Shown: in pieces, positions 1 through 64,000 of the stretch | Numbering within the stretch: position 1 is the stretch's first letter | Layout of the letters: every line of letters begins with the position of its first letter | Origin: Hydrolagus affinis | Taxonomy: Eukaryota | DNA: 64,000 bases | Assembly (NCBI GenBank): GCA_012026655.1 | Contig: JAAILG010000826.1 | Span: forward strand, 1-64,000 | Reading direction: 5' to 3' | Notes under the pieces: generated by a model | Told to the model about the DNA's origin: nothing | The model's input: only the letters and a program-made list of their open reading frames with translations | Database searches by the model: none | Position numbers and translations under genes: made by a program

Positions 1-256
1 CCCCCCCCACCCCTTGCATACCTGTATATTGTATTCGAGGACTATGAATACAATATGGCGGCTTTGCACCTCGGTCTGTGCATTGTGTATAGAGATGAGC
101 ATTCTGGGTCTTGTAGTTCAGTGTGCGCGCATTCCGATTTTTACCTTGATATATCGAGTTTTCGATATATCGATATTTTCGAAATGCCTATATCGGCGTA
201 TTGATATGAAAATTATATCGGGTTTTAACGATATATCGATATATCGCCGGACTCTA
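1..256. mobile_element. Right part of a hAT-type MITE (CGATATATCG-rich), same family as 27020-27364
   Basis: Ends in ATATCGCCGGACTCTA (241-256), matching the right TIR ATATCGCCGGACCCTA of the 27020 element. 121-256 resembles 27165-27364. No left TIR is seen, so it probably lies outside the window. Confidence 0.7.
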
Positions 257-1886
257 ATATACAGTATATATTTTGTGATCCTAACCTTAGTTTATGAATC
301 ATGGTAGAGCCCACTGTAGACCATAGAAAATCATGACTTCCTGTGGTGAAAATTGTGATTTCTTAACAAATTTGAGACTTGAAATTCTACCTAGATCACA
401 TTTGATTGTAAAATTTAAACTCACACAAAATTGTGGATTTTAAAAAGAAATTATTGTTAATTTGGTTGACAGCCTCTTGTATAGAATTCTTCCAAATCAA
501 AACTGAATTCAAGGATTTTCCACACTTCTGCACAAGGACAAATTTAAAAATAAGATTTAAATACAAAACAACACAAAATTGTAAGATTTAAAACTAAGCA
601 GAATGTTGGGCCTTTAATGTGCTGTTGAATCTGTTGACAATAATTGCCTTTTTTTTTACCACCATGCCATGTAATATATGAGAAGCTTGTTTGGTGCTCT
701 TTATGTACCCAATGAAAGTTCCATAAACATTAAAGAGAAATAATAGTGTGCTCCTTTGTTCCAGCCTGTTTTCCAATTATGCCAGAAGCTTTGGAAATAG
801 TTAGACTTATTCAGAAGATTTATGACTCTACGGTGCATTTGTGACTTACAATATTGTTGTCAGTGTCTCTTGTACAGTTTTTGGGACTGTGACTTATTTT
901 CAGATGAAGACTTGTGGAAATTTCATGGTTTGGAGAAAAACTAATTTGCAGTTATTTTGCTGCAAATCTAGATGTATTTCATTGCAAAACAGATGCACCT
1001 TCCCTTCTGTGTACTGTTTCTGGAGTATGTCTTTTTTCTCCTTAGATCCTAGATTTATGTGAAAATGACTTATCACCGCTTCATCCTGTGTTTGAAAGGT
1101 AAAGAGCTTATATGAGCTGGCAATTGATAGATCCGTGTGTGGACCCATTAGTTGTGTTTACCAACCATAGTTTGCAGACATCAAATACTGGAGATATGCA
1201 TACAATATTCAATGTAATCCATGTGTAAAGATATCACACAGTCAGCTTTACTTATTTTTAAAATAATTCAAATGGAAGCAGTTGGCTGCTTTTATCAATT
1301 CAACATCATATTAAGGAATTTATTTCTCAATGCCTATTAAAAGGGGCAGAGGACAAATAATGCGTATCCTAATTTATTTATCGGCTAACACTGTCTGAGG
1401 CTTTGTTGCACAGCACAATATGTTAACTGCAGAGAAGATGTTTTTTCTGTTTATACTTAATCATGCTGAAGCAGTACAGTTATTTGGTTAGGCTACATCT
1501 GAGGTGCTGAGTACTCTTCTGGATACCATGGTATAAGGCCAAGTGCTCCATACTTTTGGTTGCTGAGTGCCAGATGCTCTATATCAGAAATGTAAACAAT
1601 ATTTTTTGTTTCCCTTCCAGAAACATAACCCATAAGAATCATATAGAATTCTTATGTTTTTTTTAATTGTGTACCTGTAATACTTAATTTTAGTATATTT
1701 TAGAACAAATTTAGGTACAATCTTTAAATAGGTAATATAAAAATCCATACATATTTTAAAACAACAATAAACAAACCTTGTAGAGTTTAGATTCAATTTA
1801 ATGTAAAGAACATCATTGCAAAAGAATAAAATTTGGCCTCAAGCAATGCTGTACAAAGACAACATGAATTTAAGTTATATGGGATG

Positions 1887-1935
1887 TAATAATAATAATC
1901 CTTGCATTTGATATAGCGCTTGTCATGTTTTCTAG
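1887..1935 (-). mobile_element. 3' tail of tRNA-Ala SINE, interrupted by an L2
   Basis: (TAA)n-TCCTTGCATTTGATATAGCGCT is the reverse complement of the SINE tail seen in full copies. Confidence 0.8.
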
Positions 1936-2510
1936 ACAACAACAACAACAACAATCTAAACTTATAAAGCGCCTTTCACGTCGGGAGGACGTCCCAAGGC
2001 GCTGCACAAGAGGCATGTGACCCGAGCTGGGGGAGGCATGTGACCCGAGCTGGGGGGAGTGTTCGGGAAGGGGTGAAACACGTAGGGGAGGTTGAAAAGT
2101 TCGGTGGGGAACAAAAGGCACGGTCGAAGATGAAAGTCTTCAAACCCGCCTTCAAAGAGAAAAGGGAGGAAACAAGGCAGAGGGATTGGGGGATGGAATT
2201 CCATAGGGTGGGAGCAGAGAAACTGAAGGCCTGGCCTCCGATGGTGGGATGGTTCGGGCGGGGGGCTTGGAGCAGGCCAAGTCCTGCAGAACGGAGGGTC
2301 TGGATGGGCTTATAGGGGGAGAGTAAATCGGTTAAATAGGGCGGGGCAAGGCCGTGTAATGCCTTGAAGGTGAGGACGAGGATCTTGAACTCGATCCTCT
2401 GGAGGATGGGGAGCCAGTGGAGACGGGCGAGGGTGGGGGTTATGTGGTCGCAGAGGCGGGTGCGGGATAGTACACCGTCTGCAGAGTTTTGGATGACCTG
2501 CAGCCTGTGA
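1936..2510 (-). mobile_element. 5'-truncated L2 LINE (RT C-terminus + 3' UTR)
   Basis: ORF 1976-2539 reads LQVIQNSA..HITPTLARLHWLPILQRIEFKILVLTFKALHGLAPPYL..AFSFSAPTLWNSIP, typical of the L2 ORF2 end. (CAA)n tail; 23-bp tandem duplication in the UTR at 2011-2057. Confidence 0.95.
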
Positions 2511-4336
2511 ATGTGATCCACTGATAAAGCCATTAGCACTGTTGTTACAGAGCAACAGAGATTTCAATTGAACATGACATATGGACCCTCCCTTTCTCAA
2601 GCATCCAGTATGTTCTCCCATTTATCACTGACCTGCACCTTGCATTTGCCAGTTATCTCTTTCCCGATCTGTGATTATTTTCTGCCTTTTCTGACCTAAT
2701 CTCAAGCAAAGTTTTGCTTCCACTTTTAGATATCTAAATTGGCTGAAATTTATCAGTCAAGTTGCTAAATGAAGCCGTGATATACTGATAGTAGTTGTGG
2801 TGGGGGCAGGTTTGGAAAATGTCATGATCTTGTCTTGCCTATCTGATACATCTCAGCTTGAATTTTATAGTTGACAGTAGACAAGCATTGTTAATGGGCA
2901 TGGAGGGTTTGTGGTCTAACCTATCTGGAGGAGGATGCATATTAGCAAGCAAAGAGCAAAAATATATAAATGATTTGTGGTGTCACATTTTTATTTTCAG
3001 TTCACTTCAGTTGAATACTGTTGTCTAGAAGGAAATCAGTGCAGAGATCCCCAAGAATTTTGTGCTGCAGGTAGGACAGGGATAGGGAAATGAATTTAAA
3101 CAATATCTACATTTGTTCTTGAAATAAAATACTGCTATCTACAGAAAATTACCCTGGCACCGTAAATTGAAAGACTGAGGCAAGAATTGTCCAAGCCTTC
3201 TTATTCATGAAACTGAGCTATTCATAGAAGATGTACAGGATGTCATTGCCAAATTCTGTGTCTCTTGGCATACTGAGTGCACCTAATGTTTGTCAATGGA
3301 AGCAGCTGCTTCCAAAATTGGATACTGACTTTGAGTACTGTGATAAAGTAAAGACAGTCATTAAATCAATGCAGTGGTGGATCTCTGAGAGCTGGGAGGA
3401 GTGATAGTTGAAGGGCTGGGCCTCATATCCTTTGACTCTAGGCCACTGGAGTATATTTCAAACAATCAGTTATAGGATTTCATTGTCTGTTGCTATTTCT
3501 TGCCAGAAAATCACTTCCTTAAAGGAAAACTCCAGGCACCAAATGGCATACTTAACACAAAGCACTTGTTCAATAGTGAAGTCTCACTTGTATTGTTTTA
3601 TTCGCACACTAAATATAAACTTGAAAGTGCTAGCTTTCCACTTTCATGATAGTAGCCATTAAGAGCTCTGGGGAGATCATTATGTTTTTTGTCATCAGAT
3701 GATCGTCTGGATGCTAATCCACTGCTGAGTCAGATAAGTATGAGTACAGTGAACTACAAATAAACCTAAGCACAGTTTAATGACAATCAAAAGAGCTTCC
3801 AGGATATCGGAGCATTTCTTCTCCATTCTAATACAGTAGTAGAATTATTGACCTAAATAGAATAAAACATGCACAATATCTTTGTGTCCAAAACATGTAT
3901 GTCCACAGACAGACCCTGTGCAAAGCAACATGGATTTATAGTGGAGCTATTGCTAACTAGCATAATGATACACCCAAATTTCAGTACACTGACTTCTTAG
4001 ATTGTGGTTGATATGACTTCCTGTCATTTGTATGTGAACTATGCACAGGAAACAACAACAAATGAATCGACACTGATGTCACCCTGCGAGTTTGCAAGTA
4101 TGGCCTGCACAGAAGTTGTTGGTGGCATCATTTTATTGCAAGACATGATACCAGCGGTACTTGCATGTGCACAAAACAGTGGAAGTGACATCGGATGACC
4201 TGATGTCCCAGAGTTCAGTCAATTTTCCATGCTTCTCTTATAGCTTAACTTCTGAACTGTTAGACCCAGAGGATTGTGTTATAACTATATTCCCCTATAG
4301 TTTATTACCAATAACCTTTTATTTCACTTTGTCAAA

Positions 4337-4391
4337 ACTAAGTTGCTCTAACCTTGAGTAGAGCAACTACTCAAGGTTAGAGCAACTTAGT
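4337..4391. repeat. Perfect inverted repeat, 25-bp arms, 5-nt spacer
   Basis: ACTAAGTTGCTCTAACCTTGAGTAG-AGCAA-CTACTCAAGGTTAGAGCAACTTAGT. Confidence 0.95.
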
Positions 4392-4634
4392 ACAAGTAAA
4401 GCTACATTGGAAATACATTTATGATTTGTTAATGAATACAATGGAGTGTAAATGGCAGGCACTTCATAATATGCTAATTCATTATTGAGCATATATTGAG
4501 CATATAATGAAGTGCACAAATTTAGTTCCATTCCTTAACTATTGATGATATGTATAACCTCTCCTTTCTTCCCAATGACACCTGCATATTGGATCAGCCT
4601 TCTTACATGACCTTGACACAATGGTTGCAATAAA

Positions 4635-5040
4635 ATACCAAATTACATTTGGATAATGTCTTTCATGTTGGGAGTGCATCCCAAGATACTGGGATTTTGA
4701 CCAAGCTGTGGGTTAAGATCGGGTTGGGGCTGGGGGTGGTGGACAGGGAGGGTGGCCAAAGAGAAAGGTTTTGAGATGCATCTTGAAGGAGGCAAGGTGG
4801 GAGTGAGGTGAAGCGAATGTGGGTTGGAGTTCTATAGATTGGGGGCAGAAAGGATGAAGGCCCATGTGCCGATGGTGGAGAGAGTCGGGTGGGGGACGTG
4901 GAATAGGCCAGAGACTGCTGAGCCAAGAAAGTGGACAGCTTGATATGGAGTCAACAGGTCGCAAAAATAGGGAGGGAAACCCTGTGTGGAAGAGGTCACG
5001 AGCTGCACAATTCTAGATGATCTGCAGTTTGTGGAGGGAA
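4635..5040 (-). mobile_element. Degenerate L2 3' fragment
   Basis: Translated remnants ASFKMHLKTFLFG; L2 tail motif AAATTACATTTG..TTTCATGTTGGGAG..CCCAAG. Confidence 0.85.
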
Positions 5041-5478
5041 TAATTGGTTCTCCAAAACCTTTGCCCTATTAATGTCAATGTCACAGAGGTGAAGTGTGGA
5101 AAGCATATTGTTTGTGTTCTCCATCCTAAATACCTTGAAGAATGAGTCATTTGATATAGTTATTTACTCCTACTCACTCTCCATTTCAATGACCTTTTAG
5201 TGACTCAGGTTTTAATCTCCTTCCTGACTACCATCTTGCTGCTATTATATTAGAATAACCACTTTTTGTGGTTATGTTTGCACACAGATGACACTTGGGT
5301 TTAATGATGGTATCAAGTTATTTTTTCCAGCTCTATTGTAATCTGGAATCAATAAATCCTCTCCAATAGCATCTCTGATGATATCACAAACCTCACCCAT
5401 TGAACAATAAAAATAAATCAAAAACTGGCAGAAATAAGATTCTAATTCTCTGCAGAAATTTGATTTTGAAAGGAGCCT

Positions 5479-5590
5479 AATAATAATAACCCTTGCATTT
5501 GATATAGTGGCTTTCAAGTCAGGAGGCCATCTAAAAGTGCTTCATAGGGTTTACTGTAAGCTCCTGGTGACTGTGTTTTGTAAGGGAACG
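5479..5590 (-). mobile_element. SINE 3' tail fragment
   Basis: TAATAATAACCCTTGCATTTGATATAG tail motif. Confidence 0.7.
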
Positions 5591-5724
5591 ATAGCGATAG
5601 TAACATATATATTTTAAAATCATCTTTCCTTTGGCAGCCTTCCAAATCTCAATTATTTACCAAGCCTCCGTCCTGCATTGTTTTTTCCCTTAATTCTGCC
5701 CAGTTTCTGTATGACTCCCAAATT

Positions 5725-5780
5725 GGCCTGGATTTGAACTAGAGGTGAAAGTCCAGTGTGCTAACGCACTACAATGCACC
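5725..5780 (-). mobile_element. Old tRNA-derived SINE head remnant (LF-SINE-like)
   Basis: Reverse strand reads TTAGCACACTGGACTTTCACCTCTAGTTCAAATCCAGGCC, with a B-box-like GTTCAAATCC and CTTTCACCTCTAG as recalled for LF-SINE-type heads. Confidence 0.4.
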
Positions 5781-6914
5781 ATCCATCATGTGGAATGTTT
5801 TACAATTCTCCCTTGAATTCTCCTCTATTTTTCCTTTCTTGGCTTGAAAATCTTTAACAGTGGCAGAATGGTTAGGATATTTCCATCCTCCACTTACTAT
5901 TGCTTTGTTTGAAGTGCCTTGGTTGACAAGTAGTACAGCCTGCTTCCTTAGTACTAAGTGAATTCAAATCATTTCTGGCCTTTGTTTGCTCATTTCACAG
6001 ATTCTGTATGTTTCCTGTTAATTCCATGATTTCCCTTTTCCCAGTGGAAATTTAGTAAATTAGGCTGTTTCAGCAAAATGCTTTGAACACTTCCCTTTCA
6101 GTCTCCTGAGTAACTAGTTTTTATTTCACAGTATTTTTATTCCTCTTTTATAGAGATCAGAAGTCAAAAATATGAAGTATTTATATAGCTCCTAATATGA
6201 AGTACCAAGGTGCATTTGGATACACGTTTTTTAAACTGCTCCATATGTATGCATGGCGTGGTAGCAAATCAACCATTTCACGTACGATAACAGAATTTGA
6301 TTCAACTTCCTGTTCCAAATTCCCAAAAAGATTTGTAAAATTGCTTCTTTGATCGAATACTATACCTCCAGTTTTGGCCTTCATTTCTTTTCTAGTCAAT
6401 GTTGGTGAGCTGGCACAAATTATTCACTCTTATGTTTCAAGCAAGTTAGATCTTAGATATTGTCAATATTTATATCCAGTTTCAGTCTTGCCTGTAGATT
6501 TCATGATTTATTTCTCAAACAGTCCAAATATTAACAAGAACTCAGCTGAATTCCTTCATCCCCTGCAAACAAACACTGAAATTTAATGCTTTTTCAAATA
6601 TTTGCTGGATTGCATACTGGTTTAACATGAAATATTGCATTATCAACAAAGCAATTGTGGAATGGAAATGTCTTCAGTTCACTATCAACTGCTTTGTAAT
6701 TGTGATTAATTTTCTCATCCTTGCCCATTCAATCATTTCCTATTTCAGATAAAGATGGTAGTTAGACAACTTCTCCAGTGGAAGACTTGAGAAAAAGTAG
6801 AATGCAACCTTAATATCAGAGTTCAAAATGAAAATGGTAAACATTTCTTTAGGGTTAGAAGAATCTGCATGGCTTCTGGGAATACATTGATGAAGAATTG
6901 CTCAACTTGTATAG

Positions 6915-7530
6915 ATAATAATAATCCTTGCGTTTGGTATAGCGGCTTGTCAAGTCGTTGAGGCATCTTGAAGACTGTATATTTTGTGGGGAATACCTGG
7001 CAGCCAATTAATAATAATAATCCTTGCATTTGATATGGCACTTTACATGTCCTCCCGATGTGAAAGGCGCTCTATAAATGTAATTTTGTTGTTATTGTTG
7101 TAGATGTCTCAAAGCACTCTCAGGAAAGCCTTTACTATAAATAACAACATCTACAAAATTACACTTGTATAGCGCCTTTCACGTCTATATTTTGGGGCGA
7201 AACATGGCAGCCAGTTGCAACTGCAGTGTCCATAACAGTAATGGATTGAAATAACCAATTTATTGTTGGTTTTTTTTGAAGGAGTATTATTAGTTATGTG
7301 GAGTAAGGAAACTTGCCCATGGTTTTGCCCTGCCTGGAATCGAACGCAGCTTGCAAGGCGAGTACTCTAACCACTGAGCTACAGGACTCTACGTGCACAG
7401 TGGTGCACAAGTGTCCGACAAACAGTTGTGGATTGAGTGACCAAATTATTATTGTTTTTAGTTTTTTGGGGGAGGTTTATTACCCCATAGAAAGTGATCC
7501 GTCAATCAATTGACTAGATACTTGGGAAGA
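6915..7530 (-). mobile_element. Nested cluster of SINE copies with two embedded L2 tails (7048-7101 +, 7143-7184 -)
   Basis: Two SINE tails (6915, 7008), a SINE head AACCACTGAGCTACAGGACTC at 7369-7389, and L2 tail motifs inside. Confidence 0.85.
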
Positions 7531-7535
7531 ACATG

Positions 7536-7647
7536 TATTAAGGGATTTGGAGAAAATTGGATTAAAAACGTAAAGGGTACAATGATCTAATAAAATGGTG
7601 GATTTTGGCAAACAAGGCAAATGGTCCACTCTATTTTTATGTTCCTA
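7536..7647 (+). mobile_element. Old CR1 3' end
   Basis: TATTAAGGGATTTGGAG..ATGATCTAATAAAATGGTGG..AAATGGTCCACTC..TTATGTTCCT resembles chondrichthyan CR1 3' UTRs. Confidence 0.5.
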
Positions 7648-8927
7648 ACTAATGGAGATAGTTAGAGGGAGGAATAATGACCAGGAATTATGGAGAACCA
7701 CCTTCTAGTAATTCATTAAATCCTTACCCTTTCACTCGATTATCCTTTTAAATTAGCTGCACATCAAATGAATTGAACATTTCATTGTTCTTAGTGCCCT
7801 TAAGATAGCATCCCTGCAGTAATCATGGTTTAAAAATGTAATATTCAATAAAAAGTATTATATCCCCTTTCTTGGATATCCTAACCCTTATCACTAAACA
7901 ATGGTGAACCACAACAATTTCAAACTATTTATGTTCTTCTATCACAGTGTTGCCTTGTTTTGGTTCAACTGAGGTGTTGTTTCCAGCATTGTAATATTTC
8001 CTTTAACTTTATCTTACTTAGTGTTAAAATGTAACAGCTGTAGCCCAGTTCATCTTCTTTCCTTCCAATTTCAAAATTCGAACTCCATCGATTCATCCAT
8101 CGTCAGAAGCAATTTCATTTTTGCCAGGTTTTCTTCTCTTAATCAGGAATGAAAATTATTTAATCAATTTTCCCATGCTTCAAGATCCTCCATTTTCATT
8201 GACCATAATAATCTCACTGTTTTAAAGGCCATTAATGCTATATTTAAATATCCCCAAATATATTCACTCACTGTACTAAAAATAGAGATTGCAGAAAATT
8301 TGGAATGGCTTGAAAGCCTGAAAAGAATTCTCTGGAAGTTAGAGGGGAGTGAAAGATGTTCAGTCCAAAACCTGTTGTTATGAATAGGGCATAAAATTAC
8401 CACATTTTCGGTCCTTCAAGTATTGTAAATGTGAATTGTCACTTATGATAATTAACAAATCACATACCATTTTTTTTATTCCATATGTTCATATTTTCAC
8501 CTTACAGTATAAGTGTTGTAAGTTAAGCCACCAAACGAAAAGACAAATAATGTAGATGTTAGAGGGCTCTCACAGCGAGGCACAGCACTCAGAATGATTG
8601 AGGCAGGGTGAGGGGTTTCTCGTTCTGTATTGTGCCCAAGGCAGTGTCATTTCCAGTGACACATCTGTTAAACCAAGGACAGAAACTTGTACATCTTCAT
8701 GTGAGATGGCACTAGTAGTAAGTCTCCCAGAGGCTAAAGCATCAGTCAGAGGCACTATGCCATCTGTCAGTCACTTAGGAAACGAATATATCTATTTGCT
8801 CCACTAGCTGTGCCATTACACAAAGGGCGCAACCAAAGGAGCAGCTTTTCAGAAGGAATAGACAAGCCTTTAAGTGTAGAAGCAATAAACACAACAAAGA
8901 AGCACCCATAAAGACATTACAAATAAA

Positions 8928-9327
8928 TGATATAGTGCTTTTCACGTTCCCCAGACTTCTCACAGTGCTTCACAGAATATATTATAAAGTGAATTGACTG
9001 TATGTTTTGTGGGCGAAACACGGCAGCCAATTCTGCACAGCAGTGTCACACAAACAACAGCCACAAAATTACATTTTTAGTATGCCTTTTATGTCAGGAG
9101 GACTTCCTAAGGCAATGAACAGTCGTGGATTGAAATTACCAATTTTTTGGGGGGATTATTGCAACAACAAAATTACATGTGTAAAGTGCCTTTCACGTTG
9201 GGAAGACGTCCTAAATTATCAGACATTTGGAGCAAAGAAATTTTCCCAAGGTTTCACACTGCTTGGAATAGAAACCAGGTTTCTTGCTTGCCAGGCAAGT
9301 ACTCCAACTACTGAGCTATCGGATTCC
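8928..9327 (-). mobile_element. tRNA-Ala SINE with two inserted L2 tails (~9052-9123, ~9162-9213)
   Basis: SINE body, head ACTGAGCTATCGGATTCC at the end, and two ACAAAATTACA..CCTTT..GGA(A/G)GAC motifs inside. Confidence 0.85.
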
Positions 9328-9559
9328 ACAATACAGTGTATACAGTGTATATGGGTTCCTTTATGAAAAATGTCATAACATTTGGATAAATTTTCTTGTT
9401 TGCTTCACTTTGATATGAATTGTATTTCTGTGAAGGTCATTGTGATATACTGGGCTCACAATCTTCCATCACTGAGTCTTTCCTTAGAGAGTTTCAACAG
9501 AACATTGAGCATTGGGGAGAGTACACAGAAAGAAATTTAATTTTCATCATGCCTTATTG

Positions 9560-10330
9560 CACGAAAACATCTCAAAATGCTTCACTGTAAACATTGTCAA
9601 GTGTGACTGTTTTTGTAGGCAAATGTGGCAGCCAGTATACGCATACACGAGGTGAAGGATCAGTATTTATGAAGGCTTTTTGACTGGCACACTAGGAGAA
9701 ATTCCCTTCTCTTCTGGAATAATGTCACATAACAGTTAGGGTTCAGCTGGCAGGCAGATGAGACATTGAGGTAACAACTCATCTCAAACACCAGTAATAC
9801 AGGCCATTCTCAGTATTGCACTGGAGTGTCAGTCCAGACCAGTGGTTCTCAACCTCGGGTCTCGACCCAAATGAGGGTCGTGGGGGTCCTCGGTAGGGTT
9901 GCGAAGGGTCGTCAGAATTATTTTTCCTTTTTTTAATGTTGAAAATGCAATTTTAACGCTTAAAAAAAAAGCTTTCAATGTTAAAAAAAAGCTTTTAATG
10001 TTAAAAAAAAAGCTTTCAACAGAAAAAAAAAGCTTTTAACATTAAAAAAAGCGACACTGCCGACCAATTTGTGTAAAGAGCATACTTACGAATTACGCTG
10101 AGTCCATAAAACAGCCAGAAATAACGTTTTGGCTGAGCTGATCTGCAGTTGGATATTGCCTTCTAGTGGTGGGAGGACCAGTTGAAGGTTAATTTGGGTC
10201 ACAACAAAAAAAGTTTGGGTCGCGAGGACCTGCTGGTGGTTAATTTGGGTCGCAGCAAAAAAAAAGGTTGGGAACCACTGGCCTAGATTGTACGGCCAGG
10301 TTCAAATTTAGGAATTGAACTCACAAGAGA
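9560..10330 (-). mobile_element. Old Deu-domain SINE (SacSINE1-like) split by a hAT MITE
   Basis: CAGTATTGCACTGGAGTGTCAG before the MITE, continuing GCCTAGATT..GAATTGAACTCACAA after it. This matches the reverse of the Deu-SINE motif AATCTAGGCTGACACTCCAGTGCAGTACTG. Confidence 0.65.
9840..10280. mobile_element. Charlie-type hAT MITE (441 bp)
   Basis: TIRs CAGTGGTTCTCAACCT / AGGTTGGGAACCACTG; degenerate 8-bp TSD GTCCAGAC / GCCTAGAT close to the Charlie target NTCTAGAN. Internal ~20-bp A-tract tandem repeat (9955-10052) and duplicated GGTTAATTTGGGTC. Confidence 0.9.
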
Positions 10331-10443
10331 AGGAACTAGAATTTATTTGAAAGTGTGTTTTATGTCTGCATTGGGTAAGTAATGGAAGTTATTAAAATGT
10401 TATCAATAATACTAGAAATGTAGTGAATCAATAATATGCAGAC

Positions 10444-10775
10444 GTGATAGTTAGAGAACTTGCCTTGTAAGCGAGAGGACCTGGGATCGATTCCCGGCAG
10501 AGCAAACATTGGGGAAGTTTCCTTACTCCACATGCCTCTGCTTACCTAGCAGTAAGTAGGATTCTGGTTGTTAGTCGATTGGTGGATCACTTTTCCGGGG
10601 ATAATAACAGCATTAAAAAAATCCATGATTGTTTGGGGGACATTGCTGTGCACAATAGGATACTGTTTTTTGTTCGCAAAGTACACAGTCAATTCACTTT
10701 ACAATATGTTCTGTGAAGTGCTTTGAGATGCTTCGAAGATGTGATGAAGCGCTATATCAAATGCAAGGATTATTC
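10444..10775 (+). mobile_element. tRNA-Ala SINE, long variant with CORE-like centre
   Basis: B-box GGGATCGATTCCC, GGGAAGTTTCCTTACTCCACATGCCTCTGCTTACCTAGCAGTAAGTAGG, tail GCGCTATATCAAATGCAAGGATTATT. Confidence 0.9.
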
Positions 10776-11278
10776 AAGGATTATAACCTTGAATCTTATT
10801 TTTAGATGTGGCTGAATATGATAGTTATGTGAAATTACTTTATCGGTGTGCTGGCATTTGGGTTGGGAGTTCATAGTGTGTAGACATTGCAGAGGATTTG
10901 AGGACGTTTGATCCCAGGTCCACAGTTTAACTTTCAGTTTTCCTAACCCTGATTAGGTGTTCTTTGATACACAATCTATAGCTTTGAGAAGTATGGGCAA
11001 TGTATTTTATGTAGTGTTTAAAAGAATTTTATTGTTTTTAATTGTTTCTGAGCGTCTTCATGTAGGGGAAAAATGCAAAATTTTCAGATTCAATTTCACG
11101 TTTACAAGCATTTAGTAGTGGATGTGGGGAGAGATTATTTCATTTCTGATGCTAGTGATTAGCTTCTGACCAAATTTTTGGTCATTGTGAAAAATATTAC
11201 TTGTGATAATATTGGATGCCATATTTCAGTTCCCATAATGTTCCTTTAATTTTAATTGTGAGATATTGGCTTTATCCA

Positions 11279-11387
11279 TTTCGCCCACAAATATACAGTC
11301 AATTCACTTTACAGTATATGCTGTGAAGTGCTTTGAGACATCTAGAAGACGTGATAAGGCGCTATATCAAATGCAAGGATTATTATG
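11279..11387 (+). mobile_element. SINE 3' half
   Basis: Near-consensus CAGTCAATTCACTTTACAG..AAGGCGCTATATCAAATGCAAGGATTATTAT. Confidence 0.9.
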
Positions 11388-11869
11388 ATGCTATTTTTAA
11401 CCAAAATGTAACTTTTGTGTAGAGAGCTAAAAGCTATTAATTAGTGCAAACGGTGAAATGCTAATTCCTTAAAAAATTCTACGACCACTCTTATCATCAA
11501 ACTGAGACCATTGCTATTGTAGAAATTACCTTTTCAGAAGGTATTTTGAATGGTTTGAACTGACCTGGTGTGAGCCCACCTGTGAATGCATTCACAGAAC
11601 CCATCTGTTTGCCTTTGCTTGTACACAATGAATTAAATTTATGCAGTGCAGGTTTAGCAGGGTGTCCAATGAAAGTTCAAACAAGTAATATTTTGACTCT
11701 GTGGGTATTCACAGTGATTGCAATGACTATGTGATAACATTGAAGCACTGTGCAGGGTTTTAAAATAGCAAAGGAATTGGTGATTTGGCCGAAGATACTG
11801 TTCATAGTGTAACTGCAGGGAGCATGGCTGGCACAAGCTGTTGATTACAAGAAGTCACTCATCAAAGTC

Positions 11870-12075
11870 AAAACCAAAATGGAACTGATCGACATAGAGG
11901 CAGATGAAGTGCTCAAGGCAATACACAGTGACAGTGATCCACCTCACTTCTGGGTGAAACTTGTTAGCGATGACATAGAGACCCCAGTCTTGAGAAGCTT
12001 GCCAAGCTTTCACTATCCACGTCTGGTTTGATATAACTCTGTGAATTAAACCTTTGAACATAGATGTCATTGGGA
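11870..12075 (+). pseudogene. Fossil hAT (Charlie/GTF2IRD2/EPM2AIP1-like) transposase C-terminal fragment
   Basis: Manual translation MELIDIEADEVLKAIHSDSDPPHFWVKLVSD, then a frameshift to PSLEKLAKLSLSTSGLI*LCE. This resembles the MELIEL..F(W/Y)..P.L...A...LS.FGSTYLCE dimerisation-domain pattern. Confidence 0.6.
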
Positions 12076-12565
12076 ATATTTTCACAATTAACAAATGGAC
12101 ATTGCACTAAGACTACATGCAGTCATGGTAGTATTTCATTTCTTTTTGCCTTCTTTGATTTTAGTAACTGCTCATACTCGTCAAAATACGAGATATTAGT
12201 GCTGGGGAAATTGTTTAGATATGCAAGATTAGAAACAAACATTCCTGATTGTGTGGCCATGTGCGGAGAAACACTTACTCCAATTTAACAATCTACCATA
12301 TCCTCAATCTCAGAAGATCATCCTCCACTTCAGCAGTTCGAGTTTTTCACCTGCCTCTGATGTTTACCATCTGTGTTTTTTTTTGACTGACAAAACCAAT
12401 TTACTGGCAATTTGTGGCCAGGTTTGTACTCAGGGTCATCCCATACAGAGATTGGGTTGTGACTCTCCAAGGTCATTTGAATGGGACTCTTTCAGTCAAC
12501 AATGAGAGGATATTTTCATTCCATCCATCTAGGCTAGATATCAATCCAAATTTCAGAGGTAAAAA

Positions 12566-12655
12566 AAAACTGTAGATACTCGAAATGCACAGCAGGCCAA
12601 TTAGCATCCAGAAGGGGAAAGTAGGTTGACATTTCAAGGATGGCCCTATCATAGG
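12566..12655 (-). mobile_element. Degenerate Penelope-like terminal repeat fragment
   Basis: Reverse strand ATGATAGGGCCATCCTTGAAATGTCAAC..GGATGCTAATTGGCCTGCTG resembles 62085-62170. Confidence 0.5.
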
Positions 12656-14764
12656 TAAAAAGACAGTTTGCTACACAACACAATCGTAGCTCTATAGGGG
12701 CATAATCCAGTCTTTAGCAAAATTGCTCATGACAAGAAATGCGATTTGCAGTTTGATTTATTTTTGAGTCATTTTATTATCTGGCACAGAACATACCATT
12801 ACTCAGAGTGATTGTGAACCTCACAAGCATTTTATCTACCATGTGAACCCTACTGCAATTTACTTGTGTTAACAATATGTAAGCCAATTTTTCCACAGTG
12901 CAATGCAAGGATGAGATGGAAAAGGACAACCCATGCAAGTATTTTGATGGGATCTATGTAAAGTTTAAAATTATTGTACTATGTCAGTGTGAAATCTACT
13001 TGGTGACAGGAGAAACAATTTTTCCCGGTATTGCAAAGGGAAGTATATGAAGCAAATACAACAACTTGGGTAAGACATTTGTCTTAATAAACTTCACTTG
13101 TCAAATGCAGATAAACAGAGATAGAGCTGTTCCTTTAGATCCTCTTCAATTGCTTGACTGTGGATATATGCAAAGTTACAGGGATTCTGAATACCCAGAA
13201 TTTTCTTTTCTTGGTTATATAAGGGAACAAATTTCAGGGCTTTACCTCTGGTTTAGAATAGGTCAGTTTGAATCCAGGATAAACTCTAAATGTTATGCCG
13301 GTTTGTTGTAGTGTATAATAAACTCATCCGGATATAATAGGTAATATTTTTTTCATGCTTCAGTAACATAGATGTCTTTACTCAACTGAATCAATGAGGC
13401 TAATAATTCAATTGCCAAAGTAAACAGTAATTGTGAAAGGGCATCCCAGTCTATTAATACTATACAGTTTGAAGTGGAGAATTTGTATTATGTGTACTAA
13501 CCACTACATATTATAGGTGGACACTGCTAATGGTTGACAGAATTACTGACAATAGGAGAAGAATCCCATGTCATTGAATCTGTTGATAACTTTTACTTTG
13601 TGGTGTCACTGGAGAACCAAGAAGAGAGAAAGACAGAGAACAATAAAGCCAGGATCAAAGTCAAAGAGATTTGTGTCCTGAATTTCATTTTTAATTCTAC
13701 TTCTGCTCTCCTGTCAAAGTGATGTTATAGGTTGCCAATCAAACTCTGCTCCGACATCTGCAAGATGATTTTACACCCCATAAGCAGTGAATAGCTCCAG
13801 GCATTCCAGGGTCAACATCACTAAGTCATTTATCTTCTCATACCTGCTGAGATCATTATTGTATGAGTATGCATTTAATATCTCTTTGGCATTGCTTTAT
13901 TTATAATTAACGTTATGCGCAAATGCAATCTCCAAGACTTCCTCTCCTATCAATTTAATTTTCAATCCACTGCAAACTGCATTTCCTTAGTTTTCTCTGA
14001 TATTTTCTCTTGAGAAACAAAATGTATAGATGATTATGAGTCATATGGAAGACAAATGAGAGAAAATACAAAGAGCATTTGGAGGAAGTAAGATGGCAAT
14101 GAAAAAATAAATTACAGATAGCAATAAATGGGATCCAAGGAAGACCAGGAAATGGCAAATACATTGAATAGATTTTTCCCTTCAGATGTTGCAAATTATA
14201 CAAATTTATATTCCAGTACCATAGTGCATATATTTCAGCACTATAGTGCTAGCTCTGGAATCTTCAAAACAAATAGGAATCTCAAAAAGTTGCTGCTGAT
14301 CTAAAATCGCTAAACACAAAAAATAGTCAACATGGATTTTGAAGGAATAGTTTATACATAGTTTCTAACAAATATATTGGATTATTTTGACAGAACAACT
14401 GAACTAATCTATGTGTTCTCTGGAGATAAAGATGTGGATCTGGCAACCTTTATGACTTGATAAACTATGATCCTGTTCAGCCTCCTTCAGCCTATTCCTC
14501 TTTCTACATTTAATTGTGACTCACCCATTGCATGACCTACTATCTGGACATCCTCCTGGGTGTCAACTCACTGTTACAATGGTGTATAAATCCTCGGATG
14601 TTGACGTGTGCTGCAACTGAATCATTACCAGACCGTTACAATACTTATGTAGCACTTCTCCCGCAAAATAAAATTATAAGAAGACAATAAAGAGATTGTT
14701 TAAATGGACAAAAAATAATATATCAGTGATGCAAGTAACAATGGAATCTCCAAACATTCTCACT

Positions 14765-14865
14765 GTACATCTTGGCTCAGTTGGTAACACTCTTGCTTCT
14801 GAGTTTGAAGATTGTAGTTTGAAGCTGTACATCGGGACTGCGAACTCATGTGATCTAGGCTCCCC
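14765..14865 (+). mobile_element. Head of Deu-domain (SacSINE1-like) SINE
   Basis: TGGCTCAGTTGGTAACACTCTTGCTTCTGAGTTTGAAGATTGTAGTTTGAAG..GATCTAGGCT, with an A-box TGGCTCAGTTGG. Confidence 0.65.
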
Positions 14866-15324
14866 AGGTTGCTGTATTTCACCCAGAAAGAAAGTAGTCT
14901 TCTGACATCATCATTTAGCGACTAAAGACTAAAAAAATTCTCTTGAGAGGAGCAGCTGATGGCTGCTGTCAAATAAATGGAAAACATCTATTTTGAAACC
15001 TGTTTTATTGTGTATATGAAATGATAAAATGAATTAGTGTGAGATGCTAGATATTGGAAGAGTGTTCTGCTGCAGCTGAGCGCTTTCTTGTTTCCCCTGA
15101 GGCATAAGCAGATCATGAGAACAGACATGAAATGAAAAACAGATTGTTTTCTAAGATGTTTATTAACTATTGCTATTATTTTGATGGTTATATATAAGCA
15201 ACCATTATACTTGTCGAATTTGTTTACGATCTTAAAAACAGAAGGAATTGTTCAATGAAATGTAAATCTTCCAGCTCTTTGCCTTATCTTCCTATTGATT
15301 CTGCTTTATTTCTGATTAACAGAA

Positions 15325-15385
15325 ACAAACAACCCAAATTAGATTTATAGAGCGCCTTTCACGTCGGGAGGATGTCCCAAGCATT
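15325..15385 (-). mobile_element. L2 tail-only insertion
   Basis: AAATTAGATTTATAGAGCGCCTTTCACGTCGGGAGGATGTCCCAAG. Confidence 0.85.
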
Positions 15386-16862
15386 GTTTAGTTAATTTCT
15401 TGTCTTGAATTATTTACGCCTTTGGTTATTTTTAACCCTTTTGTCTTTATCTCCCTGACTGCATTTATGTTCTTGCCCAGACAGACAGTCCACTGTTGTT
15501 TTTATTATAGGTAGGAAGTAAAACAATGCGGCACATTTCCTGGATTTGTTTTGGTTCGTGCAAACCATGAGTTGAAATCTATGAGCTGCTTGCATTAATT
15601 AATACTGAAGCTAATGGTGCACTTTTGGAAAATGCTGCCAGTTGTAAACTAAAGATGGAAACAACTTAATCTTCTTTGGTGGTCTCCATAGTCCAATTCC
15701 TAAGGTCAGCAGAATTCCAGGGCACTGCTGATGACAGATCAGGAAATCTGGTTCATTGGCAGGACCAGCAGAGACAGACTGGCCACTGATGGCAGGAGGT
15801 TTTCCCACAAAGCTTCTGATAACCTTGCAAGCCAATGTTCTAATGAATATAATAATCCTAGTTGGACAAGCATTGGTAAGCTGCCAGACAGGGAACTGTT
15901 TTCGATGGCAAGCTACACGGTTTTAGCTAGTTAAACTCCATCAGCATCCAGTTGCACAATGCCCAGATCTTAGCTCTTGCAAACTGCTCTAATACTGTAT
16001 ATCTATATAAGCAAAAGATATTTATTTGTCCAAGGCTGTTACTCCCCTCTGACTCCCACTTTCTTGATTTCCATAACCATTCTTTAGGAATGGATGGAAA
16101 AAATGCAATACTTCAAAACAGACTGGACGTGTTAATTAGCTTTGCATTTTTCATCCCAATGTCCATTTTCAGTATCCCATTATTAGAATGATTGAATTAT
16201 CATTTGTGGTAAATTTTAAAGTTAAAAAAGCATAAATTGCAAATTACCTCCTGAAAAGTAAATGACGTAAAATATTTTAGCTGCAGACAGGACGTGTTTC
16301 GCTGGGTTCTTCAATAAGGTTACGGGAAATACATTACCACTTTCTCCAATGCAGTTTACATTTGAAGTGGCTTTTTGTGGGTTGACATGGTGCGTGACAG
16401 AAGTCCATTTGCCAGAAAGAGTATCCACTCAAATTACATGTTGAAGAATCCCATTCAGAATCACCTCATACCCCATTGTGAGCAGACATTATGGCTCCTC
16501 TTTAGAACTGTGAGGAATCTCTGAGCTTTGAAAGCTGAGATAAGATGAGGTAGAGGGTTAGGAAAGCAACAGTAAACCCTACACTTCATTACTGATCTTC
16601 ATCTCCTACTCCCAAATTACCCCCACGTGTTCATGTCATCTTCCCTCTGCAGATATTTGTCTCTCCTCTTCCACTGATTTCTGTCTCTTCATATCAACCT
16701 TTAGCAGCAAAAATAAATCACCGAGTGAATAAAAGAATGTTGAACACGCCAAACTGGTGCTCAATGTCATGCTATGGTCTATATTAAACATGCCATAAAT
16801 TCCATAATACAATGCTGGTAATGCATAATATTACATCAGTCTGTTTATTTTCTTCATGAATG

Positions 16863-16908
16863 GATGGATGTAAACCTCCTTTCTGAATGATGGAGGTTTA
16901 CATCCATC
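16863..16908. repeat. Perfect inverted repeat, 17-bp arms, 12-nt spacer
   Basis: GATGGATGTAAACCTCC-TTTCTGAATGAT-GGAGGTTTACATCCATC. Confidence 0.95.
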
Positions 16909-17943
16909 AAACTCTATCAGTATGGTTTTGGTCCATGAATCCACTTAACTTTAAAGCTATTATAAATATAGTGCAACTGATGGTACAATGATCAAAATAC
17001 AGTACACATCGTTGAAAAGGTTTAAGTTGTTGCTCCTCCATGCTTTATGCCAGGCTTATACACAACTGTATTGTTACAAAAGCATGATTTGACTTGATAG
17101 GGATACCATGAGTATCCTTTAGACTTAAAAATACAGTATGTCAATAGAAACATTTAGAATATTAATCTCCTAGTTTTGTCGTTAGGCTCACACTCATGCC
17201 ACGTGGTTTCATGCCAATTATTTCTATGCACAAATGTGACTGTCTGGTATCAAAACAAATTTATTACTTTTATTGTTTCATAGGAATGTATCCTTAGGCT
17301 ATTATACATTTATGTTATCCTTTGCTTGTCCTTCTATCACATCCTGACAACAATTTTTTTTAGATGTTTCATCTTCTCAAAGTACTGAAACAGTGCACCA
17401 CTCAATAATTCTGTATTTGAAAGAAATAATGCAACAGAGTTTTGACACTCTCCTGTAACTTAAACAAATTATAATCAAGAGTTTTTTGGTTTGGTTATTT
17501 TTCTTGGCATCAATCTAATCATTCATTAACAGAGGCTCTAATTTAGGGAGCACAAAGTATCTTTGAGACTTCAAATATCTAAGCGTTGCAATTCTAGAAG
17601 TTGTGACATTCACTGTTGATCAATATGTTTGCTAATGAATACCTACCAAGGTCGATAATGAGCTTTGTTATCATTGATTTTTAAAAACAAGTAATTTGTA
17701 ATCTGAAACTAATGACATGTATTCGAGAGCAAAACAATTTAATCAAGCATTTTTGAATTCTATTATAAGAAAAATCCCACTTGATTTTTGTCTTTTAAAA
17801 AAAATTCCTGCTGTTTAATCTTTGTTTCAACTATTAAAATACGAATGAAGATTTAATGTGCTTTAAGGTGGAAAGTAGGGATTTTTTTCTCGACTCTGCA
17901 TCAAGTGGATTTAGAGATGAAAATATTCTATTTGCTTTGAGCA

Positions 17944-17995
17944 GTCCTCCCGACTTGAAAGGCGCTCTATAAATGTAATTTTGTTGTTGTTGTTG
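17944..17995 (+). mobile_element. L2 tail-only insertion
   Basis: GTCCTCCCGACTTGAAAGGCGCTCTATAAATGTAATTT(TGT)n. Confidence 0.85.
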
Positions 17996-18078
17996 CCATG
18001 TTTTGCTGAGTTCTGCAGGCTCATTGATTGAAGCAAGGCTGGCTGGTCTGTCTGGTGAGTAACAAGGTGAGCTGTGAA

Positions 18079-18094
18079 TGATTGATGGTGACAG
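18079..18094 (+). promoter_or_regulatory. Candidate PBX-HOX + MEIS composite site
   Basis: TGATTGATGG immediately followed by TGACAG, in non-repeat sequence. Confidence 0.3.
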
Positions 18095-18429
18095 GTTGTT
18101 TAAATAGATTTATTTATTTTGGTTTCATACACTAATGCAACTGCTTAAACCTCTTCCACAAGGGCATGGCATGAATTAGAGCAAGACCTTGATGTGGATT
18201 ATAAGAGGACAAACCCATTTTAGTATTGAAGAATTCTCAACTAGGGAAATGATGGATAACATTCCATTATTATTGTTCATTCCTTGCTTTCAGCATCACT
18301 TTCATCATCACCTTTCTTCACAGGAAAACATTTAACTTTCACAACACTTATTTCTGCTGTGCTACCTACCTGTTGGCAACAATCCCTGTACTTAATCTGG
18401 TTTTGAAAGTGTAATTACGATGCAGTCCT

Positions 18430-18705
18430 GGAGTCCTGCTGCTCAGTGTTTGGAGCACTCGCCTCGCTAGTGAGAAACCTAAGACCAATTCCCAGCACCG
18501 TGAAACCCTTGGCAAGTTTCCTTACTCCACATACCTGATAATAATCCCTCAAACAAAAACAATAATAATTTGGTCACTCAATCCACTGCAACATTTTGCC
18601 CACAAATATACAGTCAATTCACTTTACAGTATATTCTGTGAAGCGGTTTGAGACATCTAGAAGGCGGGAAAAGTGCTACATCAAATGCAAGGATTATTCT
18701 TATAT
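18430..18705 (+). mobile_element. tRNA-Ala SINE, short variant, near full length
   Basis: GGAGTCCTG..GCTCAGTG..GAGCACTCGCC head, body and CAAATGCAAGGATTATT tail. Confidence 0.9.
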
Positions 18706-19685
18706 TAAAGCACCTGTATGGATGTATACCCATTTTTGATAGAAGGCCCCCTTTTGTAAGTTGCATTGGCTGAATTGGCTAACAAATATTGCCAACAAAA
18801 TGATGATCACTGCCTAATATATTCAAATGTTGTTGCAGAAGGATTGCTCCGATTGCTAAGAGTAGCAAATCGTTCCATGTTCATTTATACACTGATTTTG
18901 GTAAAATGCATGTAATATTCTTGTCTTTGCAAGAGATAAAATATGCAGAAACACAGACGAACACAGATAAGTAATTGTTTATCAATGAGCACCTAGTTAT
19001 TGTATATAATGTGTCATAGATAATAGAGGTGAGCAAAATGATTTAGCTGTAGAAGTGTCCTTTAGCAACCATTTACTGACTCGTGCTCAAGAGACAATTT
19101 CCTTTTCAAAATTTCACTTATTTCAGCTGCTAAAAAAGGATTGATAAATTTACCTCATATCTATGTGTTACGATGCCTGGAGGAGTCAACCTCCTCTTCA
19201 GTTTGGTCAAAGACATTAAAACAGGTTCATTGAGATCAAACTGACACTTCTCCCCAAGGCATGATGTTAAACTTTGTATCTAACAAATTGCTCTTACCTT
19301 CAAAATTATAATCACAAAGTTCTGCTGATCTAAAAATAGACGTTACATTTTATTATTATTGGTAATTATCTCAATTCATGTTTTAAACCTCGTGCAATTT
19401 GTCCAGGAGTTTTATTTTTCTTGTCTTATTTAAGATCAATCATATTTCAATTGATTTATCTTTTAAGGCATCTTTTACCAAAAAAAAACACTTGCTTCTA
19501 TACACACTTTCACCAACCATTTCCTGGCTTAAATCTTCAATTCTATTATAGTTTGGAGAACATTCAGTTGAAAACTGGAATTCAGGTATAATCTCCCCTC
19601 CTTCTTGAATGAGGTGATTTTTTTTTAGCATTTACTTTAATGATTATGATTTCTTCTATAATACATTAATTTGGTAGACTTTGAC

Positions 19686-19859
19686 TCATTTAGGCTCAGA
19701 ATCATTGAAAAACACTACCTTTCTCTCCATATTGGTCTGGATTTCTAACTTTTTGTTGGTGTCTGTGATCTCTGGAAGTCTGTATTTCTTTGCAGACATT
19801 GCTTGGTTTGACATTTCTAAATCCGACCTAATCGATGAGTTAGCAAATTTAAATGTGGG
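19686..19859 (-). CDS. Candidate exon of an unidentified gene (57 codons + stop)
   Basis: Acceptor-like TTTTTATCATCTAATTTAG followed by an open frame PTFKFANSSIRSDLEMSNQAMSAKKYRLPEITDTNKKLEIQTNMERKVVFFNDSEPK*. No homology recognised. Confidence 0.2.
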   Translation of the reverse strand, partial: PTFKFANSSIRSDLEMSNQAMSAKKYRLPEITDTNKKLEIQTNMERKVVFFNDSEPK

Positions 19860-20048
19860 CTAAATTAGATGATAAAAAGCTAAGTATTAATGTTTTAAAA
19901 TAAACACAGTATATATAGAGAGAAAATAAAATAATAATGGAGAAGGCGAGAGGTCAAGCAGAATTAAAGAGTTTTTAAAACGTTATTTTTCCACAAAAGT
20001 ATCTTTTAAATGCTTACTTTAGTGTTGTGGTTGAGGTTTCATATTACA

Positions 20049-20087
20049 GTAATAAAGCTACTCTTGACTTCTGAGTAGCTTTATTAC
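20049..20087. repeat. Perfect inverted repeat, 15-bp arms, 9-nt spacer
   Basis: GTAATAAAGCTACTC-TTGACTTCT-GAGTAGCTTTATTAC. Confidence 0.95.
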
Positions 20088-23000
20088 AGTGTAAGCAGCT
20101 TATAATGGATTGGGTGGCACAGGCCTGATTTGCCCATTATAAACATTATCCTCCATGTCCCAGTCTGCACCAATAAGTTCATTGAAGTGCCATCTGTGGA
20201 CTTTTCAAATATCCTAAGTGTGGACAAGTACTGGAGATGTAATGAGAGAGAGAGATAGGTAATCTATCAAGGACCATCAATGCAAAATGAGTTTCAGTTG
20301 GCAGTCCCACGGTGTGTAGTTTGTCGAATTTTTACAGGTTTTATGTTTGCTTGGAAGAATTCAATATAATTGTCCACTGTAGTAATATATCAAATGCAAG
20401 GATTATTATATTATTTATTATATTATAATATTGTTTTTAGTTTCACCTTCAATGAATAGGTTTAAATACTGTATCTTTGAAAGTGACTGATGCTGGAAAT
20501 AGAATTAACCGCTGGTAATTCAAGGGTTAATAGTAGAATAGAAATTGTGATCATAGAGAAAGATAAGGTCGCAAATCAATTAATTCAACTGCCTTTGTGA
20601 CTAAAATGGTCACAGATTTATGTTTTGCTTCCACTCTTGCCTGCAAGTCAATTTAGTGGTAAACAGAGGTCTGTGACTCAGAGCACAAATTCTTCAGTTC
20701 ACTTTAATGGTGAGCCATTAGGAACATTTCCAGTACCAGTCAGGGTAGTAACAAGACAGCCTTACACATAAAAATACAAACTACTTTGAACTGTAGAAGG
20801 TGAACTTCTGCCTGATAGTAAAGGTATCTCAATTGCTTTTGGGGCAGAACTTGCAACAAGAAAATGTAGAGTTATAAATGTTTAAAATGAACTCTTGAAT
20901 TGCCAGCTTCCAATGTCTCTTAAAAAAAATGTAGCACCAAATACAAAACAAGCCATTTAAACAGGCTTTTTACTCTTGATGAAGGCAATCACGTTCAGTC
21001 ATTTCTAACTTTGTGCTTCTGATGATACAAATGAATTCGCCCCCATTTTATTCACAGGCAGGATTGGCTTTAATGTGGTGTTAATTAGCATCATGGTTCC
21101 AGGTGCCTCTGACTTTTCACTGAACCCTCACAGAGACTGCAGCAGCATAGTGCTGAGCACCTATTGGGAGCGGCAGGGTTGGCAGATGCCCTTTACAGTA
21201 TTTGCGGCAACAGGAGGACAGAGAAGCCACAGAAAGAAGATTGCAGTGGAAATTGCTTTTGGGATGCCAGTCTGTATTTTACTCAGCGGGTGACAATGAC
21301 ACTGAGCAACCGACAACTGGCAGGAAGCAGTGTGTGATGTCCCTACTGCTGACCTGTGAAGCTCGCAATGAGCTTTGCCATCTGCTAGAGGGAGGCCTGC
21401 AGCACTCCAAATTCACTGCTGCCCAGCCTGTGCAATTGAAATGTTCCTTTGGCCACAATTTCCCCCCGATACTCTTCTTTTTGAGAGTGCTTTTGAAGCA
21501 TCCTTCAGAGATGTACTCTTGAGCTCCAAGTTACTGATTGGTAATGTTGTAATTCCAAATGCAATTAAGCAATTGCCTGTTTCGTTCATTTCAGTTTTGG
21601 TCTGCGTTTAGTCTCCTTTTCTCAGACCTATCCATATTTCCCTATATAGCACAGTCACTGCTACATACTACTGAAGTGCAACAACCTCCTGTTCTAAGCA
21701 AGATTTCCAAAGTCAGTCTGCTCAGGATCCTTAAATTGATTTGTAGCCCTAAGGGATCCTGAGAACCATGCCATACCTTTTGGTATGATTCCCTACACCA
21801 CTTGTGCGAGGGTCTCACATTGTGCTTGTGACATTCTCTACAGCTCAACCTATTTGTATGTCACCTGTTTCCCCAGATTGTTGCTAGAATCACTTGTTGC
21901 AAGGGAGCAAAATATTTAGATGTCTGGTTTTGTACGTCCTTTCCTCAAAATGCTGTTGGATAAAGTATTGTACTGGGCAGAACTTCTCATAATAGTGAGA
22001 AATCAAGAAAGAACAATTTATGATAGACATATATAATTTTGAAAGCCACTAATCTTATTAACCGAACAATCCAAAAATGTAGTATCCAATCCTGTCCAAT
22101 GTGCAAGGACAAAAAATAGAAATGAAACTTATTTATAAATGTATAAAGAAATTAAGGAAAGATACACAAACAAGGCATACCTAATGGAAACGAAAATGCA
22201 GCATAAGAAAAGGATATCCATAACATAAAACACACAAAAATAATTTTCCTGCACCATAATATTTACAAATTCAATCCTGCCACCCCTTGACATCTATTGT
22301 TAATTAGCTGATTTAAAGCAGTGGAGAAGTGCGAAAAACAGACAACAACAACAACTTGCATTCACTTAGCGCCCCTCACACAGCGTAGCATCCTAGAGCA
22401 TCCCAATCTGAAGTTCATTACCATTTGCTATACAAATGCAACTCTCAGGTTTCAAAGCAGAATATGTGTGATTGGTACCATTTAGCACTCTTGGTTGTTT
22501 GCCCACAAGAAACACAATCAGTGCACCATTTCACTATGATGCTTATGGGCCATCCTCCCAATAGGAAAGGCAGAATACCAACTGTAATATGTATTACTAT
22601 TAATAATAATTGCCATTAATTTCTATATTTGATATTGTGTAAATTTGTTAATACCTGGTTAGGAAAATAGGAATAGACGATAGCCTGTTTATCCATTTGA
22701 ATAGTTCAGGGTGGATGTTTTAATCTAATTTCACATTAATTAAATATTAATTCATGCCATTATTACCAAGTATCTAGCAATTTCCCTTTTAAACAATCCA
22801 AATTGATTTGTTTAGCTCACTGTAAAATATTTTCAAGACTGGCTTCCATATGCTAAAAATAACAATCTTTGTAACATGAATAACATATAAGATTGTCTTG
22901 GCAACGCAAAATTAACAATGCCTGATCTCACTCTCATGATTGAATTCCAGAATATGGACAGAAAGGATTCTCCAAGATGGTTGGTTGGAATTAATTCAGA

Positions 23001-23270
23001 AGATCAACAGCAGGGCACATGTATGCATATGGCTATCCTATTATCACCTTGATACAATTTTTTTCTGGGCAAGCAGGTCCTTGACTACTTGCATTGCAAC
23101 AAAAGGTCAAACATATTGCAGTGGAATGGGACAAGTGGGAAACTAACTATGCAATATATTACTGGACTGGTGTTACACTTCTATATTTATCCTGTTGCAG
23201 CAAGTATAACCTCTAGGCCTGCATATTCCCAGTGAATTTAGCGAAAGAACCAATGATGATGTACCAAATA

Positions 23271-23536
23271 CAGTAGTAATAATAGTCCTCGCTTAATGTC
23301 GCAGTTGTGTTCGTGAAAAGTATGACTTTAAGCGATACGACGTTCAGTGAATCCGTGCAAGAATACCGGACATTCAGCATCTATGTACGCCTACGCTATC
23401 CAAAGTAGTTTGTTTCCACCTGCGCAAACAACGTAATAGCGAATGTTGTGACATTAAATAAATATATGTTCTCTATGCAACGTAACGTAATAGTGAAACA
23501 ACACTGACCGAAACAACATTGTGCAAGGTCTACCTG
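23271..23536. mobile_element. Degenerate Tigger/pogo-type MITE
   Basis: Left TA-CAGTAG..TAGTCCTCGCTTAA, right GCAAGGTCTACCTG, similar to the CAGGTAGACCCCGCTTAA TIR at 43441. Locally CpG-rich. Confidence 0.6.
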
Positions 23537-26499
23537 TTGTTTGGTTTTAGTATAGGAAGTGCATCATGAGGCGAGACTGTGATGTTGATAAAACTGAGGA
23601 AAAACACCTGTCAAAAATAACATGTCACGGTAAGTTATTTATTTGTGTTAGTTTCATGTGTCCATAATGGATGTCACTGAGTATAAACATATTATTATAG
23701 TATTACTGTATCATAATTATTTAAAAGATAGTTGAAGTGATGGCCGCATGAGAAAATTATTCAAGTGAAAATTACAGTAATAAACTCAGTGCTATATATT
23801 CTGTCAGAAATGTCACTTTTTCTATTTTCTTGCACGGGTAATTGGCTTTCTCAAAGTGATAGCAGATTTTCAATAAAGTTACCATTTTTCTAGAATTAAA
23901 AAAATTGTGGCACAGTATTTTTACATTCCATACCTTTGCACACCACAATTGTTTGTGGGATATTGCTGTGCACAAGTTGCTATGTTGCTGAGCTGCTGTA
24001 TTCACCTACATAGATACACACTCTTATTGGGATATGGAGGTACTGTATTAAAAATTAATTATAGTTAGTTCCAATCAGGCACCAATTAAAACCATCTATC
24101 CACAACACAGGCATGGTCAGCAACCTTGAGCAAAAGGGAGAGAAACAACTTGTCTACACAAAATACCAGGTGCACATTCCCCTGCGCTGAGACAACCTTG
24201 GGTACTGGTCCGTGCCAATAATCCAAGGAACACAATAACATCAGTAGCATCTAAGATAAATAAAGAATTGAAGGAGAGCAGCTTGAGATATAGATAGGGC
24301 AAAGGACTCAATTAACAAAGGCGCAAAGGATTGTACTCATTTGGGAAATTGCCAAGTGAGTAGCAGGACAGCCATCTCAAGGTCTGTGAACAACTCCCTA
24401 CAACTCTGGCCTTTAGATAGTCTGGTTTTGACATCGCTTCTGGACAATGTCCAAGTGATCAACTGGCTGAGTTAGTTATGGTGGAGAAGTATAAAGATAG
24501 GAGAGAAAGAGTGGCTCATTACAACAGTTGGGGAGTGTCTCAGGGTAAACCGAGATCTCCAGCCTGCCACTGTTGTCCAGAATTACTGGAACGGGTCATG
24601 ATTCCAGTTGTTCTGTTTTACAGGCAGGGAAGGGGCAATTAGAAAAGGAAAGTTAGAAGGAGTGAGTATTGTAAGAAGCTTCAACCTGACCTATGGTATA
24701 ACAGCCTGAATCCGGCATTGTATTCTACATAGAATTGGTAGTATGATTATTTACTCTTTTATTCTATCATTCTAAAATTGCTTATCATCATTAAATCACT
24801 ATACCTTTATTAAGGATTGTTGGGTCATTATTTTGAACTCTCAGGATCGGAAATCCCAACATTCTACTGTATATATTTTACGGTACTCCCGTGAAGTGCT
24901 TCTAGGCACTCCGTTGAGACGATAGACGCTACATCAGATGCAATGGTTAATATTATTAATGATTTATTTTGAATCTAAGATACATTTGTTTTTAGCAAAT
25001 AAAATGAAACATATTTCTATTTTGTGAAACATTTGTGATATGTTGTCTTTGAGAAAATCTGCTCTCATTTGAAATTGAACTGCTGATTTGAATGCTGTAA
25101 ATTTATTAATAAATGAATTTATTCACACAGCAGTGAAGAAGTCCATTTATCACTGAGAGCATATTTTTTGTATGATACTTGATAATGTAGAATAACAACT
25201 ATGTGAAAAGCCAGTGTGGCATCTTTTTTCAGTGAGATTAAAACAATAACTAAATAAGTAAATGAGGCTCAGAATTACTGATGAAATCCTGGAGGGCATT
25301 TGTGTTGAACAGAAAATATGTGACAAAAAACTGGGAAAAGGTGAAAAACCTGAGTGTGTGAGCCAGATGGTATCTGTGGGAAATCTTCCAATAAATGCAT
25401 CATTTGGGGAAAGATTGAAGATTTATCTTGTGTAAGCTATTAGAGGTATGAAAAAAAATCGATAAAAGGGTAAAGACAGGACAAGAAGTGGAAAATCTGA
25501 TCTAGTGTTTTTGCATCAGTTTGGTCTCTAGTGGTATTAATCTGTAGCTATAAGACAACCTCAATTTCATTTAAATACTGTATTAGTGCAAATTAATTGA
25601 CCTGACTATAAAATGTATGATAATCCTCAGGCTTTAACAATAATATCTCTGAAGATATTAATAGAAATATGGATCTTTGAATTATCTGATTATTTTAGTG
25701 AATAAAACATGTACATATGGTATTGTGATATAAAATTATACACAGTAGCAACTGTCTAACATATCTTTCATTCCTAGAAACCAAAGCTACAATATGAACT
25801 TGTGATTTGGTAGCAAATTTGTAATGAAAATTGCTCAAATTTGCAAAATAGGAAGAAAATCATATCAAGGCATGGAACATTTTGTTAATTCATTTACATG
25901 AAGTAACATAGTGATGGTAGCTATGTACTGTTTGAACTGATTCAATGATTAGTGTTATAGTCAATATTTTTTCACTCACTGTGATAAGGACAGCCTGGCT
26001 AACAATTATAACTCAGGCCTCCCACCTATGCTTAATACCGAAACACAATTAATTCCAAATGTTTGGGTGGCAATGAACAAACTAAATCGACAGCTGATGA
26101 GTTGTTTCAACACTCCATTAACTCAATACTGTTTATCATGCTGGATGGATGATATTTTTGTTGGCTGTTCACTGTTCAAAAATATTCAGTAAGTTAGCAG
26201 ATCAACATTATGTTATAAATTACTAGGTGAATATTTCCATCTGTGTTTATTATTTTATGCTGCCACAAATAATGCTTCTAAAAATAATCCACCATCTACA
26301 CATGAAATGTGCAGCCTGATAACACTTTCAATTAATCTATATTTTACTGGTAAAAAAATGTCCAGTTAAATTTCTTGATGAGTTTTAATCATGTAATTAA
26401 GAGTGAAGTCACAAGCTTTTCTCTATGCCTCAGTCATACTTGCTCCCAGGAAAATAGATTCAAAGTTCTTATTTTAATAAGCACGGTTCCCAAATCTTT

Positions 26500-26710
26500 A
26501 CCTTCCTCTGCCTCAGTCCCTCTCTCTGCCTTTTCCTTACCTAGCTTTAGAACTCTCCTCCATACCTATCCACACTTTGGGTCAACTTTACCTCCCACCC
26601 CCACTCTTCTCAGCTTCCCGCACTGCCAGCTTGGGCTTCCCTCAGCCTTGTAAACTCATTTGGGCTTTCCTCTCAATGTGAAAGGTGCTGTAAAAATCAG
26701 ATTTTCATTG
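26500..26710 (+). mobile_element. Old L2 3' fragment
   Basis: SLPSFRTLLHTY-like remnant and tail TTTGGGCTTTCCTCTCAATGTGAAAGGTGCTGTAAAAAT. Confidence 0.6.
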
Positions 26711-26839
26711 GTCCTGCAGTTTCTTCAGTGACCAGTATGGTACCAATTGTGCCGTCACTTATACAAACTGAGCTCACATCTAACTTTTCTTATTAATGAA
26801 TCTAAATGTGTATAGTTTAACAAGCAAGCTTGGGTGAAC

Positions 26840-26922
26840 AGCAACAACAAAATGTAACAACAACAAAATTATATTTGCATAGTGTGTTTCACGTTGGGAG
26901 AATGTCCCAAGGCGCTGAACAG
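26840..26922 (-). mobile_element. L2 tail-only insertion
   Basis: (CAA)n AAAATTATATTTGCATAG..TTTCACGTTGGGAGAATGTCCCAAGGCGCTGAACAG. Confidence 0.85.
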
Positions 26923-27019
26923 CTGCTTTTTGGTTAACAAGGAAGCTTTGGTGTTTTCCATCAGTCAAAAGTCTCAAATGATGAGCATAGATCAATATGA
27001 ACACACTGTACATTTCTAG

Positions 27020-27364
27020 TAGGGTCCGTCGATATGGAAATTTTCCGATATCGATATATCTGTTTGCCCATATTGATATATACCGATATATTGATATCGC
27101 CGATATATCGATATATATCGATATTGTGGGGGTTTATTGTCCTGCGCATGCGCGCACATTCCGGTGCGTGCGCGCATTCGGATATCGACAAGGTAAGTTG
27201 AAAATGTCCGCATTATACCGATATATACTGATATATCGATATATCGCCGGACACGTTATATGGATATTTGTGATATATCGATATATTTTAAATTCCAATA
27301 TCGGCATATCGATATGAAAATTATATCGGATATAACCGATATATCTATATATCGCCGGACCCTA
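27020..27364. mobile_element. Intact hAT MITE (345 bp) with perfect 8-bp TSD
   Basis: TIRs TAGGGTCCGTCGATAT / ATATCGCCGGACCCTA; TSD ATTTCTAG at 27012-27019 and 27365-27372; many CGATAT(ATCG) subterminal motifs. Confidence 0.95.
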
Positions 27365-27413
27365 ATTTCTAGAAATATATTATTGTTACAGGAAAGAACC
27401 TCAACTGTAGCTT

Positions 27414-27776
27414 GAAGTTCTATAGCTCAGTGAATAGAGCACTTGCCTCACAAATGAGAAACCTGAATCAGATTCCCAGCAAGGCGTAAACTTAGGCAAG
27501 TTTCCTTACTCCACACGCCTCTGTTTACCGAGCAATAGGTAGGAACCTGGTTGTTAGTCAATTGGCGGATTGCTTTTCCAGAAGTAATATTCCTTAAAAA
27601 CAAGGTTCACTTCAATCCACGACTGTTTGTGGGACACAGTTGAGTGCAATTGGTTGCCGCTTTTCGCGCACACAATATACAATCTATTCACTTTACACTA
27701 TATTCTGGGAAGCACTTTGAGACATCTCAAAAAAGATGTGATAAGGTGTTATGTCAAATGCAAGGATTATTATTAT
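27414..27776 (+). mobile_element. tRNA-Ala SINE, long variant, full length
   Basis: TAGCTCAGTGAATAGAGCAC head, TTAGGCAAGTTTCCTTACTCCACACGCCTCTGTTTACC centre, (TTA)n tail. Confidence 0.92.
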
Positions 27777-28999
27777 AAAACAAAATTCGTACAGTCTATT
27801 TGTTGTAGCAGTACTATCACCAGCAGTGGAAATTCTTCATGAAACTAATATCCATGCATCATACCTTTCAATTTTCTGTGAGAAAATGGCAATGGCGTAT
27901 GATAATGTTGCCCCAACAATTGAATATTGAGATTCTAAATGCTGATTTACAATACAAATAGTGGATTTTAGAATGACAATAAACATCTCAACATAAACCA
28001 GCAGGATATTTTATTTATATTTAAATCATTGTTGATGCACAAAGCTAGCAGATTTCCACTTCAGAAAATGGCATTCTGAAACCCACAATATTCTATGATG
28101 GTATCATTTATTTGGGAGAAATACATCAAAAGTAATGATATAACCTTACTGGAGACTGAAGTACTCTTTCTAATATTTCTCCCAGTGGGGAGAAGTAACA
28201 ATTCCATTAATTAAAGGCCTTTTACTCACAATCGGCAGTCACATCTTATTTCTGTCAGTGATAGCTTTTCATCCTGCAAAGAGACATGCTATGGGTGAGT
28301 CAGTAATTCTCATGTAAGTGTATGTTTCAAACTGAGGTATACAAGATTTCTATTTAATACTCTTTGCTTTCCATCTGATTAGCTTGTTTGTGGGTGGGCA
28401 CATTATCCTCAGAATGAGTTTAATTGTCCCATATCCTCTGTGAATTTAGTTTTCATTGGACCTTCAGAAACTGCCTCATGAACCAAATAAACATAAAATT
28501 GACATTACAAGGTCTGATCTGTGCATCATTCTGTGGAACGATGTTTAGCTTTAGTGCATCATTTGTTGATGGGATTATTTTTTTCTTCAAACCCACACAA
28601 GGCGTATTCTGAAATCAATAATTTTTTTCACTATATATAGTTACCTCAATTTTGAAGTGTCTCTTCTATCCCTGTGTCACCAACAATTGTTTCACAATAT
28701 TCTTGTGTACCATTTCAGCAAGAATAATTGGCGAGAGAGAGAGTAAAATAGAGACCAATGTGAGTGAAGAAATACGTGTTTACTATTTGTTTGACATCTG
28801 GTCTAACTAGTTAGCCTAGTGTTTCCTCCAATTATTGTCTAGATGCTGTCAATGGGAACTTAATATATCATATCCAAAAGCCTATCCTTTACCAGCTGCC
28901 AAGAAAATTATATTGCAGGCACCTCTCTGATTCTGCTCTGGGATAGTGTCAGGACATTTAAAGAAGTTATAATACTTCTTTCAACAACTACAGCTTCCA

Positions 29000-29225
29000 T
29001 TTACATAGCATATTTTACAGAGGGTAGTGTCTTGGACTGCAGTATAGCGGCAAGATTGGATACCGAATAAGGGAGAAGGGGCGAAGGGATGGTTGCAATG
29101 GTGTCTTAAAGTGGAATTTAAAGATAAATAAATAGTGGGTGAGGCAGAAGGATTGAGCCAGGAAGTTCCAGAGGTTAAAGACATAGTTGCTGAGGGCATG
29201 GCAACCAATGGTGGCACAGTGATTC
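29000..29225 (-). mobile_element. Old L2 3' fragment
   Basis: Translated TIGCHALSNYVFNLWNFLAQSFCLTHYLFIFKFHFKT, a decayed form of TIGGRAFS..LWNSIPQSL..FK..LKT. Confidence 0.7.
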
Positions 29226-29437
29226 ATTAATCTTCAACTGCCATTATATATTTAGGGAAAAAATCTAGATTTCCATAGGAGAATGTTTAGGATACTGTAC
29301 ATGAACAAAAGATGCAAAAGTCTTTAAGAACTGAAGGGAACTTAATGTTCTTTCCACACATAGAAAATGCTTTTGAGAAAAGGCAATTTCATCTTCCCCA
29401 TAAATCTTCCTTGTAGTTCAGTCTGAGAAACTCTGAG

Positions 29438-29560
29438 TAATAATAATAATAATAATAAAAGGTATATTAATGGTAATACTTGGATTTGATAGCTTTTTAC
29501 ATCTTCCAGATGTGACAAAATATACTCTAAAGTGAATTGACTGTATATTTTTGTACTGTA
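29438..29560 (-). mobile_element. SINE 3' fragment
   Basis: (TAA)n, TTTGATAGCTTTTTACATCTTCCAGATG..AAAGTGAATTGACTGTATA. Confidence 0.7.
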
Positions 29561-29565
29561 TATTG

Positions 29566-30015
29566 ATAATAATAATCCTTGTAGTTGATATAGCACTTGA
29601 TCACATCTTTGAGAAATCTCAAAGCACTTCACAGAATATACTGTAAAGTGAATGAATTGACTGTAAATTTTCTGGACGAAATTCGCCAACCAGTTTGCTC
29701 AAGGCAATGTCTCACAAATAACCATGGAGTGCATGACCAATTTTATTTTGGGGGATTTTTGACCAGGACATTGGGTGAGAGAAATTCCCTACTTTTTTTG
29801 AATAGTCTTACCATCCATCTGAATAGACAGACAGGAGCTCTGTTTAAAGTCTCAAATGAAGGATGGCACCTCCGGAATTGCAGTGGACCCCCAACACTGC
29901 ACTGGCACACCAGCATAGACTATATAATCACAAGTCCTTACCTGGGACTTCAACCCACAAACTTCTGACTTGAGAGTGCGAGAGGCAAAAATGCTATCAT
30001 TGCATCAGGCTGACA
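29566..30015 (-). mobile_element. Near-complete Deu-domain SINE sharing the 3' module of the tRNA-Ala SINE
   Basis: 3' half resembles the young SINE. It is followed by GACAGACAGGAGCTCTGTTTAAAGTCTCAAATGAAGGATGGCACCTCC..CACTGCACTGG (Deu domain, reversed) and head GGACTTCAACCCACAAACTTCTGACTTGAGA. Confidence 0.75.
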
Positions 30016-30679
30016 TGCCTGACAAAAAATAATAATAATATACTGTATGTTCAGTTGCTTCGTCACAATCCTTTTCAATGAAGAGAATGGGTCACAAAAC
30101 TTCTCATTAGCTCTTGAATACTATTGGACATTCAACATTATAGAATGTAAGTTTTGTTTCAACCAAGAGCTTGGAAGGACCTTAATGCGGAACAAAAAAC
30201 AACCTTGCTGCCCAGGAAGAGCAAAAGTTTTTTGAATGAAATTATGTCAACATCTGGAATGATCAACTGACAAATCTCTGTGATTATATCCCAGCTCAGC
30301 CAGAATTGTCCAACATAATACCCTTTGAACAGTCAAAGATCATTTATTCTTGAGCCCGTATAATAACATAATATTGTCATCTCCCGAATCACCTTGATCT
30401 TTCCCACTTAACCTGTTCCTCCAGCTCCTCCCCTGAGAGGCAATAACTGCAACTGTTGCTATCAAAGACATATTGCAAGACAGCAGTAGTGCGCAATGAG
30501 TGATAGTGGGGTGCAAAAGTGTCCAAAAAGAAAAATATGTGTAAATTTCTGCTCAACATCCAGGTTTGTTTTTTGGCGGCAAATGGTTGGAGAATTTCAT
30601 GGCAGATGGAAGATTCACAGACAAGGTAGTTTCTTGGTGCTTGCTGGGTGTTCAAGCAGATATCACATTTGTACTAGCT

Positions 30680-31180
30680 GACTTCTCAAATTGCCCTCTT
30701 TGCCAGTCTCCCCAGCTCCATCATGCACAAGCTGATCCCAAACTCCATACTCACTAGTGATAAACTGCATCCCCATCACCCCAATTCTAGCCAGGCTAAC
30801 CCAGGATTCCCTATCACCGAACGGTTCGATTTCAAGATCCTCACACTTGTTTTCAGATCCCTACAGCTCTGACTTGTTTACACACAAACCACTGCCTCCG
30901 CTCAACAGGCTTTGGCTTTCTGCATATCCCTCATGCCCTCCATCATTGATAGCTGCACTTTCAGCCACTATGGACCAAAACTCCAGAACACTCTTCCTCT
31001 ATACCACCACCTTGCCCCTCCCTTCCCCCACCTTAAGGTCGCACCTGAAGACCTTACTATTTGAGTGTGCCTACGGTCATCTTGTACTCCCCGTGACTCG
31101 GCGTCATGTTCCTCCACTGTCAACCACTCTGAAATGTTACCCTGCACTAGGGGCTCTATATAAATGCAAGTTGTTTTTGT
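30680..31180 (+). mobile_element. Old L2 3' fragment
   Basis: PITPILARL..LRSHLKTLLFECAYG; tail CTCTATATAAATGCAAGTTGTT. Confidence 0.85.
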
Positions 31181-31315
31181 CAAGAAGCTCAGATGGTTTG
31201 TAATTTTTTCTCTCTCCTAAGTAGTTTCAATGCAATTAAATTGATTGACATTGAATCTTTGCTGATAAAATTCCAATCATCCAATCATCATTCCCTCTTC
31301 TCCCTTTTTGGACTG

Positions 31316-31398
31316 AACATAGGAATCTAAGAATGGGAAGGAGTAGGCCATTTATCCCTCAAGCCTGGTACACTATTCTATAAAATCATGCCTGATTT
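31316..31398 (-). mobile_element. CR1 3' end
   Basis: AACATAGGAATC..GGAGTAGGCCATTTATCCCTCAAGCCTG..ATCATGCCTGAT, a shark-type CR1 terminus. Confidence 0.7.
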
Positions 31399-31403
31399 GA
31401 TAG

Positions 31404-31470
31404 AATGGGTTAAAATGTACAACAGAAGCACCGAGTGTTCTGTTGCTTCTGTTATATATTTCAACCTATT
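31404..31470. repeat. Imperfect 27-bp-stem hairpin
   Basis: AATGGGTTAAAATGTACAACAGAAGCA / TGCTTCTGTTATATATTTCAACCTATT: 23 Watson-Crick pairs, 2 G-U, 2 mismatches, 13-nt loop. Confidence 0.85.
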
Positions 31471-31744
31471 AATTCAATCGAATATGACCACTTGAATTTA
31501 CCTACTGCTAACAAAATATCTAAATTATGTATCTTGTGTAATCTGAACATAATTCTTGTTGATCTGGAATTTTAACCATAAGCACATTCGGAACGATGAG
31601 AGGAATAAGTTAATTGGAATACACTCTTCACAAAACAATGAAATGTCACACAAATTGGCTCTATTTATCTGGACCTATTAATGCTGAATGATTCTATTTT
31701 ATACAAGGGAGGAGAAAATGATTGACTCATGCTCTTGTTCCATC

Positions 31745-32500
31745 TCATGAAGTCAGTCAGGAACCTGGGTGTCTTTTTTGACCCTGAACTATCCTTTCTC
31801 CACCACATCCTGCCGTGACTAGCAATGCCTTCTACCACCTCCATAACATCGTTAGACTCTGCCACTGCCTCATCCTTCAGACTGCCGAAACCCTCATCCA
31901 TGCATTTGTCACATCAAGGCTTGACTATGGAAACTTCCTCCACGTCGGCCTTCCTGGCTCTTCCCTTCACAAGCTGCAGATCATTCAGAACTCTGCAGCG
32001 TGTATCCTCTCCCGCACTAGGCACCCCGACCCCTGCTCCCACCCTTGCCTGGCTCCATTGGTTCCCCATCCTCCAGAAAATCGAATTCAAGATTCTCGTC
32101 CTCACTTTCATCACAGCCTTGGCCCTTACTATCTCCGCCCTGCTGACTCCCTACCAACCTACCCATCCCCTCCATTCAGCGGGCTCCGGTCTGCTCCATG
32201 CCTCATGCTCGAGCTGCTCTACCATCGGTGGCCGGCATTTGAGCCTCCCTGCACTCACACTCTGGAACTCCATCCCACAATCCCTTTGTATCGCTTCCTC
32301 CCTTGCCTCCTTCGAGGCTAGTCTCAAGACTCTCCTTTTTGATCGTGGCTTTTGACACCCTCCTGCCTCTCTCCCTCCCCTCCCCCCCACCCTATCCTGT
32401 CTCTTCCCCGTGTTCGAGTCCCGACTTCTGACTGTTCAGCGCCTTGGGACCTCCTCCCGACATGAAAGGCAGTCTATAAATCTAATTTTGTTGTTGTTGT
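31745..32500 (+). mobile_element. 5'-truncated L2 LINE
   Basis: AETLIHAFVTSRLDYGN..KLQIIQNSAA..WLHWFPILQKIEFKIL..LWNSIPQSL, with a (TTG)n tail. Confidence 0.95.
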
Positions 32501-32859
32501 TATACTTTCATACAAAATTACCATAAATCAGCCAGGTCCCATTAAGTTATTTTCCCCATAAAAAAATAATTCTCAGGATAATATTTCTGGCATAAAGTAA
32601 ATAAATACAGTATATAGGTTGCCATAATTTACAGAAGATGTGGACGACAATGTATTCATCCTAATAGTAAAACTTCAACATTCTATTAATTGTTAAGTTT
32701 GTTTTTACACCTGTTTACTGATGCAGGATTTGAAAGAGGAAAATTGATAAATTCAGATCAAATGAGGTCAATTATTTAAAAAACTTACTTTTGGTCAATT
32801 TTGCATTCACTGAGATTTGATTCATTAGTATTGAGGAATGCATTACTTTCCCTTTTGAG

Positions 32860-32985
32860 ACAGCCAATGTCAGCAGACCCTGGTCAGATACAGTACAGTT
32901 TGACACAGAATAAAGCTCCCTCTGCTCTGTACCAGTATTAATGTGCCTCAGCCCAATCTAAGATGAGTGCCCCCTACTGCAGAAA
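32860..32985 (-). mobile_element. Possible LF-SINE-like ancient SINE 3' segment
   Basis: Reverse strand GGGCTGAGGCACATT..GAGGGAGCTTT..TGTACTGTATCTG resembles the recalled LF-SINE GGGTTGAGGCACATT..GGGGAAGCTTG..GTGCTGTACCTG. Confidence 0.4.
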
Positions 32986-34454
32986 TGTGATATTTCTTGT
33001 ACTTTCTGTGAATTGTCAATTAACTGTAGATTATGCATTGAATGTACACAATTTTGGGTTGAACTGAAACCAAACTGAGTATAACTATAACCATTATGTG
33101 AAAGTGCAGCAAATTATAAATGGAATAAAGCACGTAAATTTATTGAATTTTAAAACATTCATTTTTAATTGACAAAACTTGACCTTTCTGAATTTGATAC
33201 CAGAAACATATATCCAATTGGTCAATTTGATAGTATCTTCAGATTTCGCTTTGTCAATTGATTCTAATATAGTACATGAACAGTTTTTTTTTATCAATCC
33301 CACTAAAATTAATAATGCAGTATACAGACAAATGATTTATGATGAAGTGAATTTATGGCATGATATCTATCAATCGAGATTATTGATTCTATACCATTAT
33401 TTCCCTATCATCGGCATCTAGGACAATCAATTTAAAGCATGGCATTATGAGTGACTTCCATATATTGATATTTGGAAATGGTGTCAGCTAATATACAAAG
33501 AATACTGCTATAACTGACTGAGAAGCACTGAGAAAGCCTAAGAAAGGCATCCCAGGATATATCGTTATTTCTCATTGGAGCTGTAGTGCCAGCAAATTGC
33601 TACCATCACCTGAGTAAATTCAAAATGTTGATCTAAAATCAATACCAATATTTTCAAAAATGCACAGCAAAATCCATAACCTAAGAATAATCTTGAAAAG
33701 TTCTTATTTTCTTCACGATTTTGACAGCACAAGATGATCTTTTAAGAAATATTTTAACAAAAAACGTTAAAAACAAATTGTCTGTCATCTCACACAATGC
33801 TAAAACAATCTCCAGTGTACTAAAATTCACAACAAGCATTAGTTGTTCATTATTGCATAAATAATCACATCTGCAAGCACAATCTCTTTGATATTGTTGA
33901 TGGAAGTTTGATTATTATGACTGGGTTCAATGCTCTCCACTTGTCATCTTTGGAATTGACAAGAGAACGTAAGGTTCTGAAGACTCAAAGTCGTGATGGT
34001 TAAATTTGAATCTAATGAGAATATGTCTGTATTTGGTGTCATTGCCAACATCCATCACATTTTGTGAAGTACATGCTTTAATTTGTATCTCTCCTCCACT
34101 CAGTTGGAACTCAGAATAGGTAAAGTATTATGAGTATTTGGTATGAAGAATCATTGTAATTTAGACATTCAGTGCATGTCTTCACTGTAATACAGCATTT
34201 TCCAAAGTCTCTCATTTCAATAGAATTCAAAAATCATCACACTAGATTGAGAGCACAACAATTCTTATCACTCATTATCGTATTATTCTATCCTACCCTG
34301 ATATTTTTTTCTATGAATGACTTAGCCAAATTGGCCTACGTAAATCAACTTTCATTAATTGAACAGAGCGAGCTTTGAACCTGTTCTTCACTCTAAAATA
34401 GCATGGAACAAATTATTTTACATGCAACAAATGTTTACACTGTTTAACGCTACA

Positions 34455-34510
34455 TGGGACGTCCTCCCGACGCAAAAAGCTCTCTACAAATGTAATTTTG
34501 TTGTTGTTGT
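34455..34510 (+). mobile_element. L2 tail-only insertion
   Basis: TGGGACGTCCTCCCGACGCAAAAAGCTCTCTACAAATGTAATTT(TGT)n. Confidence 0.85.
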
Positions 34511-34662
34511 TACAAAGGGCTACCTTTGGTTACAAAATTAAAGAATCATTTTGGTATCGCAAAGGAATATTAAAAGCACAACAGCTGTTCAAGGTCAAGT
34601 GATCCATGAAAATTCTAAGATATAATGAATATCATTAATTTAATATTGTCAAACAATGAACT

Positions 34663-35034
34663 TGTGACGATCCTCCCTGGGAGGTAAGACTCACTTCCTT
34701 GGAGCTGAATTGGCTCCAAGGTGACCTGTTTGGCAATACAAGATTGGAATCAAGCCAGCCCTCTGTGGTGGTCTTATGTGTCTGGTTCCTGAGCCAGGCG
34801 GGTCCGCAGTAAATTCAGAGGACAGCACAGCCAGCCTGGCTCATCGACAGGACTTGGCAGGGCAGATTAGTCACTGGTGGCAGGGAATCCTCCCATTCCA
34901 CTCCTGCTAACCCTGCAATCCTAAACTCAAACAGGTAGCCAAAAAGTGCGCCAAACAGTGCTATCAATTGCAAGCTGTGCAGTTTTAGCTGATTAGACTC
35001 CAGCAGTACCCCAATTCACATTTTGGAGGCCCCA
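34663..35034 (+). mobile_element. Probable LTR (34663-35020) followed by a tRNA-Thr-type primer-binding site
   Basis: GC-richer island bounded by TGTGA...TCACA, then TTT and TGGAGGCCCCA (35024-35034), complementary to the 3' end ...TGGGGCCTCCA of vertebrate tRNA-Thr(TGT). Confidence 0.55.
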
Positions 35035-35630
35035 AGCCTTGGCTCCTACCAACCTGCACGAAAACTTTATGGAATTAGGTAAGCAGGAAGCATCTCTCCA
35101 GGGAAGGAGTGCGCATATCATTCCAACAATCTATCTCTAGAATTTCTAGCGTATGGGGGAATACGGAGGAATTCATAGAATTCCTCCATTTGGTTTGGGT
35201 TTCTGTATGTGTCAGACACACGGCTGACCCCCCAAAATAGTGTTTAACTTGCTCTGGGACCCTATCCTGTATAAAGGGCACCTTATAAAAGCAAGGTATT
35301 GTTTAACTCCATCTACTTATATACAGTATATGTATTTATATGCTTATAATGAACATTTTGCCTACAAATTTAAAGTGTCTAGTTTTACAGGAGGAACAGT
35401 TCTACGCTATAATCTTATGAAGCACATTTTTCTTTCTCTGCATCGTGACATAAGATGAAATGTTCTTGTCATATTGATGGTGATCAGTAATGACAAGGGG
35501 AAAATTGGCTACAGTAGCAGAAGTCATAAGCTTGACTGGGAAAACTCATCAACAGAATAACAAGAATGCATTTACGATATAGAACAAAATAATACGTGAG
35601 AGTACTCTCCACCTAAGGAGCATTTAACAT

Positions 35631-35905
35631 ATAATAATAATCTTTGCATTTGATATCGCACTTGATCATGTCTTGTGGGCATTTCAAAGCGCTTCACAGA
35701 ATATACTATAAAGTGAATTGACTATATATTTTGTGGGCAGAATGCAGCAGCCAATTGCGCAGTGTCCCACAAACAGTTGTGGAGTGCATGACAAAATTAC
35801 TATTTATTTTTGAGGAATTATTATCCCTGGAAAAGTGATCCGGCAAACCACTAGCAATCAGTTCCGACTTACTGCTAGATAAACAGAGGCATGTGGAGGA
35901 AGGAA
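35631..35905 (-). mobile_element. tRNA-Ala SINE (long variant, head missing)
   Basis: (TAA)n tail, body, CTTACTGCTAGATAAACAGAGGCATGTGGAG. Confidence 0.88.
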
Positions 35906-35911
35906 AGGCCA

Positions 35912-36172
35912 ATCTGGGCTCGACTCCCGGAGGGCAAAACCTTAGGTAAGTTTACTTACTCCACGTGCCCGATAATAATCTCTCAACAAAAAAGAATAAT
36001 AATAAAAATGATAACTTCAATCTACGATTGTTCATTGGACACTACTGTGCGCAATTGGCTGCTCTGTTTCGCCCACAAATATAGTCAATTCACTTTACAA
36101 TGTATTCTGTGAAGCGTTTTGAGATGTCTCAAAGATGTAAAAGCTCTATATCAAATTTAACGATCATTATTA
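35912..36172 (+). mobile_element. tRNA-Ala SINE (short variant), head-to-head with the previous copy
   Basis: CTGGGCTCGACTCC B-box remnant, CTTAGGTAAGTTTACTTACTCCAC, tail CTATATCAAATT..ATTATTAT. Confidence 0.88.
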
Positions 36173-36800
36173 TGGATGCAACCCTTGCTGCTCATTCTGC
36201 ACTGATGTTTCTTTCACCAAAACTTTCTAGCACTTTTACACCAGGATATATAGTAGATCAGCTGTGTTGTTAAAACACTTGGAAATAAAATAATTTAATC
36301 TTTGTGAATAGAAAACCAACATTGCTCTGAGCCCCATCTATTAATCAGATCCGATTAAGAATTTTACAATAATAAAGTGAAAAATGTTATTGCAGGATAA
36401 CGGTTTATGGAGTTTGGTATGTAATTTAATGCAATACATGGATGTTCTGTTACATTTAAATTGTTTTGTTGATAGAGAATTGCACGATATGTCAACCCTT
36501 CTGTTCCTCAATTTGTGAGTTCTATTAATATGTGTTTTCAAATATTTTGAAATAATTCTGATACCCACGATTCTCAGATTTAGCTGCAGTGAGCCTGTTG
36601 ATTCCCTTGCAGGAGACGTATTTCGGTATATTAGTTTATTTAACTCATTATCATGTAAAGTAACATTGAAAATTTATAATCTTCAATCTAGAACTTCATC
36701 TTTGGCAGGTGTTATTGATAACTATGAAGTTTGTGGCGTGGCAGTAATGCTATATGGGATACCATTTTAAATCAATCGATAATAATAATAATTCTTGCAT

Positions 36801-37103
36801 CGAATCCTGTAGCTCAGTGGTTAGAGCACTCGCCTTAGAAGCGAGAGTTTGATTCCAGGCAGAGTGAAACCTTGGGAAAGTTTCCTTACTCCACACAATC
36901 CTGATAATATTCCTTCAAGAGAAAATCAATAATAAATTGGTCACTTCAATCCACGACTGTTTGCGAGACACTGCTGTGCGCAATTGGCTGCCGTGTTTTG
37001 CCCAGAAATATAAAATCAATTCACTTTGTAGTCTATTCTGTGAAGTGCTTTGAGACTTTTAGAATACATGAAAAGTGCTCTATCAAATGCAAGGATTAAT
37101 ATT
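36801..37103 (+). mobile_element. Full-length tRNA-Ala SINE inserted in the tail of an opposite-strand SINE
   Basis: TCCTGTAGCTCAGTGGTTAGAGCACTCGCCTTAGAAGCGAG head through the tail; flanked by TTGCAT on both sides. Confidence 0.92.
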
Positions 37104-37346
37104 ATTGCATTTGATGTAGTTCTTTTTATGTCTTCTAGATGTCTCAAAGCGCTTCACAGAATATACTGTAAAATGAATTGACTGCATATAAGTAGGCGAA
37201 AAGCGGTGACCAATTTATTATTTTTGTAGTGATTATTATTAAGTGTGTGAAGTAAGGAAAGTTGCCAGAGGTTTCACCCTGCCTGGAATTGAACCCAGGT
37301 CTCTTGCTTGCAATGCGAGTGCTCTAAACAATGAGCTACAGGGCTC
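37104..37346 (-). mobile_element. Host tRNA-Ala SINE (its tail end lies at 36781-36800)
   Basis: TTGCATTTGATGTAG..body..GAGTGCTCTAAACAATGAGCTACAGGGCTC. Confidence 0.9.
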
Positions 37347-37430
37347 TGATGAAGAGACATTGAAACTTTGGAATCTATGGTCAGTTGGCAGTAATGATTG
37401 TTGTGCTGAAATCTTCTGATTGTCTTCTGT

Positions 37431-37915
37431 CAACAACAACTTTCATTTATATAGCGCTCTCCACGCCGGATGGCGTCTCAGAGTGCTTCACAATGACAGA
37501 TTCCGGGCTCGAGCCAGGGGGAGGGAGAAAAGAGTGACCAAAAGTGCGGTCGAACAGAAAGGTCTTTAGCCGAGGACTGAAACTCGGAAGAGAATGAGCG
37601 AGGCGAAGGGAGTGAGGAAGGGAGTTCCAGAACTTCGGGGAGTAGTGGCTGAAGGCATGCCCGTCGATGGTTGAATGGAGGATTCGGGGGACAAGGAGGA
37701 GACCAGAACTGGAGGAGTGAAGGCAACGGGTGCTGTTTTGAGGAGAGAGGAGGTCAGAGAGGTAGGGGAGTGCAGAGGAGTGGAGAGATTTGAAGACAAA
37801 TGTGAGGGTCTTGAAATCCATCCTCTCTGGAACAGGGAGACAGTGAAGTCTGGCAAGGACTGGGGTAATGGGGGAGTGAAGTTTGGTGCAGGTAAGAATG
37901 CGGACGGTAATTGTC
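37431..37915 (-). mobile_element. L2 3' fragment, distinct subfamily
   Basis: PITPVLARLHCLPVPERMDFKTLTFVFKSLH..AFSHYSPKFWNSLP; the tail differs (ATATAGCGCTCTCCACGCCGGATGGCGTCTCAGAGTG). Confidence 0.92.
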
Positions 37916-37998
37916 CCATCCATTGAGCAAAAGGTAGGGGTGGGAGGGGAGGGGGTTGCACATCCACATCCAGCCTGTTATCAACTGGGAAATACAGT

Positions 37999-38286
37999 TA
38001 ATAATAATAATCCTTGCATTTGATATAGCGCCTTTCACATCTTCTAGATGTCTCAAAGCGCTTCACAGAATATATTGTAAAGTGAATTGACTGTACACTT
38101 GTGGGCGAAATGTGGCAGCCAATTGTGCACTGCAGTGTCCCACAAACAGTCATGGATCGGAATGACCAATTTTATTATTGTGGAGTAAGGAAACTTGCCG
38201 AAGGTTTTGCCCTGACCTGCCTGGATTCGAACACAGGTCTCACGCTTGGAAGACTTATGCTGTAACCACTGAGCTACAGGACTCCA
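37999..38286 (-). mobile_element. Full-length tRNA-Ala SINE (short variant)
   Basis: Near-consensus tail and head AACCACTGAGCTACAGGACTCC. Confidence 0.93.
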
Positions 38287-40147
38287 CAGAATAACAATTA
38301 TACATGAAATCTGTTGAGAAACATTGCACATTTCATCTCACTTTAGTAAGTAAAAAGATGCAGTAAAGTATAATAAATGTCATCAGAAATAACACCTAGC
38401 TTTCCATTCCTTCAAATCACTTATTCCAGTAAGTATTGTTCTAAACTGCTGGCTTCATTTCCAACTGCCACAACACACAGCTGTCAAGCCATGAAGCTGA
38501 TTTACAGAAAGCTACTGCCAAACAGTCTGGCTTCTTTGGAAGAAACGGTAACTTCAGTAAATTACTCAACAACACAAAGGCTTTAGTTTGCCTTTCTGAG
38601 GTTGCAGATACACATCTGGGGAATAAATCTGCACAGATGTTCCCAAATGTGCGTCTCTGAGCATAATGTTAATTTGGAACTTGTGTGCAGTGAGTACTAT
38701 TTATGAACCTATTTACATATTATGTGCGTGGTTTGACTGCAACTACAGCAATTGCCTGCATAAACTGAATGTTATCCTAAAGAGATAAGGGATTATTTTC
38801 CAATTTTACAATTTGTGAAGATAAGTTTGCTTTGTTGTTGTAGTAGCACTGTAATTGTATTGTTTGATGAGCATTGACTGATTGTAAACTGTATGAACTA
38901 ATGACCTATTGTTAGGTGAAACTTGCATAGTTTAGATAGCTCACACTGCCTACGGGTACACTGCAAGCCTCATAATTGGATACATTACAGCGAACAAAAA
39001 CAATTTATATTTATATAGCGCCCATCATACAGATTAGGGTCTCCATCTGCACTAAATCACCCCATTTTAATTATTTTTATTTTCCACCTTTCTCTATATG
39101 CATAGGTGTTTACCCATTCCCTTTTGAATGATTCAATTGATTTAATTACTATAGCCACTTGTGAGAAATTCCTTCTAATTTCTCCCCTTATTTTTCCACT
39201 AACAATCCTCACACTCACACTCCTCATCAGTGATTCTATAATTGAAGAACATTTTTCTTTCCTACATATCTAGTTGCACTCTTCAACCTAAAGTTGGTTA
39301 GACCCACAAGTGAATAAACCGTGCCTTTGAGGAATTCAGTGAAATAAAGATTATCATTCGCTCATTGAATAGCATTGAGAAGATTAAGTTTTAACGATTC
39401 TATCATTGAAATGTAAGAGGAATGCAGATCACATGTACTGCTGTCATGCAATCTAATAGTTGTTGATGACTGTAGAGTGGACTGTAGAGTAGAAGAGTGG
39501 AAGACATAATATATAATATAATATATCATTTAACATGATATGGCATTTATTCAGCAACACCAAAGGGTAGTGTGAATTTTCTTTGATACAATATGAATAA
39601 TAAATAATACTTATTCATTATTATCTTAAAATAATTGTGAATGTGTAAGGTTTAGATTTTTTGGGGGGAGGGCAAAATGATGAAATGTGGCTGCAATGAA
39701 TATGTTTAGTTTATATATAATCCAAACCACATAATCTTAATCTGATGCATAGAGTAAAATGAAAATATAGCTATAATAAACTTTTAATACTATGTATATT
39801 AAACAGCGTATTAATCTTGTAGAAAGTCACCCTTTATTTTTCCTATTTTTAAATATGTGATTTTTAAAAATATAAAAACAATTTTAGATTCTCATTAATA
39901 GACCGATATACATAAAAATCCAATCTATATCAGTAATACATTTATTTCCCAAATAAAATAATTGCATTTTGCATTCAAAACCCCAAATTATTTTATATTA
40001 ATCTTTAACTACAGTTGTTTACATAAACATTTATAAACGTACACTGATTTCCACGTACATTAATAAACTATTCCTTTTAATTAGTTGTATTGTACTGTCA
40101 ATTTATCTTTCTTTACGCTACAAGCAGTTTATGATGAAGAATAACTA

Positions 40148-40485
40148 AACAATAACAACAAAATTACACTTGTATAGCACCTTTCACATCAGGAGGATGT
40201 CCCAAGCGCTGGTCAGTCATTGTTTCAGACCCGATCTGGGGACAGGGAGGGTGGAGGGGAAAGGGAAAATTTGGGGTGACCCATGGGATCGTTGAAGAGG
40301 AGGGCCTTGAGACAGGACATGAAGGAAGCCAGGGATGGGGCAATGGGGGAAGAACTGCGGGATAGAGTTCCAGAGGTTGGGGGTCAAGTGGCTAAAGGCT
40401 CACCCGCCAATGGTGGGGTGGGTGTGTTGGGGGACATGGAACAGGCCGGAGCCTGCTGAGCGGAGGGAGCGGGCAGGTTAGTAAA
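40148..40485 (-). mobile_element. L2 3' fragment
   Basis: ACAAAATTACACTTGTATAGCACCTTTCACATCAGGAGG tail followed by a G-rich reverse RT end. Confidence 0.9.
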
Positions 40486-40618
40486 GGTCAAAATACATGA
40501 AAAAAAATTGACAACTCTTATGAATTGTTCTAATGTTCAAACTCACAGTTGACATTGTTTGATATTTTAGAACTTGCTGAGAACCTTGATAATAGACTGC
40601 ATAAAAATATTATATAAA

Positions 40619-40895
40619 ATCACAGAATCTTTCAGTATAAAAAGTCTATTTGGCTCATCATAGTGTGCCAGCTGTAAGAGAGCTATTTAGTCCCACTCCC
40701 CTGCCTTTTCGCTAATACTCTTAAGTTTTTCCTTTTCAGTTATTTGTCCAATTTCCTTTGAAAGTTATTATGAATTCTGCTTCAACCATTATTTTTGGTA
40801 TAGCATCCCATATCCCAATAATCCTCTAAATAGAAAAAGTTTTCAAATCTCTTCCTTTGTGTTTTTGGAAATAATCTTATATTTATGCCTTCTAT
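40619..40895 (-). mobile_element. CR1 3' fragment
   Basis: CAGAATCTTTCAG..TAGTCCCACTCCCCTGCC..TCCAATTTCCTTTGAAAGTTATTATGAATTCTGCTTCAACC, a shark-type CR1 3' region. Confidence 0.7.
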
Positions 40896-41188
40896 TTACC
40901 TTGCTGAAGGTTACCTGAAGTTTTCTACAGTTTTACCAAGTAGAATTTTACATATAGTATTAAAATAATTCTGTGTTATCTGATCATGTTCCTAGCGACA
41001 TTACTTATGACTGAATTCCAAGCATCTAACAAGGTTTGAACACAATGCACTTTAAAAAAGCTGTTTTCCGGATAATAATCTGTTTAGCATATTTAGGATG
41101 AAAAATATATCCATATTCTTGTTGACTGGGTGCTCACACAATGTAGTTTGAATTACTGACCCTTTAGGCTGAAGTATCAGATAGAGAC

Positions 41189-41288
41189 AAAACACAAAAT
41201 ACTACAAGATACTACAGATCCTGGAAATTTGAAACAAAAATAGAAGCTGCTGGGAAAACTTAGCAGGTCAGGCAGCATCCATGGAGAA
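41189..41288 (-). mobile_element. Penelope-like terminal fragment (same family as 61639-62215)
   Basis: AAACACAAAATACTACA..GGAAATTTGAAAC..CTGGGAAAACTTAGCAGGTCAGGCAGCATCCATGGAGA closely matches the reverse complement of 62128-62215. Confidence 0.8.
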
Positions 41289-43440
41289 ATATATGCGATA
41301 CATAGAAATGCCTAAAACAAATGTATAGACAGTTAATTTAATTCCATTATAATTTGTTTTCCCCTATGCATAGCTGTTGAAACTAAGCTACACAGAAATC
41401 TCTTTCAATTTTAATGACTTTCACTAACTTGCATAACATTAATGAATTCATTACGGTGGCTGAATTAAAATACATTGTGTTGATGCCTTCATTGCCTTCA
41501 GTCCTGCTTATTCATAATTAATCAAAAGTGTAGCTCGTCTATTAAGAAACAGCAAAGCATTTTGATCAGTAATTATTGCCATTCGCATCAGAGTCTGGGT
41601 TCTTTCTATAGAGAATTTATTATGTGATGCTTAGTTGCAATATTCATACATGTGTTTCAAAATAGGTTCATGTGAGTCAAGAGGCTTCACTTTATATTAA
41701 AAAAAACTTGACACAAATTATTTGTAGGCACCTTACCAGGGTTATAGTAAAATTATTGAATCAACTGTGTAAAGGCCAACACCACTGAAATAAAGGCCAG
41801 CACCACAATGTACCAAATAAGAGTTTGTGCTGAAGAATTGGCAGCTGAAGAATCTGAGGGAACAGGTTTTTGCATTGACAGCTCTAATTGGAACCAGAGT
41901 TAACATATGTTCTTCCCCAACTAATGTTTTCTTATAAATCATGCTTGAAATGTCACTTGACTCACAATTTACATAAGCATTTAATCAAAATTTTCAAAAA
42001 AATAGAACGTTACTTTGCAATTTTGGTGCTGGTTTACACTACGTACTTGCCTTTTTGTGTAGTAAAGTGTGCTCTTCATAATGCTATAGCTTGAATCCCA
42101 TTTTTACTTCTCTGTGTCAATTTATGGAAAGTGTTGAGTTACTCAGCTAATCCATTACATGAGATTTTGGAATAGTCAAACCTGTTACTAAAATAGAGTT
42201 ATTGTTGTTTGAATCTCTTTTAGTCTATTGAATATTCACTACACTTCCATTGTTGATGTGTTTTTCTCTTCCCACCATTGATTTAGTGAATCAATCACTG
42301 TGATATCCATCTTCAAGTGGTAAGGATAATTGGCTTTACAAATCAGTCAAGGCTCGGATTTAAATCCAAGGGGCTATGAAGGTGATTATAACCCACCACT
42401 GTAGAGTGGTTTCTAGATTTCAGAAAATAATTGTTGTCTATTTCTCATTCATGCACACCATTGCATCACACCTTGTTTTATTATCTATGCTCTGGATTAA
42501 CACATACTCGGATTGTCCTTCCCACTGGAAATGTTTATCCTGCATTCTCCATTTCTCTCTAATGGCACAGTGAACAAGACTTTCTCATTTCTTATGTAAT
42601 TGTGCTCACAAATCTGCTTCCAAACAGTCCATGGGGTAAAGAATTACACTATAATTTGTGGGTAACGTATTACACTACAATCTGTAAGCAATATGCAGTA
42701 TTCCAATGTGTACTACCATTCTTTGGGTGGGCTGTCCAGTCTGATTTTAAAATGAATGTCAATAGTTTGCATTTACTTCTGCATTTTACAATCTGATAAC
42801 GTTAAAGATTGAAGCAGTCAATGCAGTTTAATAATCAGGAAAGCAATCCTCAGAACTGAAGCCATGTTCCTGCACCCTGCCTGCCCTTGTCCTGGATGTG
42901 TAGTTTAGGCAAATGGAACAGAAATGCCTAATTATAAATTCATATTGAACTGACGCAAATAGATCTAAAAACAATTGTGTTGCACAGTTTGAAAATTAGT
43001 GGCACCCAATGATTTTTTATTATATAATGCAGATTGTAGTCATTTTATTTCTTAAATCAATCTTTTGCGGATATGAATCTCTTCTGGCCAGCATCATTTT
43101 GATATTATGCAACAACTCATGAACACTCGGGATGGGTCGTACATTGAAATAATTTGGCTAGTAATTCCCTATTATGTCCATTTTATTGCTGGTTTACAGT
43201 TTAGATCAGGATTGATAATTTATTTTCGTGAAACATAACCACTTCCACAACTGAACCAATACAATATTAGGGCCGCACATGGCTGCATTGGCATCAAACC
43301 CAAAGCACCAAAAGAATAACAACAAATGGATAAACAACAAACTTTTGCTGATTTTGCATCATATGCTGCATGAAAATCAGCTGTCACAACCAATAAAATC
43401 ATAGCATTTGTGTATAAAAGGCTCAAAGCTTTTATTTATA

Positions 43441-44897
43441 CAGGTAGACCCCGCTTAACGAAGGGGTTAGGAACTTCGAAACTCCTTGTAAAGCGAGAAT
43501 TTCGTTAAGCGGGTGGGAGGTCCCTACTGTTTTTCCATATGTGAAAAAAATCAGTTTTGTTCCCAGCGGTGCCTAGCGCTAACATTTGCAGTCCCAGTGG
43601 TGCCTAGCGCTAGCATTTGCAGGTACCAGCGAAGGCATAAGGTAGGTAGAACTGCTATTGAAGGCTGCAATACTTTAATTACAAGATGAAAAGATGAAAG
43701 AATACAAGATGAAAATGTTTGTTTTGTTTACCTGAATAGTATTTTATTTAGTAAATTTTTAACACAATACTACAGTGATGAAACAAAAGTTCCCATAATT
43801 CCTGTAATAAGATGAGGTGAGGAGTAGAGAGGAGGTCTTCATTTTAATTGTTGATGGAGGGGGAGGAGGAGGAGGCTGGAGAATTGGGAGAATCTGGTGA
43901 GAAAGCAATAGGTTCTGTATAGTCAGCGGATGTACTTGGTACTGGTTCTGTGGATGATGTTGGCTTAAATAAACTGTCGATAGAAGACTGTTGACAGTTT
44001 TTCTTCTTTTCTTCATACAATTTCTTGGTAGCGAATATTTTGCTCGATTCCACGGACAACCTTAATGCTACGATCCATTTCAGGATCGTTGGTGTCTTTG
44101 CAAATTTTAATTGCTTCGTCTATTTTCAAAAGAAAAGCTTTCAAAACATTCAAACTAAGAAGCTTAGGCTCCTCACATAAATCATCAGCCTCAGCTGTCT
44201 GTTCCTTTGTTAAATCCTGAATTTCTTCAGTTGTAAGCTTTCCAGGGGCTGATTTCTCATTTATGGAGATGTAGATCTTCTCAGGTAACTTCTTCCAATT
44301 AAGCCCTGTTTCATCGAAGTTGAAAATTTGTTGTGGTGTATAACCTCCCTCTTTAATGATTTTTCTAAGTTCATCTGGATAATGTTCAGCAGCAGCAACA
44401 TCCGCACGAGCAGCTTCCCCGCACATCTTGATAAAATGTAGCTTGTATCGCTTTCGAAAACAATCAAGCCACCTGTTGCTAGCAGCAAAAGTCTCCGCTG
44501 GCTTTTTCTGAGTAGCGTCATATGGTTGCCTAGCATCCTGCCGCTTAAGCTCCTCGCATATTGTACGGGCCTTCTCTTGAACTATACCAGCAGAGAGGGG
44601 GCAATGGCGTTCGTTCTGGTCTTCGATCTATTTTCATTTCCAACATGATGAACTTGCTTTTCTTCGATGGGGTTGGCGAAGTTGCTAATGGGCGTTTAGG
44701 TCGCATATTGAAGTAAGTATATGTAGCTTCATTGACTGAGACCGTGTGTTGTGGGGGCGGCCGGGAGACGAGAAGCGCGCGAGATTTAAACTTTCGCTAT
44801 AGCGAATGCAGCCTTTGCTTAGCGCATAGGAGGTACAAATACAAACCCTCGTTATAGTGAAGTTTCGGTAACCGGGCTTTTGGTAAGCATCTACCTG
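43441..44897 (-). mobile_element. Tigger/pogo DNA transposon, internally deleted
   Basis: TIRs CAGGTAGACCCCGCTTAACGAA / TTTGGTAAGCATCTACCTG, with TA on both sides. Contains a Tigger1/TIGD1-like transposase remnant. Confidence 0.95.
43844..44650 (-). pseudogene. Tigger-like transposase remnant (CENP-B HTH + first DDE aspartate + C-terminus)
   Basis: FAASNRWLDCFRKRY..CGEAARADVAAAEHYPDELRKIIKEGGYTPQQIFNFDETGLNWKKLPEKIYISINEKSAPG jumps directly to C-terminal LTTEEIQDL..NDPEMDRSIKV..KKLYEEKKK..QQSSIDSLFK. Most of the DDE core is missing and the frame shifts. Confidence 0.9.
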
Positions 44898-45189
44898 TAC
44901 ATAATTTATGGTTGGAATTGAGGACCTGAGAATAGAAGGATGCTTATGCACACAGAAGTTACAGTGCAGATACGCATTGATTTGTAATGATAATGCATTA
45001 TCCACTGTCTTCATAGAAAAAAGAACTTAAAGGACATGTACTGCAATGGAACAGGATATCTACGCACCTGAGTCATACATTCTTCCCCCCACTCCCCATA
45101 TGAATCAAAAGGAGACTTCAACTATCACTTCTGTAAAACTATGTGAAAGTGGAAAACTGCCATAGATACGAGTGCTAACTAGTGTGCTA

Positions 45190-45511
45190 ACTCAGTGGGC
45201 TCTGGCCTGCTTCAGGTCCCCACCTTGTCCGCCACACCATTGGCGGGTGGGCCTTCAGCCTCTCTACTGCCACCCTCTGAAACAGCATCCCACAGCCCAT
45301 CCACCTCATCCCCTCCCTTGCCTACTTCAAGATCTCACTCAAGACTCTACTCTTTGACTGTGCCTTTGGCCACCTTCCTACACCTACCATTACCATCCTC
45401 CACCCATCCCAATCCCAACCACAGCTTGGATGCGGATCCCTGACTATCCAGTGCCTTTGGATGTCCTCCTGATGTGAAAGACGCTATACAAAAGTAATTT
45501 GTTATTGTTGT
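45190..45511 (+). mobile_element. L2 3' fragment
   Basis: GSGLLQVP remnant; tail TTTGGATGTCCTCCTGATGTGAAAGACGCTATACAAAAGTAATTTGTTATTGTTG. Confidence 0.88.
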
Positions 45512-45552
45512 CAATTGGGGAGGCCATCCCATCACAATATTCACTCAATTTT

Positions 45553-45752
45553 GGACTCCTGTAGCTCAGTGGTTAGAGCACAATAATAATTTGGTTACTC
45601 AATCCACAACTGTATTGTGTGACGCTGCTATGTGCAATTGGCTGCCGCGTTTCAATTCACTTGAAAGTATATCCTGTGAAGCGCTTTGAGATGTCTAGAA
45701 GATGTGATAAGGCGCTATATCAAATGCAAGGATGATTATTATTATTATTATT
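45553..45752 (+). mobile_element. tRNA-Ala SINE with internal deletions
   Basis: Head TCCTGTAGCTCAGTGGTTAGAGCAC fused directly to the 3' body; (TTA)n tail. Confidence 0.88.
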
Positions 45753-46173
45753 GTCTGTGTGAGCACAGAAAAGTGGGGATCTTTGAAGGCTCTAAAATTC
45801 CTCTAAATCACCTGCAACAATAAGAGTTGAGATTGACTTTAATTGTATCTAGGCACTTTCACCCAATTATTCTTCTCAAATACACTGCAATTATGAGATG
45901 CTCCCGCTCAGTCTATGGTTGTGCAAGTGAAGTTATCACCATAGCTGCCACTGGTGTAGTCACATTTTCAAAAGCAATGAACCCAGCGTAATTTCTTGTT
46001 ATTTTCAATTTATGGCATCATTACAACAATTTAACCTGAATTCATGTCTCCAAAAACACTGTATATAAATGCAAGTTGTTGTGCTGTTTTCCAATTTCTT
46101 TACAAAGTAATACCCAGGATATATCGGCATTTTAGAAATTACCGAATACATTCACGTGCATAGTTTGGTTTTC

Positions 46174-46400
46174 GATAATAATAATCCTTGCTTTGATTTA
46201 ATGCCTTATCATGTCTTCAAGATGTCTCAAATTCACTATAAAGTGAATTGACTGAGTAACACATACCAGCCAATTTCACATAACAGTAGTAAAACTGGAT
46301 TTCCACTTACTGTTAGGTAAACAGAGGCGTGTGGAGTAAGGAAACTTGGCAAGGAAACTTGCCATTGGTTTGCCCTTCCCAGGAACTGAACCCAGACAGC
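46174..46400 (-). mobile_element. Degenerate tRNA-Ala SINE (long variant)
   Basis: Tail plus CTTACTGTTAGGTAAACAGAGGCGTGTGGAGTAAGGAAACTTG. Confidence 0.8.
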
Positions 46401-46462
46401 AATTTTTAAGACACCATTCATTGGTTTGGTCATGAACTCACTGATGTGGGAACAGCTGTTAC

Positions 46463-47035
46463 TACAACAACAACAAAATTACATTTGTATGATGCCTTTC
46501 ACGTCAAGAGGACGTCCAAAGATTGGACAATGAATGTTTCGGACCCTAGCTGGGGATCGAGTTCAGGGAGGGTGGAGGGCAGGGCTAAGGAGGGTGATTG
46601 ATGTCATGGTCGAAGAAGAGGGTCTTGAAGGAGGCAAGGGTGGAGCAAGGCAGAAGGACTGCAGAATGGAGTTCCAGAGGGTGGGGGAAGACTGCCTGAA
46701 GGCCTGCTTGCCAATAGTGGGTTGGGCGAGGCGAGGTACGTGAAGCATGCTGGAGCCCACTGATTGGAGGGAGCGGATAAGATGATCGGGGGTTAGGAGG
46801 TCGCAGGGGTTGGGGAGAGCAATGCATGGAGGGCTTTGATGGTGTGGGAGAGGACACGGGCTGCAAAGTTCTGGATGATCTGCAGTTGGGGAGGCCGAGA
46901 AGCAGGCTTGAATAATCAAGCCTGGATGTTATGAATGGGTGTAGGAGGGTTTCGGCGGCCTGCGGTGTGAGATGGTGGCAGAGCGGGTCATGGCACGGAT
47001 GTGGGGTAAAAAGGATAGTTGAGGGTCAAACAAGA
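46463..47035 (-). mobile_element. L2 3' fragment
   Basis: (CAA)n tail; PTIGKQAFRQSSPTLWNSILQS. Confidence 0.9.
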
Positions 47036-47789
47036 ACAAGTTACAATCTTACTCACTTTTGCTAATCGTGTCACATTTTTTATTTAGGTAAGACTTTGAA
47101 GAATTTATTTAAATCTGTGCCTGCTCTTAACTTACATTGCTGGGTTGTAGAACATTGATGTGATGCTCCAATCCTGACATCCTGCCATTTGCATCTATAA
47201 GATATTCTTATCCTAGAAGACTATTTTGCCTTAAAACTTAAGATCTTGCAGAATTGTAATTTTTGTTTAAAAATTCAGTCTTTAGTTTTTAAGATCTTAA
47301 AAAAAAACTTCCAAATTAAGAATGGTCTTAAGAATTTTCAGCACATTTGCTCACTGTTGCACCTTAAAACAACATAGACTTATAGCCCAAGTTAGGTGAA
47401 AATGTGGGCCAATCTGTTCAGCAATTTTACCTGATTTATTGAGGCATATATGGTCCTGTGCCCTTCTGGTTGATTGGGTAGGTTTCAATATTGAAAAGAG
47501 ATTTAATCAGCTTTTCCTGGTACTTGGATCCCTGAGATTTGTGCAGCTTGGAACTGATTGAGGACTTGTATTTCAGATATATTAATAAGAATACCATTAA
47601 TAAGGAGATTTCATGTAGGGACATGTTTTGGTTGACCAATCTTTTCCATCTTTCATTTTGTGGCAATTTCTGCAGCACATCTTTCATTAAACCAAGGTTT
47701 AAGCAACTAAAGCATAATTTTTGTGTGAGAATTAGCATGATATAACACTAGTTACAATCTATTTGGTCATTTAACAATATGGGCTACAG

Positions 47790-48088
47790 ATCACTTCATG
47801 ACCTGGCACTTCGCTACCTCGTTGACTTGCCTACAGCTCCACTCCACTGATCCGCTCAGCTGGCTCTGGCCTCCTGCACATACTTTGGTTCCTCCACTCC
47901 CCTATCACCGGTTGTGCCTTCAGCCAATATGCCCTGAAATAATGGAATTCTCTTCCTCAATCCCTCTGCCTTACTTCTGATCATACCTGAAGACCTTCCT
48001 CTTCTACCATGCCTACAGCCACCTCTCCGCGGTTCAGTGACAAGCTCCGCTACTGTTTTATATAAATGAAAGTGGTTGTTATTGTTGT
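47790..48088 (+). mobile_element. Old L2 3' fragment
   Basis: CAGCTGGCTCTGGCCTCCTGCAC..TGGAATTC..CCTGAAGACCTTCCTCTTC..TATATAAATGAAAGTGGTTGTTATTGTTG. Confidence 0.75.
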
Positions 48089-49336
48089 AATCATTTCCTG
48101 CTTAAAGACTTTTCTAACTACCCCTGTCTTGGAATTTTTCATAGAGTGCCAATGAGAAAAAAAATTAGATCGAATCTATGGTGGATATGTAAGAAATTTG
48201 CTATTTTTTTGAGTGATTTCACATGTCCAGAGAATTTGTCAGTGCACGATCTAAATCAAGAATAATAACTTATGTTTATAAAAGGCTTTTGATGTATGGT
48301 GAACATCTTGAACAACTTCAAAGATGATAGGGAGAATTTAAGGATGTTGACCAAAGTTAAGTTAATATTATCTCTACTTGGAGAGTCAAACGCTGGTTAA
48401 AATAATTGGAATTCAATACACCCGTGGTGCCATCAGTGGCAATTGAAATCACTAATTAACACAATAGTCAGTTTCGAGGCAGATGATCACATTTACAATA
48501 TTATCTGACAAGAAAGTCAAAATGGAATCATCAACATATGGTCCTTTGGCAAACTTTTGCCAAAAGGACATTCTGTTCTGGAGGATTGCTTGTAGTCAAA
48601 GTATTGAATTCCAAACATTGCCTGTGGGAGTTTGTTAAGACATGCTTGTAATACATGGTAAATCTCCCATCATCTGTGACTAAGTCCTGCTAAACAAAAT
48701 TACACTTGTAAACAGGCCATAACTGAAGATGGATCTGTCTTTCCTTATTATCTGGCCCACTAACATCAATTCAAAATAGTAAGTCAGGAATTCAGAAACT
48801 TCAAAAGTAGTATGAGATGGTCATGAATGCAACACACGTTATATCCGCGTATGTCAAGTTGGCAGATGTTAACAGACGCAGCAACTCAAATCTGGTGACA
48901 TATTTTCGACAAGACAGTACAGAAGCTTGGGATTAAGTATAGAATATACAATATTGTGAAGTTGGAATCAGAAGCCTGTGACAGGCTTTGGACAACTGTG
49001 TTTTTTGGGCAACTTGTAGATACTTATCACTCCTCCATCCTCACCCTTGCTGTTCTCAAACTAAGTTTCTGCTTCACTGGTGGGGCTGAGGGAGTATAGG
49101 ACTATCTTATAATATTTGATGAGACCTGGAAGGACTCATAGCTATAATATCCTGATCATCTTTGTTGCACTGAATGTGTAATTAATGCATACATATATTT
49201 AATACGCTCTATAAGGACAGATTACTATAATATTCCTGGACATCTGTGCATCAATGATAGGTTCAATGGGATCTAAAAAGGCGTTTTACAATGATGTGCA
49301 GACTGTTTATAACAACTGTTTATCACTGTTTATAAC

Positions 49337-49900
49337 AAGAAAATAACAACCACAAAATTACACTTGTATAGCGTCTTTTATGTCAGAAGGATTCCCAAGA
49401 TGCAAGGCAGTAATTGTTTCTGACTCGAGCTGGGGTTGGGAACAGAGAGTGAGGAAGAAAAGGGGGGGATTTGGGTTGACCGATGGAAAAGTCAAACTGG
49501 AGGGTCTTATGGCAGGACTTCAAGGAGGCCAGGGAGGGGGCGAGGCAGAGGTACTGTGGGATGGAGTTCCAGAGGTTGGGGGCAGAGTGGCTAAAGACTC
49601 GCCCGCCAATGTTGGGGCAGGTGGATCGGGGGATGTGGAGCAAGCTGGAGCTTGCTGAGTGGAGGGTGTGGGCAAGTTGGTAGGAGGTTAGGAGATCACA
49701 GATGTAGGGTGGGGTGATACTGTGGAGAGCTTTGAATGTGAGGGCCAGGATCTTGAATTGGATCCTCTGAGTGGTGGGAAGCCAATGGAGTCGGGCGAGG
49801 ATGGGGGAGATGGGGATCATGAACCTTGGAGCGGTAGAGGACACACGCTGCAGAGTTCTAGATTATGTGCACCCTATGGAGGGAGAAATTGGGAAGGCTG
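49337..49900 (-). mobile_element. L2 3' fragment
   Basis: ISPILARLHWLPTTQRIQFKILALTFKALH..FSHSAPNLWNSIPQ plus tail. Confidence 0.93.
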
Positions 49901-50060
49901 AAAATATAAAAACATATATTTGTAATAAATGATTTTAGCACTTGCAATACCTGGTTTACAGCTGTGTTTGGTGACTAGGTTTTAAAATGGGAAGACTCAG
50001 GAACAAGCTAGAAAATTCTAGTTTTAAGATGAATCAGAGAAACATTTCCATTCCTATGTA

Positions 50061-50884
50061 CAGGTAGACCCCGTTTACCAAATGCCTGGTTAACGAAAGT
50101 TCACTATAATAAGGGTTTCTATTTGTACCACTTATCCGCTTAACAAAGGCTGCTTTCGTGCACAGTTTCTCATGGGTAGCGTCTCTCTCAGTAGCTCCAG
50201 CAACACACGCTCAGTCTTTATCGTGCCTCATTTAAGCTGTCCAGTGCAACCCTTCCCATATGGGAGGAGCTTAAGCGGCAGGATGCTTTGTGGCTTCAAT
50301 AATAGTAAGTCGAGGGCTGTCTGTATTTTATTGTTTATTGTTGTATTTACTAACATTTTAATATTTTATTGTTGTATTTAAAGTTGTGTAGCCTTCAATA
50401 GCAGTTATATCTACCTTAGGCCTTCACTAGTACAGGTTGAGGGTGCTGAATTTGGGCTGTAGCCGAACCCAGGTTCGGGTATTTCCGAACAAATCAGAAC
50501 GCCAGAAGCGTGTCACATAACCTGAAATGCCTGGGCCCGGGTTGCGATATTTCAGTGCGTGACTGTGAAGACCTGGCCTGGAGCAGGTAGGATTAGCGTT
50601 TTTATTCTTGCAATTTTTGTCACATTCCGGATTACGGAACTCTGGATTTTGGAGTACACCGAACCTATATGTTCGAATGTGTACAACCTGTACAACTGCT
50701 AACTGCAAATGTTAGCGCTGGGAACCGCTAGGAACTAAACTGATGTTAGCGGGGAGGCTCGGGTCGGGGCGGCGTTTTGGCTGGAGCCAAACACTGTAAT
50801 ATAGTTAAACTCTCACTGAACAAAATTTTCGCTAACCAAAGGATTTTAAAGACCCTAACCCCTTCGTTAAGCAGGGTCTACCTG
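50061..50884 (+). mobile_element. Non-autonomous deletion derivative of the 43441 Tigger family
   Basis: TA-CAGGTAGACCCCGTTTACCAAA ... TTCGTTAAGCAGGGTCTACCTG-TA. Shares subterminal sequence and the snippet GAGGAGCTTAAGCGGCAGGATGCT with the 43441 element, in the opposite orientation. Confidence 0.92.
50433..50690. mobile_element. Nested Tc1/mariner-pogo MITE (258 bp)
   Basis: TA-CAGGTTG ... CAACCTG-TA, inserted at a TA where the 43441 copy is uninterrupted (CTGGTACCTGCAAATG). Rich in CCGAAC/TTCGG motifs. Confidence 0.8.
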
Positions 50885-51365
50885 TACTGTATATGGATGA
50901 CATGTTTCCGGTGACATCACAACTGTCCTCTGCAACATTAGAGAACCTTTAAGACTTCATTAACTAGGAATGTAACAATTTATGTTGTATTACAACATTA
51001 TTAGTGTAGCAATAGGAATGATGTACTTCAGCGCCATCAAGTTAACAATAGGCATCCCTTCATAGGTGCTTCATATGTTAACCACAGTAATTTTATTCTC
51101 ATATTTCAAAATGAAAATAAATTCTCATGTAGCTACATTTTCCAAATCATGCTCTCTGTTTACTCCTCTTTTTTGTAAAGTATACCTTCAAAACATAACC
51201 TCCTCACCATTTTTTGGAGTCTTGATTTTCCACATATTAAATTACATATTTTTTCTTATAAAGTTTATAAGGATAAGGATTTAGGGATTGTAAATAACGA
51301 CCAATCCCTGTTTTATGAAAGTCTCTGAGACCACCAACATCCAATTCTGCACTATTTAATCCTCT

Positions 51366-51465
51366 NNNNNNNNNNNNNNNNNNNNNNNNNNNNNNNNNNN
51401 NNNNNNNNNNNNNNNNNNNNNNNNNNNNNNNNNNNNNNNNNNNNNNNNNNNNNNNNNNNNNNNNN
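51366..51465. other. Assembly gap (100 N)
   Basis: Run of 100 n characters, the usual placeholder for a gap of unknown size. Confidence 1.
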
Positions 51466-52043
51466 CATAATTGGATATAAAGATAAACGACATCTCAGAT
51501 AGTATCAGAGAAGAAAGCAAAAAACACAGCAACATTTCCATTAATAGCTAACTAATCTCATTGTGCTCACAAAATACGTAATCCTCAAATGCACATACAT
51601 AATGTAGAATGTACAATATATTTGTATAACTGTAGAATGCGTTGCTTCTTACAGTTTGTAGGTTATATGCAGAAGAAACATTCTTGTTTCTATAATCCAT
51701 TGAGAAATATGATTAGTTACTCTTTTGAGGGCATTACAGACCGTCCAAATTGTTAATATTTGACCGCTCTCTTAGACTATCAGAATTTTATGAACCACGT
51801 CTTCAGGTGTGTTTCATCATCTAATCAGATGATCCATGCAGATGATACTTGTTATAATTTAGCATTTTATATCATATTTCTTACATTGAATGCCCCAAAC
51901 TAATTTAATTTGAATTCTGATTGTAAAATTAAAAGTGCAAAAAGATGTATGTTTACATGTTTTTATATGATGGAATATCGCAACCTAATTGCTTTGGGAG
52001 TTAATTCAATAAGAATAATTTTTTTTGCAGCATGCCTGAAACG

Positions 52044-52173
52044 CAGCTGATCTTGTCTCCCTTCAGATCAGCTGGAGTGGCAGGTGTGACAATGAGCTTA
52101 TCGTGTCTGTCACAGTAACATGGATTTCCTGTGAAATTAGGTCACGTTGCAGGTGGGTGGGAACACACAGCTG
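52044..52173. promoter_or_regulatory. Candidate enhancer: E-box cluster plus RBPJ/CSL site
   Basis: CAGCTG x3 (52044, 52069, 52168), CAGGTG x2 (52081, 52150) and GTGGGAA (52157) within 130 bp of non-repeat DNA. Confidence 0.3.
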
Positions 52174-52769
52174 AAGACTGAAATGTGCAGGCACTACTAG
52201 TTAAACGTCCAGCCCATAGTAAAGATAGCAGCAACAGAAATTTTAGCTCAAATTTTTACTTGTTTCCTTTAAGAACCAGTGCCAAAATCTAGGCTCATAA
52301 TTTGAACATCCAGGAGCTGGTATCAATCCAGATAAACTACTGATACAACAACAATAACAACTTCGATTTATATAGCACCCTCCATGCCGGACGACATCTC
52401 AGCGTCTTCATAATACATTCCTGGGCACATTGAAGACTCACTGGCATACAAATTCTCGATATGTGCATTCTAGATAGACAGTAGAGGAGAATACAAGAGC
52501 TTTTAAAATGTAGGAAGGACAGCAATGGGAAGGAAATGTAAATGGATAGGAAAACATATGTTTTGAGGATTCAGATATCGGGTATAAAATGTTGCATATT
52601 TCACCTAATTTATTCAATTTTTGTCTCTACTAGTCTGCATGAATCTGAATCACTGGATCTACCAGTTGTTCAAACAGGTGTGATTTGGAATCGATAAAGT
52701 GGCCCATGTCTGCTGACAAGCAGCTGTCACATTTAAGAATTGTGCTACTGTAAATGTAATGGGTTACCA

Positions 52770-53040
52770 TCCAGCATCAGTTTCCATTTAAATTCTTCAA
52801 AGACACAGTTTCCTCATGTCTCCCACAGTTCTTACCTAAATTACCAACACTTACCTTTGATGGTTCCATTTTTAATCCCTCTTTCATCTTTTGAAATGCT
52901 TGGCCTCACTGTCTCCTGTGATCTCAAAATGAATGCTTATATCTCCCCCATTGCGAAAGCTGCTTCCAAGAAGCTCAGTTTTCACTTTTATGCCACTCAC
53001 TGCTTTGTCTCTTTGGAGCTGTTAACTTTCTATAGGGGCA
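52770..53040 (+). mobile_element. Old CR1-group LINE RT fragment, unrelated to the local L2
   Basis: FHLNSSKTQF..EMLGLTVSCDLKMNAYISPIAKAASKKLSF..CFVSLELLTFYRG matches the FNASKTQ..LG......L.W..HI..IAK.AS.KLG.L..R..F....LL.LYK pattern. Confidence 0.7.
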
Positions 53041-53462
53041 ATTCTATCAAGGCTGAGAAATTTATGGATTTTGATAGTGTCATTCGATATTTGAAAAATC
53101 CTAGTAAATTTACAAACTAACTGAGAATAAAACGTTTTTGGCCGCCAGGACCAATATATATTCTGAACATGTAAGAATTGCCCTTTAAAGTTGTGCAAAT
53201 CTTGAATATTGCATATCTGCGAAACCTATCCAGTTCCTCTTTTTATTTCATGACAGACTACTAATGGCTTTTATTAAATACATGATCCGCATGCCTCTAA
53301 CTACTTGTTCTATCCAAACTTTTCTTAACTCTCTGCATTTTATTTAATTTTTATCTTCATATCAGAATACAGGTGACATGAGTGGAGCCGTAATTTATGC
53401 CTTTTCCTGGTTACTCCGAGAAGGTGGTAATGAACCTTTTCAGTTACTGCTGCATTGATATC

Positions 53463-54612
53463 AGCCTTGAAGGAGGTAAGGGAGGGAGAAAGGTGAAGGG
53501 ATTGTGGGATAGAGTTCCAGAGCGTGCGGGCAGAGAGGCTAAAAGCCCGGCCACCCAAGGTAGGATGGGTGAGGTGAGAGACATGGAGCAGGCTGGAGCT
53601 TGTCGAACGGAGGGAAAGGACAGGTTGATAGGGGTCAGCAGGTCAGAGAGGTGGGAGGGGCAATGCTGTGGAGGACCTTGAACATGAGGACGAGGATCAA
53701 ATTAAATCCTCTGAGGGATGAGAAGCCAGTGGAGCCTGGTGAGGGTGGGGGTGATGGGGTCGTGGAGCCTGGTGCGGGAGAAGACACCAGCTGCAGAGTT
53801 TTGGATGATCTGCAGCTTGTCGAGGGAAGAGTTTGGGGAGGCCAACATGGAGAGAGTTTCTGTAGTTGAGACTTGAGATGACACACATATGTGTAAGGGT
53901 GTCAGCGGCCTGAGGGGTGAGGCAGTGACGGAGACGAGTGATGTTGCGGAGGTGATGGAAGACAATATTGGTCATGGCATAGATATGGGGAGAAAAGACA
54001 GTTCAGGGTTATTCACGACACAGGTTACTATCTGGCTTAGTTAGGTTGAGTGTGCATCTGTGGTTGCTAATGCTACCAGTGCCTGAGGTGCAGAGGCACT
54101 AGCGTGAGCCAATCAGAAGGAGCACGGTTTTGCTGACATTCAGCTGTAGAAAGTTATCTCTCATCCAGGACTTCATATCTGACAGGCAGCCTGTCCGGAC
54201 ATCATTAGTACTATAATTAGGAGTTGGGGAAAGAGATAGAGTTGGGTGTCATCGGCATACATGTGGAAATTTACTCCATGTCTGCAGATGATGTCACCAA
54301 GGGGGAGCATGTAGAGGTTGAAGAGGAGAGGATCAAGGACAAAGCCCTGAGAAACACCACACAAGATGTTGCAGGGGATGGAAGAGAAACTGTTTGTGGA
54401 GACAAAGTGAAGATGGTGTGAGAGATAGGACTTGAACTAGTCAACGACAAAACTTTGAAGGTTGAGGTGAGAGGAGATGTGGTGGAGTATTGAGTGGTCC
54501 ACGGAATGAGAGAGGATGAGGCGGCAGAGGGAGCCCTGGTCACAGATGGACAGGCTGTCATTAGTGACCTTGACCAGAACTGTTTCCATGCTGTGAGCAG
54601 AATGGAAAACTC
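53463..54612 (-). mobile_element. L2 internal/3' fragment including the RT core
   Basis: [42 protein letters not shown]; KLQIIQNSAA..LHW; GGRAFSLSARTLWNSIPQ. Confidence 0.95.
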
Positions 54613-55074
54613 ATGATACTACATAATTATTCCTCTGAACTTTTATTGTTTAGTTTCTTCATTATGTGAGGTCTTCCTGCTTTCTGGCTAATAATCCTCC
54701 TTCTGAATTGATCATTCACCTCATTCCATTCGTAAGACAGTTTATATTCCAGGCTTACATTGGATAATAATGACTAAAATGTTTTAAGATATTAACACTG
54801 CAATCAAAAGCTCTAACAGTCCCAGCTGTACCAACAGCAGAAGCTTGTCAGAGTGCTTGCGATGGCAAACTATGCTGTTTTGGCTGCCTAACCTCCATCA
54901 GTAACTCAATGCACACTCTGGTACCATAGATTATTAGCTCTTCCCAACCTGTACAGTTTCCAGATAAGTGGGGAGCATCCCTCCAGGAAGAGAAATGTGT
55001 ATATGATCCACTTGAAACATAGTAAGAACATTTCCATGTCTGGGTGATATGTATACCATCCATGCCATCAAATA

Positions 55075-55575
55075 CTCTGTCTTCCTCTACCCCCTGCAAC
55101 ATTGCCCGGCTCTTCCATTTTGTCACATTGCAGGTCGCCAAAACTCTCATGCATTTATTTATAACATCCAGGATTCACTATGCAAACTCCTTGCTTGCCG
55201 ACCTCCCCAACTTCTCTCTCCACAGGCTGCAGATGATCTAGAACTCTAGGTTCCGTGACCATATTGCTTGACTCCACTGGCTTCCCATCACCCAGAGGAT
55301 ACAATTCAAGATTGTGATCCTTCAAAGTCCTCTATGCCCTTGCTCCCCCTACTTCTGCAAGCACATAACCACCTTCCAACCTGCATGCTCCCTCCGCTCA
55401 GCAGGCTCTAGCCTGCTTCATGTCTCCCCGCCTCGCCCACCCCAACATTAGCGGGTGGGCTTTCAGCCACTCTGCTCACCCTCTGGACCTCCATTCCAGT
55501 CTCTCCACCTCACCCCATCCCTTACCTCCTTCAAAACCCACCTCAGGGCCATCCACTTTGACTGTGTGTTCAATC
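55075..55575 (+). mobile_element. L2 3' fragment
   Basis: CNIARLFHFVTLQVAKTLMHLFITSRIHYANSLLADLP..SLTSFKTHL. Confidence 0.9.
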
Positions 55576-56063
55576 AACCTCCTTCTGATAACTTTTACTT
55601 GCTCAGTGCCTGTGTCCCATGTTATCCTCCCATCATGAGTTGAGCACAGATGTGAAAACAAGAAGGTTCAGAGGGAGAAGGGCACTCCTGAAAATCCTCC
55701 CAATTAGCTGTCCATATCATTTTCTCCTTATCAGTTATTTTCCCTAGCAGCCTACGAAGGGTAGGGGCTAAACCTGTGATAAGGGGAGGTGGAGTTAGAA
55801 AGACATAAAACAAAGATGTAACTTTGTGAAATGGTTGTAGTTGTGTAGAGGGTCAACATACTTCCCAGTGGAATCAATATCCATTCTACTTTACCTATGG
55901 TCTCAGTTTTAAGATGTTTGTATTACTTGATAAACTTTGGATTATTACACCACAGTATTTGTCATGTCCATCCAAATCTCTTACACTTGGCATGATTGGA
56001 AAAAAAAAGGGAAGATATCATGAAGCACTTTCATACGTCTCAATGATGTAATAAGATGCTATC

Positions 56064-56368
56064 TAATAATAATAATAATCCTTACATTTGATATAGCACT
56101 TTTCACGTCTTCTAGATGTTACAAAGCACTTCACAGAATACTGTAAAGTGAATTGACTGTATATTTGTGCGTGAAACATGGCAGCCAATTGTGCATAGCA
56201 GTGTCACACAAACAGTCGTGGATTGAATGACTGAATTATTTTTTGGGAACGAATTAGTATTAGGTGTGAGGAGTAAGTAAACTAGCCCAAGGCTTTGCCC
56301 TGCCTGGAATCGAACCCAGGTCTTTCACTTTTGAGGCGAGTACTCCAACTACTGAGCTACAGGACTCC
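56064..56368 (-). mobile_element. Full-length tRNA-Ala SINE inserted in an older + strand SINE tail
   Basis: Tail through head ACTGAGCTACAGGACTCC. The flanks GAAGCACTTT..GATGCTATC (56022-56063) and CTATTAAATGCAAGAATTATTATT (56370-56393) join into one SINE tail. Confidence 0.9.
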
Positions 56369-58286
56369 ACTATTAAATGCAAGAATTATTATTATAACTC
56401 TGCCTAGTTTGGATTCTCTGAAGCATGGTAGAGGATTTCTGCATGTGGCAGACACCAAACTGACCACAAACAAGCTGTTGCAACATTATAAGACACTTTA
56501 AATGCAATATCTTCCTTTGTAGATTCTCACTACATTGAAATCAAGACCCCAGATCGCCACCCTCATTTTTCTGTATCTCCTAATCTATCAGCTCAGGATC
56601 GCTTCACTTATTGTGTTTCCCTCTCCTACTCATGTCATCTTCAGTGATGGAATACACTGTGAGGTTCAACCCTTCACATAGTTTCCTCAATTACAGGAGC
56701 TCCTCACTCCCTTGGCAGATAGAGTGGAACAGAAAAGTGGTGAAGCCTTAATGAAACTTCTGCGTCAACATTCCCTGAGTTGTTTGTTGATTTGGTCAAT
56801 TCCTTCTATAAGCTGGTGCAGACATGGCCTCTGGAACTGTCAAAGTGCCACTGAAGCTCTCATTGATGACTGGGAGCCTCTCAGGCTTTGTAGACATCCA
56901 TCACAGATGAATTCCTCACCTGAAGTAGATTCTTCAGCCGTGGCTTTCAAATGGATAGCAGCATAACAGATAAGGCACAAGACGACAATTCAGATTCAGG
57001 CATAACATCTGCTCATTTTTTATAAGATTTCAGCATTTTTCTATAAACACTCTGCTCTCCAGTGGATTATGTTAATCTGACAGTGTAGCAGAATATTGCT
57101 TTCATGAATGTGGCTGGATTATTAAGGCGCTGCTACAGTCTCCAATTATTTATCATCCTTTCTCCGTTGGTTACCATACCGCTATGTTTGGTTAATCAAA
57201 TGAGAAATCAATTAACTCCGATTGTAAATCAAGCTGAAGTGTTTCAGATCAATATGAATTTTGTCCTAGGAAAATGAAAAATACCCAGCATTTTTGGTCT
57301 CAGAGCAGTCAGCACTGATGCAAAAGCAACTGAAGAAAAAAGATTGTGTGTACTTTATCATGCACTGTATTTCATAGATACAGGCAGTGATCTAAGCCAA
57401 GATTATAGTTAGCTTTGTGAAATGTAATTTTGAAGCAAAGAAACCCTAAACTGAAACAAGGCTGTTGAAGTGAGCTATCCTCAACTGAGAAATTAATACT
57501 GTTGATTCTGCTGATTTGAATTTCTAACTTAGTTGTATCTTTAGAAGTAGTCTCGGATTTATGGAATATTCAGCATGGCGTTTCAACTGTAGAATGATTA
57601 TGTCAAATCACAGGATTGGACCCAGATTGTTTGTACATTTAAAGAAAATTTGATATAAAAAACCAGTGGTGAAATGTGATTGCTGCTGAGCATAACATCT
57701 TTGATGACATGGCTTGTCATGGAAATCCCATTAATAAGTGCAGTGCAGTCGTCAAACTTGTTGCACTTAGTGGCATGAATAATTTTTTCATATCTCTAAT
57801 CTCTACTATGAGAAGACTTTTAAAAAGATAGGATAGTCAACTTCTAACAGAACGTGAAATTAATCTTTTAGGCTGTGTAATATTGCAGATTCCTTTGAAA
57901 AATGGATGCAATCTTACAAAAAAACTCCCAATCTTAGGTGAGTTGGTATCTCATGAAGCTGCACTGAAATGCAATGCCTAACAGCAATGATGGCTCTTAT
58001 AGTTTAGGCAAAAACATTGGTGACGCTGAAGAGAGTCATAAGGAAATACATTACATCTGTAACCAGCTATCATTATTTATTGACCGGGCATTGCAATATT
58101 TCTTAACACATTTGTTGATGTGTTAATTAGCACAAATTGCAAGGAAACACCTCAATTTTCATCTCAAATGACTCAGTCACACATTAAATTAGGATTGAGG
58201 ACTCTAATATATAGGTTTAAAATTTAAAGGCAAAAGGAGTTCAACATCATATATTGTAGTCCTACTTGGCTAGTCACCCACTAGCC

Positions 58287-61200
58287 ATGGCCACACATCC
58301 TCTGGGATGATGCCGCTCTGCTGATCCCTTGCTCTTGGCTCCCTGCGTGCTCACTTTGGCTGCTGCCCCGACCCGAGCCTCCCCCCACACCCTAAATGTC
58401 TGTCCTCCCAACCCCCTCTATATACTACTCCCACGCTGTCCTTCTCTCCCACTTCCCCCGCTGCCTATCTCCCCTCAGCCCACCTCTGCAACTCTCCCGC
58501 TCTGCCCTGCTCTCTCTCCGCCCTTCCCGCCTCCCATCCCCACTCGACCCTCCCACAGCCTCCCCCTGCTCCAGCCTGGGAATCCTCTGCCAGGCTCACC
58601 ATGGCACTCAATGTTGGTTGTCGAGCAGCAGCCACACCGATTGTCCCATTCCACATCACTGCCGCCAGCCACACCAAACACAGATCTGGGGGGCTAACCT
58701 CTCCTCTCTCATCCCCATCCCCTCCACCCCTACTGCCCAATCCGGTCCCCACTTACATCCCTCTGCCAACTGCTCCCTTTGTGTTGGCCTCCAAAATGTC
58801 CGCTCCCTCTGCAACAATACCCAGGCCATCAACGATCTCATCCTCAATGAAAACGTTCACATCATGGCCCTAACTGAAACCTGGATCACCCCAGGGGACA
58901 CCTTCCCCCTCACAGAGGCCACACCACCTGGCTACACCTTCCACCACGTCCCTCGCCCCAACCGGTGCGGCGGTGGCCCTCATCTCTAGGGAGCCACTTG
59001 CCCTATCCTCCTACTCCTCTGGTTCCTTCCCCTCTTTCGAACACCTCACCCCTCTCCCACTCCTCCCATCTCTCCCTCAAAATCCTCCTTGTTTACCATC
59101 CCCCAAAATCCTCCCCAACCTTCATCTCTGACTTCTCCACACTCCTTGTCTCCCTCTGTGCCTCCTCCAATCGCCTCATCATCCTCGGCGACTTTAACCT
59201 CCACTTCACACCCTCCTGCTCCACATCCTCAGAATTCTCCTCCCTCATCTCCTCTCTCAACCTCTCCCTCCACATCCACTCCGCCACCCACGTTCACGGC
59301 CATCCGCTTGACATGGCGATCACCCGGGGACTCAGTGTCTCGGATGTCACCATCTCTGACAAGGCCATCTCCAACCACCACTTCATTCCTTTCAACTCCT
59401 ATAACCCTCTTCCCTCTACCCCCAAACCTACCACCATATTCTACTGCTTATGGAAGAAGGTCCCCCCCACAAACTCTCTCCACTGCCTTGGAGTCCTCCG
59501 AACTCCTCTCCTTCTGGCTCATCTCCTGCACTAACCCATCCTCCGCACCCTTTCCACCACATTCAACACTCTTGCCCCCCTCACTTCCCGAACTGCCTCC
59601 TACTCCCGAACCTCACCCTGGTTCACCACCCACCTTCATTCCCTCAAGGGCCAGGTGCGGGCCACTGAATGCACCTGGCTCAAATCTATCCTCACGGTCC
59701 AGCGGCATATTTGGCTGGACCTCACATCTTCCTACCGCTCCATCCTATCCTCCGCCAAATTGTCCTTCTACTCCAAGATAATCCTGGAGGCGAAGGACAA
59801 CCCCGGACTTCTCTTCTCCACCACCAACCGTCTCCTCCGACCACCCCGCCTTGCCTCGCAGATCCTATCCTCAAACTCCCGCTGCAAGGAGGCGCTGGAT
59901 TTCCTCGTGACCAAAATTGAGGGAATCCTCTCTGCGGTCACTGTCCCCCTACATTCCACCCCCTCCCCACCTCCCCCCCACACCCGGTCTCCTACCCATC
60001 CCCCCCTCCACACCTTCGACCCCATCTCCCCATCCTACATTATTGAGACCATCTCCTCAATGAAGCTCACCACCTGCTCCCTTGATCCCATCCCCACTCC
60101 CTTCAAAACTGCCACCATCATTCCCATCTTAAAAAAGCCTTTCCTTGATGTGTCACAGCTATCAAGCTACCAGCCCATCTCCAACCTCCCCTTCCTTTCC
60201 AAGGTCCTTGAAAGAGTGGTTGTCTCCCAGCTCTACTCTTTCCTCACAAAACACACACTCCTCGAACCCCTTCAATCAGGTTTCCGTGCCTCCCACAGCA
60301 TGGAAACTGCCCTGGTCAAGGTCACAAACGACATCCTGACCATCTGTGACCAGGGCTCCCTCTGCCTCCTCGACCTATCCGCTGCCTTCGATACCGTGGA
60401 TCATGCTATCCTCCTGCACCACCTTTCCTCCCTCCTCAACCTGCAAGGCTCTGTCCTCGAATGGTTCCAATCCTCTCTTTCCCACCGCCTTCACTTCGTC
60501 TCCTCCAATGACTTTTCCTCCAGCCCCTGCACAGTCACATGCAGGGTTCCCCAGGGCTCTGTCCTTGCCCCCCTGCTCTTCACCCTCTACACTCTCCCCC
60601 TGGCCGACATCATCTAGACATGGGGTAAATTTCCACATGTATGCGAATGACACCCAACTCTACCTATTCACGTCAACCCTCGATTCCATGACCACTGGCG
60701 TTCTGACTGCATGTCTGTCGGACATTGAGTCCTGGATGAGGGCAAATTTCCTACAACTCAACGATGGAAGCCCTCCTGATTGGCTCACATCAACACCTCC
60801 GCACCTCAGGCGCTGACAACATCAGCATTCAAAGCTGCTCTCTCCACCTCTCAAAGCCAATCAGGAATCTGTGTGTATTGTTCGATCCCAAACTATCCTT
60901 CCTCCCCCGCATCCGCTCCATGACCGGCACAGCCTTCCACCACCTCTGCAATATTGCCCGACTCCGCCACTACTTCACCCTCCACGCCGCCGAAACTCTT
61001 CATCCACGCCTTTATCACTTCAAGGCTCAATTACGGGAACTCTCTTTTCATCGGCCTCCCCTTCACAGGCTGCAGATCGTTCAGAATTCTGCAGCTCATC
61101 TATTCTCCCGCATCAGGCTTCGCGACCACATCACTCCCACCCTCGCCTGTCTCTGTTCAGCGGACTCAGGCCTGCTCCGCGTCCACCGCCCTAACCACCC

Positions 61201-61495
61201 AACCATCGGTGGCCGGGCTTTCAGCCGCTCTGCTCCCACACTGTGAAACTCCATCCCTCAGCCCCTCCGCCTTGCTTCCTCCCTTTCCTCCTTCAAGGCC
61301 GGTCTCAAGACCTTCCTCTTTGACCGCACTTTCGGCTGCCCCACCAACTCTTCCCCCCTCCCACTCTCCTTCCCCTTCCCCCTACCCTGATCCTACCACC
61401 CCCTCGCTCGGGTCCCGACCTGACTGTTCAGTGCTTTAGGACGTCCTCCTGATGTGAAAGGCGCTATATAAGTGCAAATTTGTTGTTGTTGTTGT
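58287..61495 (+). mobile_element. Near full-length, inactivated L2 LINE (APE endonuclease + RT)
   Basis: APE motifs LQNVRSL, IMALTETWI, IILGDFNLH, THVHGHPLD; RT motifs YQPISNLPFLSKVLERVV, QSGFRASHSMETALVKV, LDLSAAFDTVDH, VPQGSVLAPLLF, YANDTQLY. (TTG)n tail; several frameshifts and deletions. Confidence 0.97.
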
Positions 61496-61700
61496 ATCAG
61501 CTCTATCTTAGCTCCTACTCATTGGGTCTCTATTGACCCAGTGGATTTCCATTATGAACTAGCAATCAAAATGTTCTCAATCAGCATATGATAGAGTATA
61601 TTTTACATCAGTTGCATAAATAAACACTTAATGTAGCCCAAAACAGAAGTTACTGGGAATACTCAACAGGTCAGGCAACATCCATGGAGAAAGGAAAGTG

Positions 61701-61738
61701 AGTCAAAGTTTCAGTTCCATAACCCTTCATCGGAACTG
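61701..61738 (-). ncRNA. Second, more decayed hammerhead-like motif in the left arm
   Basis: Reverse strand AGTT-CCGATGA-AGGGTTATGGAACT-GAAA-CTTT-GACT; the core carries a U-to-C change. Confidence 0.45.
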
Positions 61739-62080
61739 GGGCAGAGAAGTTGGGAGGGAGAGGTTTTTAAGGACAAATTAGAGAGGGGGAGGCAGGACAA
61801 GAAAGACAAAGGGTTTAAACAAAAACTGGGGTGTTAATGGTGAAGAGCAGATGAAGCACCAGAGAGGCAAGGGGTGTCTGGAGTGATGATTGTAATAGGT
61901 GAGGGGGAGCTTTCATGGTTTTATTTAAAAACCCATCCCCTTTTGTCTCTTACTGTTATCACCTATTTAACCGATCAATTAACAAATGTTTTCCTTTGTC
62001 TTTTTTGTCTCCTTTGGCTTCCTTATATTGCCTCCCGCTTCTAACTTGTCCTTAAATACCTCTCCCTCACAACATGCCCC

Positions 62081-62118
62081 AGTTCTGACGAAGGGTCGTG
62101 GACCCGAAACATTGACTC
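62081..62118 (+). ncRNA. Minimal hammerhead-ribozyme-like motif (partly decayed)
   Basis: AGTT-CTGACGA-A-GGGTC-GTG-GACCC-GAAA-CATT-GACT: both core boxes (CUGANGA, GAAA), a 5-bp helix II and a 4-bp helix I. The palindromic helix III AACGTT appears as AACATT. Confidence 0.6.
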
Positions 62119-63837
62119 ACGCTCCTTTCTCCATGGATGCTGCCTGACCTACTGAGGTTTCCCAGCAACTTCTGTTTTTATTTCAGATTTCCAACATTGT
62201 AGTATTTTGTGTTTTACTTAATATAGCCATATCAACTCAAAAATTGGCTAGAGTTAACCCAAACCCTTTTATCAGTATTCTGTCACCATAGTACTTTGAG
62301 GTTGTCTAATATTGCAGATTCCTTTGATAAACAAAATCCCCATTAGGTTGACATTTACTGAGAAATAGAAAGTTGAAACTTACACTAAATAAACTGGGGT
62401 TTATTCCACAGTGCAGCAGATTGTCAAACTCATCCAGAACCATTTTATGAAACATACCATAATCATCATAGTGGAGGAAAAATCTTTTCCAAGTAGTGGG
62501 TTGGTAATAAAATTACAACTTTGCATGTACAGATGTGACTACCATAGTGTAGTTAAAGAACTACATCAGGGAAGTCAAATAAATATCTTCTTTGTGAATC
62601 TTATCCCAATATATGATAGATCTTTAAATAATATTATACGTAAAATTTAACTACCTTTTATATTTTACATTTTAATCCCCAGAACATCTGCAATTTGAAG
62701 TGAAACACTGTTATGTTTTATGACTCTGTTTAAATATTGAAATGTTCCAGAAATAGTTTACCTTTTCTATCCTGATGTTGTGACATTGGAGAAGAATTAT
62801 GTCGTTATATGTTTTTGGTGCTGTCAATGGATGCATATATTGCCTAGTAACTTAGTGTGCACAGAATTATATTTTGTTACGGTGATATTGATTAAAATAC
62901 TTGGATCTAGGTAAATGTTTTTCCTTGTTACCACATTGGAATGGAGTGTGATGGCAACATTATTGATTTGTGAAAAGTTAAAGGGAGGTTAGTTCATTAA
63001 ATGAGCCCACGTTATTGACTGCGCAGAACTTGTAGTTAATTTATCTGTTTCTGAGTTCCTTTGAATGAAAGCTTTCTGTTCAGTATGTAGTGACATTTTG
63101 ATGTGATAACTTGCTATATAATGCAAGCAATTTTATTATTATCTTAATTCAGATCATTATCCATTTTGCTTATGAAGAATTCAACCCAAGCTTTGTCTGT
63201 TTCGTGTCTTAGGTCTGTTGCTGCATCGAAACAAAATGGATAGTTCAATTATATTATCCAGGCAAATATCCTTACTTTATCCAAATTCAACCCAAAATTC
63301 TGATTATAGTTGATAGTCAATTACCCATGCAAATGGACCAGCTGTATTCAGCTCCTGAATCACGAAACAGTGCAGGTAATTATACATCTATAAAATATGT
63401 AACTTTGACTAGAGTTAACTCCAAGTTTTCTATCACTATTCTGCCACTGTAGTACTGTATTACTCTAGCCTGCTTTTCTCTCACTAATCCTACTTGGTGG
63501 ATGGGGGGAGATTTTACACAGCCTGTGGAGGCAGGAGGCTTGATGAGTGAAATGGCTTTTCTTATCAGAAGCGTTTCTATCCTCTTTTGGTTGGTAAGAA
63601 TTAATTCACAAAATATAATTGAAGCAAATTTTTTCCTCTCACCACCCCACAATAACTTTATTTTTAGCAGAGTTGGAGAGAGTAACTTAAGTTGTTAAAG
63701 ATAAAATTAATGAATTATGTGAATTTGGTCTAATCTTTGAATTAGGCTAATAAGAAAGTACATTTTTGCCTAAAATTTAAAATCACACTTCCCATCTTGT
63801 GAAAGTTGGGAGGATTCATATATTAGATAAAACATTA

Positions 63838-64000
63838 ACAACAACAACAACAACAACAAAATTACACTTGTGTAGCGCCTTTCACATCAGGAGGACATCC
63901 CAAGGCGATAGACAGTAACTGTGTCAGACCCGAGCTGGGGACGGGGTGGGGAGAGAGGGTGCGGATTAGGAGTTGCAGATGGGACCATCGAAGAGGAGAG
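63838..64000 (-). mobile_element. L2 3' end running off the window
   Basis: (ACA)n AAATTACACTTGTGTAGCGCCTTTCACATCAGGAGGACATCCCAAGGCG. Confidence 0.93.

Follow-up and report, generated by a model that had tools for sequence, protein, structure and literature searches.

The palindromic unit at positions 61626–62228 of the window (the whole stretch of 64,000 nt analysed here) almost certainly consists, judging from sequence comparison, of two 3' ends that are truncated on their 5' side, lie head-to-head and derive from a Penelope-like retrotransposon (PLE) which is abundant and bears an endonuclease. Both 3' ends sit inside one 13-bp repeat, and they probably go back to a single old insertion in which two strands primed separately. 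The locus itself is an ordinary, dead, one-off insertion of little weight, and its layout has been described for PLEs before: the inverted 5'-truncated copy, the one-sided tail of 30–40 bp, the TSD and the hammerhead in the pLTR are all published.

Anatomy of the palindromic unit

The unit is a 577-bp, mirror-image, non-coding sequence bracketed by a 13-bp direct repeat, and the fold of its RNA has a z-score of −19.8 against 20 shuffles. The inverted arms (61640–61812 versus 62011–62178) share 82.7% identity over 173 columns (blastn, E = 4e-45). The first-pass annotation had described a unit whose two ends are inverted copies, and these arms stand. The unit is asymmetric, however, as about 36 nt at the right end (62180–62215) are missing on the left, and its middle is no spacer: in the alignment with longer copies the arms overlap by 2 nt. 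The features, as read from the alignments, are as follows (the last lies elsewhere in the window).

61626–61638, + strand: left TSD, 13 bp (12 of 13 positions match 62216–62228; family-wide TSD test)
61639–61919, − strand: left arm, an inverted 5'-truncated PLE 3' end of the short type, with no tail (alignment with the longer natural copies L006 and L020)
61701–61737, − strand: left minimal hammerhead, degraded (C in place of U4 at 61732, mispairs in helix II, helix III palindrome lost at 61707)
61918–61919, no strand: head-to-head inversion junction with a 2-nt overlap, absent from the other scored copies
61918–62215, + strand: right arm, a 5'-truncated PLE 3' end of the long type (alignment with longer copies)
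62081–62117, + strand: right minimal hammerhead (intact in core and helix II; a CpG-type change at 62111 has destroyed the helix III palindrome)
62081–62215, + strand: pLTR of about 135 bp, the unit that opens long copies upstream of the ORF (L148, L152, L153, L156, L159)
62180–62215, + strand: one-sided tail of about 36 nt (bimodal 3' ends; one tailed end in 31 of 31 pairs)
62216–62228, + strand: right TSD, 13 bp (12 of 13 positions match 61626–61638)
41187–41289, − strand: tailed 3'-end fragment of the same PLE family (83–87%), starting downstream of the hammerhead

On reference coordinates (locus L006, positions 500–1800) the left arm spans about 907–1260 and the right arm 1002–1299; about 95 nt of upstream sequence is found in the left arm only, and the tail in the right arm only. 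The left arm extends 5' up to the region of the ORF stop codon (alignment with L006 and L020) and carries an internal deletion of about 76–81 nt at 61811/61812 (alignment with longer copies). The right arm is composed of a 3' UTR part (61918–62080) and the pLTR (62081–62215), and is 83–91% identical to the other 39 scored copies of the own-genome search (query positions 293 or 304 to 590). The two arms mismatch at 25 of 168 sites, and the window copy is likely an old insertion that has decayed since. The left arm also matches the Rfam family SMAD5-AS1, but far under the gathering score (E = 0.44), and this match was dismissed as chance.

The parent element and its hammerhead

The window copy is truncated and has neither an RT nor a GIY-YIG frame, but in longer copies at other loci of the genome the upstream sequence holds frames for GIY-YIG and RT as well as a cysteine linker, in agreement with the Penelope origin that had been proposed for the unit. 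RT frames in two of these copies (L072 and L078) match Pfam RVT_1 with E-values of 3.7e-7 and 1.5e-6, one above and one just below the cut-off, and both contain the DKG motif; a 487-aa RT stretch has no match at E ≤ 1 among PDB sequences. The GIY-YIG domain of a decayed copy is matched at E = 0.0028, under the curated Pfam cut-off, and the nuclease residues C155, C158, H177, H199, R173, E222 and N238 are invariant in comparison with three full-length relatives (39–43% identical). The linker, CX4CxxC, is present in L075, L080 and the three full-length relatives, and its first C is altered in L076. The closest named proteins to the parent frames are from sharks and rays (58–64% identity), so that a cartilaginous fish is the probable host.

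By the motif diagnostics of Craig et al. (2021, PMC8557442) the parent is a C-terminal EN+ PLE of the Neptune/Nematis type. Neptune and Nematis elements have a C-terminal GIY-YIG with CCHH and a CX2-5CxxC linker (PMC8557442), and the parent shares with them the DKG motif, the RT, the CX4CxxC linker, the C-terminal GIY-YIG and the invariant C, C, H and H. The separate fold-back family envisaged by the first-pass annotation is the autonomous RT- and GIY-YIG-bearing element itself. A search of mostly non-subscription literature turned up no paper that describes the family from sharks or chimaeras, and the family may already be named in Repbase or Dfam.

The terminal unit of about 135 bp likewise occurs upstream of the ORF in 5 of 20 loci fetched (L148, L152, L153, L156 and L159), where it starts at reference 1162–1165 and runs into the ORF; because it both precedes the ORF and ends the element, it can be assigned as the pLTR. 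The hammerhead makes up its first 37 nt, and in long copies the first ATGs are just downstream of the tail. Three loci (L152, L156 and L145; G000 C54569, C27808 and C896) have a pLTR, about 1.1 kb of 5' ORF and a further pLTR, joined at an identical or almost identical point in all three, a layout that makes them candidates for a true non-autonomous deletion derivative of the PLE. Similar layouts with other junctions are seen in L148, L143, L160 and L151.

The motif C(U/C)GANGA-stem-GAAA occurs at 62085 (+) and 61733 (−), so that each arm does carry a hammerhead-like motif; the Rfam hammerhead models gave no match at E ≤ 1 over the whole 64,000-nt window. Among 140 instances of the family hammerhead the non-CpG core positions are conserved in 136–140, and positions 15.2–16.2 read CG in 71, CA in 48 (a number inflated by the queries) and TG in 15 instances. 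Core and palindrome are both fully intact in 39 of the 140. The variation is concentrated at CpGs, as it would be if an intact master had given rise to copies that then underwent neutral deamination; the copies of the family descend from one young master.

Going by its motifs, the family hammerhead matches the minimal type-I hammerhead, to which the first-pass annotation had pointed, in both cores and in its palindromic helix III. It has the CUGANGA core, the extra base between A9 and G10.1, the G10.1–C11.1 pair, the 5-bp helix II, the 4-bp helix I and the palindromic 15.2–16.2 described for that type (PMC4209133). Such hammerheads occur as paired motifs 100–700 bp apart on opposite strands, and their cleavage is low and depends on dimers (Cervera and de la Pena 2014, PMC4209133). 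The two window hammerheads differ from the type in that neither has kept the palindrome; U4 is missing from the left one as well. At 61732 the family letter differs from that of the window copy (contigs of related runs), and at 62111 G is the majority letter in three of four runs and is found in about half in the fourth. Both window hammerheads are predicted to be inactive because the palindromes are lost and, in the left arm, U4 is changed as well; this fits the catalytic impairment suspected at first. The computed self-duplex energies are +0.1 (right arm) and +1.9 kcal/mol (left arm), versus −5.7 kcal/mol for an intact natural copy. The idea that each transcript would hold one ribozyme inside a long hairpin finds no support in the fold prediction for the whole-unit transcript, in which helix II of the hammerhead has a pair probability of 0.0, so that no folded ribozyme would be present.

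Hammerhead cleavage was rejected as the source of the 5' ends: of the tailed copies collected with a hammerhead-free query, 20 out of 29 start at reference 1160–1168 and one out of 29 at the cut site, and over all ends only 3 out of 172 fall in the cut-site region (reference 1195–1200). Since the starts of the copies accumulate where helix I begins, at its first base, and not at the cut site, it would not be the ribozyme that sets the ends of the RNA being mobilised. The pile-up site reads like an initiator. For comparison, the internal promoter of D. virilis Penelope includes an initiator (PMC2377424). It would appear that the copies are made from uncleaved RNA, as for the anole element in vitro (PMC11167929). 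That element, Poseidon_Ac (PAc) of Anolis, resembles the family in several further respects: two classes of 3' ends bound the tail, the tail is at the pLTR–ORF junction, targets are AT-rich and no sign is reported of copies starting at the ribozyme cut site (PMC11167929). PAc, however, belongs to the Penelope/Poseidon clade and its ORF begins inside the hammerhead, and not just downstream of the tail as here.

Paired ends, junctions and the origin of the inverted arms

In each search the best 40 candidates were scored, out of 82–7116 candidates. The whole unit as query gave 7116 first-look candidates in its own genome; every other copy among the best 40 matched the right part only (query positions of about 293–590), and most of them have the left-central part (186–294) directly upstream on the opposite strand. 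A junction-centred query had 853 candidates, and of the best 40 that were scored, the window copy alone runs across the junction. We found 31 distinct head-to-head pairs, including the window copy, among 189 loci; pairs whose arms are more than 60 nt apart or stop short of reference 1240 (e.g. L008 and L020) and flank duplicates are not in this count. The 31 pairs fall into 26 junction classes (5-nt bins), range from 156 to 1412 bp in length and mostly have gaps of at most 10 nt at the junction. The inversion points thus differ from copy to copy, which argues against the non-autonomous fold-back element, mobilised as a unit, of the first-pass annotation and is the outcome by which that annotation itself would have recognised a one-off insertion product. 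In contigs of four other sequencing runs there are 150 joints across the unit, and all of the 15 that were listed differ; loose ends in these contigs cluster at 62080–62082. The right junction (62159–62320) is covered, with 2 differences, by a contig of run X4, and the insertion is therefore also present in X4. The contigs of the four runs, in which the left flank is uncovered, showed no empty site. Short extra copies of the hammerhead start are seen at 5' junctions (in the upstream flanks of L113, L116, L118 and L127 and in joints of the other runs), which suggests repeated template jumps at the 5' end of the RNA.

The 3' ends of the family are bimodal, either short (reference ~1254–1270) or tailed (~1291–1301), and all 31 pairs consist of one short end and one end with a tail of about 35 nt. 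No pair with two tailed ends was found among the 189 loci. Pairs with two short ends are under-sampled, since the tail was part of most queries; a tail-free query (30 loci) gave 5 further pairs, all of them with one short and one tailed end. We found no paper that states this strict end-pairing rule in the literature searched (mostly non-subscription).

The direct repeat is a real TSD, as had been supposed. TSDs with at least 10 matches are found in 22 of the 31 pairs as compared with 7 of 930 mismatched flank pairs, and TSDs with at least 12 matches in 15 of 31 as compared with 0 of 930; nine pairs have no clear TSD (fewer than 10 matches). Tailed solo copies have a TSD in 22 of 52 cases (14 of 884 in controls). 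The TSDs of the family are real and far above chance, and those of the head-to-head pairs are about 9–16 bp long. The copies L025, L040, L044, L069, L123 and L139 lie in an (ATT)n/(AAT)n tract that terminates another repeat, consistent with a choice of AT-rich targets. The short class of 3' ends falls on a pyrimidine tract (reference 1255–1269; window 62172–62186, + strand) that has CAG at its end and resembles a 3' splice site; PLE pLTRs can hold introns.

An inverted 5'-truncated copy, a one-sided tail and a TSD are typical of PLEs (PMC8557442, PMC3846280). For example, Pen2a_Av and Pen2_Av of Adineta vaga have a head-to-head inverted 5'-truncated copy with a TSD (PMC3846280), EN+ PLE insertions have a tail of 30–40 bp on one side only (PMC8557442, PMC3846280), and Penelope of D. 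virilis has variable inverted terminal repeats and a 34-bp repeat (PMC2377424), the arm length being likewise variable here. Compared with the published EN+ insertions, both copies in the window are cut down to the non-coding 3' end, the strict pairing of short and tailed ends is counted here (31 of 31), and the TSDs of about 9–16 bp compare with 8–10 bp in the rotifer cases (PMC3846280).

We lean towards a mechanism with two primers for the inverted arms. The GIY-YIG domain would nick both target strands in AT-rich DNA with a stagger of about 13 bp, and each nicked 3'-OH would prime a separate reverse transcription on the element RNA, one cDNA beginning at the tailed start site and the other at a site about 35 nt upstream. 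Both cDNAs would stop early and would then be joined via the 2-nt overlap, and fill-in of the staggered nicks would give the TSD. Frangieh et al. (2024, PMC11167929) showed that the anole PLE protein, a predicted dimer, cuts each of the two strands and extends it, has a preference for AT-rich targets and initiates reverse transcription internally, at two sites between which the tail lies; in the same work, however, the use of start sites shows no strand difference, which counts against two primers. The pairs may be the fossil record of an asymmetric two-sided TPRT, in which a PLE dimer nicks about 13 bp apart and its subunits work from different start sites on an uncleaved RNA template, a possibility that we hold to be evenly balanced. 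If each subunit uses a different start site, every palindrome will have one short and one tailed end. Parts of this model are already found in PMC11167929 and PMC8557442.

Arkhipova et al. (2013, PMC3846280) favour self-priming for the head-to-head repeats of PLEs: one cDNA folds back, or an antisense RNA primes itself, and copies its own sequence. Their view speaks against two primers, and three of our observations would suit it: the short arm is nested inside the tailed arm in 15 of 31 pairs, the arms within a pair are slightly closer than between pairs (non-CpG distance 6.0% versus 7.2%, permutation p = 0.0004), and the subfamily letter at reference 1243 is common to both arms in 30 of 30 pairs (26 T/T, 4 C/C). 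The shared letter fits one RNA species, whether a single molecule or two were copied. Against self-priming, the window unit has about 95 nt of extra upstream sequence in the left arm and an extra tail in the right arm, and as in the window, 8 of 31 pairs have a short-ended arm that exceeds the tailed arm in 5' reach by more than 10 nt. Neither arm of such non-nested pairs can therefore be a copy of the other, which favours two primers over a simple snap-back; self-priming would need an extra jump back to the RNA, and we regard it as unlikely.

It is highly improbable that the unit is a palindromic element with hammerheads that lacks autonomy and is transcribed and moved in one piece. The unit is non-coding, flanked by a TSD and strongly folded, as such an element would be, and in 8 of 31 pairs the inner ends are at most 10 nt apart, mostly at the pLTR start, giving alike palindromes of 220–255 bp. 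These small palindromes are alike because both arms stop at the element's own 5' end, however, and among the scored copies the window copy is alone in extending over the whole unit and across its junction; the lengths and junction classes vary as given above. A rearrangement after insertion (two insertions that arose independently side by side, or copies that recombined) would draw on the abundance of the family, and the left arm does carry a deletion; yet a single TSD encloses both arms, and neither the pairing of a short with a tailed end in every pair nor the narrow junction gaps are expected of random neighbours, so that we give this explanation almost no credence. A MITE or fold-back DNA transposon is ruled out by the asymmetric ends of all 31 pairs and by their range of lengths. 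Non-LTR retrozymes (bioRxiv 10.64898/2026.07.22.740005) are non-coding, hammerhead-bearing and related to pLTRs like the window unit, but they form head-to-tail tandem arrays, whereas the unit is a single head-to-head pair; they are ruled out here, as there is no direct repeat longer than 18 nt in 61000–63000.

We see the interest of these truncated copies in the class and not in the single locus: they bear on how PLEs build inverted repeats with one-sided tails, a question named as unresolved in PMC8557442. The counts (a short and a tailed end in 31 of 31 pairs, 8 of 31 non-nested, TSDs of about 9–16 bp and 5' ends at the pLTR start) can be turned into predictions for the anole in vitro system. 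In cartilaginous-fish-like genomes, palindromic hammerhead-bearing units should not be annotated as MITEs or as new non-autonomous families.

Other repeats in the window

Two related end fragments had been proposed in the first-pass annotation, and one of them holds: 41187–41289 (−) belongs to the family, although the hammerhead is absent from it. The other, 12566–12655 (−), was missed by blastn and is weakly similar (local score 50 versus a maximum of 39 in 200 shuffles); it is likely a highly diverged hammerhead-pLTR-like remnant, of an older PLE family at best.

A decayed LINE with an APE endonuclease (PF14529, E = 9e-7) and an RT (PF00078, E = 1e-18) is found at about 58300–61495 (+). It is C-rich, terminates some 130 bp to the left of the unit with a few TTG repeats, (TTG)n, and is taken by us to be CR1/L2-like. 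Five tRNA-like matches that are alike, at 37274–37345 (−), 56295–56366 (−), 36803–36867 (+), 38212–38283 (−) and 9262–9318 (−), are probably the heads of a tRNA-derived SINE.
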